DNA of 62,854 nt, filler included, from Circinaria calcarea (taxonomy: Eukaryota): assembly GCA_051942165.1 (NCBI GenBank). It is 12 parts of 12 records of this genome, joined end to end, with 100 filler letters (N's around TTAATTAATTAA, not from the genome) between each part and the next. Parts side by side here need not be neighbours in the genome. Positions count along the whole stretch, not along the records: positions 10,509 to 15,660 come from JAVECS010002016.1; positions 15,761 to 20,912 come from JAVECS010002017.1; 10 more parts are not named here. One strand, given 5' to 3'. The translations under genes were made by a program, and so were the position numbers. Below, piece after piece: positions 1 to 62,854 of the stretch (position 1 is the first letter of the stretch; each line of letters begins with the position of its first letter). The notes below the pieces were generated by a model. The model was not told the origin of the DNA. It searched no databases and saw only the letters and a program-made list of their open reading frames with translations.

Positions 1-388
1 GAGGGGCGGTGCTATGAAAAGCTACTCCTATGAGGCGCTCCAATCGCAACAAGAAAAAGATGGCACACCCCACAGCTTATAGACTTGATTCGCATAAATA
101 CGCCTGCCGGTACGCAGGATTTCCCTATCAGATCTCGGGCCAGGCACCCTGTTCTCGTGAACAAGGCTCTCTTGGAAGCTTCAAGTGCGGGCAGAGCCCG
201 AATAGCCTTGCTGGTCGAGACATATCATAAGCTGTCTATCTTCCCTCTGCGCTTGAAATCCCTGACTATGAACCTCTGTTGTTGGGCATTTGTGACACCC
301 AATTAAGGTTTCAAGCTCGAATACATCCTTTATCAAGTACTTCTTCATCCGGCTGCGGCTTCACCCTATTGATTGTGGCTCAACATCA

Positions 389-3300
389 ATGGACCAGTGG
401 GCCGTCCTCGGATATGGTTCTAGTATCGTTGTGCTAGTTGATATCGCCGTACGCCTACATCAATTTGGAGGCGCTCGTGGCACAAACGGCAAACAATCTA
501 CCCCGGAGACAGAGCGCTATGAACAGTTTCTCAGCGTTGCCGAGAGGGTTATCCTCTGGCCGGACTCCGATATTCTCCAGGTGCCCCAGGATATTCGGAC
601 TGGTTTGCTAGTTGATATAGAAGCCGCCGAGCTCAATGGTCTAGATGCCCGTGGGTTCCCTGGAGGAAAAGAAGAAGCAAGGCAACAAAGGAACTACAAT
701 TTGTACTACAGGCTGTTACGCCGCCATCCCCATGATGCACTTCTCCGAGATAGTCTGCAGCATTTGGGCTTCAATCTTAAACTTTTGAGGTTCTTAGAAG
801 GCAGCATCGCACTGTTGGTAGCTGTCCTTTCTCCCATGTCTGATCGTTAACATCAGGCATAGATCGCAGATCCATAGGCTTGCCCCCAAACCTACTCAAG
901 TGATGATGGACATGTCTGAGCTGCACAAAGCACCGAAGCTAAAGTCCACATTACCGCCAGCTACTGCTATCTTACCAGCTCAATATCAAACAAAGTATTC
1001 TGGTGATAGCAATCACAATATTATACCTTCGACAAACCAAACTCTGCACTTGAACCCACAAGCTACTTCAGCAGGAGTTCTAGCGACTCGGGGTATGGAT
1101 CAGTCAGATTGCGGGGGCTGTGTCTGCACATGCCGCTGTCATCTTATGGAAAGGGGCAATTCCCGTGGTATACTTTCTATCTTCTATAAATGTGACGTGC
1201 CCAGTTGCGAGCGTCGGAAATACTTACTCGCTTTCAGCATTGGATGGTATAAATTAAGGAGTTGGTGGCTGGCTGTGGCAGAGTTGGAAGCTACGCTTGA
1301 AGGAAAGAGATTCCCCGTCTCGCCCACTCCCCATGCTTGCCGCCTCGTTCGATTCGTGATTCGTGATTCGTGGATGTGTCTATCTTGGGGAATTGAGAGG
1401 GGCTATAAAACGCTGGATACAAGGCGAGGAGAATGCTGAGTTCTCCAAGTATCTACCATTTTTCGAGGAGCTGCTTGAAAGTGACGCGACAAGGATACGA
1501 AATATTGATCATGGAGGGAGCGGCACGCTTGAAGTCAAGGCTTACTCTCCTAATACAATCAAGTGTCAGAACTAATCATTGGATGTAGAATTTGTTAACA
1601 CACCCTTGGCCACGACAAGGTGATCGGTTAAAGATCCTCGGAATGTTCCTCCGTAAGGGAGCTAGGAACCACTACTCAACCTCGTAAGGAGAGCAATGCC
1701 TCAAAACTTCAATGGTCAATATAGACTAAGTGCTCTAGAGCCCTCCATTTGATAGCCACCTTGATCGGCGAAGGTCGACATCTTGACCTTCTCAAGGAGC
1801 TTGTCGAGGCCGGTCGGGATTCAGATGATATTACTCGCGAAACTCTACCAAAACAGCCTGCATTCTGCAATCCTAACACAGACCCGGAATTAACGACAAC
1901 CGATCCGTTTTTACTGGACTTCTTTTCCAAGTGTGTTGGACATTCTCCCGGTATGATCGTGATTGCTCCAAGCGTTGAACTGTCCTCTATCGAAAATTCC
2001 AGGATCCTCGAACATAGTACAACATATGGAGTTCACGCGGAACATATCAGGCGTGGACCATTCGAGACGTATACATAGCTGCATTAAAACTGATGTGAAT
2101 TTCCTAGGTCAGACTGCTTTACATATGGCCATAAGGCAGCCCAAGCAGCTCCAAAAACTCTTGGAACAAGGCCTTGATCCTATGATAGAAGATCACCATG
2201 GGAGGACTCCGCTCATGTATGCAGCAGCATATGGAGAAGTCGAATCCGCCAAAATATTGCTTGCCACCCATGCTCAACTTCGAATCAATCCTACTGGCCG
2301 AGACCAACTCCGATTCCGGAACTTTGTGGATTATGCGATACTCCGGGGACACAGCCTAGTTATCCTCGAAGCCATAGATCATTACACTCGAATGGATGGG
2401 TTCTCCCAACAGCTAGCCATAAATATTGCAGATTATGCTGTTGAGAAGTGTCTGCGGGGAAAATTGCTAGGAATAGATATAGCGACGCTTCAACCACACT
2501 GGTTTGCAAATTCGAGGACTAAAACCGTTCGAGAATTTTTTTTGAAAGGCGCTGATGTCAACCGGATTACGTTGTCCGGGGACACCCTCCTTCATCTGAT
2601 AAGATGTTCAGAGGATGCTCATATGATACTTGACTGTATGGCTCTGACTCCGTCCGAAGAACGACGTATACATGTCCACGACAAGACGATTCCAATCAAT
2701 TATAGAAACATTTTGGGCGAAAGCCCATTAATGGTGGCGGTTTTACGTGGTAACGCTTCAGTGATATGTCGGTATATACAAGAGGGAGCCCAGGTGAACG
2801 CCCAGAATAAGTCTGGTAGAACCGCGCTGCACTATATTGTGCGAGATATCGTTTCGCGGGGTTGGTCTTCCAACGCGTTCGATTACGAGGACGCATTTGA
2901 GAAGTCAGAGAAAATAGATGTGTTACTGTCACAGGGCGCTGATCCGTCTACCGGAGATCGATGTCGTTGTACTTGCACGCCCGATGGATGCACACCGTTA
3001 ACATACATGCTATCAGGTCGTGATAGGTTCTCAATATATAAGGGAAACATTGGGCCATGGTTGCTCGAATGGTTTATCATCTTGATTCAGAGAAGCCCGG
3101 AGGCACGGACCGCATCGACAGTTGCCGAGTTTACCCGAGTGCAACTTTTCGAGAGATTTGACCAAGATGGTCTAACGCATGTCTGCTGTATTGGTGCTAA
3201 GAATCGCCATTATTCTACTCTGATTAGTCCCGAGGAGAGTGACGCAGTTGCAGTCGAGGAAGGATGGACTAAGCAGCAAGATATGCTGAATAGGGCATCG

Positions 3301-3736
3301 ACCTTGGTGGATGATTTCAAGGCCTCCCTTAAACTACTCGAGGGGAAAAGATAGGGTGGCCATGACCCCGATTGGATCATCTCACTCGCTCTATGGTTAG
3401 AAGATATCGACAAGTCTAATAAGGATATCTCGGACAACTACGGGAAGAAGCACTACCAAGTAAGCCATTGTCCATCCGTTTGAGCATATGTACTCTCATA
3501 TGCCACAGGGGAAAGACGGCTCGCTAATAGAGCTAGAAAGGCGCAAGAACCAGTTTCTCATTTCTCTTTAATCGACAATTATCTGAAATGGGTTAGCTAT
3601 TGCGTCGAGCACTTGATGAAGGCCAAGGACCCTATAGCGATCAAGGAGTGGCATGACATCCGCATTTACTGGGCAGAGCGACTCAAAACGCTATTGCGTG
3701 TCGGGACGAAGGGCTTCGATAAGGAGCAGATCTGAC
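389..3736 (+). pseudogene. Multi-exon fungal ankyrin-repeat protein with a helical HeLo-like/SesA-type N-terminus; disrupted
   Basis: N-terminus MDQWAVLGYGSSIVVLVDIAVRL; ankyrin motifs NFLGQTALHMA, GRTPLMYAA, GESPLMVAV and GRTALHYI; C-terminal CRCTCTPDGCTP and LTHVCC motifs; several GT-AG introns (e.g. 1951-2002). A GATTCGT x3 repeat (1351-1371) shifts the frame, and TAG at 3352-3354 is followed by further protein-like sequence to about 3736. Confidence 0.7.
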
Positions 3737-4373
3737 GAGCCTTCCAGAGTGAAGCTTGGCTACGTGAGTTGTACGATGCATGTGGTCGTCTCCGATGATA
3801 TCAGGTTCTCTTTTGTTGCAGATCGTCAGATGTAGCAAATGCAGACCACACCACTAAGCTAGTACCCCTTTGCCATAGAGGGTTAGCTGTCTAAAGTTGG
3901 AATACGCGCTTAGACTTCGGCTCTTATTACTTTCTTTCTACTTGTATACTCAGAGCCTGCTGTTCTATGACTGAAGTTGGCCGTGTTAGCAGGTTGCATG
4001 TGGCTTCTTAATTGGCGACGACCACTCAAACCTTAGGGATGGCTAGCACGACTAAAGTTAACCAGATAGTATAATTTATCGCCAACAAGTGCGAAGCAAG
4101 TACTTACCAAACTCCTCTTCCCGTCCAACCGGTACTTGATTTCCGTTTCAAATTCGCCGACTATGCGACTTGCCTGGGAAGGATTACCTCACGTCACACA
4201 AACGATGGTGAGATGCGCGACAGGAAAAAGGACAACGGTCAGTAGCTATTCGCTTTTCTAACTTATCCCTAACTTATACCACGCTCGTCCAGCACTCAGC
4301 ATCCCACAAGTCGCATGTCCACCCCCTACTTTTATCACATTCTTGCTTCACCGCACAAGAGTGCAATCTCGAC

Positions 4374-4898
4374 ATGCTCGCTCACGTCCTTCTTTCCCTT
4401 TCCTTTCTCGTTTCACTACTGCTAGCCGCCCCCTTGACGCCTGACTCTCGCTCCCCCTCGACCCTCTTCCGGAAGCGTTACATGCTCCAGTGCTTCACCC
4501 ACACCGCTGGCCTCCACCCCTTTCCCACCAACACGCACGACTGTCTCCAAGCGGTTACCAACTGGCAATGCAATACCCGGGTCCAGCTCGGGCTCACCGC
4601 CTACTCCCGACAGGCTGTTAGCGGCAATGTCCAAGTCCCCGTGAGGTTTAAATCCGGCACCTGTGTCTTCGGTATCGATCTCAAGCGAAGGACCCAGGAG
4701 GTGCTGGTGTCGCGCATCGATATCTTGGAGAGAGCGCAAGAGCTGATCGTGTCGTGCGTCACGCCGCCGATTGGGAATGCCTTTGGTGGGACGGTTACGG
4801 TGGGATCCGAGGACTTAATGGAGCTGAAGGTGTGGGGGCAACGGACCACGGCGAGGCCGCTGTTTTGGGAACACGGCTCTTGCGGGGGAGGATGGTAG
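4374..4898 (+). CDS. Small secreted cysteine-containing protein (174 aa)
   Basis: Hydrophobic signal peptide MLAHVLLSLSFLVSLLLAAP, RKR dibasic (Kex2-type) site, spaced Cys residues, C-terminal FGGTVTVG motif; no introns. Confidence 0.75.
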   Translation: MLAHVLLSLSFLVSLLLAAPLTPDSRSPSTLFRKRYMLQCFTHTAGLHPFPTNTHDCLQAVTNWQCNTRVQLGLTAYSRQAVSGNVQVPVRFKSGTCVFGIDLKRRTQEVLVSRIDILERAQELIVSCVTPPIGNAFGGTVTVGSEDLMELKVWGQRTTARPLFWEHGSCGGGW

Positions 4899-5155
4899 GT
4901 GGGTGGTATTCATAGAGTCTCCCAATCATCTAGTATCGTAAATAGGTATCGTTCACATCTCATGTACCTAGCTAAAGCAGTGTTTCTACATTTTCGCATT
5001 ATTTTCTCCAACAACATACAAATCTCACCCCCCTCTCCCCAACACCTCGCATCCTCGTTTCTCTTAACCACTCCATCCGCCATGTCAACCCTTGTCCCCC
5101 CAAGAAACCCACAACTCCAACGCGATATTAATCGTTCCCCCCGTCATCCACCTCT

Positions 5156-5255
5156 NNNNNNNNNNNNNNNNNNNNNNNNNNNNNNNNNNNNNNNNNNNNT
5201 TAATTAATTAANNNNNNNNNNNNNNNNNNNNNNNNNNNNNNNNNNNNNNNNNNNN
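5156..5255. other. Artificial contig-joining spacer (44 N + TTAATTAATTAA + 44 N); the same spacer recurs at 10409-10508, 15661-15760, 20913-21012, 26163-26262, 31412-31511, 36655-36754, 41898-41997, 47140-47239, 52381-52480 and 57621-57720
   Basis: Eleven identical 100-nt linkers with stops in all six frames. The segments between them fall from 5155 to 5134 bp without ever increasing, and genes are cut at the junctions. Confidence 0.99.
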
Positions 5256-5830
5256 CCTCTTAGCAAATCAGCATCGTCACAAAGCCGGACTTTTTGGGAA
5301 AATTTAGGATTTGGGGCGTACGGTGATGTAGTTGTTGGATTTAAGGAAGCGGGCGACGATTATGGCGGGGGAGTCCGTTGCTGGCATACTTGTTAACTGG
5401 GTAGTAGTGATATTGGTTGAAGTAAAAGTTTGATATCTCCCCAAATGCAGTGAAGGTCTGAGGCTTATCGCTTATCAAACCCTAGTGACATCACTTCTAG
5501 GAGAAAATGTTTACAAATTTTACACAGCGGTAAGGTTTTATTGCCCATGGTTCGAGGACACGTATTTATGAATTGCGATTTCTAAAGTATTTTTGGGCAG
5601 CAAGATTGGTTTTATTGATCCTGAGCTAAAAACAAGTATTCAGAGTGGAGCAATTGTGCTCAGTGTTGCAAAAATGCCGAGCCTTGGGTATCTAGCTGAA
5701 AGAAAAAGACACGTGAAATGCTTGAATTTCTTAGAATGCGCGAAGTGCGTGAAATAGGTAGAATACTAAAGCCAGCCTGGGTAAGGGAGTACTAAACAGC
5801 GCAAGGACATGTGTTCTGGATACATGACTA

Positions 5831-7390
5831 TCAGTAAAACATGTCTGCAGCCTTGTTTCTCCTTCCGCCCCTGCCTTGAAGTTTCTCGGCGAATAACTCC
5901 TTGCCAGCGTTTCCTACGGTCTTTCCAGGAAACAATTCCTTGACAGCACCCGCAGGAGAAGCGTCAGCTCCAAGGCCGCGTATGGAGAACCCCGAGTCCT
6001 GCTGCTTTGAAACACCACGAATGCTAAACCCTTCATCCTCGTCACCATTTAACGCGTCTATTGTGGTATCAGAAACGGTATTCTTCAGCCGACCCAATGT
6101 GTTCTTTGGGCGAGTCGAAATCCTGTCCGCCAGACTGCGTTTAGGAGGATAGTCCGCGGCTCCATCGACAAATGGTACTGACATGCCGGTAGCAAAAAGG
6201 TCCGCCGTCTCGTCTGCCGCGTCAAAGGCATCAGATCGACGATGGGCAATGGTGACTGTTCTCGTAGGGAAAAGTTCCTTTTTGAGGTTTTCTACGGTTT
6301 TCTTGTTTGGAAAGAGCTCTTTACCTCGTACAGATGAGGATGCATCTCGCATACTCATGTCTGACTCGAAATTCGATACGGACGTTGCTTTGGTGGGGAA
6401 AAGTTCCTTGCCGCTCTTCTTATCAAAAGCGGGATAAGGATCTCGTTCCTGGTACCGAGGGGGGGGCGTTCTACGTTTCTTGCGGCGACGATTTTCGCCA
6501 TCAGTATCCCTGTCTGGGGATGCGCTTCTGTCTCGTGATCGCCTGCGATCTGAGCGATTCGGCCTATACGGGCCTCTTCGATAGCTACCCCGATCGCCAT
6601 CGGATGAAAGAGTGGATTTAGAACCTCGTCTCTCTGCTGGTCCCTTTTGTCTTGATGCTAATGCATCTTCATCGTCATCATACATGCTTGCTGTGAAACC
6701 CTGGTCTTCGTCTTTCTGCTTCCTCCGCCGATGCTCATCATCTCCGTAGCGACTGTTCCTACTTGTTCGATCTCTCTCATGTCTTCTACCTGATTGACGT
6801 CTCTCCCTAGGGTCGTGCTCAGGATGCATCATATAAAACCGGCTGGCCTCGTACGCGCGAGGTCGCTTCTGGTCCGTCAGAACCGCTATTCGTATTTGGA
6901 GATTGGATCCGGGGTGTTTGGAGAATGGTTTCGCCGTTCGAAGCTGAAGTCTCGAAACAGTATTGACATTGTCAAAAGGACTTAGGCTCAAGTGATGTAG
7001 GGCTTTTATGGCCATGGCTGGACAGTTGAAAACAATATTTGCTGATGTGTCGTCGATCCACTCAATCCGTAGAGGAGGGTCCAATGCAAGGTGTTCGAGG
7101 TGTTCATTGGAGTAAGCCTTGATATCTAGTGTAGTAAGGTCGTCGACCCCACGGATGTGAATTTTGTGAAGCGCGATATGCTCCGAGCCGACATCTTATG
7201 AATTTCCCACGTCTTGGTTGTGTTCAGTGAGGGCATCGAGCGCTTGAGCCTCAGAAACAGCCTGCAGCATGGTTTGTTATTTGATCCAAATGATATCCCA
7301 AGCGAATTAGAGCTGACTTACAGCTTGAGTAGGCTCATCGACAACAACGGGACCGAGATCGATATCCATGTCAATATCCATGTCGTCCAT
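5831..7390 (-). CDS. NCBP3: Nuclear cap-binding protein subunit 3 (NCBP3/DUF2414) family RRM-like protein
   Basis: MDDMDIDMDIDLG start; intron 7321-7262; KIHIRGVDDLTTLDIKAY, RIEWIDDTSANIVF and YEASRFYMMHPEHDPRE motifs; repeated KELFP; C-terminal KAADMFY. An in-frame TAA lies at 7196-7198 in this gene model. Confidence 0.85.
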
Positions 7391-7666
7391 TGCAGACAAT
7401 GACACATCCGTCTGGTCAAAGGGACGAAGGCCAACAGGATGAAAAGAGGAAACCTCCATAGTGGATAACGAAGGTGAAGCTGCGAAGTAAATGCAATCGA
7501 AAGTTGAGGTATCGAGTCTCGACTCATAGAGGCCACCCCTGCCAATCCGAGTGAAAATCATCGGAAGTGAGTGGCCGAGATCCGATGACGCCCGGTAAAA
7601 CTCCAGAACTCCGTAACGCCAAAGAAACGCCAACAACGCCGGAAATATTTTGGACAATGATGCACA

Positions 7667-10186
7667 TCAGTCCTCTCTACGCCTCCTTTTCGGAGGACGC
7701 GGTAGACCCGGGTACATTCCATCGTCTTCGTCGTCTTCGTCGTCGGACACCGGTCTCTTCTGCCTCGAAGGAGGAGGCAACGCAGGGCTATCATTGGTGT
7801 TGGTAGCTGAACTCCACTGCCTCGGCTGAGGAGGCACCTGAAGAGCATCGGTGTTATTGGCAGGTCGTGGCGACCACGGACTCTCATAAGGTGTCCTTCG
7901 CAGAGGAGAAGTAAACCCAGACCTCCTAGTGTTGTTGGCAGCTGGTGACGTCGCCGGCGCCTCAAAAGCCATCGTCGTCCTCGCCAAAGGAGTCGCTCCT
8001 TGAGCCTCCTGATGCCTGAAAGTATTCTGAGTATAGGAAGGGGCAGAACTGCTTCCCATGTTAAGACTGCTGATATCAAGATCGCTGCTTTCTGGTTTGA
8101 TAGGTCGCTCTTGTTCCATCTCCCTCCTCTTGGCTTCGTTTGCTTCCTTGAGTAGTTTTCTCTTCTTGCTCCGGTCGTGTTCAATGCCCGTGGTCATCTT
8201 CTCTGGGTTTGGATTGCGGCGCTCGTCAATGCCGGTTTTCTCTCGTCCAGATCTATTCCACCGGCTCTTGATAGAGCCCCACGTTCTCGGTGGACGCGAG
8301 GGATCATGCTCCGCCAGACGCCTCGCGACTTCTTCACATCTCTTTCTCTCGCTATGATTGACCTTTTTTTCTGCTACAATCTCCCCCATGAATCGACCTA
8401 GTAGAGTATCATCCTCTTCAGTCCATGGATTATCTTGTTTCTTCTTCTTATTTTCAGGTTCTTCGTTCGCAGTCTTGGTCTTGGTCTTGGTCTTGGCCAA
8501 ATCCTTGGGCTTCCTCGGTGCAGGTGCCGGGGGATATGTGTCTGGATTGGAGCCAGATGTAGCAGGGTTGAAGTAAGATGTAGCAGGATCAGGGTTGAAG
8601 TAAGATGCAACAGGAGCAGGATTGGAGCGAGATGCGGCAGGGTTGAAGTAAGATGTAGCAGGATTAGGGTTGAAGTAAGATACAGCAGGAGCAGGATCGG
8701 AGTAAGATGTAGCAGGGTCTGAGCGAGGTGCAGCATCACTCGAGCGAGATGCATTAAGAAGATTGGAACGATATTCAGCAAGTCTCGCGCGAGCTGCGAT
8801 AGGGTCGCGGGGACGTACAACACCTTGATAATTCGCAGGATCAAAAGCATATGGGTTCGAACGTGGAGGCAAACGTCCATCTATGTGTATAGGCGTATTG
8901 CCAGAATCCACGGCTGTAGTATTGGGCACAGCCGTGGCTGCTGAAGGTACCGTCTTTCCAGCTTTGCGGCGAGAGATGCGTCGCATCTTACGTGCCTTTG
9001 GCTTGAAGTCGTTGTTGTCGTCATAGCTGTTGTCGTCGTCGTCGTCAGAATTGTCTGTTTCGTCCGAGCTCTCTTTATGCTCATTTGAGCCCTTTTGGCC
9101 TTTCTTTGGCGCCTTATCCTCGTCAGAGCTCTCCCCATTATTGTTGAAGTTAGTCCCTTTGTTAGGTTTCTCCTCTTCCTTCTCCGAGTTGTTCTCCTGC
9201 TCATCAAAGCTCTCTTGGTTGTCTGCAATCGTCTCATTGTAGGAGTTATCTCGGTCGTTCAAGTCCGTGTCGTTGTTAGAGTTCTGCTGGTCTTTCGAGT
9301 TTGACATATTGGTGAAGTACTCGTGGAAGGTTGAGGTTGTGTCGTACAAGATAGGATTGTTTGAGATTGGCATGTTCAACGTCGACTTGTTCAAGTTTGT
9401 GTTTCTGACGGAGTTGTCGTGGTCATTCGGGATCGTGTCATCGTCACTAATCTCTTGGCAGGTAGGGCTCACAACTGGACGCCGTATAACCGGAGGCCAC
9501 ACAACTGAAAGCCGTACAACTAGAGACGGTACAGCTGGAGACGGTATAGCTGGAGACGGTACAACTGGAGACGGTACAACTGGACGCCACACAACTGGAA
9601 GCCGTACAATTAGAGACCGTGCAACTGGAGGTGGTGAAACTAAGGGTGGTGAAAATGGAGGCGGTGAATATCCAGGCGGCAGACCCGGGAAAGTAGAGTC
9701 ATCATCTCGTGGAGATGAAATTTCAGGAGTAGGAGGCCAATCGTTGTCTGCAACTGTCACGACATCCCCATCATCGTCGCTCCACTCTTCGGGTCCAAAC
9801 ACCGTATGCCTCAAAGGTCCGCCGACAGCTCGTTGATTAGGCACACATTGACAGTAAGGAATTATAAAGGGACAGGGGTGTCTAAGTGCGTAGCTCAAAG
9901 TCGCTTCCAACTACACCGTATAGTCAGTATCCTTGTTTTCTTGCTTTTTGCTTTAAAAAGGGCAGAACCGGTCAGATAATCTTACTTCCATAATGCGGCG
10001 TCTGATCCTTTGACGCCTGATCGCCTCAGCTTGCTCCGCGGCAATTTCTTCTGGCCCTGGCTCTGGAAGCCGATGGGACCTCTCCATTGGACCTAGTCCG
10101 AGTACGTCTATAAACACGTCCACCATTTCAAGCCATGTCGGCCGTGGCGTGACTGTCGGCCCTGACGTGGCTATCGGCAGTGACAT
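7667..10186 (-). CDS. Low-complexity protein with a C-terminal Myb/SANT-like domain
   Basis: Exon 10186-9986 and a GT-AG intron 9985-9911 (CTGAC branch) splice in frame to the 747-aa ORF. NPWTEEDD...RTWGSIKSRWNRSGREKTGIDERRNPNPEKMTTG has Myb-like Trp spacing; C-terminal PPKRRRR resembles an NLS. Confidence 0.7.
8556..8720. repeat. Coding minisatellite, imperfect 21-27 bp units (PATSYFN-type)
   Basis: Repeated gatgtagcag(gatca)gggttgaagtaa units visible in the sequence. Confidence 0.8.
9468..9632. repeat. Coding minisatellite, 15-bp units (VVPSP/AVPS/VVRRP)
   Basis: Repeated gagacggtacaactg / gagacggtacagctg units. Confidence 0.8.
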
Positions 10187-10854
10187 GACGAAACCAAGAC
10201 AGCTCAGCTGTCCCGATGAGAATGGAAAAGGTTTAAAAATAAAAGTGGAACATCGAAGCTCCAAGGGGAGAAAGTGTTCGATGCAAATGTCCAGATAGTT
10301 TGGAAGTCAGAGAAGTCCAGCTTCAACGTTGAAAAGAATCGCAGCTCGAATGAAGGTTGGCAAGCACAGCTTTACCTTTGCTATACAGAAGATACAAGAA
10401 GGAGTAGANNNNNNNNNNNNNNNNNNNNNNNNNNNNNNNNNNNNNNNNNNNNTTAATTAATTAANNNNNNNNNNNNNNNNNNNNNNNNNNNNNNNNNNNN
10501 NNNNNNNNAAATTTAGATTAAGAGCTTTTTTTTCAACCTCTTGTGTAATATCTATTTCTCCATTAAGACCCTTCTCCTTAAGATGACCTTTGGGAAAATT
10601 ATTCGAAGACGGTTTTAAGCTAAACATAAGGGTGCTACTATTTAAAGGTGAAGATATAAGTGGGTGAGGTTTAGCTGGACTGCTAATACATAGTCTAATA
10701 TAATTAGATACACTAAATAATATATCTGTTCTAAAGCTAATTAAAGCTAATCTATAATAATATATATTATTATAAGCATGCAAGTTATGAATAGTTTTTT
10801 TAGACTCAGTGTAATCTTATATAAAGACAAAGGTTAAAAACCTTTAGCAAAATG

Positions 10855-11010
10855 GTCAAAATAAAGAAAACTCTTTATACCGTATTGGGGGTCACTATTT
10901 AATTTTAGATTCATTTTAAACTAGGCGAATAGCAAGTAAATACCTTAGACGGTGTACTATACCTTTACTTAAAAAAAAGGTAAGTGTCCATCTGATATAT
11001 TCTTGGTAAT
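10855..11010. other. Group I intron-like remnants abutting the truncated cox1
   Basis: Minus strand CAGATGGACAC...AAAGGTATAGTACAC resembles P7 (R/S) elements; plus strand GGCGAATAGCAAGT resembles a P/P4 element in the opposite orientation. Recognised by eye only. Confidence 0.35.
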
Positions 11011-11496
<486 letters not shown>

Positions 11497-11719
11497 CAAC
11501 TTTGTAATTTATTAACCCTATTCTAAAAGGATTAAATGGTTATTTAACCATAAATTATGGTATCTGGTTACTATTGTGTTTTACACAGTATACCTCTAAA
11601 TATATTCACGGGTTATTAAGCATTCTAACATAACAATTTCTCAACCCAAATGAGACGCCTAACCAACTTGGCTCTAACCCGTATGATTTAGAGATATATT
11701 CTAGAGTGCTGTGCTGGTG

Positions 11720-11770
11720 CAGAGAATATCCGATTCGAACGGATGTAATCAATTTTGACCAAATAAGTAT
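11720..11770 (-). tRNA. 3' fragment of a class II (probably Ser) mitochondrial tRNA; 5' half absent
   Basis: T arm ATCCG-TTCGAAT-CGGAT, acceptor 3' strand ATTCTCT followed by G, long variable arm TGGTCAA-AA-TTGATTA; no D arm or 5' acceptor strand upstream. Confidence 0.55.
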
Positions 11771-14105
11771 AGGTTTATGGAAGACTTTTTAATTTTAACT
11801 GATCTTTAAAGAAAGATCAGTTATGATTATGAGATTCTTTTTCTCTTATCTAGACTTGAAATTCACCGGTTTTCTTCTTTTAGTTAAAATAAGTTGTAAT
11901 TCTACTATGTAAAGCTGGATTATCTTTTCTTTATTTCGTTGCTATCATTATCTTGGTTATTACTAGATTTTCACCATCAATTATAAGATTTTTTAGATTT
12001 TTAGTAAAGTTCAGTCTAGCTCCAGATGTATCACTATCTTTTCCTAATGAAAAAATGAATCTACAATCTTAGATAAATCTGCATGATCATAACCTAAAAT
12101 AGCTTGTATGTTAAGGGATAATCTAAATTGAATTGGATACAAAATGTGACGTCTTGTAAAGTAAAAAATAAAAAAGTCTAAAGTAAAAGGGGGGGGGGGG
12201 AACCACCACTAACTATTATACCGTTATCCTTAAACATGCTTAATATACTTATATAGCTAATCTCTTCCAATAAATATATAGTGTGTTGACTAGTATAATC
12301 TTTAGATAAAATTTTCTTTTTAATAAATCCCTGGCAAAATCTCTTAGAATAAATTGTAACAATATTTAATTTTGCATCCTCAGATTTACTCTTATAACAA
12401 TCCATTATTGTTATATTGTAATCCTCTACAACTTTTATTCTCTCTCTAAAAAGATAGAAGTAATTCTTCTAAATCTCATTAGAGCTAATATGTAATTTGG
12501 AATTAATGGATTAGTAGGTTGATGCATATAGATACTTGCTATAGAATAGAGCTCATCCTTTAGACCTTGTGTTATTGCTGAGAGTGCAAAATATGTATTA
12601 GTTAATTTTCTATTCATTGTATTTTTCATTTTGTTCTTGTTTATATAATTTTTATTATATTTTGAAAACAGGGATGGTTTTAGAATGTTTATTACCTCTA
12701 AATTTAAACATTTTTTATGTAATAACAATTGTAGATTTAATCTATGTATTGAAGAGAACATTTCTTGTTACTTTGTGATTAATAACCTTTAGTTTAGAAT
12801 CTTTCTTTTAAAGATTGTTGTCAATTCTATTCATCATCTTTTTAAACTTCTTGTATTGTTTTCCCATTATTTTTATCTTTAAAACTTTTAATGGTTTTTC
12901 TACCCCCTGCCATTTTTTCAATGTCTTTTATTGAGTGAGTTTAGGAGTCAAATTTCATATCCTTACGTAAATTATTTTGATCTACTAAAGATAGTATTAA
13001 GCTTTGATTTAAGACGTTTACGTCCAAATTCATATTCATAGAGTTTTTCTAACTCCAAATCTCTATTATCCTTTTCATTGGAATCTCGTTCATGTTGAAT
13101 ACGTGCTTCTAATTCTTTATTAAGTTTTATATTTTCTTTAGCTATATAAGCAAGATGGAAATCATTCTTTACTCTTCATGCTAACTTATCATTTGGATCA
13201 TTTTTAAAACTATAATACTAAACCTAACCATGTTACTTTTAATTACACAAGAGATAATTGGGAAAAATGCTATTATGAGGTAAGGGTGTAGAGTTTAAAA
13301 TTGTATAAACGGTTCGATTTTACTGTGATAAATATGATAATTATTACTAATTCCACTCTAATCTAAAATGGATAGGATTGCTTCTTCAGTCCCCGCAATC
13401 TTTACTAACGGTAATATTTTTAGACCAATATAGGTGATATTCTGGTTTAGAGATAGAGTTAATCTTGAATGTATTACTACTAAAAAGTGTAAGTTTTCTT
13501 TACAACCACCACTTAATTTAGCATTAATAGATTCAGGATAATAAATATTAATCTTCACTTTGCTATTTAATATTGAACTATAATCTCCAGGAAAATTAGA
13601 TAGTGCATTATGTTTAGCATGAGTCAAGCTTAAAGAGATATTTATTGGTAAATATAACATGTGTTTAGAATAAAAATTATTACTTCGTCGAAGACGAAGA
13701 AGTTTCGAAGAATTCGCACTAAAGTTAAGAAACTTCTTAACTTTATAAGAAAAATTAAGAAAAAAGGATTCTGGAATTAAAGATAAAGATCTAAACCGTA
13801 TTAGATCAGTCTATATATAAGACTTTATCTATTATTAATTAATATTAAAAGGCTAAATTAATAGTGGAGAAAAAAAGTAAAGTTCTAAACTCTTCATTAT
13901 TTATTTTTTTTTTTTTTCTAATTTGTTTAAAGAGCTGGATATAGAATGTAGTATATCTACTCTATAAATATAGAGTGATTTATAAAAAAAAATAAATAAA
14001 AGTTATTTGACTCTCTCTCTCTCAAAAATAGATAGATTTAATACTTTTTTATTACTCTGGATGCAAAAGCATCATGTTACAGGTCTAATATTCAATTATC
14101 ATGTT

Positions 14106-15413
14106 AAAAATTTGTTATCATAAAGGCTCTTTATCCTTTATTTCCACCTTTCACAAGGTGGTTCAGACTATTTCTTCATCTTTTTATTAACTATCTAAAT
14201 TAATTGCAAAGCGATAATGAGATTAGTTAATTATGTACTTAGGTACATTACTATTCTTATTAAAAAGGCTGAGGGCTACTATGTGTATACCTAAGAGGTG
14301 TTTATTACCTGCAATCCTAAAGCTATTATGGTTACCACCTGAAAAAAAAAACCACCCAATTCTAACCATTCCTGCAATACAGGATTTATTAAAGAGTCTT
14401 TGCTATCAAGTAAATTATAACGTTTTACGTTATTATCCATGTACATAAGCAAAGCTTTAAAGAAAGCATCATAACAGCCCGAATGAAAACTTAAAAAAAA
14501 AAATTACCTTAATTAATTTAAACTAGCTAATCATGGAGAAACATGATTAACAAGAAGGTTTCCACTAATACTAAAAACAGTACCCGCTACGACTCTACAA
14601 GTATTACCAGCATCTACATCTGCTGGACAAATTTTAAAGAATGTAAATGCTGAACCTGACATAACAGTAAGTTCTGTTGTTACAGCAGTAACTGGGACAG
14701 TGGCTGGAGTTTGCGCGCATACTAGTTCCACAGTTGTTTGCGGAACTTGTGTTACTGTTACAGTCGAAACTGGTGGGTGACGTAAATTAATCATGCTACT
14801 TATCGCCGCATGATCTAAGCCCTGTTTATTAATACAAGATGCAGCTGCATCTATACTGTTAGAAGCAGACATTACGGTGTCTGCGGGTAGGGCATTACCA
14901 TGTTTAGCACATTGAAATACAGCTACCGCGACAGTAATTTTTAAAGTTTTATTCCAAGTTCACATATAATTTTATCTTTTTTTTTATGGACTCTAGCCTT
15001 TAGATTAAATTAGATAACATTTTGTCCTTAGCTAAACTTTTAATTTATTAGTTTAGTCTCTTTCACTAATATTGATTTAACAATATTAATTATTCTACAG
15101 ATATATCTTAATCTTTAAGATATATCCAATATATTTAGATAGTTAGATTAGAAAGATGTTGGGCATTAGTAAAAGGTTATTGTTAGCAATACTCACCTTC
15201 TAGTTGTTGAACGTTCTTACTTAAATTGTCAAACTTTTTAGAAGTTTTAATTAAATAAATTACAATGATGCTTAAGCAAGCTTCGCTTCAAATATACTTA
15301 TTCTCTTAGAAGAAAATAAGTATATTTGAAATTAACCCAAATATTTACCAATAGTTTATCTTCTTCTTCTTTATAATAATGAAGACAAATAAACTATGGA
15401 GGACTAACATTTA
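14106..15413 (-). ncRNA. Orphan group IA intron of the rnl mL2449 (omega/rps3-hosting) type
   Basis: Preceded by the rnl exon signature GCTACGCTAGGGAT (15427-15414); P1 pairing GGGAU/GUCCU with a U.G at the splice site; R element CGTTCAAC[A]ACTA (15213-15201); S element GAAGAAATAGTCTGAAC (about 14177-14161); P9 hairpin CCACCTT-GTGA-AAGGTGG; a degenerate 3' exon AACATGATAATT. Confidence 0.8.
14223..14965 (-). pseudogene. Intron-nested ORF (about 245 codons, code 4) resembling a secreted prepro-protein; not rps3 and not a homing endonuclease
   Basis: MWTWNKTLKITVAVAVFQCAKHGNALP..., a Thr/Val-rich segment, FKICPADVDAGNTCRVVAGTVFSISG, and KR at 14425-14420. In-frame TAA at 14515 and 14506 and a probable poly-T frameshift near 14345. 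Confidence 0.55.
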
Positions 15414-15762
15414 ATCCCTAGCGTAGCCAAGAGTAAACTTGGTAGTATATATTTCCTTATATTCTATAGTAAGGGCTATTAAAGAGTCTAAACATGCAGT
15501 ATCAATAAGTAGTGGAAATAATAGATGTCACTTAATTAGTAAATTAAACATAAGACTTATTTGCTACATGCTTGCTATATTTAATTTTGATTACCATCGC
15601 CTTAACTTTTTAAATGGATTTGTAGTGTATAGAAATATTATCTCTAAACAGACCCCACCCNNNNNNNNNNNNNNNNNNNNNNNNNNNNNNNNNNNNNNNN
15701 NNNNTTAATTAATTAANNNNNNNNNNNNNNNNNNNNNNNNNNNNNNNNNNNNNNNNNNNNTT

Positions 15763-17333
<1,571 letters not shown>

Positions 17334-18401
17334 GGAACATGGCTATAATCCCAACATTTCTCGAAGTCTGGTTACCATGTTGGGCTTTAGTCTTATTGAC
17401 TCGGGTTTTCTATCCTCGACTTCTCTGTCTTTTGAATCTGATGAAAGAAACAAGGAGGTGACGAGAGCCATAGCACAGATTTGCTTCTTTCTACAATGAC
17501 AACAACAAGGTCTATCATTAACACTTGTTCACTCCTTGATCATTCCATTCCTCACTCCCAAATATCTAGAGCACCTACCTCACGTAGCCACCTACCCACC
17601 TCCTTTCCTCTCACTCTCCCCAACCCTGGGCCCTCATGCTCACTTTCAATCTTCCTCCCTCCTCTTCCCCTTTATCCTCTTAAAACATCTTACGGAAAAG
17701 CTACCTATCTAACCAACGAGCAGTCCTCCCCCTTCCCTATGCGCTTTCCACTTCCTATTCCCTGGGACCCTATTTCTCCCCAACCCTTCTCGCAACCCTC
17801 CTCCCCACTCGCCCTCCGGAACTCCCTCCATCCGCAGCCAGGGGAATAATTAGGGTCATGGATTTTCAATATCATCCATCATCCCTTTTTTTTCTTTTCA
17901 CACATAAGAACTCCCCTTTTCTTTTGGGGGCAGGGAGAAGGAAGAGAAATCGAGATAGTGTAAGCCGCGTCTTTCCTATTAGGAGCTGTGAGGAATGGTC
18001 AAAAGGCTTTTAGCGGAAGCGGAGGTTTTTAGGTTTGAAGTGGAACGTGTTGGGCTGTGGCTGCGTTATCTATCGGTGGAGAAGGAGGGGGAAGTCATGC
18101 TGGGGAACTCCCTTTTTCCCCACTGCCGGAGTGCGGCATTGGAGTATCCACCGCGAAGCGGTGAGAAGGTGAGTTCTTTTTTGCTATCCACGCGAGCTCA
18201 GTGCGGAGCGGAGTGGAGTGGAGGGGGTTTAACGAATTCGTCTTTTTTTTGGGTCTTGGAGACTATGCTCCTGGTTGTTGTTTCTGCCCTGTGAGATATG
18301 GTGTAGGATTGGGCAGGGACTTGGACAGGAGGTGATGGGACAGGGTAATGGGGGAATTACTGGGGAGCGATCGCGGGATGTGGGAGAGTGCATGTTGTGA
18401 G

Positions 18402-18653
18402 TCAGGGTCGAGGAAGTGTGCAAGGTGCTTTGGGTTGCCGCTTTTCCTTTGGTTTAAGCAGAACCCGGGGGAGGGGGGTAGAGATGGTTGTCCTGTGGTG
18501 GATTGGGAATGAGAGGTGGAGTTGGCGGCAAAGTTTCCGTTGGAGTACTAATAGAGAATAGGATGGTGTTAGGCAGTAAGGCGTAGCGCAATGAGGGTGT
18601 GACAATGTAGTGTGCTTGCAAATAAATGTAGTTATCGTTTCGTATCTTACCAT
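18402..18653 (-). CDS. Small hypothetical Cys/His-containing protein (possibly only the first part of a gene)
   Basis: MVRYETITTFICKH...HCATPYC...LCRQ; weak putative metal-binding pattern only. Confidence 0.25.
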   Translation of the reverse strand: MVRYETITTFICKHTTLSHPHCATPYCLTPSYSLLVLQRKLCRQLHLSFPIHHRTTISTPLPRVLLKPKEKRQPKAPCTLPRP

Positions 18654-19025
18654 CTTTCAGCTCTCTGGTCTCGAGAGCCTCAATAGGGGGGAAAGACGTT
18701 TAGCCATTGTTCGGTCCCACGGATTCGCTATCCATTACCCCTATCAGCTTGAAGACACTGTAAAATAGAACTCATCTTCCAAAAAGTATACAGTGCTATT
18801 TCCACAATGACAGTTCATTATTAATGTCTTGCGCCCTCTAAATGAGTAGACTGTTATTTTCTTACCATATCTACTCCTACTTTCTTTGGCGCGCGGTGCT
18901 ACACCTTTCATACATACTCTAGGCGGTGCTATCAGCTTCCTTTAACATCCGTTGAAATCACAAACTGATTTAGATAATTTGCTCTCTGTCGTCTATGCTC
19001 CGCTTTACTCTATTCGGGGAGTGGG

Positions 19026-20283
19026 TTGTTGTTGACATATGTAATCCTTCTCCTATTCCTGTTCTCATTAATCAGATCACATAAACTCATGATAACCATA
19101 GGGCTAGTTATCCAGATCTACGCATTCTTGCTAGTCATCCTGATCTTCTGTCTTCACCTCGAAGTCGGAAATAGGGTCCTGCACTGTGTCGGCCAGGGTT
19201 TGAGTGCCACTACTGAGGTACAGCGCAGGATAACAGATGGTGCACAGTCCGAAACGAATCAACGTCCTACCTCCAGACCTGGGAGCGTGAGGTTGCCTAC
19301 ATCCCAGAGCAATTCAGCCAGCCCAAAAGAATGTCCACACTGGGATATTTCAATCTTGATGAGCGAAAAAAAGACCGTTTCGATGAAGGAGCTAGTCTTA
19401 TAGGCAAGGACTACTACTATCATGACCTCCCTTCCTTCCTTGATCGTTGAGGCAATTTCCCAAAATCAACGGAGAAGTGATTTGCCTATCGTCAGCTAAG
19501 TATAAGCCTCCATAAGTCAGCGCAGGTTTGGTACAATGAGCTAGATTTTCCTCAATTGTTCCATCTTTCTCAAGGCATTTCGAATTGGATAGACAGCCTT
19601 GCAGAGCGGTTCAAACTGTCATGTAAGTAGCAGAGGCTTGTTTCTGTGAGAGATTCTAAACCATCGAAAACATCCAACGTCGGCGCTCAGTGGCCAAATA
19701 CATTGGTTTCATAAGCCGCGACGGAAATGCGGCGCATATAGGGAAGTTTATGCAGGTACAGTGGGCTTATGCTAGTCTTACACGGGCCTCTCGGAGAGAT
19801 GTTCCAAAACCAGACCAGCGCACTACGCTTGAAAAACTGCTGCGTCAGTTGAAACAGCTGGGACCAGTCTGGCAGAAGCAATATCTTACTGGGGCAGTCA
19901 GTGAAACAATCGTCCTACCGGGCCAAACAGCAGCTCCGTCGTCTTCGGACGGACTGAACTTGGAGTCTCTGCCAGCGGAAAAGCCCAATGCGATTGATGA
20001 TATAGTTCGGCCGATTGCTTTTGAAGCTGTAAACTAGCGCCAAGATGTGGACCTTCCAGATTTCTTAGACAAGACAGTGCGTGTCTTAATACTGCAGTAC
20101 AATGTCAAAGAAGTCCGGAGAGCAGTAAGGGCAGCCATAGAACGTCAGGTCACCCGTCTCATGGGCGAAGAGGAACTAGATGGAATCTCTACCTACCCTT
20201 CCCGTAACGAATTCTTCGACCAAGATGAGCAAGCATCTCAATCAACTTACATGATCACTCCTGGCACCTCTATCACCTCCTAA
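19026..20283 (+). CDS. Hypothetical spliced gene with in-frame UAG codon(s); start uncertain
   Basis: Introns 19477-19520 and 19623-19690 join the ORF pieces in one frame (QVWYNELDFPQLFHLSQGISNWIDSLAERFKLSLAKYIGF...). In-frame TAG at 19401-19403 and 20035-20037; the frame stays open to TAA at 20283. Confidence 0.5.
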
Positions 20284-21597
20284 ACCATTGAAAACCCGGA
20301 CATGAGACTAGAATCATGATCATATCCAGAGGAAAGTAAGAGACCTGCACGATGCTAGGAGATGCTACGACGAGTTTCCAGTTTGCGAAGAATCCAACGA
20401 TTGTAGGAGAGGAGCCTCGATTTCAGTCTCAGAGTGACTAATACAGGTCCTTAGGGTTGGTGTAAGTGTTGGTTGACCCTCCCGAGGGAAACAGCGTACG
20501 GGATTTCATATATGCCTCTCGAATAGTACGACTTATGGGCTCGTCATAAATTGATCTCGAGGTATCAAAAAAAAATGGAATTGCTCATCTGGAAAGAACG
20601 CAATCAAGGTTCAACTTTTCACGGTAGTCCCCGTCTTCGATACTAGAACCGGTCCTCTATTTGCCTGCCCCTGCCACCCTTCGCTGCTGGTTGTGCTCTC
20701 TTCCGAAATGACAACCTACCTTTCATTTAGGTGGCTCCCGTACAGATATATTTGTGTCTATACGCCGAACATAGAGCCAGTCTGATAAGGATTTGAATGA
20801 AGGTCTCAAGAGCACCGATCGTGGATTTTATTCCCCTATGCGCTATCATTTTAGAGTTAAAAGTCTACTTATCCTTCTCCTTGGCTTCCTCAACAAACGT
20901 CCTTTCCAGACTNNNNNNNNNNNNNNNNNNNNNNNNNNNNNNNNNNNNNNNNNNNNTTAATTAATTAANNNNNNNNNNNNNNNNNNNNNNNNNNNNNNNN
21001 NNNNNNNNNNNNCCCAACCACTATCCCCGACACCACAGCCCACAGACCCATCCACCCATCCCCTATCAGAAAAATATACAATTAGCACGCGTCCTCAGCC
21101 GTTCCGTTCCGTTCCATTCCGTTCCGAGTTATGAAGGTAAATAGCAAATAAATGCGGGTCAAGTCACCTTTGGAGGACAAGGACAATGAGGGTATATATG
21201 CCTGCCTGCCAGCCTGCCTAGGTACCTAGGTACCTAACAGAGGGAAGAAAAGCCTAAAATCGCACCTTACTTCACCTCATCTTACCTGAAGGTACAGTAT
21301 AGAGGGCAGGGACCCGTTTTCGCCAAGGTATGCAAGCTGGCCGGGTTTAAGGGTTGACGAGAGATAGGATAGGACAGGACAGGATAGTGAGGGACTGAAA
21401 GGAAGGAATGACGAATATATCAGTTGCTAGATCGACTTTATTTGCCACGTATTCCCTACGCCGAGGACAAATTCGAATAAAGATGCCCCATCCAATTGGA
21501 ACGACTTGTATTTGTTCTAGATCTCTAGCCCACTCTCTAAGCCTTCCCTTTTCTCCACATACACAAAAATCAATAAGGAAAGGTCCCCGGTATATCA

Positions 21598-23792
21598 TCA
21601 CCTCCCATCCCCATCCCCACCAATCCTCCAAGCCCTCAACGGTAACGCCTGCAACTTCCTCGCCGCCGGCCGGATGTACACGAAAAATGTCACCAGTCCC
21701 AGCAGCACACATACCACATTAGTGGTATAGTACCCATCGCGGTCGATGACGCAAGTTCCGCCTCCTTCGATGCAGCGGTGTTTTTCGGCTTCGAGGACGC
21801 AGGAAAAGGGTGCGGTGATGGAGGTAGTCTGGGAGTCTTTGGGGGGAGAAGAGGGAGGGTGGCAGGTTGCGACGGTAAAGAAGTCGACGAGTTTGAGGAT
21901 GAAGAAGCGGGGGAAGGTGCCGCCGAGATTGGAAACGCTGGGGATTTTGGGTTAGTGTGATGTTGCGGAGAGCTGTAAGAGGAGCAAAGGAAAAGGGGGT
22001 GGAGGTTTGGCAGACAAAGGGGGAGATAACTTACGTGGCTAATAGAGTCATATAGGTTCCTCCAATAACGGGGTCCGAAATCTTGGCGTGAAACGCACTT
22101 ATGGCTACAAACATTACTGTACTTGTAAAAGTACTGAAAATATGCGAGGCGATAACAGTAAGCAGATACCAAGTCTGTACGCCGTCCTTTGGGAATATCA
22201 TCACCGTTGCTTGAGCTAGAACGGCTGCCACCAGGCGAGCAATGAATGCCCAGCACCAGACGTGGATCGGCGGATTGGTGGTTGACCAGCGACCTGCGTA
22301 ATAACCAAGGGAGATCTCAAAGGGAAAGTCAATGAGTACAGTAAGCGCAAGGTCTTCTTGGCTGAATCCCTTGTCTAGAAGCTTTAGATTCGTAACAGCG
22401 TCATTTGCTTGGAAGCCAATCTTCGCGATGAGATGGATTATGATGATACTTTGGATGTTCCGTAGTTTTAGGACCCCAAGCATGCTCTTGTACACATCGA
22501 TAATCCCATCTTTATCTTTGGTCTTTTCTTCGCGTTTCAAAAGAGCGAGACCAAGGGTAACAAGGAGGTAGGCCCATCCCCAAAAGGTAAGGTAACCGCC
22601 TAGTGTCATGACCCCCAAGTCGGAGGGGGTGGTGCGGAAATAGCGATTGGCAAAGTCGGGGGAATTGAAGGCTAGGAAGACGGTAAAGGAGAGGAAATTG
22701 CCGGCTGTAAGACCGACAGTTTGGGCGGTTGATGCATAGGAAAGATTGGGTGGTGAGAGAAGAGTAAGTGCCCAGCCTAAGTAGCCTCTCAGTTAAAGGC
22801 AATGTGTACTTGCGCGGGCAATACAACATACCATCGACAGCGATATCTTGCGTCGCACACAAAAAGACAAGAAAGAACCACCACCAAGTAAAAGTCCAGA
22901 CCCCAGATCCATCTGCCGCGCCGGCCGCCACCATCATTTTCTCAGCCCGACTTCCCATATAAAGCATCCCCAAACCCGAAAACACTTGGATAGGTAAAAT
23001 CCAGCTCTTCCTCCTTCCTAATCTAGGACTCCACACTGCATCAACAATCGGACTCCATAGGAGCTTCAGCGAGTAAGGATACGATGCCAAGGTGAAGATC
23101 CCTATCTGTCCGTAGGAGAGATGTGATTTTAGAAGAAAGGGGACGGAGCCCCCTGCCAAGCCCATTGGCACCCCCTGAAGGAAGTAGAGTAGTACCAGCA
23201 ACATAAAGTTCCTCCGGTCTTGCCTCGGCAGCTCAAAGAAACTTGTGTTTGAGGTTGGGGTCCGTGGCGTTATCGGGGGTTCATCGTCCAAGCTGAAGCT
23301 CTCCCGGCTCATCAAGTTTGCTGTCTGGGCGGGAGAATCCATCACAGCATTCTTCCGCCGCATCTCGATGTCCTTATTCATCTTGCCGTTCGCATGCCCG
23401 TTTTGACTCCCCGAGCCTGCCGAGCTTCCCTGATCCGTGTCCTTGGCATAGGAATCTTGCGATCTTCGTCCCATCTGCGTGTCGTCGATGTCGTAGGAAT
23501 CGGAAGCAGGAGAGGACGGTATGAGATGCTGGCTCTCAAGGGATCCTTCAGTTATGACCAGGTTGTCTGGCCTTCTCTTTGATTGTTTTTGCTTTTTCTG
23601 GACGCTTAACCCTTCTTCTACAATACTTCCACTCGGGGCAATATCTTGTAGTTCCAAGTCGCGGTGGTCGTGTTTGGCGTGTTCTGAGAGCGTGGAACTG
23701 GACGAGTGATGGAACGGTAGGAGAGGAATCTCTTGTGATGTTCGCGGTGGGATGTTGTTATCAAGGAATGAATTGCCAAGTGGGGTAGGCAT
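21598..23792 (-). CDS. Acetyl-CoA transporter (AT-1/SLC33A1, MFS)
   Basis: LLYFLQGVPMGLAGGS, YPYSLKLLWSPIVDA, GRRKSWILP, ATQDIAVDG, ISDPVIGGTYMTLLAT, DGYYTTN and LQALPLRAW motifs; two introns; start codon uncertain. Confidence 0.95.
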
Positions 23793-24251
23793 CCATGTGG
23801 TTCATAGGGTAAGTCTCGGGCTTTTGAGGACTCGCTGGCCTTTTGGCGGATAGAATCCTTAGTCAGGTACCAATCAGGCGTCACATGCAGGGGTTACCAT
23901 AAGGAGAACAAAACAATGCAGGAAATGGGAAGTAGAGAAAACAACACTATACAGTACATGAATGCGATCTGAAGGATTATAGCTACAAAGTAATATCTAA
24001 GAGGGATGATTTATGCCACTGTACTGCTGCGTCGCGCTGATGCTGGTCCTTGACTACGCCAATGTCTGCAGCAACAGATAACGAAAGCATGTGATCCCAT
24101 ATCTTAGCGGTGCGCGGGATATTGACCTATTCTACTCCGCAGATCAACAACAAACCTCAATACGGAGTACTCAGTGCCAGAATCTCCAATCCTAAGCTTA
24201 TGCTACAATAGTTCCAGCCTGTCTCAGCAGAAGTGAAGGACAAATCTCGCC

Positions 24252-25217
24252 ATGGACACCATTTCCTCTGTGAACCCCGAAACCCAACCCACCACTACTC
24301 AACTCGACGCCAACATCGCACATATCCGGTCGCAAAGTACGTTGCTCAATTCCTCGCTCTATCCCAGCAATTCATCAGCCGCTATACTGACTCCTGTACC
24401 AGTTCACCAGCTTTCCAGACGCCGTTCCGTCTTAACCGCCGCCCTCCTCTCTCGCCCAAGCACCCTAAACTTCCTCAATCGCGCTAACTCCGCTGATGTC
24501 CCATCTCCGCACACCACCGCCCTTTCCAAACTTATCCAATCGCAAAGGCAGCAGAATGAGCAAAACACCTACCGTCTCGCCACTGGTGCTACCCTCTTCG
24601 AATCCCACGATCCAGATCCTCACGCTCCAGATAGCGGCCGTGCTATAGGCGTTCGCATCGAGGTCTTTGATAGGTCATCCAGAACTTTTGGGAAACCGCA
24701 CTACCTCCTTCTAAATCGCCCTTATCCGTCTTCATCGGCGTTGAGGGTCCACCGACATACAATTCCCCCTTGCATACCACTCCCCGCGCTGGCTGCGAGA
24801 TACTTGCCCTCGCCACCATCTACCTCCTCGGTCGGTGACGAAGATGCTGACGTGGAGGTGCTAAAAACTCGAAAAGCGCGGAAGCAAGATCTCCCTCGTT
24901 TAGTACGCGAACTAAGGAGAGAGATAATAAGCTACCAGCGAAGGCAAGAAATTGTTCGGAAATTACGGGAAGAATTTACCGTCGGCGCTACGGAAAGAAG
25001 CGAACTCAAAGATGTCAAAGCTACAGATGCGGAGGTAACAGACATACGGATCGATTGGAGAGACGGAAAGGTAGGTCGTATCAGGATGAGTAAGACCGGG
25101 CAGGTGGAAAAAGTGCTCGTGATAGGGGAGGATGGGCAGAGAGACAGGGCCACTGAGAGGAAAATCGAGGTAGGCGGGAGGATAGAGGATGTGGGTGCGT
25201 GGTTGAGCGCTTCATGA
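24252..25217 (+). CDS. MCM21: Kinetochore protein CENP-O/Mcm21
   Basis: YRLATGATLF..DPDP...GVRIEV...PHYLLL..LRVHRHTIPPCIPL...QDLPRLVRELRR; a likely 66-nt in-frame intron at 24336-24401. Confidence 0.88.
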   Translation: MDTISSVNPETQPTTTQLDANIAHIRSQSTLLNSSLYPSNSSAAILTPVPVHQLSRRRSVLTAALLSRPSTLNFLNRANSADVPSPHTTALSKLIQSQRQQNEQNTYRLATGATLFESHDPDPHAPDSGRAIGVRIEVFDRSSRTFGKPHYLLLNRPYPSSSALRVHRHTIPPCIPLPALAARYLPSPPSTSSVGDEDADVEVLKTRKARKQDLPRLVRELRREIISYQRRQEIVRKLREEFTVGATERSELKDVKATDAEVTDIRIDWRDGKVGRIRMSKTGQVEKVLVIGEDGQRDRATERKIEVGGRIEDVGAWLSAS

Positions 25218-26262
25218 CCCGGGACCCGCCATAGCTTCGAACATACAATTTTCCCAAGAGATAAATCTATCCACGCTTTCCGATACGCAAAGGTAAACTC
25301 TGCTATACAAAGTACTCTCTTTCCCTTCCCTTCCCTTTTTTCCATACACATGTACGGTCACACCATCCTCCCCCAACCCCCGACAGCGACAACTAAAAAA
25401 ATAAAAAAAAAAGCCCCGCGGATACGGAGTAGCTATATTTAAGATTTTCTCAAAACCCCCCAAACCCTTGAAAACATCGCCGTGTTTCTCATCTTTACAG
25501 TATGTATAGGTTTACCTTCCCTCCTCCCGGGCTTGAGAGCAGAGTAGAGCAGAGCAGAGCTGCTGTACACTTGTTCAGAAAATTGGGGGAACGGGGGGGT
25601 GGGGGGTTTCTTTCCCTTATCTATCTTCTTGCTTACTTGTTAAGGTACTCGCTGACGTACGAAACGAAAGGAAACGAAACGTCCGAAACGAAATGGAGAA
25701 CTCCAACTGCCCCCGAGTATTGAAAAAACTCACCTACGCGGCGGTTTGATTGAAATTTACTATTCTGAATGGTTTCTAAATCGTGGTTCGTTAAACACTC
25801 AACCGGACGGGAGGAGCGCGTCTTATTTCAAGAGATAGGGTTATTATTGTCTTGTCTTTGATGTAAGATTACAAAGTTGTCGTTTACTCCGTAAACGGTG
25901 AGACGCTCAATCTTATGGTCCATGACATGAATTATCGACCATGTACGTGTCGTGCATCCTTGGCTGGAAATCTATAAAAAAAAAAAAAACGTTTGTTTTG
26001 CTCGGGACAAGTAATAATTGCAGGGTTTTCGTGGGTTGGGATTTGGATTGGAATCATTATCAAACCAAAAATCAAGTCATTCCCCAATACTGGCTGGCCC
26101 CTTTACTCCTCCTCACAAATACCGATTCTTCAACGCCTTCCCCACCCCCACTAGACTCCTCCNNNNNNNNNNNNNNNNNNNNNNNNNNNNNNNNNNNNNN
26201 NNNNNNTTAATTAATTAANNNNNNNNNNNNNNNNNNNNNNNNNNNNNNNNNNNNNNNNNNNN

Positions 26263-26397
26263 AGCCTGTGTTTGTACAGCCTGTGTTTGTACAGCCTGTG
26301 TTTGTACAGCCTGTGTTTGTACAGCCTGTGTTTGTACAGCCTGTGTTTATACAGCCTGTGTTTGTACAGCCTGTATTTGTACAGCCTGTATTTGTAC
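26263..26397. repeat. Tandem repeat, 9 copies of 15 bp (agcctgtgtttgtac), truncated by the contig edge
   Basis: Counted directly; three units carry single-base variants. Confidence 0.95.
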
Positions 26398-27089
26398 TCC
26401 CCCCTTAACACCCACTAGCGTTGTGGGCAGTCTGGGATAAGATAGGTATGGTATGGTAGCATCAGGTATGTGTAGGGGTAGGATAGGGGCACTCAAGCGT
26501 AGGGCAGTCTAGCCGTAGCACAGCGGGCCACCCTTTTCCCCCAACTGTTAGAAATAGAAAAGGAATGAAAAGTCGTGAGAAATAGCCCATTATCCCTCTC
26601 CCTTTGAACCCCACGGAAACAAGCCATCCTGAGGGGGGGGGAAAATTGGGAAATGGGATTGGTTGGAGCAATGAAACTTTGATCAAGTTCCCAGTTGGCT
26701 GATTTAGATGTCCTGTTTCTGGGGCTCTAAGGTGAAGGGAAATGGGAAAAGTGGGCATATGATTGAAGAGGTTTTGCGTACGGAGGAATTTGCCCCTCCG
26801 GAGGAAGGGGGAGGAGAAGAGATGGCTATCTCGGGCCGCCGCACCCTTTTGGTCTTTTCTGGAAATCTGTCTTCTAAAACCAAGCACGGCGATGTTCGAA
26901 TTAAGGGGCTTTGAGGCAGGGAAGAAGGGAACTTGGGTTTTGGGACGGTTGATGGCTTCGTCCTTTTGCCTATTTCGTTCTGCGGAGCTGAGAATATTTG
27001 ATTTCTAGTAGTTAAGCAACAGCATCATGTTTTTCCCTTTGAGTCGATGAGATGCTTACGCCCATAGCGAATTACCGCTCCCTGTCCCC

Positions 27090-27884
27090 TCATTTCCCCC
27101 CACCCATCCTTTCCCACAAGCCTCCCGTATCTCCACAAGCATGCTCCACCCCATCACCATCTACCAGTGTCTTCGCACCTAGCATGAGTTCACTTGTGGG
27201 CTCGAGGGTTGAGTCTGCGGCACAGGTGATACCCTTAACATGACCGCATTAGTACGAGAAATATGAAGGTGAACAAGGAAAAAGGGGCGAACACACCTGA
27301 CGCAGGTAGTCGAGACAGTGCAAAAGATGTACTTCTCTGAAATCTGGTGCATCCTCTGGGGTCTCCGGGTTCGTATCAATGGACATCGACATCGGCATAG
27401 CAGATCCCGAAACCTCGACCGCGAATGTAGCATTAGCCGCAGCTTTTAATTCTCTGATCCAGCCCCGGAGCATGACTAGACAGTGCAGCTGATGGAACAT
27501 TGATATGCCCATCTTCTGTTCCCCATCTTTCCCCTTTTCCGTTTGCAGAATGAATCCTCCATTCTCTGGGACCAGAGCTTCCCATGCTGCGTCCGAGCCA
27601 GGAGACAGAGATTTGTAGATAGGGTGTTCGTTGAAGGTTGTGGCGTGGAGGGGCGGGCAGAAGAGGTCGGTGGGAGTGAGACGATTAAAGGAGAAGGAAT
27701 GCATGGTGGAAGGGAGGGCAAGGTAGAGGAGGGCGGTGAGGGAGATGAGAAAGAGAGTTACTAGCAGGGCAAGGAGGAAGTGGAGGCGAAGGCGTTCAAG
27801 GAAACTGCGGGTTTGTGTAGGTTGGGGGCCGAGATCGGCGTCGAGGGATGAGATGCTGATGGTGGTATGCTTTGTGTCCATCAT
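27090..27884 (-). CDS. UstYa-like (DUF3328) oxidase, apparently intact
   Basis: N-terminal TM helix, SDAAWEAL, two HxxHC motifs (MFHQLHCL and HLLHCLDYLRQ), then after an intron GITCAADSTLEP...DGDGVEHACGD. Confidence 0.92.
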
Positions 27885-28320
27885 GGTGGTGGTGAGATGG
27901 TCGAGAGGTGGTTGTACCGTGTATAAGGGATGCGAAAGAAAAAGGAAAGAGTGCAATAAGTGGGTAATGGGATGACTTCAAAGCAATAGTTCCCGTGCCC
28001 CTTGTGGTACCGACGTCAATGTCCAGGGAAGGTCGTAACGAGTGGTCATCCTTTCTGGAACTTTTTGGGAACTTGGACCACTTTCTTGTCACGAGGAGCA
28101 AGGATAAGCGACATTGCCATAGACAAACTTAGAGACAGGAGATTTTGCCCGTAGCTGTCATCTATCTCGAGTGAAAGCCTGGCGGTTGCAGTTCACAGCA
28201 AGCATCCGCTTAAAGTAGCCATTTCGGAAAATTTGACCGAATTATCTTTCACCCTTTGTGCCTTTGTGGCTTTGGGCAGCTATTGAATCACAAGTTCGGT
28301 CTAGCACTCATCATTTTACC

Positions 28321-29330
28321 ATGCTTCCAATTGCCTTACGACTTTGAAATCTCCTAATCCCTTCTTCTCATAAAACCATAGCCAAAGGCTATGATCGTCT
28401 TTGGGAGAGCGACGATACTCTACTCCCGAGCACTCGATCCGGCTTCAGGTCCGAAACCATCTGACGACGATATTGATACCGGGTTGCAATTCACATAACC
28501 ATCCTCATGCTGTACAGTCTGGTAGCTTTCACCGTCCTCAGCTTCGCCCAGTCCAACGACAGTCTTTGTAAAAGCGTCGACTTCATACACTGTGAGAATT
28601 CACATATAGCCTGTATCATAGGTCAGCCACTGAATTTCCTTCAAAGCACCGGCCCGAGATGCAGTGTCTCTCGAAGCAACAGGCTTCAACAATTCGCTGT
28701 GGGACGTCAACCCGTTCAACGGCGACCCACATCCTGAGCAGACCAAAGCTTGGAGTGACTTACTCGCACGTAAGCTGAACGAGAGACCAAGACATGCATG
28801 ATACAAGTTGAAAGGTTCTCTGCCAGATCAGAACATTGTCATGTCGAAAGAATAACTCGACAGAATGAACAGGACATCAGTCGAATTGACGGATGGTAGT
28901 GGATGTTTAGTGACTTTGAACGTCTTCCACGAATTGCATTGTCTGGTGAGTAAGTCGTAAGCCGACACCCTCTCCAGAACTTGGAGCTCATGTGGAGCAC
29001 CAGAATTATATCCGTGACTATATCCACAAAGACCATTACATCAGTAGAGAGGATACCAAAATCCGGAAGCTTCACGTGTGTGCGTATACTAATTTACCCA
29101 AATTCTGAAATGAGTCTTATTGCCTGCAGCACATTACATCGACATCATTCGCCAGGTGCTTATGTGCCACGCCGATATTTCGATCCGGACATTCCAATGG
29201 AGGCCCAACTATAGAGCTCCATGACCCGGTTTTAACATCCGACATGAATGCCGTAACTGGGAGGCGCTCTTGGAGTGGAACGATAGGCGTTTGGTGAATA
29301 CCACGAACAAGCTTTGGTACCCTCTTCTAG
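28321..29330 (+). pseudogene. Second UstYa-like (DUF3328) gene, pseudogenised
   Basis: TM segment, AWSDLL, TLNVFHELHCL, IDIIRQVLMCHADISI, HECRNWEALLEW. In-frame TGA at 28345, 28462, 28474 and 29222, plus a TAA near 28853. Confidence 0.85.
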
Positions 29331-30237
29331 GTACATCACAGCCTCTCCAACAGCTGCCCTGGTCAACAGTTTCACTAGAGCTGCCACATAGGGTATTCGG
29401 ACGAGTAGATAGGGGATGTACCAACATCCAGGGATGATAGCTATGAGATTGAACGATGATACTGCTTTTGTAAGATTAACTGGTGTTCTTGAATGTTCGT
29501 CCGAGTGCGCCAAATATCTTCGCAGGGGGCAAGTAACGGAAGGAGAGTAGCCTCGTAACGCTTCACGTCTTCAGTCGAGCAATGTTAAAACGTTCGAGTC
29601 TATTGCTGTAGCGTTCTTGTAAAGTAGTTTAGCTCATCTCCTGGTGGTCCGCACTGTAAGAACGGTCACAAGCCCAGCAAATTGCTTGACGAAGGTCTAT
29701 GAAACTGCTTGAAACTAGGTGTAATTCAGAAATATGTTGTCGTCTGGCACGGAGTTCAACCTGTCAATTACGCTTCGAAGATGCTTACTTTTCCGCCGCC
29801 ACTAGGCGCCACAAGTCCGTGTTCCCCTAGCTTAATGGTCAGGATCCATCTAACTCTGACAGCGGCAGTACATTTCCTACAAGTAAGCTTTACGGCAGGA
29901 ATTGTCCTCCTAAGGCCCAGCTCTTCGAGAGCAGCACATGCTCCGAGATTCAGATAAGGTAGTGCTGTCCACCAAAATCACTTGCTTTGAGCATTTGCAA
30001 ACAGAGAGCCGATAGGATGTCTCGGTACAAACTGCCCAAATCTTTTGCCAGATTTATCGAATGACCGTTTATGCAGTATAACCCAAGACAGGAAGGGTGA
30101 ATACACCAATGGACTCAAAGTAACGTTGGGGATACGCAGAAAGTATTAAAGGAGCGTCTTCCCTGCAGATACCACTGACTCTTATCTCCGTTCTGGTCAC
30201 CAATCCTACCAATCAGTAACTCCAACACGATACCGCA

Positions 30238-30620
30238 ATGCGTATCACCCCACTCATCTTCGCTCTACCTCTCTTGGGCTTGACCGCTTTCGCCATGCCG
30301 ACTCCTCTCGCTTCAGTTCTTGATACGTTCAACACCCGGAGTAGCTACCTCGTCTACTTCTTTTGACCATGTGTACAGGAATCCGGGCAGTCGTGGTGAG
30401 CCGATGGTACAACTAGGGTAGGGTACGAACCCAACACCTGATGAGGCACTCCGTGTTCCGGTTGTCGATATGGCTAAATGGGTATCACTAGGGATAACCG
30501 TGCGGCCAAAGGAGCCAATGGAACAACTAGAGAGATATGAGCCAAATACCTGGTAGGACGTTCAGTGCTTCTGCTATTCACATGACTGATGGGCATGACT
30601 GGGGATTAACGCTCAGACAA
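30238..30620 (+). pseudogene. Degenerate secreted repeat-peptide precursor (candidate dikaritin RiPP precursor)
   Basis: Signal peptide MRITPLIFALPLLGLTAFAMPTP, then two ~114-bp units (starting 30398 and 30512) whose differences include many synonymous third-position changes in the A[D/N]GTTR and YEPNT segments. Confidence 0.5.
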
Positions 30621-31511
30621 GAATCCCATGGAAAGCTTCCACTCCGTCGGGCAAGATAGCATCAGCCAATTTAGCTCACGTTGTCGGATCCTAGCTTGAA
30701 ATAACAAGACTTTCAGCCCTTGTCAATATGCTCCATTAGCCATTTATGACTATGACGCATACCGACACACCACATCCTTACTTGATCTTGACAGTTTCCA
30801 GTTTCGTCCTGCTGTGAAGACACCTTCTCGCCTACAGGTGATGTTGGTGGGATTTTCCATATCTCACCCCAGAATGCATTCTGATGATTCAAAACTGGAT
30901 GTGGCCAGGAACAGGACCAAGTAGACTACGTAGCTTGTACAGCCCGATCCACTAGAGTTCGCCGACATCGCCACAGTAATATTGAATTCGTTGGCGCCAA
31001 TGTTTTGTTCCAAAACCGAAGGATTCCGTTCATCGGCGCTGTATTTGCTGCAGTGAGACGTAGTCGTACTTAGTATGTTGAAGCAATCAGAGGTTAATGG
31101 TAAGTCATTCCAAATTCGAACCATATCAGCACCAATGTTCCGAATTGGGAGACATGATATGATCGTTTCCGCCAGTGTAGCTATTGCCGATTCCACTCAT
31201 GTTATGAGAGATTTGTCATCGGGGGACATAAACCGAGTGAATGTTGGTAAGGTAAGCATATCACTCCATCCCTTCCATCAATCCTACTCGGTCTAGCACC
31301 ATACCCCTCAGGCCAATCCACTCTCTCAGAGCTTCCCAATCCTGACCCTCCTCTTCTCCCCTCCTCCACGACTCTTTAAAGCCCCACGCACCAGCTACTC
31401 GATCAAGCATGNNNNNNNNNNNNNNNNNNNNNNNNNNNNNNNNNNNNNNNNNNNNTTAATTAATTAANNNNNNNNNNNNNNNNNNNNNNNNNNNNNNNNN
31501 NNNNNNNNNNN

Positions 31512-31700
31512 TCTTCAATAACTACGCTAACTCCGGTCTTTTGTATTATAAGAGTCCTGAGCCTTTTGTTCCTCGTCTTCTCTCGAGAAAGCAAGAAGAG
31601 ACAAAGCAGCAATGGAAACAGCAACCCGATCCCAGTTCCCAATCCCACACATGCATCGCCTATAGCCCTCGGTCAGCAAAGCGTTGAGTTTTCTGATACC
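31512..31700 (-). other. Fragment of a single-pass membrane protein (TM helix plus basic stop-transfer), cut by the contig edge
   Basis: GLGTGIGLLFPLLLCLFLLSREKTRNKRLR; the upstream frame is not clean. Confidence 0.3.
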
Positions 31701-33669
31701 AATATTGATTGGGTGCATCTTTCTTGAACCGAGGGTAATGCCTGAGGAAACTAGTCATCCACAAATGCTAGCGGCAGGCTGGTAGCCTACCCTAAAGTCA
31801 TTCCTCCTCGAGGAGAGCATCCTGGTTGAGTCCTCGCCACACGTAGGCACCATACTGGTAAGGCTAACAATATCATATCCATTGGTAAACAATGTCCTTT
31901 ACTGGAACTGAGGCAAGCGTACCAGGTGCTAGGTTGATTAGCGGCCCCGGGGAGTCAGGGTGTTTCAGAGGGGAGAGCAGCATTGCATGTTCCAGTCAAG
32001 CTTAACGGAGACTCGATCTGGATGCATGCGCAATCGGTTATAAAGACGAATGAGGTCTCTCGTCAAGCCCCTTTAGCGAAGATGTTTCATGGCATGTGCG
32101 CAAAATAATGAGCATGCCTCAGGCAAGGCGCAGGGGATTTGTCTGAGGAAAAGGGATGAGCGATAGATTCCAAATTCTGTAGATCCGGGATCTCCACTTT
32201 TGGTGAGGAACCGTTCGAGGTATAATGTGGATGTGCGGGTGACACAATCCCTTGCTAAAATATACTGAGATGCAAGGCTAAAACGTACGCCGTATGTAGT
32301 AGAGCACTCCGGTCATATTTTCCCAAGCTAGATGCGGTTGATATATCTAGATTCTGGTTGAATCGGTGGGACCAGGAACGGATAAATCGCCGAGTGGCAA
32401 TGCAACAGTGCATCAAGGTCCGCTGTAGTCTGTTGGATAATGGTTTGGAATTATAAGCCACCACCAAGCAGCTGGCCGCCGTTTTCTGGATTTCTGACTT
32501 GGTGAACTCGGGATATCTAGACAATCCGGGTCGCTCACTCATCGGTGTACCACATCAATGTAAGTTGGCCCCAATCCCCCCCAAAAAAATTGGCTAATTC
32601 GATTATCACGGCAGCGGTGGTTTCTATGGTTGGGAAGCAGGGCAGTAAGATCATGATGTCGAAAAGGTGGAAGCGTTGGTTGGATTAAAAAGGTATGGCA
32701 CAGGAGGCGTAGAGCCAATGAAGAGAGTTGAAAGACGAGAGAGTTTGAGAATTGCATAGGCGAACACTAATGCATACAGAAAAGATCAAAGAGTACGCTT
32801 GATCTTCTAGTCAACGGCATAGTCAAAGGGAACGGCTGGTTTACACAGGCCAGTTAGCGGGAGAATACCTACTCCTAAAAAGCTGTGAAACACAACGCTT
32901 GCCCTCATGCTCCCTTTCCCAGGCCGTTCCTCAAGTTGTGCATCCCTAGTCATGATCAGTAAATGAGTGAGGTTTCCTGATGGCATTGATAGTGGTTTTT
33001 GGGTTTATTCGGTAGCTATCATCGCGAGGCATGTGTACGAACTAGTGTCCTCTGCTGTCTCATTGGATTCGTAGATTCGCAGGAATTCCATGGCACGTGC
33101 ACAAGTTCAATGATTTTTGGTGAAACATTTCGACTTACCCGGCGGTCGCTAAGCAGGTATATGAACCACCAACTTTCCACCCAACTCTTTTCTTTTCTTC
33201 TTCAGCTCTCTTTGCCTTTTGGCTTAGATCAAGTGTAGTATCTGTTCTTTTCAGTTTAATCTCTGAAATTCTTCTACGGAAGAAATCAATGATTAATCTA
33301 ATTTTTTTCAACCGCTTAGGGACCGCTGGACTTGTCCATGTCCCTAAGCACTGTGTCACCGGCCTTACACTGCCGCTGGTTGACGCGAACCAATTTTTTT
33401 CATCATCGTCTTCAGCTTGTCTGGGATTATGAAGAAGAAATCCACCACGAGTAGTCATCCGTAGCCAATATTAGAAATGGTCATCGAATGTCTTCGAATG
33501 CAGTACACTCCCAAGTACCATCAATGGCTCAATCCAAGTGAATCATGTTGACCCAACTTGTAGCACGCATGCCTCAACAATCAGAAGTAATATTAGCCAA
33601 AGTCTTTACCACTTTTGTAATACGATCCGAGCATTGCAATTGATCTATCCTAGTTGTTAAGCAGCCATC

Positions 33670-34714
33670 ATGACCTCTATGGATGCAGCAGCTTTTGGTA
33701 TGGTTAATCCAGTGATCTTCGAACACCTCCAAACGAAAATCGATGAAGACACACAAATCCGTGAAGAGCTTCGCAATATTCTGACAGCCTTGGAAAAGCA
33801 AGGTTGGCTGGACTCTTACGTAGCTTTGCATACTGTCGTTCTGACCACGGTCTTAGGAAGAACAGCGCAATCCGTGCTATCCAGGGCTCATTCAACCCCG
33901 TCCGCTCAACGTTGGTATCTTACTATACTTTAGACAGCCCTAGCTGAGTCTGGTACAGTCCAGAGCGTCCTCTCCGAGGCCGAGAAGTCCATTCTCGAGC
34001 AAATAGAGACAATATCCAAGCTTGCTGAAGTGGCTTCAAAATACCCATATTACAAATACAACAGCATCTGGACCAGAGACGTACAGAACTCGGTACGTGA
34101 AGAGGGCCGGCTTGGACTTCGTTGAGACTGCTAATACTCTCTTCAGTGCTTTGCAGTATTACTCTGCTGCTGGCTAGGCGGCCTCCCTAGTAAGGATGGG
34201 CAAGGACAGCCTGGAAGATTGTTGACCATTGAGGAAGTTGGAGATATACTCCAAGGTAAGACCATCTTACCGATGTCTCATCTCAAGGCTAATGATCTCC
34301 TTTACAGTGCCAGTAAACCTCAAGGATCGAGACGCTTTTCACCTTACGATTGAAGAGTATCTCTTGTCGCTTATCAGTCTCATTGACGAACTTGTTAGTC
34401 GGCCTTAATCCTCATAGATGACTCTACTGATTTTACTAGGCACGTCTAGCCGTAAACTCAGTGACTTTGGGAAACTACGACAGGCCCCTCCAGATTAGTC
34501 AGTTCATCAAGGATGTGCACACCGGCTTCCAAATCCTCAATCTGAAGAATGACACGTTACGGAGACGTAGCGACAGTATCAAGTACAGCGTGGGTATTTC
34601 TATCGTATGCTTGGAGTGTCGAAGCTAACGAAGGGCTTGCGATAGGTGAAGAAGGTTGAAGACGTTGTATATGACTTGTCTCTTCGAAATCTGGTTCCTC
34701 GGAATAAGGAATGA
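33670..34714 (+). CDS. TSN1: Translin
   Basis: FEHLQTKIDEDTQIREEL, YPYYKYN, FHLTIEEYL, RLAVNSVTLGNY, GFQILNLKNDTLRRRSDSIKY and KKVEDVVYDLSLRNL; six introns. Confidence 0.95.
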
Positions 34715-35088
34715 GGAGGTCAACGTGCTATGTACATTTCTTAGATGTGCAGCAGCAGTACCAAAATCATTCGAAAAGCGATCCACAACGCAAGGTCCGC
34801 CAGAGTATTCAATATGCTACTGTGATTTGACCTTTAGAATGACACCGAGAAGTAAAAGTGCTGTTGGAAGTTCTGTAATGACTGTAGAACACATTCGAGA
34901 GCTTACTACGCTATTGCAGAGTGTGTACTCTATAGTTGTCTTGGCATCAATTCAAAGAGGGGTCCAAGCTCGACGGCCCTACCAGTAATCGATAAGCACG
35001 GCGCGTAGATCTACGGCTTCGATTCTTCTAAGGCGCGTTATTAGTCAACGACTTATCGGAATTCACAGTGGATAAGACATGAATTGAA

Positions 35089-36654
35089 ATGCCTAGGCAA
35101 GTCTCCATGCTTATTTCTTCATGGCCCAGGGTTAATCGACGAGTGTGTAGAGAAATCGTCACCATTCAAGCAGGCCAATGCGGCAACAGCAGTACGCGCC
35201 CCTCCATCTTCAATCGTTGACGTGGTGTGTTATATCAGGATACTGATTGTCAACAGTCGGAAGTCAGTTCTGGCAACAATTATGTCAGGAGCACGGCATA
35301 AATCAAGACGGAAACCTCGAGGATTTTGCGTCCGAAGGTGTGGATCGGAAGGATGTCTTCTTTTACCAAGTACGAAATCTAGAAATCGCGGTGATCATAT
35401 GTAAAAACTGACAGGCTGCAGAGCGACGATACGCGATACATTCCCCGAGCCATATTGGTTGACCTGGAACCTAGAGTATGTCAATGTTTCAGCAACTGGC
35501 TGGTAGGCTTATGTTACGGTGTTTTTGTTAGGTTATCCAAGGCATACAAAACGGTCCCTACAAGAACATCTACAATCCAGAAAACTTCTTTGTGGGCTCG
35601 CAAGGAAGTGGGGCGGCGAATAATTGGGCCGCTGGCTACTCGGCCGGTGATACGGTGCAGGAGGAGGTCTTCGATATGATCGACAGGGAAGTGGACGGCA
35701 GTGAGTCTTTGGAGGTAGGATACATCCCACCGCAATGGGAGAACACCCTTAAAGCGTCGAGTCTAATCACCTTGTCAAGGGATTTATGCTCCTACACTCT
35801 ATTGCTGGAGGTACAGGATCCGGTCTCGGCAGTTATCTTCTCGAGCGAATGAACGACCGGTACCCCAAGAAGCTTGTTCAGACTTATTCGGTATTCCCAG
35901 ACACACAAGGAGGTGACAACGTCGTGGTAAACCCTTACAATAGTGTCTTGGCTATGCGGCGTTTAACTCAGAATGCTGACTCGGTGGTGTGTACCGTTCG
36001 AGGCAATGCCCATTAAAGTAATCGCTGATGTATCTATAGGTTGTACTCGACAACGGGGCGCTCTCAAGGATTTCTGCAGATCGGCTGCACATCCAGGAGC
36101 CGTCTTTTCAGCAAACCAACCAACTCGTTCGTACATCGACGTTAGGTTTACAGAACAAGCTAATAACTTTAGGTCTCCACCGTAATGTCTGCTAGTACTA
36201 CAACTCTCCGCTACCCGGGCTACATGCACAATGATCTTGTCGGCATTTTGGCTTCGCTGATACCAATACCACGATGCCATTACCTCATGACTTCTTACAC
36301 TCCATTTACTGCCGATACCGTTGAGCAAGCAAAGACTGTCCGCAAAACAACTGTCCTCGACGTAATGCGGAGATTGCTCCAACCCAAGAACCGGATGGTC
36401 TCAACCACCCCAAGCAAATCTAGCTGCTATATCAGCATCTTGAAAATCATACAGGGAGAGGTGGATCCTACGGAGGTAAGTCACTATGCGTATATGGAGC
36501 GGGGTCCTCGATGACTGACTCTCTAGGTGCACAAATCTCTCCTTCGGATCCGTGAACGCGGCCTGGCAACCTTTATACCATGGGGCCCTGCATCAATACA
36601 AGTAGCATTGACTAAGAAATCACCCTACCTCCCGAATACCCATCGAGTCTCGGG
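35089..36654 (+). CDS. mipA: Gamma-tubulin (3' truncated)
   Basis: [54 protein letters not shown] and [13 protein letters not shown]; first intron is GC-AG. Confidence 0.97.
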
Positions 36655-36820
36655 NNNNNNNNNNNNNNNNNNNNNNNNNNNNNNNNNNNNNNNNNNNNTT
36701 AATTAATTAANNNNNNNNNNNNNNNNNNNNNNNNNNNNNNNNNNNNNNNNNNNNGGCCACATGTAGATAATTCCACACCTTTTGTGTAGGATGAGTGGGT
36801 ATCCCATGACCAATCCTCAA

Positions 36821-37572
36821 TCAAATGACAAACCTTGAAGACATCAATTCATCGACGTGCGCCCTCTGAGCTTTGATGCTATTCTTTACCTCCTCTTTCT
36901 TGAGAACGGCAAGGACTTCGGTCGGCGGCTTTAATCCGAGTTTGTCTGCCCGTTTCCAGCGCTTCGTCCTTGCAATGCCTATACATGGCTTTTTGACAAA
37001 TTAGTCTCCATGCTCGAGAGCCATTCGAAGGTATGTATTGCTTACTCCGTATTGACTTGAAAGATCGAACTCGCGCAAGATCTTATCATGGACTGATAGG
37101 CCTTCTTGATGCACTATCCATGAGAAGAGAGTTAGCAGGCTCCTCTGTTTCGTGTTGTAGCTGTTGACATAGTAGAAGACATACCCCTCGGCGCCTTTCT
37201 CTCGTCCTCCTTTGCCTTCCAATACCGTTTGATCTGCGCATCTGTAATCTTTTCGGCTCTTTCATCTGCTGCACTTTTTGGTGCTGCATGTTCTATTTTC
37301 ACTTGTTCCTTAATTGCCAATTCCGCCGTCGTAGACCCGTGTTCGGCCCCGGTGTCTACATCCTCGGGGGCTGGCGAGGGGGTGCTTAACTCTACTGCCT
37401 TGAGAACTTCTTCCGGTTTAACATTGAGGAATTTGGACTCGTCAGGAGCGGGGGCGAGGTGAGGTTTAGTAACTTTGTTTGAACGTGAATGAAATGTGAG
37501 TGTTGGTTGAGCTGCGCGCGCAGAAGTAGGATTTGACGATTTGCGCCGCGTAGGGGGCATCTTGGGAGGCAT
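36821..37572 (-). CDS. POLD4: DNA polymerase delta subunit 4 (Cdm1/POLD4)
   Basis: QPTLTF PIP-like motif, ILREFDLSSQYG-PCIGIARTKRWKRADKLGLKPPTEV; two introns. Confidence 0.92.
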
Positions 37573-37825
37573 ATTGGTAGATAGTGCTTTACGGCTGCGC
37601 TGATCGTCTAGCTTATTCCGCAGCCGATAGAAGGGAAAGGATAATCCAGCGTTAATCCAGATTGATGTTGCGATGTACAGCATCCAAATAGGGAGTACCT
37701 AATGGGTATGACGTTCGGTTGTCTAAGCGATACTGCGCTACTCCGTAGTCTGAAAGGAGCCTCCATTCCCTACTTTGAACTTTCCCCACTTGTGTTGTAA
37801 TTTGGAGGGATCCAGAGCTTCCACG

Positions 37826-38845
37826 ATGTCAGTTTTGGACGGCAGACTGCTGAACTCTGCGAGTGTCTGGGCCTCTACAAAGGAAGACCTCGTCGCACTC
37901 TATAAGTGCGCCTACACAGGCGCTGTGACTGTCCGCACGAGTCTTCTTAATGGCTTCGCACATGATGATAGCACACATCAATACTGCTTCTTCGATGCGG
38001 GCAGCATGGACTTCTTTCACAAGGACATTTATACGACCGAGGCGCAGTCTCGATTGGAAGTCGAAAGGGTGTCGAGTCTGAATACGCTGGGCTATAGCCC
38101 GGTAGCATTGAAAGATTACATTGACATCGTCAAGAGTATCGGCCAGGAAACTGGCGGAAAGCCCGTAATATTTTCGGTCACCGGGACCGTTCCAGAGATT
38201 GTCGAGTGCTATCACTTGCTGGCTTTGGAGGTTGAACGGGATGGTCTCGAATGGATGATGGAAGTCAACCTGAGTTGTCCTAACATTGATGGGAAGCCTC
38301 CACCGGCATATTCAAAATCTCAGCTGCTGCAATACCTTGCGGGCCTGCAGACTGCTACTTTGAGTGCTTCCACTATGAAGATTGGCATTAAGACTCCTCC
38401 TTATACCTATCAAGGCCAGTTCGATGACCTTATCGATGCTTTACTAGAAACGACCTCTGGAGGTAGTTCATGTCCGATATCATTCATTACTGCCACTAAC
38501 ACCTTGGGATCGTCTCTTGTCCTGGATGTTGCCAATAATTGCCCAGCCATTTGCTCTCCTAATAGCTCAGGTATTGGCGGTCTTGCAGGTGCTGCGCTCC
38601 ACCCTTTGGCGTTGGGTAACGTTAGGACTATTCGGCGCATGCTTGACAAGCATGTGGAACTGGGAGATATCTCAATAGTCGGTGTAGGGGGCGTCTCCGA
38701 CGGTGCGGGTTACCATCGAATGAGGAACGCTGGAGCGGCTGCTGTCGGAATTGGCACAGCGCTGGGCAGCTACGGTATCGACATTTTTGAAAAGATCTTG
38801 AACGAGGCAACCGCGCTTTCAGAGAACAAGGGAGAAGGAAAGTGA
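37826..38845 (+). CDS. Class 1 dihydroorotate dehydrogenase-like FMN enzyme (Ura1-like; probable dihydrouracil oxidase)
   Basis: No introns; LLNSA, AVTVRTS, SLNTLGY, EVNLSCPN, GIKTPPY, ATNTLG, GGLAG and GVGGV motifs; no mitochondrial or TM leader. Confidence 0.9.
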   Translation: MSVLDGRLLNSASVWASTKEDLVALYKCAYTGAVTVRTSLLNGFAHDDSTHQYCFFDAGSMDFFHKDIYTTEAQSRLEVERVSSLNTLGYSPVALKDYIDIVKSIGQETGGKPVIFSVTGTVPEIVECYHLLALEVERDGLEWMMEVNLSCPNIDGKPPPAYSKSQLLQYLAGLQTATLSASTMKIGIKTPPYTYQGQFDDLIDALLETTSGGSSCPISFITATNTLGSSLVLDVANNCPAICSPNSSGIGGLAGAALHPLALGNVRTIRRMLDKHVELGDISIVGVGGVSDGAGYHRMRNAGAAAVGIGTALGSYGIDIFEKILNEATALSENKGEGK

Positions 38846-40681
38846 TGGGGATGAGTTGTGTCCATCCTTCAACAGTCTTTGCGACCAAGCCAGGAAGGAC
38901 GGGCTCGCCATGTCACAAAATCTATTGCGGAATTGGGAAGGTCATCCCCGAGATTAGTCGGAGCCTGGTATACATGCAGGGTCCTCACCCCCGGAACCCG
39001 GCTTCAAGTACTGCAGGCAAACTCCATTATGGTAATCGACGCTGGTCTAGATGAAGCCTCAGGACGGCAGCTTCTGTCTTACGAGGTACGAGTTCAATAT
39101 TGGATGTCATCACTACTTGTTAGAAGTGGAACGCAGCACGTTCCAGACTCAAAATCCCTATTACTTTATCTGTCCTATCACATTTCAACGCGCCTTGACA
39201 CGAATCGGCAGATCTGCGACGTGCTTGTTCTCCTATATGACGTTCTTCGGTGCGCATAGGCTTGCCTTTTTCAGTTACCAGTCTTGCGTTGCCGCTTTGC
39301 TACTCTTTGATGATGTCTTCACCAATATCTTTTGTCTTTCCTATTGGCCCTGATATCAATGCCATCAAATTCCTACAAAGCTTCCGAAGTATACAAGAGC
39401 CTCAGAAGATATCCTCACGGCCCACATTCCGGATTCTAGAGAGCGTGGCAGGCTTTAAAATTGTGTATAACCCATAAGGGAGACTAATACTGCCAGTTAT
39501 TTTTACATCAACGTATATTAGGTCCCAGATCCTGCCGCGCCTTGAGTACAAGCAGTCAAACCATGGCTCGAGGAGGATGAGATGGAGCAAACCAGCAATT
39601 GAAGGCCGAAAGGAGGAAAGTTTAAATACACGAGTCAGAATCCAGTCGGAATATGGAGTATGTGGGATCGAATCCCAAGAACTATGAAAAACGATACCCT
39701 TGGATGCGACCGTTGCGGCTGGATGATCAATAACACCGGCGCTGTTGGTCAAGCCAGGATGGCCTGTATGATAAGGGGCTATCCGTATAAAATGTACTAG
39801 TGTATTACATGCCCCTTCTCGTTTAGTTTGGCTGCTTTCATAACTTACTCGGTAGAGTCCGTCAATCAGTCGGGGACGTCACCCTCCTGTCTTGAAACTC
39901 ATCCCGTATTTGCAAACATGGCATTCATTTACCTCAGGGCGGGAAGTGTAAAGGATGAAAGCAATCATATTCCACGAGAATGTATGATTTATAGAGATGA
40001 TGCGGAAAAGACGAAAGGTGGAAGTCAAATTGCATTATTACTATCGTCGATGACGGGTGAAGATCTGTCAGATCGGCCAAGCCTCACGCTAACAGGGACT
40101 GAAGCATGGGGCCCATGCAAGTGGTCCGTACACTTAATCTGCGTGCCGTGCTCGATCCTGGTCCTGAGCCGTTCACACCCGGACTAGTCAAACCTTACCT
40201 TGATCTTGGGGGGTTTTGGTAGCGTGGCTAGCTCCGATTCTACGCTGTTACTGTGACTCGGTATGGAGTCACGTTCATTAAGATGAGGGAACATGGGAGC
40301 TTTGGCTTGATCACACCCGACACAAGCAAGAGTGCAAACTCGAACCAATTGGAGCATCTCTCCGCTACCGGTGGCTTGCCCTGTTGACCAAGAAACTGAC
40401 CCATGCAGCTCAGACAGGGAATAATAATCCCAAGATACAGACCATGAAGGAAAAACTAATGAAAATATGAATTGGCTCAGGGCAATGCAGGCTGAAGGCT
40501 GGTGAACCTGCGCGTACAGTGGTACGCGTTTGGTGCTGTACGCGTTAAGGGGAGGCGATTAATTATCCTGCTTTCTGCGTCTTCTTTCTTCTCCTCTATA
40601 CGTTTTGTTCTAGTCTTTCAGTTAGCAGGATCTTCATATCCGCACACGATAGCTGTGGCACTGCAAGCTGACTCTGCAACC

Positions 40682-41897
40682 ATGGTTGGGACGAAAGTGG
40701 CCAATGCAATTCCACTTACCCCCAAATCAAACTTTCTTGAGCTTCTCGAGACAGAGTTGTCAGCAGATGGCTTACGGCACCTAATCACTAAGCGGATCTC
40801 CTTTGAAATCCCCGCGGACATGATCTCTTTACTGCTTCAACGCCCTCGACAATTCAAGAATCCGTCCATGCTCGGGACTAATTTTACCCAAACGAGGGAA
40901 TGTCAAGGTCAACATGAGGACAGATCTCAAACACAGTCAACGGCTAATCTTTATGATCAGTCAACTCCCCATATTTACTCTCTCCAGAACGAGCCCAAGC
41001 AATACTCTGTCAAGACCCACCACCGTGTACCCAAACTATCTTGAAGTCACACACAATTATCGACATCACAGATGACTCGCCCTCCTCAAAAGACAAGGCG
41101 ACAGGAGACAAGGACCATGAGATTCAGGTTTGTGTTGCAGAGACCATGGACCCAGATCTAGAAGGAAGCAGTGCGGCCTTGCCGTCTACCTCTCCATCGC
41201 CATCCAAATTGAAAGCTTCTAGAATATTACATCCAAAAGTATTATGCCCTCCAGAGCCTACACCGGTATCGGCCCCTGTCAAGGGCTGCCCGGCTTGTAA
41301 TCGAAAAAAAGCTCGAGCATTCGAATGGCAATGCTGTCGTATGGTATCTTGCGGGAGTTGTAGCTCCATTAGGGGCGTCCGAACACCGAACTCGAAATCA
41401 AAAGTATACAACCCACCGGAACGCTGCCCACATTGCGATCGAGCAAATCCAGAAATCGTACAGACTACGGAGACTTCGTTGATACCGACAGTTCTCCGGG
41501 AGCTAGATGGGTTGAGTAGTAAGCGGGTTACTTCAAGCCATATAATAGACATCCAAGAACCAAGCGTGGAGCATGTCCCACCCACGTCCAACATGTCGAA
41601 GAAGAAGCGTCGTCGTGAAACCAAGAATCAATTGCAAGGGCCAAAACCCAAGAAAATGCGCACAGAATCAAACTCAGAGCGTCAAGGATGCAAAGACTCA
41701 AATGCCCTGCCTCCAGGGGGACATTGGAACAACGTACGGACGCAAACCCGTCCTGTACAAAGCGAATACCGGGACGAAGATTCTTGGTGTCGTCACTGTC
41801 ACACTGTGGGCCACGTTATCTACAACTGCCCCGTGAACCCTCCTCAAAGGAGTACTAACCCGGGGAACAGAGGTCGCTGGAAGGGCCGCGGTAACAG
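40682..41897 (+). CDS. Hypothetical protein with a RING-like Cys cluster and a CCHC zinc knuckle (3' truncated)
   Basis: Probable intron 40908-40960; CPAC...CC..SCGSC...CPHC; KKKRRR NLS-like; CRHCHTVGHVIYNC (CX2CX4HX4C); RG-rich end. Confidence 0.6.
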
Positions 41898-42158
41898 NNN
41901 NNNNNNNNNNNNNNNNNNNNNNNNNNNNNNNNNNNNNNNNNTTAATTAATTAANNNNNNNNNNNNNNNNNNNNNNNNNNNNNNNNNNNNNNNNNNNNGTT
42001 GGTATGGTTTCCTGTCCGTTGCGCCTGTATTCTAAAGAGTTCCCTCGTGTATTGCTGTCCCCTGTCCCCTGTATCCTTCTTTCCTCCGTTTGAAAATTTA
42101 GCCTCTCTTCCTTCTTCTAACTTACTCCTGTCTTCCCCCTTCACCTTTCACTTTTCAC

Positions 42159-43151
42159 CTAAACCGTCATCTTGTGCTTCTGGCGCTGGTGGTCATGAAG
42201 CTTATCGAGGCGATAGAATGCCTTGTCTCCCTTTCGATTACAATCATTGATAGGGCAATCATGCTGGCGCGAAGAATGCTTTCCCATGTGACGGTCGCGA
42301 TCACGGATGCGGGTGAATGTTGTGGTGCAGCCTGTATGGGTGCATGTGAAACGGCCATTGGGGTTGATGGATGGGGTAGCTGCGACGACATTGGTAGGAC
42401 GAATGGCGACAGGCTGCCCGATGGAGGCTGTAATGTTGGAACAAGTGCCGGTAGTCGGAGTGGGTTCTGTTCCCACAGCAACATTCGCTGGTAGTGTGAG
42501 ATCATTGAAAGCAGTGAAATCATGATTGTCGTTCCAGAGGGGAAACTGGAAGGTGGCATCACGCTGCTCGGCGTAGTCCACTATGGTATCAACACTTGGG
42601 AGAACGGGGTGGTCAAAGACGTTAAAGTCGTTGTTGACCAGGGCGTTGACATGCTGAAGACCAGTATCGATATGCCCATTATGTGAATTCCCGACTGGGA
42701 ATCCAAAGTCGTTGAGGCCATTGTAATCATCTTGGGCAATAAGGTCATAGAACTGAGGACCGCTATCAGGCTGCCCATCAAACTCGGAATTAGTATTTAG
42801 CCAGTTGCTGCAGTCAAAAGGCTCAAGGCCGGTATCGGTTTGTGTATCGACAGTAGTAGTATTCGTAAAGGCGAAGTCGCCCAAGGAGTTCGAGATAGGA
42901 GAGGTGAGAATAGGATCGGGGAGCGTGCAGTCGTCTTGAGTATCCCCCAGGTAGCCGACGTCCAGGGCAGGAGATTGTAAAGCAGCATGGGTTTGCGAGC
43001 CGTTGGTATCAATGACCTCATCGTGCAGGAAGGTCCAGGATGGGAAAGCGGCAGAGGCGCACTCGATTGGAGGCTCATGTCCGTGGCACTGCTCCTTTCT
43101 TTTCGTGGAAGAGGCATACCCGCGTTAGCGTAAAAAAAAAACCTACGTCAT
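42159..43151 (-). CDS. C2H2 zinc-finger transcription factor (two C-terminal fingers)
   Basis: FTCTHTGCTTTFTRIRDRDRHMGKH and CPINDCNRKGDKAFYRLDKLHDHQRQKH; acidic N-terminal region; ATG at 43151 inferred through a short first intron. Confidence 0.85.
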
Positions 43152-43625
43152 GGTGGTCGGCGTAAGGTGAGCTTTTGGTTGGCTGAGGATACGAGTCAGG
43201 TGACGAAAAAGGGCGACAAATCAGACAACTGAGTCAAGAGCCTGCCTGTGAGAGAGCAGATGAGTTTCTGGAAGGAAGAGGAAGATGAGGGGGACTTGTC
43301 TACCCAAATATCCCGTCACAACCGCTTCGGCAAACCCAAGGGGCAAAGGGCGACCAATCAGCACTGAGTCTGATCGAGTCCTTTGCCAGCCTTACATATA
43401 GGGGGCATCCAACCTCCATCTCGCATTATCACTTCCTTCTCTACATAAATGTCCAGAGTGAATCTGCAAGATGGGCGCAACAAGTTATTATTATGGGAGA
43501 CTATTGCCGCAGGACTATTGAGTAAGAAATGAGCTGCGTAACGCGATTGGTGTACATTTCCTCCATTAGTACTAGAAATATCTAGGACATCTTCAGTATA
43601 TTACAAGCACTCTTTCTCGCTCAAG

Positions 43626-46399
43626 ATGATCCTTCATTTCCCTCAAGCCGATGCGGCCCGATCAAGAGATGAGAATCCCACTCCAAACAGTGAGCTGAGA
43701 CGCCAATTGGAGGCTCGATTGAAAGGTCTTATCCCGTGTGAGTTCTGTTCTGATAAATTTACAACGCGTGGCAGGTATCAGTATGTTGTCCAAATGCCAT
43801 AAAGAAAATCCCTTAGTCTAATAATATCGGATACAGCCGCCATCGTAAAACCCATTCTAAGCCCTACGTTTGCGATACTTGCAACCGCGGATTCGCCCTC
43901 AGGAATGACCTTACTCGGCATGTCGCCATCCACGGAAGGATTGCTCCGAGATTTATGTGCAAGTGGCCTAATTGTACATTCAAAGGAACCCCACGGAAAG
44001 ATAACCTACAGAAGCATATGTCCAAGACTCATAGAAACAAAACCCCCGAAGGACAACAAACATTGCAAGATGAATTTCAGACCTTGTACATAGAGTCGTT
44101 AGAGGAGCAGAAAAGATCAATGGGTATCATAAGCTTTCTAACAGCGGTTCACAAAGGGAATATATCAGTGGTAAAGCTGTTGCTGGAGAATGGCGCGGAT
44201 ATCGCCACCAAAACCGATACTGGAAAAACTGCCCTACATATTGCGGCGAAGAATGGCAGCGAGGACTTGGTAAGGCTACTACTTGACGCTGGGGCTAACA
44301 GTAGCGAGAAAGACCATGATGGTGGCCTGGCGCTCCATGACGCGGTATTGTCTGGGCACGAAGCTATTGTACGGATTTTTCTGGAATCAGGAGTGAGCCC
44401 GATGGAAAGGAATAGCGATCATGACACTCCCATGCATTGTGCATGTAGCTCTGGGCACGAGACGGTAGTGTTGTTACTACTAGAGAAAGGCGCCGATATT
44501 GAAGCAAAAGATTGGCGTACAAGGACTGCGCTACACCGGGCTGCTGCTATGGGACATGAGGCGACGGTCCAGCTGATGTTGGAGAAAGGTGCTCAGATTG
44601 AAGCGATAGATTGTACCAGACGGACCACTCTTCACCAGGCCGCTGCTAAAGGGCAAGAGAGCATTGTCTGGCTATTATTAGAAAAAGGTGCTGACATTGA
44701 AGCGAAAGATCGGAATACACAGACCCCGCTCCAACGAGCTGCTGCTATGGGACATGAGGCGATAGTCCAAATGCTGTTAGAGAAAGGTGCTCAGATTGAA
44801 GCGAAAAATTGGAATAGACGCACCCCCCTCCATCGGGCTGCTGATAAAGGGCACGAAGCCGTGGTACGGCTGCTGTTGGAAAAGGGAGCCGACATTGAAG
44901 CGAAAGATATGTATGTAGAGACCCCGCTCCTTCGGGCTGCTGCTATGGGACATGAGGCGATAGTCCAAATGCTGTTAGAAAAGGGAGCCGACATTGAAGC
45001 GAAAAATTGGAATAGACGCACCCCCCTCCACCGGGCTGCTGATGAAGGGTGCGAAGCCGTGGTACGGCTGCTGTTGGAAAAGGGAGCCAACATTGAAGCG
45101 AAAGACCGCAATGAAATGATAGCATTGAACATCGCTATCGATGCAGGGTATGCGGCGATAGTACGCCTACTTATGGGAAAGGGAGCGGATACTGAAGTTA
45201 AAAACTCGAACGGGGAGACGGCACTGATTGTGTGGGTCAAAAATAACAACTTAGCGATGATACGTTTATTGCTGGAGGAAGGAGCAGATAGGGAGGCGAA
45301 AGATCGAAATGGAGACACATCACTGATTATTGCTGTTAGGAATAACAACTTGGCGATGATATCATGTGTCCTGGAGAAAGGAGCCAATATTGAAGCGAAT
45401 GATCGGTATGGAGACAGAGCACTGATTATTGCGGTCAGGCACAAGGATCTGGCAGTGATACAGCTGTTATTGGAGAAAGGGGCAAACACGGAGGCGAAAG
45501 ATAGATACGGAGAGACTGCGCTTATTTTTGCGATCAGGGAGTCTAGTGGAGCGACGGTGCAGTTGCTACTGGACAAAGGAGCAGATATGGAGGCGAGGGA
45601 TGAAAAGGGAAATACTGCACTCATTTTTGCGGTCCGGGAGAATAACTTAGCGGTGATACGGTTGTTGTTGGAGGCAGGAGTGAACATTGAGGCAAGAGAT
45701 AAAGATGAAGAGACTGCGCTCATTTGGGCAGTCAAGCAGAAAAATACAGCGGAGGCATGGCCATCGCTGAAGCTACTGCTGGAGAAAGGGGCAAACGTTG
45801 AGGTAAAAAATAAAAGTGGAGACAACGCTCTGATCATAGCTGTCGAGTACAACAATACTCTGGCAGTAGAGCTACTGCTCGAAAAGGGGACCGATGCTAA
45901 TGCGGAGAGTCCGGGGGGTGGTGGCACTGCGCTGCAGGTAGCTTCATTAAAGGGGCATCATGTTATTGTGGAGATACTTGCGAATAATGGGGCCGACGTC
46001 AACGTGCAGGGAGGGTTCTATGGCACAGCGCTGCAGGCAGCTTCATGGAAAGGTCAGGTAACAGTCATCGAGTTACTTCTGGCCAGTGGAGCCGACATCA
46101 ACGCGCAAGCGGGATCATATGGCACGGCGCTACAAGCAGGTTCATCTCAAGGGCATGAAACTACTGTTGAGTTACTTCTGGCCAATGGAGCCGACAGCAA
46201 CTTGCAAGGAGGGTACTACGGTACAGCGCTGCATGCTGCTTCATCGGGCGGGCATAACAGGATTGTTGAGTTACTCCTGGCCAATGGAGCCGACGTCAAC
46301 TCGCAAGGCGGGTATTATGGCACAGCGCTGCAGGCAGCTATTCGTGAAGGGCCTACCACGACTGCCAAGCTTTTAAGGGACGCTGGAGCTGTCTATTAA
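43626..46399 (+). CDS. Three C2H2 zinc fingers fused to a long (over 20 unit) ankyrin-repeat array
   Basis: CEFC...HRKTH, CDTCNRGFALRNDLTRHVAIH and CKWPNC...LQKHMSKTH; intron 43781-43836; continuous 33-aa ankyrin repeats up to the stop. Confidence 0.92.
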
Positions 46400-49300
46400 A
46401 CTTACAAAGCTATTAGCTACCCCCTTACCACTTCAAGACTCACACCTCAAGTTACGCCATCCCCTTGAAGATCGCAGATCGATACTCCGAACCATAAACC
46501 TCTCCACTCTGAGGCAATAACGGAGTCTTTGGCATGGCGGGACGACCGTAGTTTACGCCTTTTTTAACCGGCCTTCACCTCCAGTCCTTCAGTTTTCAGA
46601 CTCTTCTCAACACCCTTAAACTCGCAACTGCAGCACTTGCATCTCTGTCGTCTTTACGACTTGTCACTTACGACTTACCCGAGGTAACAATCTCCTTGAC
46701 TATGTTTTTTCGGGGGAAGTCCCGACCACGAAGTAATGGACCTGTCACGCTCACATCTTCAGGGGCGTAATAAGAATTTCCAGCATTCGATATCTCCAGG
46801 AATAGGGGGGAAGGGGGGAAGGCTAGCAAATCCGGGTTCTTAGCGATGTGAGATGGTTCCACTTGCAGAGGGAATGGAGTCAAGCAATTCCGGCAAAGGT
46901 AAGGAAGTAAGGTAGAGGGGAATGGACACGGATTTCATCTATGGGAATGGGGTCGTCGGTCTGTACACTGCATTCAGTTCCTTATCATTCTTGAACCAGA
47001 TGCTAAGATCCAACATACTTCCTTTGCTTTGTTACAGCTCAGTGATATCACTATGAGCTTCCTAAAAGGGTATCAACCACCCGCAGATGGCTATATCATA
47101 CCATCCCAACCCCCCAGAACCCTTCTCGCCCCTTTCCCCNNNNNNNNNNNNNNNNNNNNNNNNNNNNNNNNNNNNNNNNNNNNTTAATTAATTAANNNNN
47201 NNNNNNNNNNNNNNNNNNNNNNNNNNNNNNNNNNNNNNNCAACGCCTTGGAAGATGCTCGAGCATCCCTGGATGGTGGAGATGAAGAGCAAGAAAGTCAA
47301 CATGGAGCGTTTCCTTCAGCAAGTCTGGGACTGGAAGGACTGAAATGTTTTCGCTTTTGTTCACGCACCCTCGTCACATCCGACTTCTGATCAAGCGCCG
47401 CCCCGTCATGTTACCCAGGAAAAGGACGAACCGGCGTAAGGGTTTGTTTTGATTTGGATATAATATTGAAGGTCTCCAAAGGATGTAATGGGTTTGCAGT
47501 GTATGCATTATAATCGCGGCTGCGGGCGAAAATCTTTCTTTCCCTTTTTTCTCTCTCTGGAAGTGAGAGAAATAGCTGAATGTGAATGGCAAACTGCAGG
47601 ATTAGGATAGCCATGATCTTTAAACATTCCCCAAACCCCATTTCCATTAACCATTCACGCACCATGGTGCATTATGTCCTCGATACTTTTCTTCTTGCGC
47701 CTTTTTGGTCCCCTGATCGACCGCGGGGGGGGGTTAGTTTGGGGCACTTTCGAGGGTTCATCCAGCTGTGTAGCCAAGTCCCAGCGAAAACTTCCAGCGA
47801 AAACTTTCAGCGAACTTGTTCACACTATTACCCTCCTCATTCGCCCAACTCCCCAAGTTCGATCCCCCTCATTCTCTTCCCTTCAATTTCTGTACCTTTG
47901 ATTGCTTCCCGTCTCTAATCCTGCAAGTACCTCTATCCTTCGACTCTGCGAGCCTCGAGCCCTGCGAAAAGGCGGAAAGAAACGAGGGAAACGAAGGAAT
48001 TTCCGTGGCGGTTGGGTGGGGGCCAAAGGGGTTTTTTGGTGGGAAAACATGGTCTGTTCGGGAAAGGAACGGATTCTAAGAAGGAAAAGGATCGGTATAT
48101 ATACGTCGTACGTGCCTGCTGTTCGGTTTTACTCTTACTGTTCGTTTCACCCATTCACCCTCGGCTCCGCTCACGAGTGTGGAAAGAATTTCGGCGGGTT
48201 GGGAATGGCGGAGTAGTGGCTTGAGGGTTGAGGGGGGTTTAAAGGTAGGGGGATGGTGGGTGGAATATTGTATTTTCTAAGTGGGGTCAGCAATCCTGGA
48301 AACTCCTGCGCTTTTTTCGGTCTTGTGGGTAACGCGACCGGCTTCTGGCGTGTATTCCGGATGATAGTAAACGGTGATGCGTGAATGGCCCGAGGGGGGG
48401 GGTTGGCATGGCGGTTATAATGTTCCGGGAAAAGGAAAGAAAAACGCGAAAGCAGGAGAGATTTGAGCGGACGTTGGGCAGGGATACCCGTGGAATTTGT
48501 TTTGGGTGGGTTTTATGTGACGGAGAGACCGACTATTTGGATGTGGAGTTCGAGTGGAAAGGTTGGGGTGGAGAGGTGGGTTTTCGATGGAAAAGGAAAT
48601 GGGAACATGGTGCTGGGGGAGAAATGCTTCGAAATAAGGGCATTACTGATCTGAGAGGTACCACAATGGTAGTGAATGGTAGATGAAAAGTAGTACTTCC
48701 GCTATCATCAGCCATACACTTTTTAGACTTTTAAATCTTTTAGTTATTTGCAAGGTAGAGAGATTGATCATATTCGAACAGCCTATTCTTTTCACCCAGT
48801 AACATGTATTTATTATTGCTCCTCACATCAAAAACCCCTTGGTACTAATTTACACTCCAGCAGTATTCCGATGTACTTAATTCGATATGAAGATGCCATT
48901 GAGGGCATCTGCCGACAATGAGCGGTAATTCCCGGATGAATCTGCCAAGGTCACGTGGTCGCCTCAGACCGTCACTCCGTCGGAAGCACAGGATGTAACG
49001 TCGTTATGAACTTTGATAGGACGTCATACCTTCCAGGATAAGCTGCGAGTGATGCGATCGGCTTTTTCATCCATTGCTCTTTGCTTACTCTCCTCGCACT
49101 GCCATCCTACAGGAAGAGTGTAATGTCTTATTTGCTCATCCGCAATGCAGCATTTGTCGTTTGGCTCCGTGATATCTGACCTATCCGCTGACCATGACCA
49201 CCCGATTACCTATCCAAAGCTCGGCTCAACGCGCAAGCTTAGGGTTGAAGCGAAAGTAGCATCGGGTCCGATCGGGCAGTTGCATTCATCTCCTAGAAGT

Positions 49301-49500
49301 TATTCATTCCCTTAATATAATGCTTATGTTACGTATCACCAGTTCCCTCATCCATTCCAGCGTTGAAAACTTTCACTGCTACAGCTACCAGAAGCGCTTT
49401 CCCCACCAGTCTTAATTGTAAACCCGAAAGTGTAGAGCCCTCGTTTACAGTTACATACGATTGAAAGGCAATCACGGCCCAGAAGGTCTTCGTGGCGACC

Positions 49501-50235
49501 ATGCAACACATCCCCCCAACCTCTCTTCCCTCTCTACCGCCCCGTCTCTCATACACTCTCTCTTTCCTCGACTTCTGCCCCGATATCGATGGTCCGGCCA
49601 TTAACGCCTCCGCTTCCCTCCTCGGCCCTCTCATGCCCACCGTCCTTGATCTCGTCTACACAAAACTCCTCTCGTACGACATCACGGCCAAGGCATTCGT
49701 CCCTCCGCTCGAGCCCGCCGAGAGCACACCGTCGAAACCGCAAACGCCGCAGGAATTGCACCTCAACCACGCGCACATCCTCCGACAGAAAACATTCTTG
49801 AAAGCCTACCTCTTGCGGATCGCCAAGAACGAAGACTGGTCGCCGCAATCACCATTATGGGGGTATATGGATCGAGTCGCTGTTGCCCACACCGGGGTGC
49901 ATCGGGAGAAAAAACCCGACTTACGGGTCGAGTTCATGCACCTGGCGTTGCTCTTGGGATTCGTCGAGGATGTGCTTTTGGGCGCCGTGATGGGTGCGGA
50001 GCAGTTGGATGCCGAGACGAAAAGCAAGGTTCTTCGGGCATGGAATAAGGTCTTGTGGGTGCAGAATGATCTATTCGCGAGGCATTATGTCGTGGATAGG
50101 GAAACGGGGGAGCGTCCGGCGGGGATGGAGGTCACAAAGGACAGCAGCCAGAAGCTCAAGGCTTGGGGGATACAGGTGTTGGTTACGCTACTTGTTGTTG
50201 TTCTGGTCGTGAGGGTGTTGGGGTATCTTGGGTAA
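49501..50235 (+). CDS. Fungoglobin / protoglobin-domain protein with a C-terminal TM segment
   Basis: RLSYTLSFLDF, VYTKLLSYDITAKAF, YMDRVAVAHTG (proximal His), LRVEFMH and AWNKVLWVQNDLFARHY; hydrophobic tail. Confidence 0.88.
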   Translation: MQHIPPTSLPSLPPRLSYTLSFLDFCPDIDGPAINASASLLGPLMPTVLDLVYTKLLSYDITAKAFVPPLEPAESTPSKPQTPQELHLNHAHILRQKTFLKAYLLRIAKNEDWSPQSPLWGYMDRVAVAHTGVHREKKPDLRVEFMHLALLLGFVEDVLLGAVMGAEQLDAETKSKVLRAWNKVLWVQNDLFARHYVVDRETGERPAGMEVTKDSSQKLKAWGIQVLVTLLVVVLVVRVLGYLG

Positions 50236-50721
50236 CAAGGTACGACTATACGATCATATTCGACGTACAACGGTATGTGCATGACGGCAGTTGCATGAGC
50301 AAAATGGGAAATGCTGACTCGAGTTCATCTAGATAAGAGATGACAATCATAATTTGATTTACTAACATCAGTCCATCTATCTCGAACCTGGAGTTTTTGT
50401 CATGCCACTCAATAAAAAAAAAAGAGTTACCGATAATCTTAGCTCTTTGTTCTTTTGGTCTTCCCTTGCGTTGAGGCTTTGAGATAAAACCTTGAACATG
50501 ACCTTTGCTTTTGACAAAGCATCATCCTACAATGACAAGCGCCTTGTTGTCCTTTTGTCACTTTCATAATTGCATTTAAATGCCCTATAATCCTTAGATT
50601 TCGCATCCTTATAGCCTTGACCGTTTAAACTTACCACCGATTTCTTGGAGCCCATCTACACGTACCGGCAGCATTAGTACCGACCAACCAACCGGCATAA
50701 CCCTGTTGCACACATCCCAAC

Positions 50722-51222
50722 ATGTCCGTAGATGACCCCTTTTCCACCTCTCCCGCAAAGTCCTACATGCAGAGACGGCAAGGCCTCGGCTTCTGCACTC
50801 CCACGCTCCACTTTCTCACCTGCGGCCACGCCAAACGGACCGCCAACTCCCCCTGCGGCAGCACCTGCCAGTTCCCCCAATTCGCCGAGAAGCGGGCGAA
50901 CCCGCTACGCTGCAACAGCTGCGTCCAGCACCGGGACGAAGAGTACCTGCTCGCGCAGTTGGACGAAAACGAGCAGCTGTGGCGGCGCTACGCTGTGCTC
51001 CAAGGACAGCATTTCTAGGACTAGGCTATGGAACTAGAGGAGATAGAGGACCTGATCTATGAGAAAGAGGGCCGACAAGTGGGACGGAGATATATTTCTG
51101 TCGTTCGGGTTATGGGCACCAGGGGAAACTGGCAGGTTAAAAGGAGAATCGATGGTGAAGAACCCCCTTTTCAATTCTTACACTGCAAAAGAGACTCCAG
51201 CTACCCAGCTACCCCCCCCTAA
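50722..51222 (+). CDS. Cys/His (CGH-type) putative zinc-binding protein, paralog A, with two in-frame UAG codons
   Basis: Shares GFCTPTLHFLTCGH..C..C..PLRCxxC with 51635-52363. TAG at 51016 and 51022; homology continues in frame (ELEEIEDLI) to TAA at 51222. Confidence 0.65.
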
Positions 51223-51634
51223 TAACCCAGCACAATACCAAACCCAAACCCGAAACTCCAACCTGAGAAAGGAAAACGCGTGAAGGGAGAAAGGAAAAAA
51301 AAGAAAAACATTTGTAGTGGAGGAAAGTATTTTATTTACTTATTCATTCAATTATGCGACTGAGAACCCTTGTGGCCCGATGGAGCGGGTGGTGGCTTTA
51401 TACGAGTGAAAAAAAACTTTACCTACCCCTACGGAGTGAAAAAAAAGAAAAATCTCCGCGTATCTATTCTACTCCGTTTCCACGCTGTGGATCTGCCGTC
51501 CATCGCTGTTTCGAACCAAACTAAAGCGCCCCGGCCCTCTCAACCTCTCTTTAATAAATTCGAATAAAATTCGAGTTTTTGATATATTATATTTTCTATA
51601 ATATTATTAAATCTCGAGCTTTATTTTTCCCTTC

Positions 51635-52363
51635 TCACACCGACGCAATCTCCCAGTCCTCCTCGACCCCATCCTCGCCCGTATATTCGCCTTCCCAGTA
51701 ACTCTCCAGCGGCGCCATCCCCTCCGCCCCTCCTTCGTTCCCGCCTACGATATTCCGGATCTCCTCGTCTGTGAGTGGAAGGGTGCCTTCGTCTGGATCT
51801 GCGTCGGCCTCGGCTCGACCTTCCGGCCTCTCGTGCTCCTCCTCCTCCTCCCCATTCTCACCCTCAGCCTCGAACCACTCCGCCCACGCCCGTGCCCTCT
51901 CCTCCTCTTCCGCCTCCCTCGCTTCCTCGTCCGCCTCCCACCTCCTCACCTCCTCCTCCAGGCCCTCTTTGCCCTCGATCTGATACGTCCGCCAGACGTC
52001 CCGGTGCACCGCCGTGCGCATCTCGCCCTCGAGCCCCCAGATCCGATCTTCCAGCTCCTCCAACTCGCGGGGCCGGTCCCAGAAGTGCCGGGCCTCGAGC
52101 TTCGCGTACCGGCCCCACCAGGACTCGACCTGGGCGAGCAGGGCGAGCAGGACGGCGGCGTCGATGTGGCGGGCGCAGGCGCGGCACCGGAGAGGCGTGA
52201 GCCGTTTGGCCCCGAAGTAGGGGGTTTCGCAGTTTTCGGCGCTGCAGCGGGTCGGGTGGGTGGTCGGTTTGACGTGGCCGCAGGTGAGGAAGTGGAGGGT
52301 TGGGGTGCAGAAGCCTTGGCGGGCGCGGCTGAGGGTGTAGGGGGATGGGGATGAGAGGTCCAT
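51635..52363 (-). CDS. Cys/His (CGH-type) putative zinc-binding protein, paralog B, with an acidic C-terminus
   Basis: Intact 242-aa GC-rich ORF, convergent with paralog A. Confidence 0.75.
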   Translation of the reverse strand: MDLSSPSPYTLSRARQGFCTPTLHFLTCGHVKPTTHPTRCSAENCETPYFGAKRLTPLRCRACARHIDAAVLLALLAQVESWWGRYAKLEARHFWDRPRELEELEDRIWGLEGEMRTAVHRDVWRTYQIEGKEGLEEEVRRWEADEEAREAEEEERARAWAEWFEAEGENGEEEEEHERPEGRAEADADPDEGTLPLTDEEIRNIVGGNEGGAEGMAPLESYWEGEYTGEDGVEEDWEIASV

Positions 52364-52480
52364 TTCTGGGGGTGATGGGANNNNNNNNNNNNNNNNNNNN
52401 NNNNNNNNNNNNNNNNNNNNNNNNTTAATTAATTAANNNNNNNNNNNNNNNNNNNNNNNNNNNNNNNNNNNNNNNNNNNN

Positions 52481-52805
52481 TGCAAAATGAATCACATTGT
52501 CAATGTCTGGGTACTTTGCAAAGAGCTCATCAAAGGCGGCTTCGTCGGTGACATCGAGCTTGAAGAATTCCGGCTTCTTGCCAGAAATAAGTTGAATGCG
52601 CCGCAGGACCTCTGGAGACGAGTTGTAGAAGTTGTCTGCGATCACGACCTTGTAGTCGGCCTCGAGGAGCGCAAGTGCTGTGAAAGAACCGATGTAGCCG
52701 GTACCTCTGCATGCACAGTTACGTCAGTGGGAATCCAAACTCTGATCTTGCTCTACGATAACGGCCGAGAACGAACCCGGTGACCAGGACGGAGCCAACG
52801 ACCAT
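52481..52805 (-). CDS. GAL10: UDP-glucose 4-epimerase (5' part, truncated)
   Basis: SVLVTG-GTGYIGSFT...VVIADNFYNSSPEVLRRI...VIHFA; one intron. Confidence 0.95.
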
Positions 52806-53160
52806 TTTGATTGTCTATGAGGTGTATGTCTTTTTCGCTCTGAAAAACAAAACTGAAGCCTTACAAACACGGCGGGATTGTTCAAAAGGCATCAGATGAC
52901 GAAGCGTGTTCAGAACGGAATACCATCCGAACGCAATCATGAACAGCTCGCCGCGGCGCAATCAGCCGTTGAAACCTGGGGTAACCTTTACCGGGCCATT
53001 AGTCTATCTTACAAGGTTGAAACACGCTAAATTTAGGTTATCCAGGACGCTTGCAACGTTGTGATCCCTGGACTTACAAGGACATTGTGCTTAGTATACT
53101 CTCACGTATCCTAGTGGTTCAACAGCAGGACGTAGTGTATTTGATGTACATAGACCATAT

Positions 53161-54334
53161 TCAACATTTGCAGAGATCTTCCAGAATATTGATAACTTTC
53201 CTGACGCCAAGTAAAAGATTCTCGTCCGGCCCTAGGCCAGGTGTCCATTTAGCATGCGCAAAGTCAATGAGCTTGATGGCTTGGATCTTTGGCATGTGAA
53301 CGTCCTCCTCCTCCTCCTCCTCTACATCGTCATCCTCCTCTTCTGAGCTTGAAGTCCTTGAAGGCGTTCCGTCTACTACCGGTTTTGCAGCCGTCTCCTT
53401 GTCTCCAGCTGACTCCGCGGCACAAGGAATGCTGGACTTCTCGGCGTCAAACGCGTATTGCAATGCGTTCCCGTCTCCTTCATAGATGAACAAGAGACTT
53501 GCAGAGTACATCCGGCTCTCTTCCGACTCTATGACTTCTCGTAATCCTCGGAGGTCTTTGAGAAATCTCTGAATAACTTCGCACGCCAAGGTCTTGGTGA
53601 CTGCCGCGCTTTTTACAAAAAAGAAGTCTTCGAACCCTTGCCGGACCGTTTCAACCGTCAGATTTCGACCGTACGCCTTGTCGTATACTCTGTATCCGTC
53701 AGTGCCCGTGCTTTGATGCTCATTAGCTTGCTCTCCCTGCCAGATCTTCATGCCTGCAATCCGGAAGCCCAAAGTTTTACTTGTTGTTTCCGCGGCGACT
53801 TTCTCGAGCTTCTGCCGCTTCGCCGGTGGAGCATCGTCTGCCCATAACCTTGCGCCGAGTTTGACATCTAGCACGTTTGGTTTTTTGAAATGAGCCGCCA
53901 TGTTTTCGAGAACGATAGCCGTGTTGGTGTCGATCTTCCCTCCATTCGAAGGGGTCCAAGCTGGCAAAGTTGGTGTCGTAGGATGTCCATCATCGAAGAA
54001 AGGCGCGATTACATGTGAAATGTCTGGGAGACTTCGATCACTGCTAGATTGAGTAACCACTGGATTTGACGACAAAGAAAGAGTGCCCCAAAATTTAGGA
54101 GTATAGTACTGGAAAGCAGAGTGTGACGCCGCGGACTGATAGAAGTCAACTTCGGCCTGACAGCAAGGCTTGACTATCAGCTCTCCGGACAAGTCCGCCA
54201 GCACCCCATCACTAGAGAGACCTTATCAGCGCCGAACTTACACCACCGACATCAAACAATTCGTAGACTCACTGGCCAGCGGCGGCGTTGTCGAAGGCAA
54301 TCAACTGGGATTTGCGTAAGGAATGTTGGGCCAT
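53161..54334 (-). CDS. IPK2: Inositol polyphosphate multikinase (Arg82/Ipk2)
   Basis: AAGH-DGV, EVDFYQ, IVLEN, PNVLDVKLG (PxxxDxKxG), GFRIAGM, YSASLL and LIDFAH motifs. Confidence 0.93.
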
Positions 54335-55020
54335 GTTGGCGTGCGCTTAAGTTGCGTGCTTAATATTACATATCAAGGAAAGATAAAGGACAAGAAAGGA
54401 GCCAAGCAGTCAATGCTTGAATAACAATGTAGCACTGGAACACTCCGCCTTATCAGATCCTCCCCGACGCCCGGGGGGGTATAGCAAAAGCCTATGACGG
54501 TCGAAGTCGAAACCTGGCGCGCGATGACGTGCCAAGCCCTTAGCCAATTATGGTACGCAGGGATCATCGGAAGCTTGACGGATAGATTTTTGCTTGACAG
54601 TTGGCTATACAGGCACGACAGGTAATCCATAGGGCTTTACCCCCGAGAGCATTTGCTTGTTTGCCACTACAATCTACTTTGTGTCACTTCACTCACCGAT
54701 TCAAGTGATTCAAGTGTAATTCCACTGGATCCGATAAGTCAAGCATGTCGAGCGGTTTGTCCGAAGCTTGCGTAATGGTCTACGTGAAGTAAACATCTCC
54801 TCGGAAACTGCTGAGAAGAGATTCACGTAGTCGGGATTAAGGAGAGGCAGTGGAGTCCTGCAGTGAATACTGCTTTCATCCGGCGCTACAACACTCACCG
54901 TTTGATCGATTCGATTAAACGTCCCTTCTTTTCGTACCTTCCAGACCTTTCCTTGGTCTCACCTTTTACCCACTTTAATATTCAATCCGTTGGTATTTTA
55001 TCTACCAAATCTAACTCACC

Positions 55021-56614
55021 ATGGACGACCACAACGAAAGTCACGGTCACACAGAGGAGGGGAGCCAAGGTCAAGATGAATGCGACGGCCACGACGAAAA
55101 CCAAGTTCATAACGAGAACAGTGCCGTCATGGGCGCAGGTGTCGCCGTTGGGAAGAAGAAAAAGAAGAAGTCCAAGAGCAAGAGCAAGAGAGGCTTGGTA
55201 GACCTCCAGAGGTGATTATCCTGTATTATTCTGATTTGTGATTATACAGACTGCCCCTACCGGCTTCGAAGAGTATTATGTAGATGCCCCAATCACCCCG
55301 GATGAGTACGAGCTCGAGAGAGGCATCTATCACCCCGGTCGACCCTTCATCGAACGTGTGCAAACCGCTATTCAACGGTACAAGGCCAAACGCAATTTGG
55401 ACTCCGAGCGAAAAGACTTGTTTGACAAGTACATGGTGTACGGTGGCGTGGATACGGGACCGAAGATGTTTGGCGGCGGATTGGATTCTCGTACGCTAGA
55501 AGAGGCTACTGCGGCAGACATCACGGCCTTTACGGCAACGAATTATGTTAAAGATGACAAAGAAGGCACTGATTACGTGGTTGACTTTGACGGGTGTGTC
55601 AAAGGTTTCATGTAAGCTGTGCTCAAACACCGCTGACAAACCTTGTCCAGCTGTTCCTCTAATCCTTTCTACAGCTCCTCACGACTCTGCCAGGTCTTTG
55701 AAGTCATTACCGAGAAACAGATCAAGTCACGCATCGCCGTGATTCGAAACTTCCTCAATTACCTCCTCCATCACGACGTATGTCCAGAGTACAAAGGTCA
55801 GATCAATGCTGCCCGCGCTACATGCGATCTAGGCGAGAAGGAACTGTGGTCGATCTCGCAAGCCGCCTCACTCCTGCCAGGGGATTTCAACGTCGCATGC
55901 TCTACCCTGTTCGGCGGCTATTACGAGAATGCATATGTAGGCGACCAAGAGTGGGCGAAAGGGCTTAGCCTTAATGCCGGCATGAGTCCGGAAAAAGCAC
56001 GCAAGGTCTTTAAATTCGGTTTGGCCGCTCATGGTGACGACGAAACCGTCAAGGAGTACAACTATCATGTATCAAGCCATCAGGTCCGCGTGGTCGAGGT
56101 CATCGAGACCGGTCTGGAGGTCACGGAACTCGTGCCTGGGGACAAAGAGGTCCAAGAACTGTATGCAAATTTCCCTAGTCTTAATCCGATCGGCAAGTTA
56201 AAGGGCAAAACATGGTACCCTCCTGCGCCACGACAGGAGGAGCTCACCGAAGAGGAAGAGGCTAATCCACCCCCGAAAGAGATCAAGGAGTACACGCTAT
56301 GGGTGGAAGACAAGGCTTTGGCCAAATGCTTCGTAGGAATGAAACTCGAGGTAGTTATTAGGAAGCTCAGTTTTGGGGTCTACTATCTGGATAACGTCCC
56401 GGCGATCTATTGCTCCTTCTATGACGTCCTGCCCAACGAGTTCATGCTGGGCTGGCGGGAACACGTGTACCTGGAACCTCGCCCCACGAATGATATTCAT
56501 CCGGAACAGAATCAGCTGGAGGATGACGGTACGCTCAAAGAAATCAATGGAAATCCAGCGGCGTTTTTGCACCCCGAAGATGAGAGTAATGCCAATTTAG
56601 AGGAGGACGAATGA
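55021..56614 (+). CDS. arb1: Argonaute siRNA chaperone complex subunit Arb1
   Basis: Lys-rich N-terminus, PTGFEEYYVDAPITP, NFLNYLLHHDVCPEY, LPGDFNVACSTLFGG, CFVGMKLE and CSFYDVLPNE; two introns. Confidence 0.9.
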
Positions 56615-56733
56615 GCTTGCAAAAGTCGCTCTGCAGCGCATAGCATAGCTAGCTTTTGTTTCGGAGCCAACGCAAAAGGCGTCAATGTATCCGGAAGACT
56701 GCAGTTTAGAGCAATCGTTCTTCAACGATTAAT

Positions 56734-57620
56734 CTATGGTTTCAGAAGCAATTTCCCCGTCGTTTTTCGGCCTTCCAAGTCCTGATAGCACACGTGTTCG
56801 TTAGCCCGATGTACCGTCATGAGTACAAGCATCGAAAAAGCTAATAAAATTCCCAAAAAAACCCACATTATGCGCCCGTGCCACTTCCTCGAGTGGGTAG
56901 ATTTCGTGAATGCGGACGTTGAAGTTGGCCCCGCTCATGAGCTGGAAGAGCTCGCTGGCGTAGTGCTCAAATTCCTCGCGCGTGTAGATGTAATTGAACA
57001 GGGTCGGGCGCGCGACTTTGATGTTTTTGGCCGCTAATCTCCTGGAATCGGGCCAAGGACACGTAAAGTGTCGTCAGTATGATAAATCCATCCCTTTGCT
57101 CCCCCCCCCAACCCTCCGCAGGGGAGAAAGAAGAAGAAGAAGAAAAAGGGAGAGAAAAAGCCGCAAGCAAAAGGCTCCAACGACTCACGAAATCGCAAAC
57201 GGTTCCACCGCCCCGCTCGCGTTCCCAAAACTAACCAGACTCCCCTTCCGCCCCACCGCCGCCAGACTGACCTCGAACGTGCTCTGACCCACGCCATCGA
57301 ACACGGCCCTCACGCCCCCTGTATCCTCCTCCGCGCCCGTACACTCCCTCACGGCACCCAGCACCTCCTCCCTCGCATACCCGCACGCCACCTCGGCCCC
57401 GTTCTCCCGCGCCAAAGCCCGCTTGGCCTCGGACCCGGCCGTCGCAATCACCCGGGCCCCCTTGGCGCGCAGGACCTGGCACAGCCAGAGCCCGACGCCG
57501 CCGGCGGCCGCGTGCACCAGAATCCAGTCGCCCGGCTCGACGGCGTGGGCTTCGGACACGAGGGTGAGGGCCGTGAGGCCCTGCAGCAGGGAGGCGGCCG
57601 CTGTGGGGGTGGGGATGGAG
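56734..57620 (-). CDS. ZTA1: NADPH:quinone oxidoreductase (zeta-crystallin/Zta1-like), 5' truncated
   Basis: LLQGLTA, ILVHAAAGGVG, AVFDGVG, VSFGNASG, RPTLFNY and DLEGRKTTGKLLLK motifs. Confidence 0.93.
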
Positions 57621-57741
57621 NNNNNNNNNNNNNNNNNNNNNNNNNNNNNNNNNNNNNNNNNNNNTTAATTAATTAANNNNNNNNNNNNNNNNNNNNNNNN
57701 NNNNNNNNNNNNNNNNNNNNACGTAACTTCCAACCCCAGAA

Positions 57742-57925
57742 CCAGGAGACGCAAAGCCTAGGAGACGCAAAGCCCAGGAGACGCAAAGCCAGGGCAAGGG
57801 CCAGGCAGGGCAATGCAGGGCAGGGCAAGAGCAAGGCAGGGCAAAGGCAGGGCAAGGCAAGGGCAAGGCAAGGGCAAGGGCAAGGGCAAGGCAGGGTAAG
57901 AGCAAGGGCAAGGGCAAGGGCAGGG
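57742..57925. repeat. Simple repeats: 16-bp ggagacgcaaagccca x3, followed by a degenerate (GGGCAA/GGCAA)n array
   Basis: Visible directly at the contig start. Confidence 0.9.
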
Positions 57926-58589
57926 GGATAGAAACGGGGATGAAAGGGGGGGAGAGGAAAGAAAGAGAAAGAAACTAAGATTTACTTTTATCATTGCGGA
58001 GTTCGACAAGGCGGATACGGGGGGATGAAGTCGAGTGGGACAAGGAACGAGGAATCAGGTGAGGATTTGAACGTTTTAAGATAGCAAGGCCGGGGGAAAG
58101 GAGTGGTTTGAATACGTATTTAGATAGATATTGTTATTCTTAGTTGAAGGAACTGGTTGAATAAAAGGGGTAATACTTGACAGAAGGGAAAGTGTCTCTA
58201 GTAGTGACAGTGGTACGATCTGGATAAGCAGGGTCAAAAGAACAGGTAAGTTGCACCAGTTGCAATTACCCGTATTCCTAATCGCCAGAGATTGATACTG
58301 ACGCTGGGATCCGATCGAGCTCGTGTTAGGTCTCGCCCTTATGTGTACAAGCCGGTAAGACGGGGATAGTGAATTTGATCTAGCCCTATCTAAATAGAAG
58401 ACATGTAGACAACGAACGAGAAGATCAAAGACTAATAGCTCAAATCGTATTGTTGAAACGTCCTGCTGGGTAGCTTGAATAAAACTATCGAAAAGATCCA
58501 TGTAGGTGCCCGGTGTGGCCTTATTCCGCTCCAAGGAGGCTTTTGCGTCGGGTTGCGCAGAGCGTCCGAGAGTTTCCGTTATAGAAGTC

Positions 58590-58716
58590 AAGGCCTCCGA
58601 CAGTGCAGCCGGTGCAGTGCACCCCATTACACTGCATTGGCAGTACAGTGCGGGTATGCTACGCTGCACGGGAACTGCCAAGCCGCAACTGCACCGGCTG
58701 CACTATTGGAGGCCTT
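58590..58716. mobile_element. MITE-like element, 127 bp, with 29-bp terminal inverted repeats
   Basis: AAGGCCTCCGACAGTGCAGCCGGTGCAGT (58590-58618) versus ACTGCACCGGCTGCACTATTGGAGGCCTT (58688-58716): 27/29 complementary; internal TGGCAGT...ACTGCCA hairpin. Confidence 0.6.
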
Positions 58717-58899
58717 ATTCATGCCCACGCCAAGTGTTCACTATGTATGTCAAGAGCAGCTCGGATCATCAGTGATATGATGAGATGACAGATCTCATTC
58801 TCGTGCTAATCCAAACCCTAGGGAATATATGAACAATGATTTCACTAAGCCTTAACAGCCTAGTCGGGGCGCGGCGCAACACTACCTTTTCCTACAGCA

Positions 58900-60227
58900 C
58901 TAGGCCGGGGTGTTGGTTACCATGAAATCTTTCTGTAGATGAATTTTTCCTTTCGGGCTCAGGATTCCATCCGATGATTCCCCTGATCTACTGCCGGGAC
59001 CACCCACGACAACAGTCCTTAAGTTGAAGGAATCGGTGGCAGGTGACTTTGGCCCGTAACCCCGATAAAGGTACTTCCTCGGACGGGATGTGGTCGGTTT
59101 GGTTGTGAAGAATAAACGGACGGAGGGCAAGCTCGCTGCTACTATCGCTAATGGGAATATCAGCATGTTAGCACAACAAGGTATGGGTGTGCTGGCTTGT
59201 CATGCAGGATCGTACGGGGCGTAACTGACAGAAAGTGACTTCAAGCGTGGAATAGAAAGCCAGTCTAATAGGGTCCACAAAATCATTACGAGGGTTGGTC
59301 TTGACCAGGCGTAGAATGGCGATCGTGATGACGATGAGCGGGAGGAGAAAGATTGTTATCAAGATCCACCTCTGACGGGAATCGACCTGCAACTTGTACA
59401 GTAGTGGAAACGGAGTGAGCATGACTGCCAAGCATTAGCTTCGTCCTATCACGCTGCCCTAAAGGAGTCCGAGCTGCTGCGACTTACTAAGGAAATCAGT
59501 AATGATGTCGGTAACGCTGCTGAATCTGAACGTAAGGTTCGCGCCGTACATGCTCCTTGGTGACAAGCAACCGCCTTTTGGCTGTTAGCTTGATAAGATT
59601 TGGACGACTAGGCTTTCCTTACCAGGCACAAAGAAGTTGGACGAAGGAGAGCAGGCAAACCCTTGGAGGAAGAGCGAAATCATCCAGGTTGCAATTGCGA
59701 GGCTGCACATGATTCCAACAAAGACTCTAACATTCGTCCGCACGGATTCATAAAGCCTCCAGAAAAAGGATAGCAGAGCGAGCTTGACCAGCCACAAAGA
59801 CGTCCAAAACATATAGGTGACCGCGAATTGGAACTTGAGATAACGGACAAAATGCGAAGCAAACGAGGCATTCGGTGCCTGGCTTTTAACTCCAACAGCG
59901 ACTACCTCATACATAGGGGGAGCCATGAATTGATACAGAATGCTCAGAACGACATGGAACATCAAGGCCAGAAAGATCAGAATGTCGTTTGCGAAGAGAC
60001 GTCTGTTATGAGAGTACTGGAGCCACGTGCGTAGGACGGTGAAAAACGTTGCGACTGCGGTGCCGACCCATACAACGACCTGTATCGAATACACTTTTGG
60101 TTAGCCAAGGTGAGAACGAGAAATCCTTCATGAGACTCACATAGAGCTGTCCCGTCGTAACGAAGAAGGGGTTAATTTTCACATCACGCTCAGCTGCACG
60201 CGCATGCAACATCAGAACATCTGCCAT
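58900..60227 (-). CDS. PTH11-like (fungal rhodopsin-domain) 7TM membrane protein without CFEM
   Basis: TVLRTW..RRLFANDILI, FWTSLWLVKLALL..FWRL, ACSP, ITDFL..LTPFPLLYKLQV, ILRL, LEVT..IVAASLPSVR; four introns. Confidence 0.88.
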
Positions 60228-61002
60228 TTCTATAGGGAAAACATGAGTAAGATGGTTGCTATAAATTCAACTTCCAACCATCCCATTCAACAAACAATCG
60301 AACATCGTTCATCACCTCTTCAGATGACAGAGCCCGCAGCGTCTATATATGTCGGAATTACTATTGCGCAAAAAAGCAACAAGGAAGTTACCGCTTTCGG
60401 CATGCCTGAGCAGATCCAATCAACACGGAATTTCCCGACACCCTCTCCTTGGCAATCAAGATGCATCCATTTCCAAACGGTGTGGCTGCTGTTGATAGTG
60501 TATTTCAACCACCAAAGGCGCGAGAGACAAGCTGCTCTTCCCCGGATGTCCTCGTACATTTGGGCTGTTCTCGACGGTAGCGGCAATATTTGACCTCATT
60601 GAATCATCGGAAGGGTGGGATGATTTGCCCCGTGTTCCCTTCCCCCCCCCGGCCCCTGGCATCTTTAGCTTCCCACTAAGAAAGATCAGGCGAACGGTTC
60701 GTACCGAAAGCACCAAAGTCAAACTGCCCCCTTGAACGCATTCAACACACTACGCCGAGACTAAATTCCAGCCTCTCCGTCTAAGAGACGCCTTCTCACG
60801 TCTCTTATCGAAAATGGGTAGGCAGTAGCGGGTGGGATACGGAAACGCCTCGGTCATGTTCCAGACCAGCCCCACTTCCCCTTGCATGACCTTACTCCGT
60901 ACTGCTGGTGTCATCACTTTGAGCTGCATCTGTCGTTGTTGTCTGAGCTCGCAGTATCTGATAGCATCGTACACTTCCAACTCATTCCACTGCCATTTTC
61001 TA

Positions 61003-61938
61003 ATGATGCAACTATCATCCCAAACCGTGTACACCAGTATCATCATCTTCCTGACCCAAGCAACCCTCGCTCTCCAGTCCTCCGTCCCCAGGGCCTGCCC
61101 CCCCTCGAATACCATCCTTCCCGCCACTCTCACCCAAGCCATCCCCTTCTATTCCCTCGCGACGTCCTATCCCCGCGCCATAACATCCGATCAAAACCCT
61201 TCTACCGTCTCCCAGATTCGGAACACCCTCGCCCTGTACCCTCTCGCCATCGATGGGAAAAATTTCGCCGCGCTTTCCCTTGTCTTCACTCCTGATGTCG
61301 TTGCCAACTATTCGGCGCCCCTGAATGTGCTTACAGGACTGGCGACCGTGCAGGCGACTCTGCAGCAGAGCCTGATGTATGTAGATACGCAGCATTCGTA
61401 CGGGACGCAGGTCATTGAGGTACTGGCGAGAGGGTGCACGGCGAAGAGTGTAACCTATTTCACCGCCAGTCATTTTGGAAGAGGGAAGTACTCTGGACAG
61501 GTAGGTCGGAACTGGTGCTTCTCGATTGTCCTGTTCTACTATTTCCTGGAAGCATGCCGCCCTTTCATGCCTATCAATCGGGCCATAGAAAAGTGAAGTG
61601 CAAAAAAGAATAATAGTCCTACCTCTCGATTCCGCCGATCAAACTGACTCTGACATGATACTCTATCTTCAGGTCCTCTACTCCTACGGTCAATATCAAG
61701 ATATCCTAGTCCTTAATCCCGCAATACACGAATGGAGGATCAAAGCGCGGACTTTGGTATACATGGTATGTTGTTTTTCCCCCTTTTCCCAGCCTAGCTG
61801 GTCCCTTCCCTGACTAGATAACCTACTCTAGGTAGGATTGGTAACTTGTGGGCAAGTACGATGTAGCTTGGCTAATCCATCAACAACCTTATCCAGGGCC
61901 CGCTCATTGGGAATCTCTCCATCTTCGGTCCGAGCTGA
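61003..61938 (+). CDS. Secreted SnoaL/NTF2-like protein
   Basis: Signal peptide; IRNTLALYPLAIDGKNF..VFTPDVVANY, TQHSYGT, SVTYFTASHF, YGQYQD and WRIKARTL; two introns. Confidence 0.85.
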
Positions 61939-62395
61939 GAACGACCGAGTTTCATCTTGTCCGTAGTCGAGGGCATGCTATACCTTCTAGAAGCTACCTT
62001 GAGATGATTGCATGATTCGGTCATGGTGGGATGTGTATACGATCAACATTTACCCAAAGCAAGATATGCTTGTGTAATATATATCATATATTGAGTTATG
62101 AACATATACAGTAGCCTTTGGGCTCTCGTGGTCTATTGGATCTCATAAAAAGCCGAAAGGTGGCCAGCCGCAGCTTGACCCTGAATTCAATTATCTTGCA
62201 TATTACCTCCCGATTGCTGTTCGCAGTAGAAACTCCCACCAACAGATCCCCGACTCCTGAATCAGCCAACTTTTCCAAACCCAATAATTTCCCAATATCT
62301 AATAACCCCTGGAGTAAGAGGTGGTCCAATCGGGTGGTAGCAAGATCGCTCCTTCATCGACTGAACGACTCTAGCGATGAGAGTACGTACCGTGT

Positions 62396-62854
62396 TTAAA
62401 ATCGTAGTCTAGCAAGCCAGTACAACGCGCCAAAGGCCATACCTCCGAGATGACCGAGGTGGCCTGAGGTTTCGAGTCAGCTTTCCAGACCTTTCAAGTG
62501 GAATTCGGCTTCCGATGAAGCCCTTCTTACCTGTATTCACAGCCAGCCCGTTAGTTTGAGCATAGATACTCCACCCTGCAAACCCTAGTGCCACGATCCA
62601 ACTCGAAATCGGGACGGGCTGTTCATCATGTCAGTTCTTCCCTTTCCCATCAACCACCGCCATCCTTGCCATGATGAATGAAGTAAAAGAAATAAAAACG
62701 GCTCACAAACGGCATAATATACATCTTCGACCTGGGAAACTGACAAGCAACCACCGCGCTCAGTCCCAGCACGCTTCCGGACGCCCCCACAAGCGCATGT
62801 CCCCTCAACTCCCTCCTCTTCTGCAACGCCAGCCCCGCCAACCCTCCGCTCACC
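62396..62854 (-). CDS. Rhomboid-family protease (Pcp1/PARL-like), 3' part
   Basis: Catalytic GASG motif (LVGASGSVLG) and HLGGMAFG catalytic His motif; stop at 62396-62398. Confidence 0.85.

What the first reader, a model, noticed from the sequence alone, without database searches (positions are those of the whole stretch)
14106..15427. Orphan mL2449-type group I intron carrying a secreted/preprotoxin-like ORF instead of rps3
Seen: 14 nt of rnl exon (GCTACGCTAGGGAT), an intact P1, R and S core elements and P9 hairpins, but no rRNA on either side. Between R and S is an ORF (14965-14223) written in the mitochondrial code (codon 2 is TGA). It has a signal-peptide-like start (MWTWNKTLKITVAVAVFQCAKHGNA|LP), a Cys pair followed by a hydrophobic stretch (FKICPADVDAGNTCRVVAGTVFSISG) and a KR site. 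Established: in many Pezizomycotina this intron hosts rps3, sometimes fused to a homing endonuclease, in the P8 loop. Inference: the intron scaffold has been duplicated out of rnl and reused as a cassette for a foreign gene whose layout recalls Kex2-processed killer-toxin precursors. That would be unexpected cargo for mtDNA and suggests a nuclear, plasmid or viral gene captured by the mitochondrion. This copy is damaged (two TAA, one homopolymer frameshift, and G>A at 15205 in the P7 guanosine-binding position), so an intact parent copy should be sought.
Basis: partly seen in the sequence, partly recalled or inferred. Interest (0 to 1): 0.78.

Follow-up and report, generated by a model that had tools for sequence, protein, structure and literature searches.

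The report
Dead mitochondrial intron copy, orphan gene
A broken spare copy of a fungal mitochondrial self-splicing intron carries a small gene of no known family where a ribosomal protein gene normally sits; nothing supports it being a captured toxin, but its sister copies hint, unproven, at an rRNA gene split in two.

Summary
The orphan intron is real: a 1,308-nt copy of the mL2449 rnl group I intron (15413-14106; model built from outgroups, 164 bits) with 14-nt exon remnants, no rRNA, and two lethal lesions (G-binding G>A at 15205, terminal G>T at 14106). The cargo was misread. The ORF is intact at 150 codons (14965-14513). Its stop is shared by a second copy (C507) and an intact public homolog. 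The KR site and frameshift lie beyond it in duplicated intergenic DNA. It has mitochondrial codon bias, conserved TGA codons, dN/dS 0.87, no dibasic site and no family, structure or distant-homolog hit, so the toxin reading is unsupported. In two biocrust RNA libraries (one study) the same ORF lies outside the intron and the intron holds rps3. Best reading: resident mitochondrial DNA recombined into L8 of a duplicated intron. Side lead: in this assembly the rnl 5' half (C507) and 3' half with rps3 (C1450) each border a whole intron copy with complementary lesions, as trans-splicing would need. But cox1 is also broken up in the assembly, so a mis-join or an isoform is likelier.

The parts
15428..15660 (-). 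Non-rRNA 5' flank ('X'); homologous to the flank of the rps3-bearing copy on C1450 apart from a ~175-nt insert
   Evidence: joined to the intron 5' half in contigs of 4 of 4 runs laid
15414..15427 (-). 14-nt remnant of the rnl exon before position 2449
   Evidence: identical to the true exon end on C507; matches the exon end of the 40 outgroup loci, with one C/T change in some
14106..15413 (-). Whole orphan copy of the mL2449 group I intron, 1,308 nt
15152..15418 (-). 5' core: P1 (15418/15404), P2 (15399/15350), P3 (15340/15164), P4 (15331/15291), P6 (15286/15213), P7 5' strand (15205), P8 5' strand (15158)
   Evidence: helix check; covariation in 9 outgroups; CM 164.3 bits
15205..15205 (-). 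G-binding-site G changed to A (G in 22 of 22 outgroups, C507, C1450)
14240..14989 (-). ~750-nt cassette in L8 in place of rps3; found outside the intron, with another upstream neighbour, in contigs of runs X1 and X3
   Evidence: tables 7 and 8
14513..14965 (-). Intact 150-codon orphan ORF (table 4; TGA at codons 2 and 145), Val/Ala/Thr-rich, 5 Cys, no Tyr, no dibasic site
14244..14440 (-).
14106..14214 (-). 3' core: P8 extension (14200), P8 3' strand (14183), P7 3' strand (14170), P9 (14161/14150)
14106..14106 (-). Terminal (omega) G changed to T (G in 22 of 22 outgroups, C507, C1450)
14092..14105 (-). Decayed 14-nt remnant of the rnl 3' exon
13498..14091 (-). Non-rRNA 3' flank ('Y'), shared at ~92% with the C507 copy; joined to the intron 3' end in a contig of run X6

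Best explanation
A splicing-dead duplicate of the mL2449 rnl group I intron in a repeat-rich Pezizomycotina mitochondrial genome. Shown: the whole intron with 14 nt of each exon sits between non-rRNA flanks; it has lost both guanosines needed for splicing; a ~750-nt cassette with a 150-codon ORF occupies L8 where rps3 normally lies. Inferred: (1) the intron was first copied with rps3 to this site, the layout that contigs of relatives suggest; (2) a resident free-standing mitochondrial ORF then recombined into L8 at a 5-nt microhomology just upstream of the rps3 start and displaced rps3; (3) the region was duplicated again, giving the C507 copy, now with an in-frame stop. The ORF is a long-resident mitochondrial orphan that only the mitochondrial ribosome can read. 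The window copy rides as an unspliced passenger under relaxed selection. If a product is made, it is a small beta-rich protein that stays in the organelle and is not a secreted toxin.
For: Intron identity and lesions. Contig C2016 shares an exact 141-nt end with the cox3/nad6 contig C956, in a graph of mitochondrial contigs full of gene-fragment duplicates. Substitutions versus C507 show no RIP-like bias: 74 transversions, 60 transitions, symmetric. Same start and stop in window, C507 and P0003. GC by codon position 0.50/0.49/0.19, and 4 of 5000 base shuffles of the ORF are stop-free. dN/dS window versus C507 0.87, not different from 1 (p 0.76); versus the X1/X3 alleles 10 replacement and 4 silent changes. 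In X1 and X3 the ORF contigs continue upstream into unrelated DNA, while in X1 and X6 the intron's L8 runs into an rps3-sized insert (1,489 nt in X1), with an rps3-like start in X3. 0 of 40 outgroup introns hold the ORF and 36 of 40 hold rps3.
Against: The intron-ORF junction is seen only in this assembly (two contigs, 86% alike, with different junction letters). The order of events rests on short contigs of 4 of 18 listed runs, with truncated tables; X1 and X3 are one study. dN/dS rests on two or three sequences, one of them broken, so purifying selection on the intact lineage is not excluded: its private changes are 4 replacement (mostly conservative) to 3 silent. The ultimate origin of the ORF is unknown, and its N-terminus does resemble a signal peptide by eye.
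Confidence: 0.62

Rival explanations
1. Captured killer-toxin or other secreted-protein gene of nuclear or viral origin.
For: Basic-hydrophobic N-terminus with small residues at -3/-1 (G23, A25) kept in all three sequences; four invariant Cys. Hydropathy peak 2.2 over residues 8-16.
Against: No dibasic site in the 150 aa; KR lies past two stops. TGA at codons 2 and 145 blocks cytosolic translation, and mitochondrial translation has no route to the ER (established knowledge). An equal hydropathy peak lies at 125-133, and C507 has a Lys in the h-region. No hit in Pfam, NCBIfam, PHROGs, PDB, plasmids or viral contigs; only P0002 among 5.8 billion clusters; and in the representatives only two repeat-summed artefacts besides P0002.
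Confidence: 0.05
2. The ORF came from an integrated linear mitochondrial plasmid (origin only; otherwise as the best explanation).
For: The same mitogenome holds an organellar DNA polymerase B piece (PF03175, E 2e-76) and RNA-polymerase-like frames (recognised by eye); AT-rich third positions fit.
Against: No plasmid gene lies next to either copy, and the neighbours in X3 are ordinary mitochondrial spacers. No match in PLSDB, which holds mostly bacterial plasmids, so this is weak.
Confidence: 0.13
3. The duplication matters because rnl is truly split: the 5' half (C507) and the 3' half with rps3 (C1450) are transcribed apart and joined by trans-splicing through P7/P8, with the break in L8. The window copy is a dead by-product of the same rearrangements.
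For: Only one rnl 5' half and one 3' half of this mitogenome are found, on different contigs, each bordered by a whole intron copy. C507's 5' half scores best on the model (183.6 bits, no broken pair), while C1450's has broken P2 and P4 pairs. C1450's 3' part has 0 deviations at 72 conserved columns and C507's has P8 lesions. The C507-5' x C1450-3' P8 duplex is -20.4 kcal/mol versus -14.9 and -17.1 in cis. The X-intron junction recurs in 4 of 4 runs. [quoted passage not shown]
Against: One crossover in the 50-nt identical block of L8 between a normal gene and a decayed orphan gives the same pattern, whether by recombination or by mis-assembly. cox1 is likewise not contiguous in this assembly, at a place where no intron was detected, and each of the four copies of its shared stretch has replacements. 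Several contig ends match the inside of other contigs. 40 of 40 outgroup loci have the intron joined to the rnl 5' exon. No rnl-linked copy of this intron type was visible in X1 or X3.
Confidence: 0.2
4. The window contig is a nuclear copy of mitochondrial DNA (NUMT) decaying in the nucleus.
For: Broken cox1 piece on the same contig and two catalytic lesions.
Against: No nuclear flank on the 5,152-nt contig; exact 141-nt end shared with a mitochondrial contig; no RIP signature; flank Y is 99% identical in independent libraries.
Confidence: 0.07

Closest known systems
mL2449 (rnl-2450, U11) group IA intron carrying rps3 in Pezizomycotina (PMC5626475, PMC10448965; passages read)
   Same: Same insertion-site exon, same P1-P9 core, cargo in L8 starting at the same place as rps3.
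   Different: Outside rnl; G-binding G and terminal G lost; cargo is a 150-aa orphan, not rps3 or an rps3-endonuclease fusion.
Free-standing rps3 in Dothideomycetes, some Leotiomycetes and Lecanoromycetes (PMC5626475, passage read)
   Same: rps3 is moved out of an rnl context; contigs of relatives suggest X-intron(rps3)-Y.
   Different: Here the whole ribozyme scaffold and 14 nt of each exon moved along, and in the window the cargo was then replaced.
Non-endonuclease cargo in fungal organellar introns (rps3, aminotransferases, N-acetyltransferases; PMC8393795, passage read)
   Same: A group I intron loop hosting a gene unrelated to homing.
   Different: The cargo has no family, and the host intron cannot splice.
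Trans-spliced group I introns (Prasinoderma rnl; Gigaspora, Trichoplax, Helicosporidium cox1; PMC3873408, passages read)
   Same: For C507/C1450 only: gene halves on separate loci, best pairing across P7/P8, break in L8 where the ORF lies.
   Different: Each half here keeps a whole, lesioned intron copy rather than a half-intron; no RNA evidence; may be an assembly or isoform effect.
Kex2-processed yeast killer preprotoxins K1/K2/K28/Klus and Ustilago KP toxins (features recalled, not fetched)
   Same: A hydrophobic N-terminal stretch and several Cys.
   Different: No dibasic site, no alpha/beta layout, mitochondrial code, no sequence or profile match.

Membership tests
mL2449 group I intron | Insertion-site exon sequence on both sides | tested here: met
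   14-nt remnants of both exons, 3' one decayed
mL2449 group I intron | P1, P3, P4, P6, P7, P8, P9 core | tested here: met
   CM from 9 outgroups 164.3 bits, E 1e-41
mL2449 group I intron | G-binding pair in P7 and terminal G | tested here: not met
   A at 15205, T at 14106; G in 22 of 22 outgroups
mL2449 group I intron | Lies within rnl | tested here: not met
   No LSU rRNA in the window; flanks are intergenic
mL2449 group I intron | rps3 (or rps3-endonuclease) in L8 | tested here: not met
   No Pfam hit for the ORF; VAR1 hit only on C1450
mL2449 group I intron | Subgroup IA by curated subgroup models (RNAweasel/GISSD) | not testable with these tools
   Rfam's general model misses even the rps3 copy; subgroup label taken from PMC10448965
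Kex2-processed killer preprotoxin | Dibasic Kex2 site(s) inside the ORF | tested here: not met
   None in 150 aa; KR lies past two stops
Kex2-processed killer preprotoxin | Cleavable ER signal peptide | tested here: inconclusive
   No SignalP; hydropathy 2.2 over 9 residues, matched elsewhere in the protein
Kex2-processed killer preprotoxin | Readable by cytosolic ribosomes | tested here: not met
   TGA at codons 2 and 145 in window and C507
Kex2-processed killer preprotoxin | Sequence or fold match to a toxin family | tested here: inconclusive
   No sequence or profile hit; fold model too poor to test (pLDDT 37.8)
Trans-spliced group I intron (C507/C1450 pair) | Exons on separate loci, halves able to pair at P7/P8 | tested here: met
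   In this assembly only
Trans-spliced group I intron (C507/C1450 pair) | No cis copy of the gene; joined RNA shown | not testable with these tools
   No raw reads of this organism were offered; assembly layout unreliable

The most novel reading that the evidence does not exclude
In this fungus the mitochondrial large rRNA gene is split at the rps3 intron, and mature rRNA is made by trans-splicing between two whole intron paralogs that have each kept only one working half (C507 5' half, C1450 3' half with rps3). The orphan-ORF cassette and the dead window copy are products of the duplications that caused the split.
Probability: 0.2. Interest if true: 0.75.

Novelty: new variant of a known kind. 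Interest (0 to 1): 0.38.

Why it matters
As it stands it is a clear case of how rps3 can leave rnl together with its ribozyme scaffold, and how the L8 slot can then be refilled by unrelated mitochondrial DNA. This is of interest to fungal mitogenome specialists but is built of known parts. If the split rnl proved real, it would show a cis-to-trans intermediate (whole duplicated introns with complementary decay) in an ascomycete rRNA gene. I found no such report in the held library, which lacks most subscription journals. One PCR and one RT-PCR would test it.

Tried and rejected
Extended ORF to 14223: rejected; first stop shared by three sequences. Opposite-strand frame 14517-14966 is also stop-free, because the ORF has no TAN codons and the two frames share third positions; it has no start codon and no homolog or family hit. 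Representative hits P0004 and P0005 (choice-of-anchor D repeats): repeat-summed artefacts, best single domain under 10 bits; 3 of 2000 shuffles beat the ORF on a profile of P0005's repeats. GA phage coat protein, E 0.43 with a 3-sequence profile: chance level. AlphaFold2 single-sequence model pLDDT 37.8, Foldseek on PDB 0 hits at E 0.001: uninformative. Longer-protein search with the 3-sequence alignment: none of 7999 candidates. Viral contigs: 0 hits for the splice-site pattern, 0 confirmed loci for the ORF. Rfam: no group I hit. RIP/NUMT signature: none. No ORF cover in contigs of DNA runs X5 and X6: a hole, not evidence. No language-model atlas result is available for this protein. The scan's earlier notes gave nothing by place or by sequence.

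Full report
Setting. The window is a string of ~5.15-kb contigs joined by N spacers. The finding lies on contig C2016 (window 10509-15660), which is AT-rich amid ~48% GC nuclear contigs and carries a broken cox1 5' piece. C2016 shares an exact 141-nt end with C956, which holds nad6 and cox3, and many of the mitochondrial contigs fetched join by exact 141-nt overlaps. They form one repeat-rich mitogenome with many gene-fragment duplicates and plasmid-type polymerase pieces. A second, more distant mitogenome (74-89% alike) is also in the assembly.

The intron. From 15413 to 14106 (minus strand) lies a whole mL2449-type intron with 14 nt of each rnl exon and no rRNA beyond. I located P1, P2, P3, P4, P6, P7, P8 and P9 by direct pairing. 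On 9 outgroup introns the 5' helices pair in 95% of cells, against 34-55% when slid, with 4 pairs changed on both sides (the structure was drawn on one of these rows, so the slide control leans in its favour). A model built only from those outgroups scores C507 183.6, C1450 169.0 and the window 164.3 bits. Rfam gives no group I hit on any copy. The window copy has A for the G-binding G (15205) and T for the terminal G (14106); 22 of 22 distinct outgroup introns with both ends in view keep both (24 of 40 loci had both ends, 2 duplicates dropped). By established group I chemistry it cannot splice.

The ORF. Under table 4 it runs 14965-14513, 150 aa, without a break. The C507 copy (83% DNA over the cassette, 69% protein) starts and stops at the same codons and has one in-frame TAG at codon 67. 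The public protein P0003 is intact, 150 aa and 93% identical. So the first TAA is the true stop. The frame looks gene-born: GC 0.50/0.49/0.19 by codon position, 4 of 5000 shuffles stop-free. It does not look strongly constrained now: dN/dS 0.87 against C507 (p 0.76), and 10 replacement to 4 silent changes against the X1/X3 alleles. Reading those with C507 as outgroup, 6 replacements and 1 silent change fall on the window copy, including loss of a Cys (my tally; small numbers). Searches found only its own cluster: 1 of 60 candidates; 3 hits among 1.84 billion representatives, two of them repeat artefacts; none of 7999 longer candidates; no Pfam, NCBIfam, PHROGs, PDB, plasmid or viral-contig match. 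The fold model is unusable. A signal peptide could not be scored; the hydropathy evidence is ambiguous. TGA at codons 2 and 145 and the lack of any dibasic site argue against a Kex2-type preprotoxin. The toxin features compared are recalled, not fetched.

Relatives. Of 18 runs listed I laid 4: two biocrust RNA libraries of one study and two DNA sets, all as contigs, with tables truncated. In all 4, one contig joins flank X to the intron 5' half. In X1 and X6 the L8 region runs into an rps3-sized insert (1,489 nt in X1) and returns to the 3' core; X3's loose end there resembles the rps3 start of C1450. In X6 the 3' core runs on into flank Y. The ORF appears in X1 and X3 on contigs whose upstream 71 and 64 nt do not match the intron. 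So in those relatives the ORF is outside the intron and the intron at this site holds rps3. Contigs cannot show that the ORF is transcribed. Among JGI contigs, 40 of 40 loci with the same 5' splice site follow the rnl 5' exon; 36 of 40 hit rps3 (three of the other four end within 350 nt) and 0 of 40 hit the ORF.

Mechanism. Shown: duplicate intron, dead catalytic sites, cassette in L8, intact orphan ORF. Inferred: relocation of intron plus rps3 with 14-nt exon tags; replacement of rps3 by a resident cassette at a 5-nt microhomology (14989-14985, shared by the rps3 leader and the free cassette); a further segmental duplication; relaxed selection on the window copy. Confidence about 0.6.

Side lead: split rnl. 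The assembly holds one rnl 5' half of this mitogenome (C507), followed by an intron copy with the ORF and flank Y, and one 3' half (C1450), preceded by flank X and an intron copy with the only rps3 found. Lesions are complementary. C1450's 5' part has 7 deviations at 109 conserved columns, including broken P2 and P4 pairs, and its 3' part 0 of 72. C507 has 3 of 109 and 5 of 72, including the first P8 pair. The cross duplex is the strongest among copies that keep the G-binding G. That fits trans-splicing with a break in L8, the usual site (PMC3873408). Against it: a single crossover in the 50-nt identical block of L8 explains the same pattern. cox1, which cannot work without its first 69 residues (established), is also not contiguous here, with no intron detected at the break and replacements in all four copies of the shared stretch. 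nad1's intact head and tail lie on different contigs, and several contig ends match inside other contigs. I put a fixed split with trans-splicing at 0.2; mis-assembly or coexisting isoforms are likelier.

Literature. Passages read by term search: PMC5626475 (rps3 in mL2449 or free-standing), PMC8393795 (non-endonuclease cargo, trans-splicing), PMC3873408 (L8 breakpoints, trans-spliced rnl in an alga), PMC10448965 (rnl-2450 group IA with rps3). Abstract and outline only: PMC7315562. Listings only; none of the titles or abstract openings described an orphan mL2449 copy with replaced cargo, a toxin-like ORF in one, or a trans-spliced ascomycete rnl. The library lacks most subscription papers, and no supplements were opened. 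[quoted passage not shown] Earlier scan notes on other genomes describe orphan ORFs as intron cargo; unchecked.

Verdict. Observation partly confirmed, toxin reading not supported. New variant of a known kind; interest 0.38, carried partly by the testable split-rnl lead.

Noticed in passing
L011 5676-6810 (C507) and L012 1321-3904 (C1450): rnl 5' and 3' halves lie on different contigs, each beside a whole intron copy with complementary lesions; possible trans-splicing, isoforms or mis-assembly.
   Followed up: partly
window 11400-11010; L049, L018, L051, L014: cox1 occurs only as overlapping pieces (5' pieces on C2016, C2269, C4048; the rest on C671), each with replacements in the shared 195-nt stretch; no contiguous gene in the assembly.
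   Followed up: partly
L053, L014, L104, L103: nad1 intact head (C2173/C3104) and intact tail (C2587) lie on different contigs, with truncated duplicates between.
   Followed up: partly
L010 1400-7200 (C507): About 6 kb of 35-47% GC DNA inside a mitochondrial contig, with two frames of 168 and 241 aa without Pfam family and two diverged repeats; looks foreign to the mitogenome.
   Followed up: no
L056 1138-6800, L058 7576-8391, L047 110-1297: Pieces of plasmid-type DNA polymerase B (PF03175 on L056) and RNA-polymerase-like frames integrated in the mitogenome.
   Followed up: partly
window 14517-14966 (+): The opposite-strand frame sharing third positions with the ORF is also stop-free for 150 codons; no start codon, no homologs.
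   Followed up: yes
L055 3650-3665: A 16-nt motif about 20 nt upstream of a 290-aa free ORF on C1378 matches the upstream loose end of the free ORF cassette in run X3; only hit in 109 kb searched; possibly a shared leader.
   Followed up: partly
L029, L057, L101, L102, L106, L107: A second, more distant fungal mitogenome (74-89% alike) is present in the assembly.
   Followed up: no
L011 4042-4805: Group II intron in the rnl 5' half (Rfam Intron_gpII 60.8 bits).
   Followed up: no
window 13358-13741 (-): A 100-127-aa frame in flank Y is kept in C507 and has a 72% paralog on C3104; no family.
   Followed up: partly
window 33202-33394 (+): U2 snRNA on an unrelated nuclear contig.
   Followed up: no
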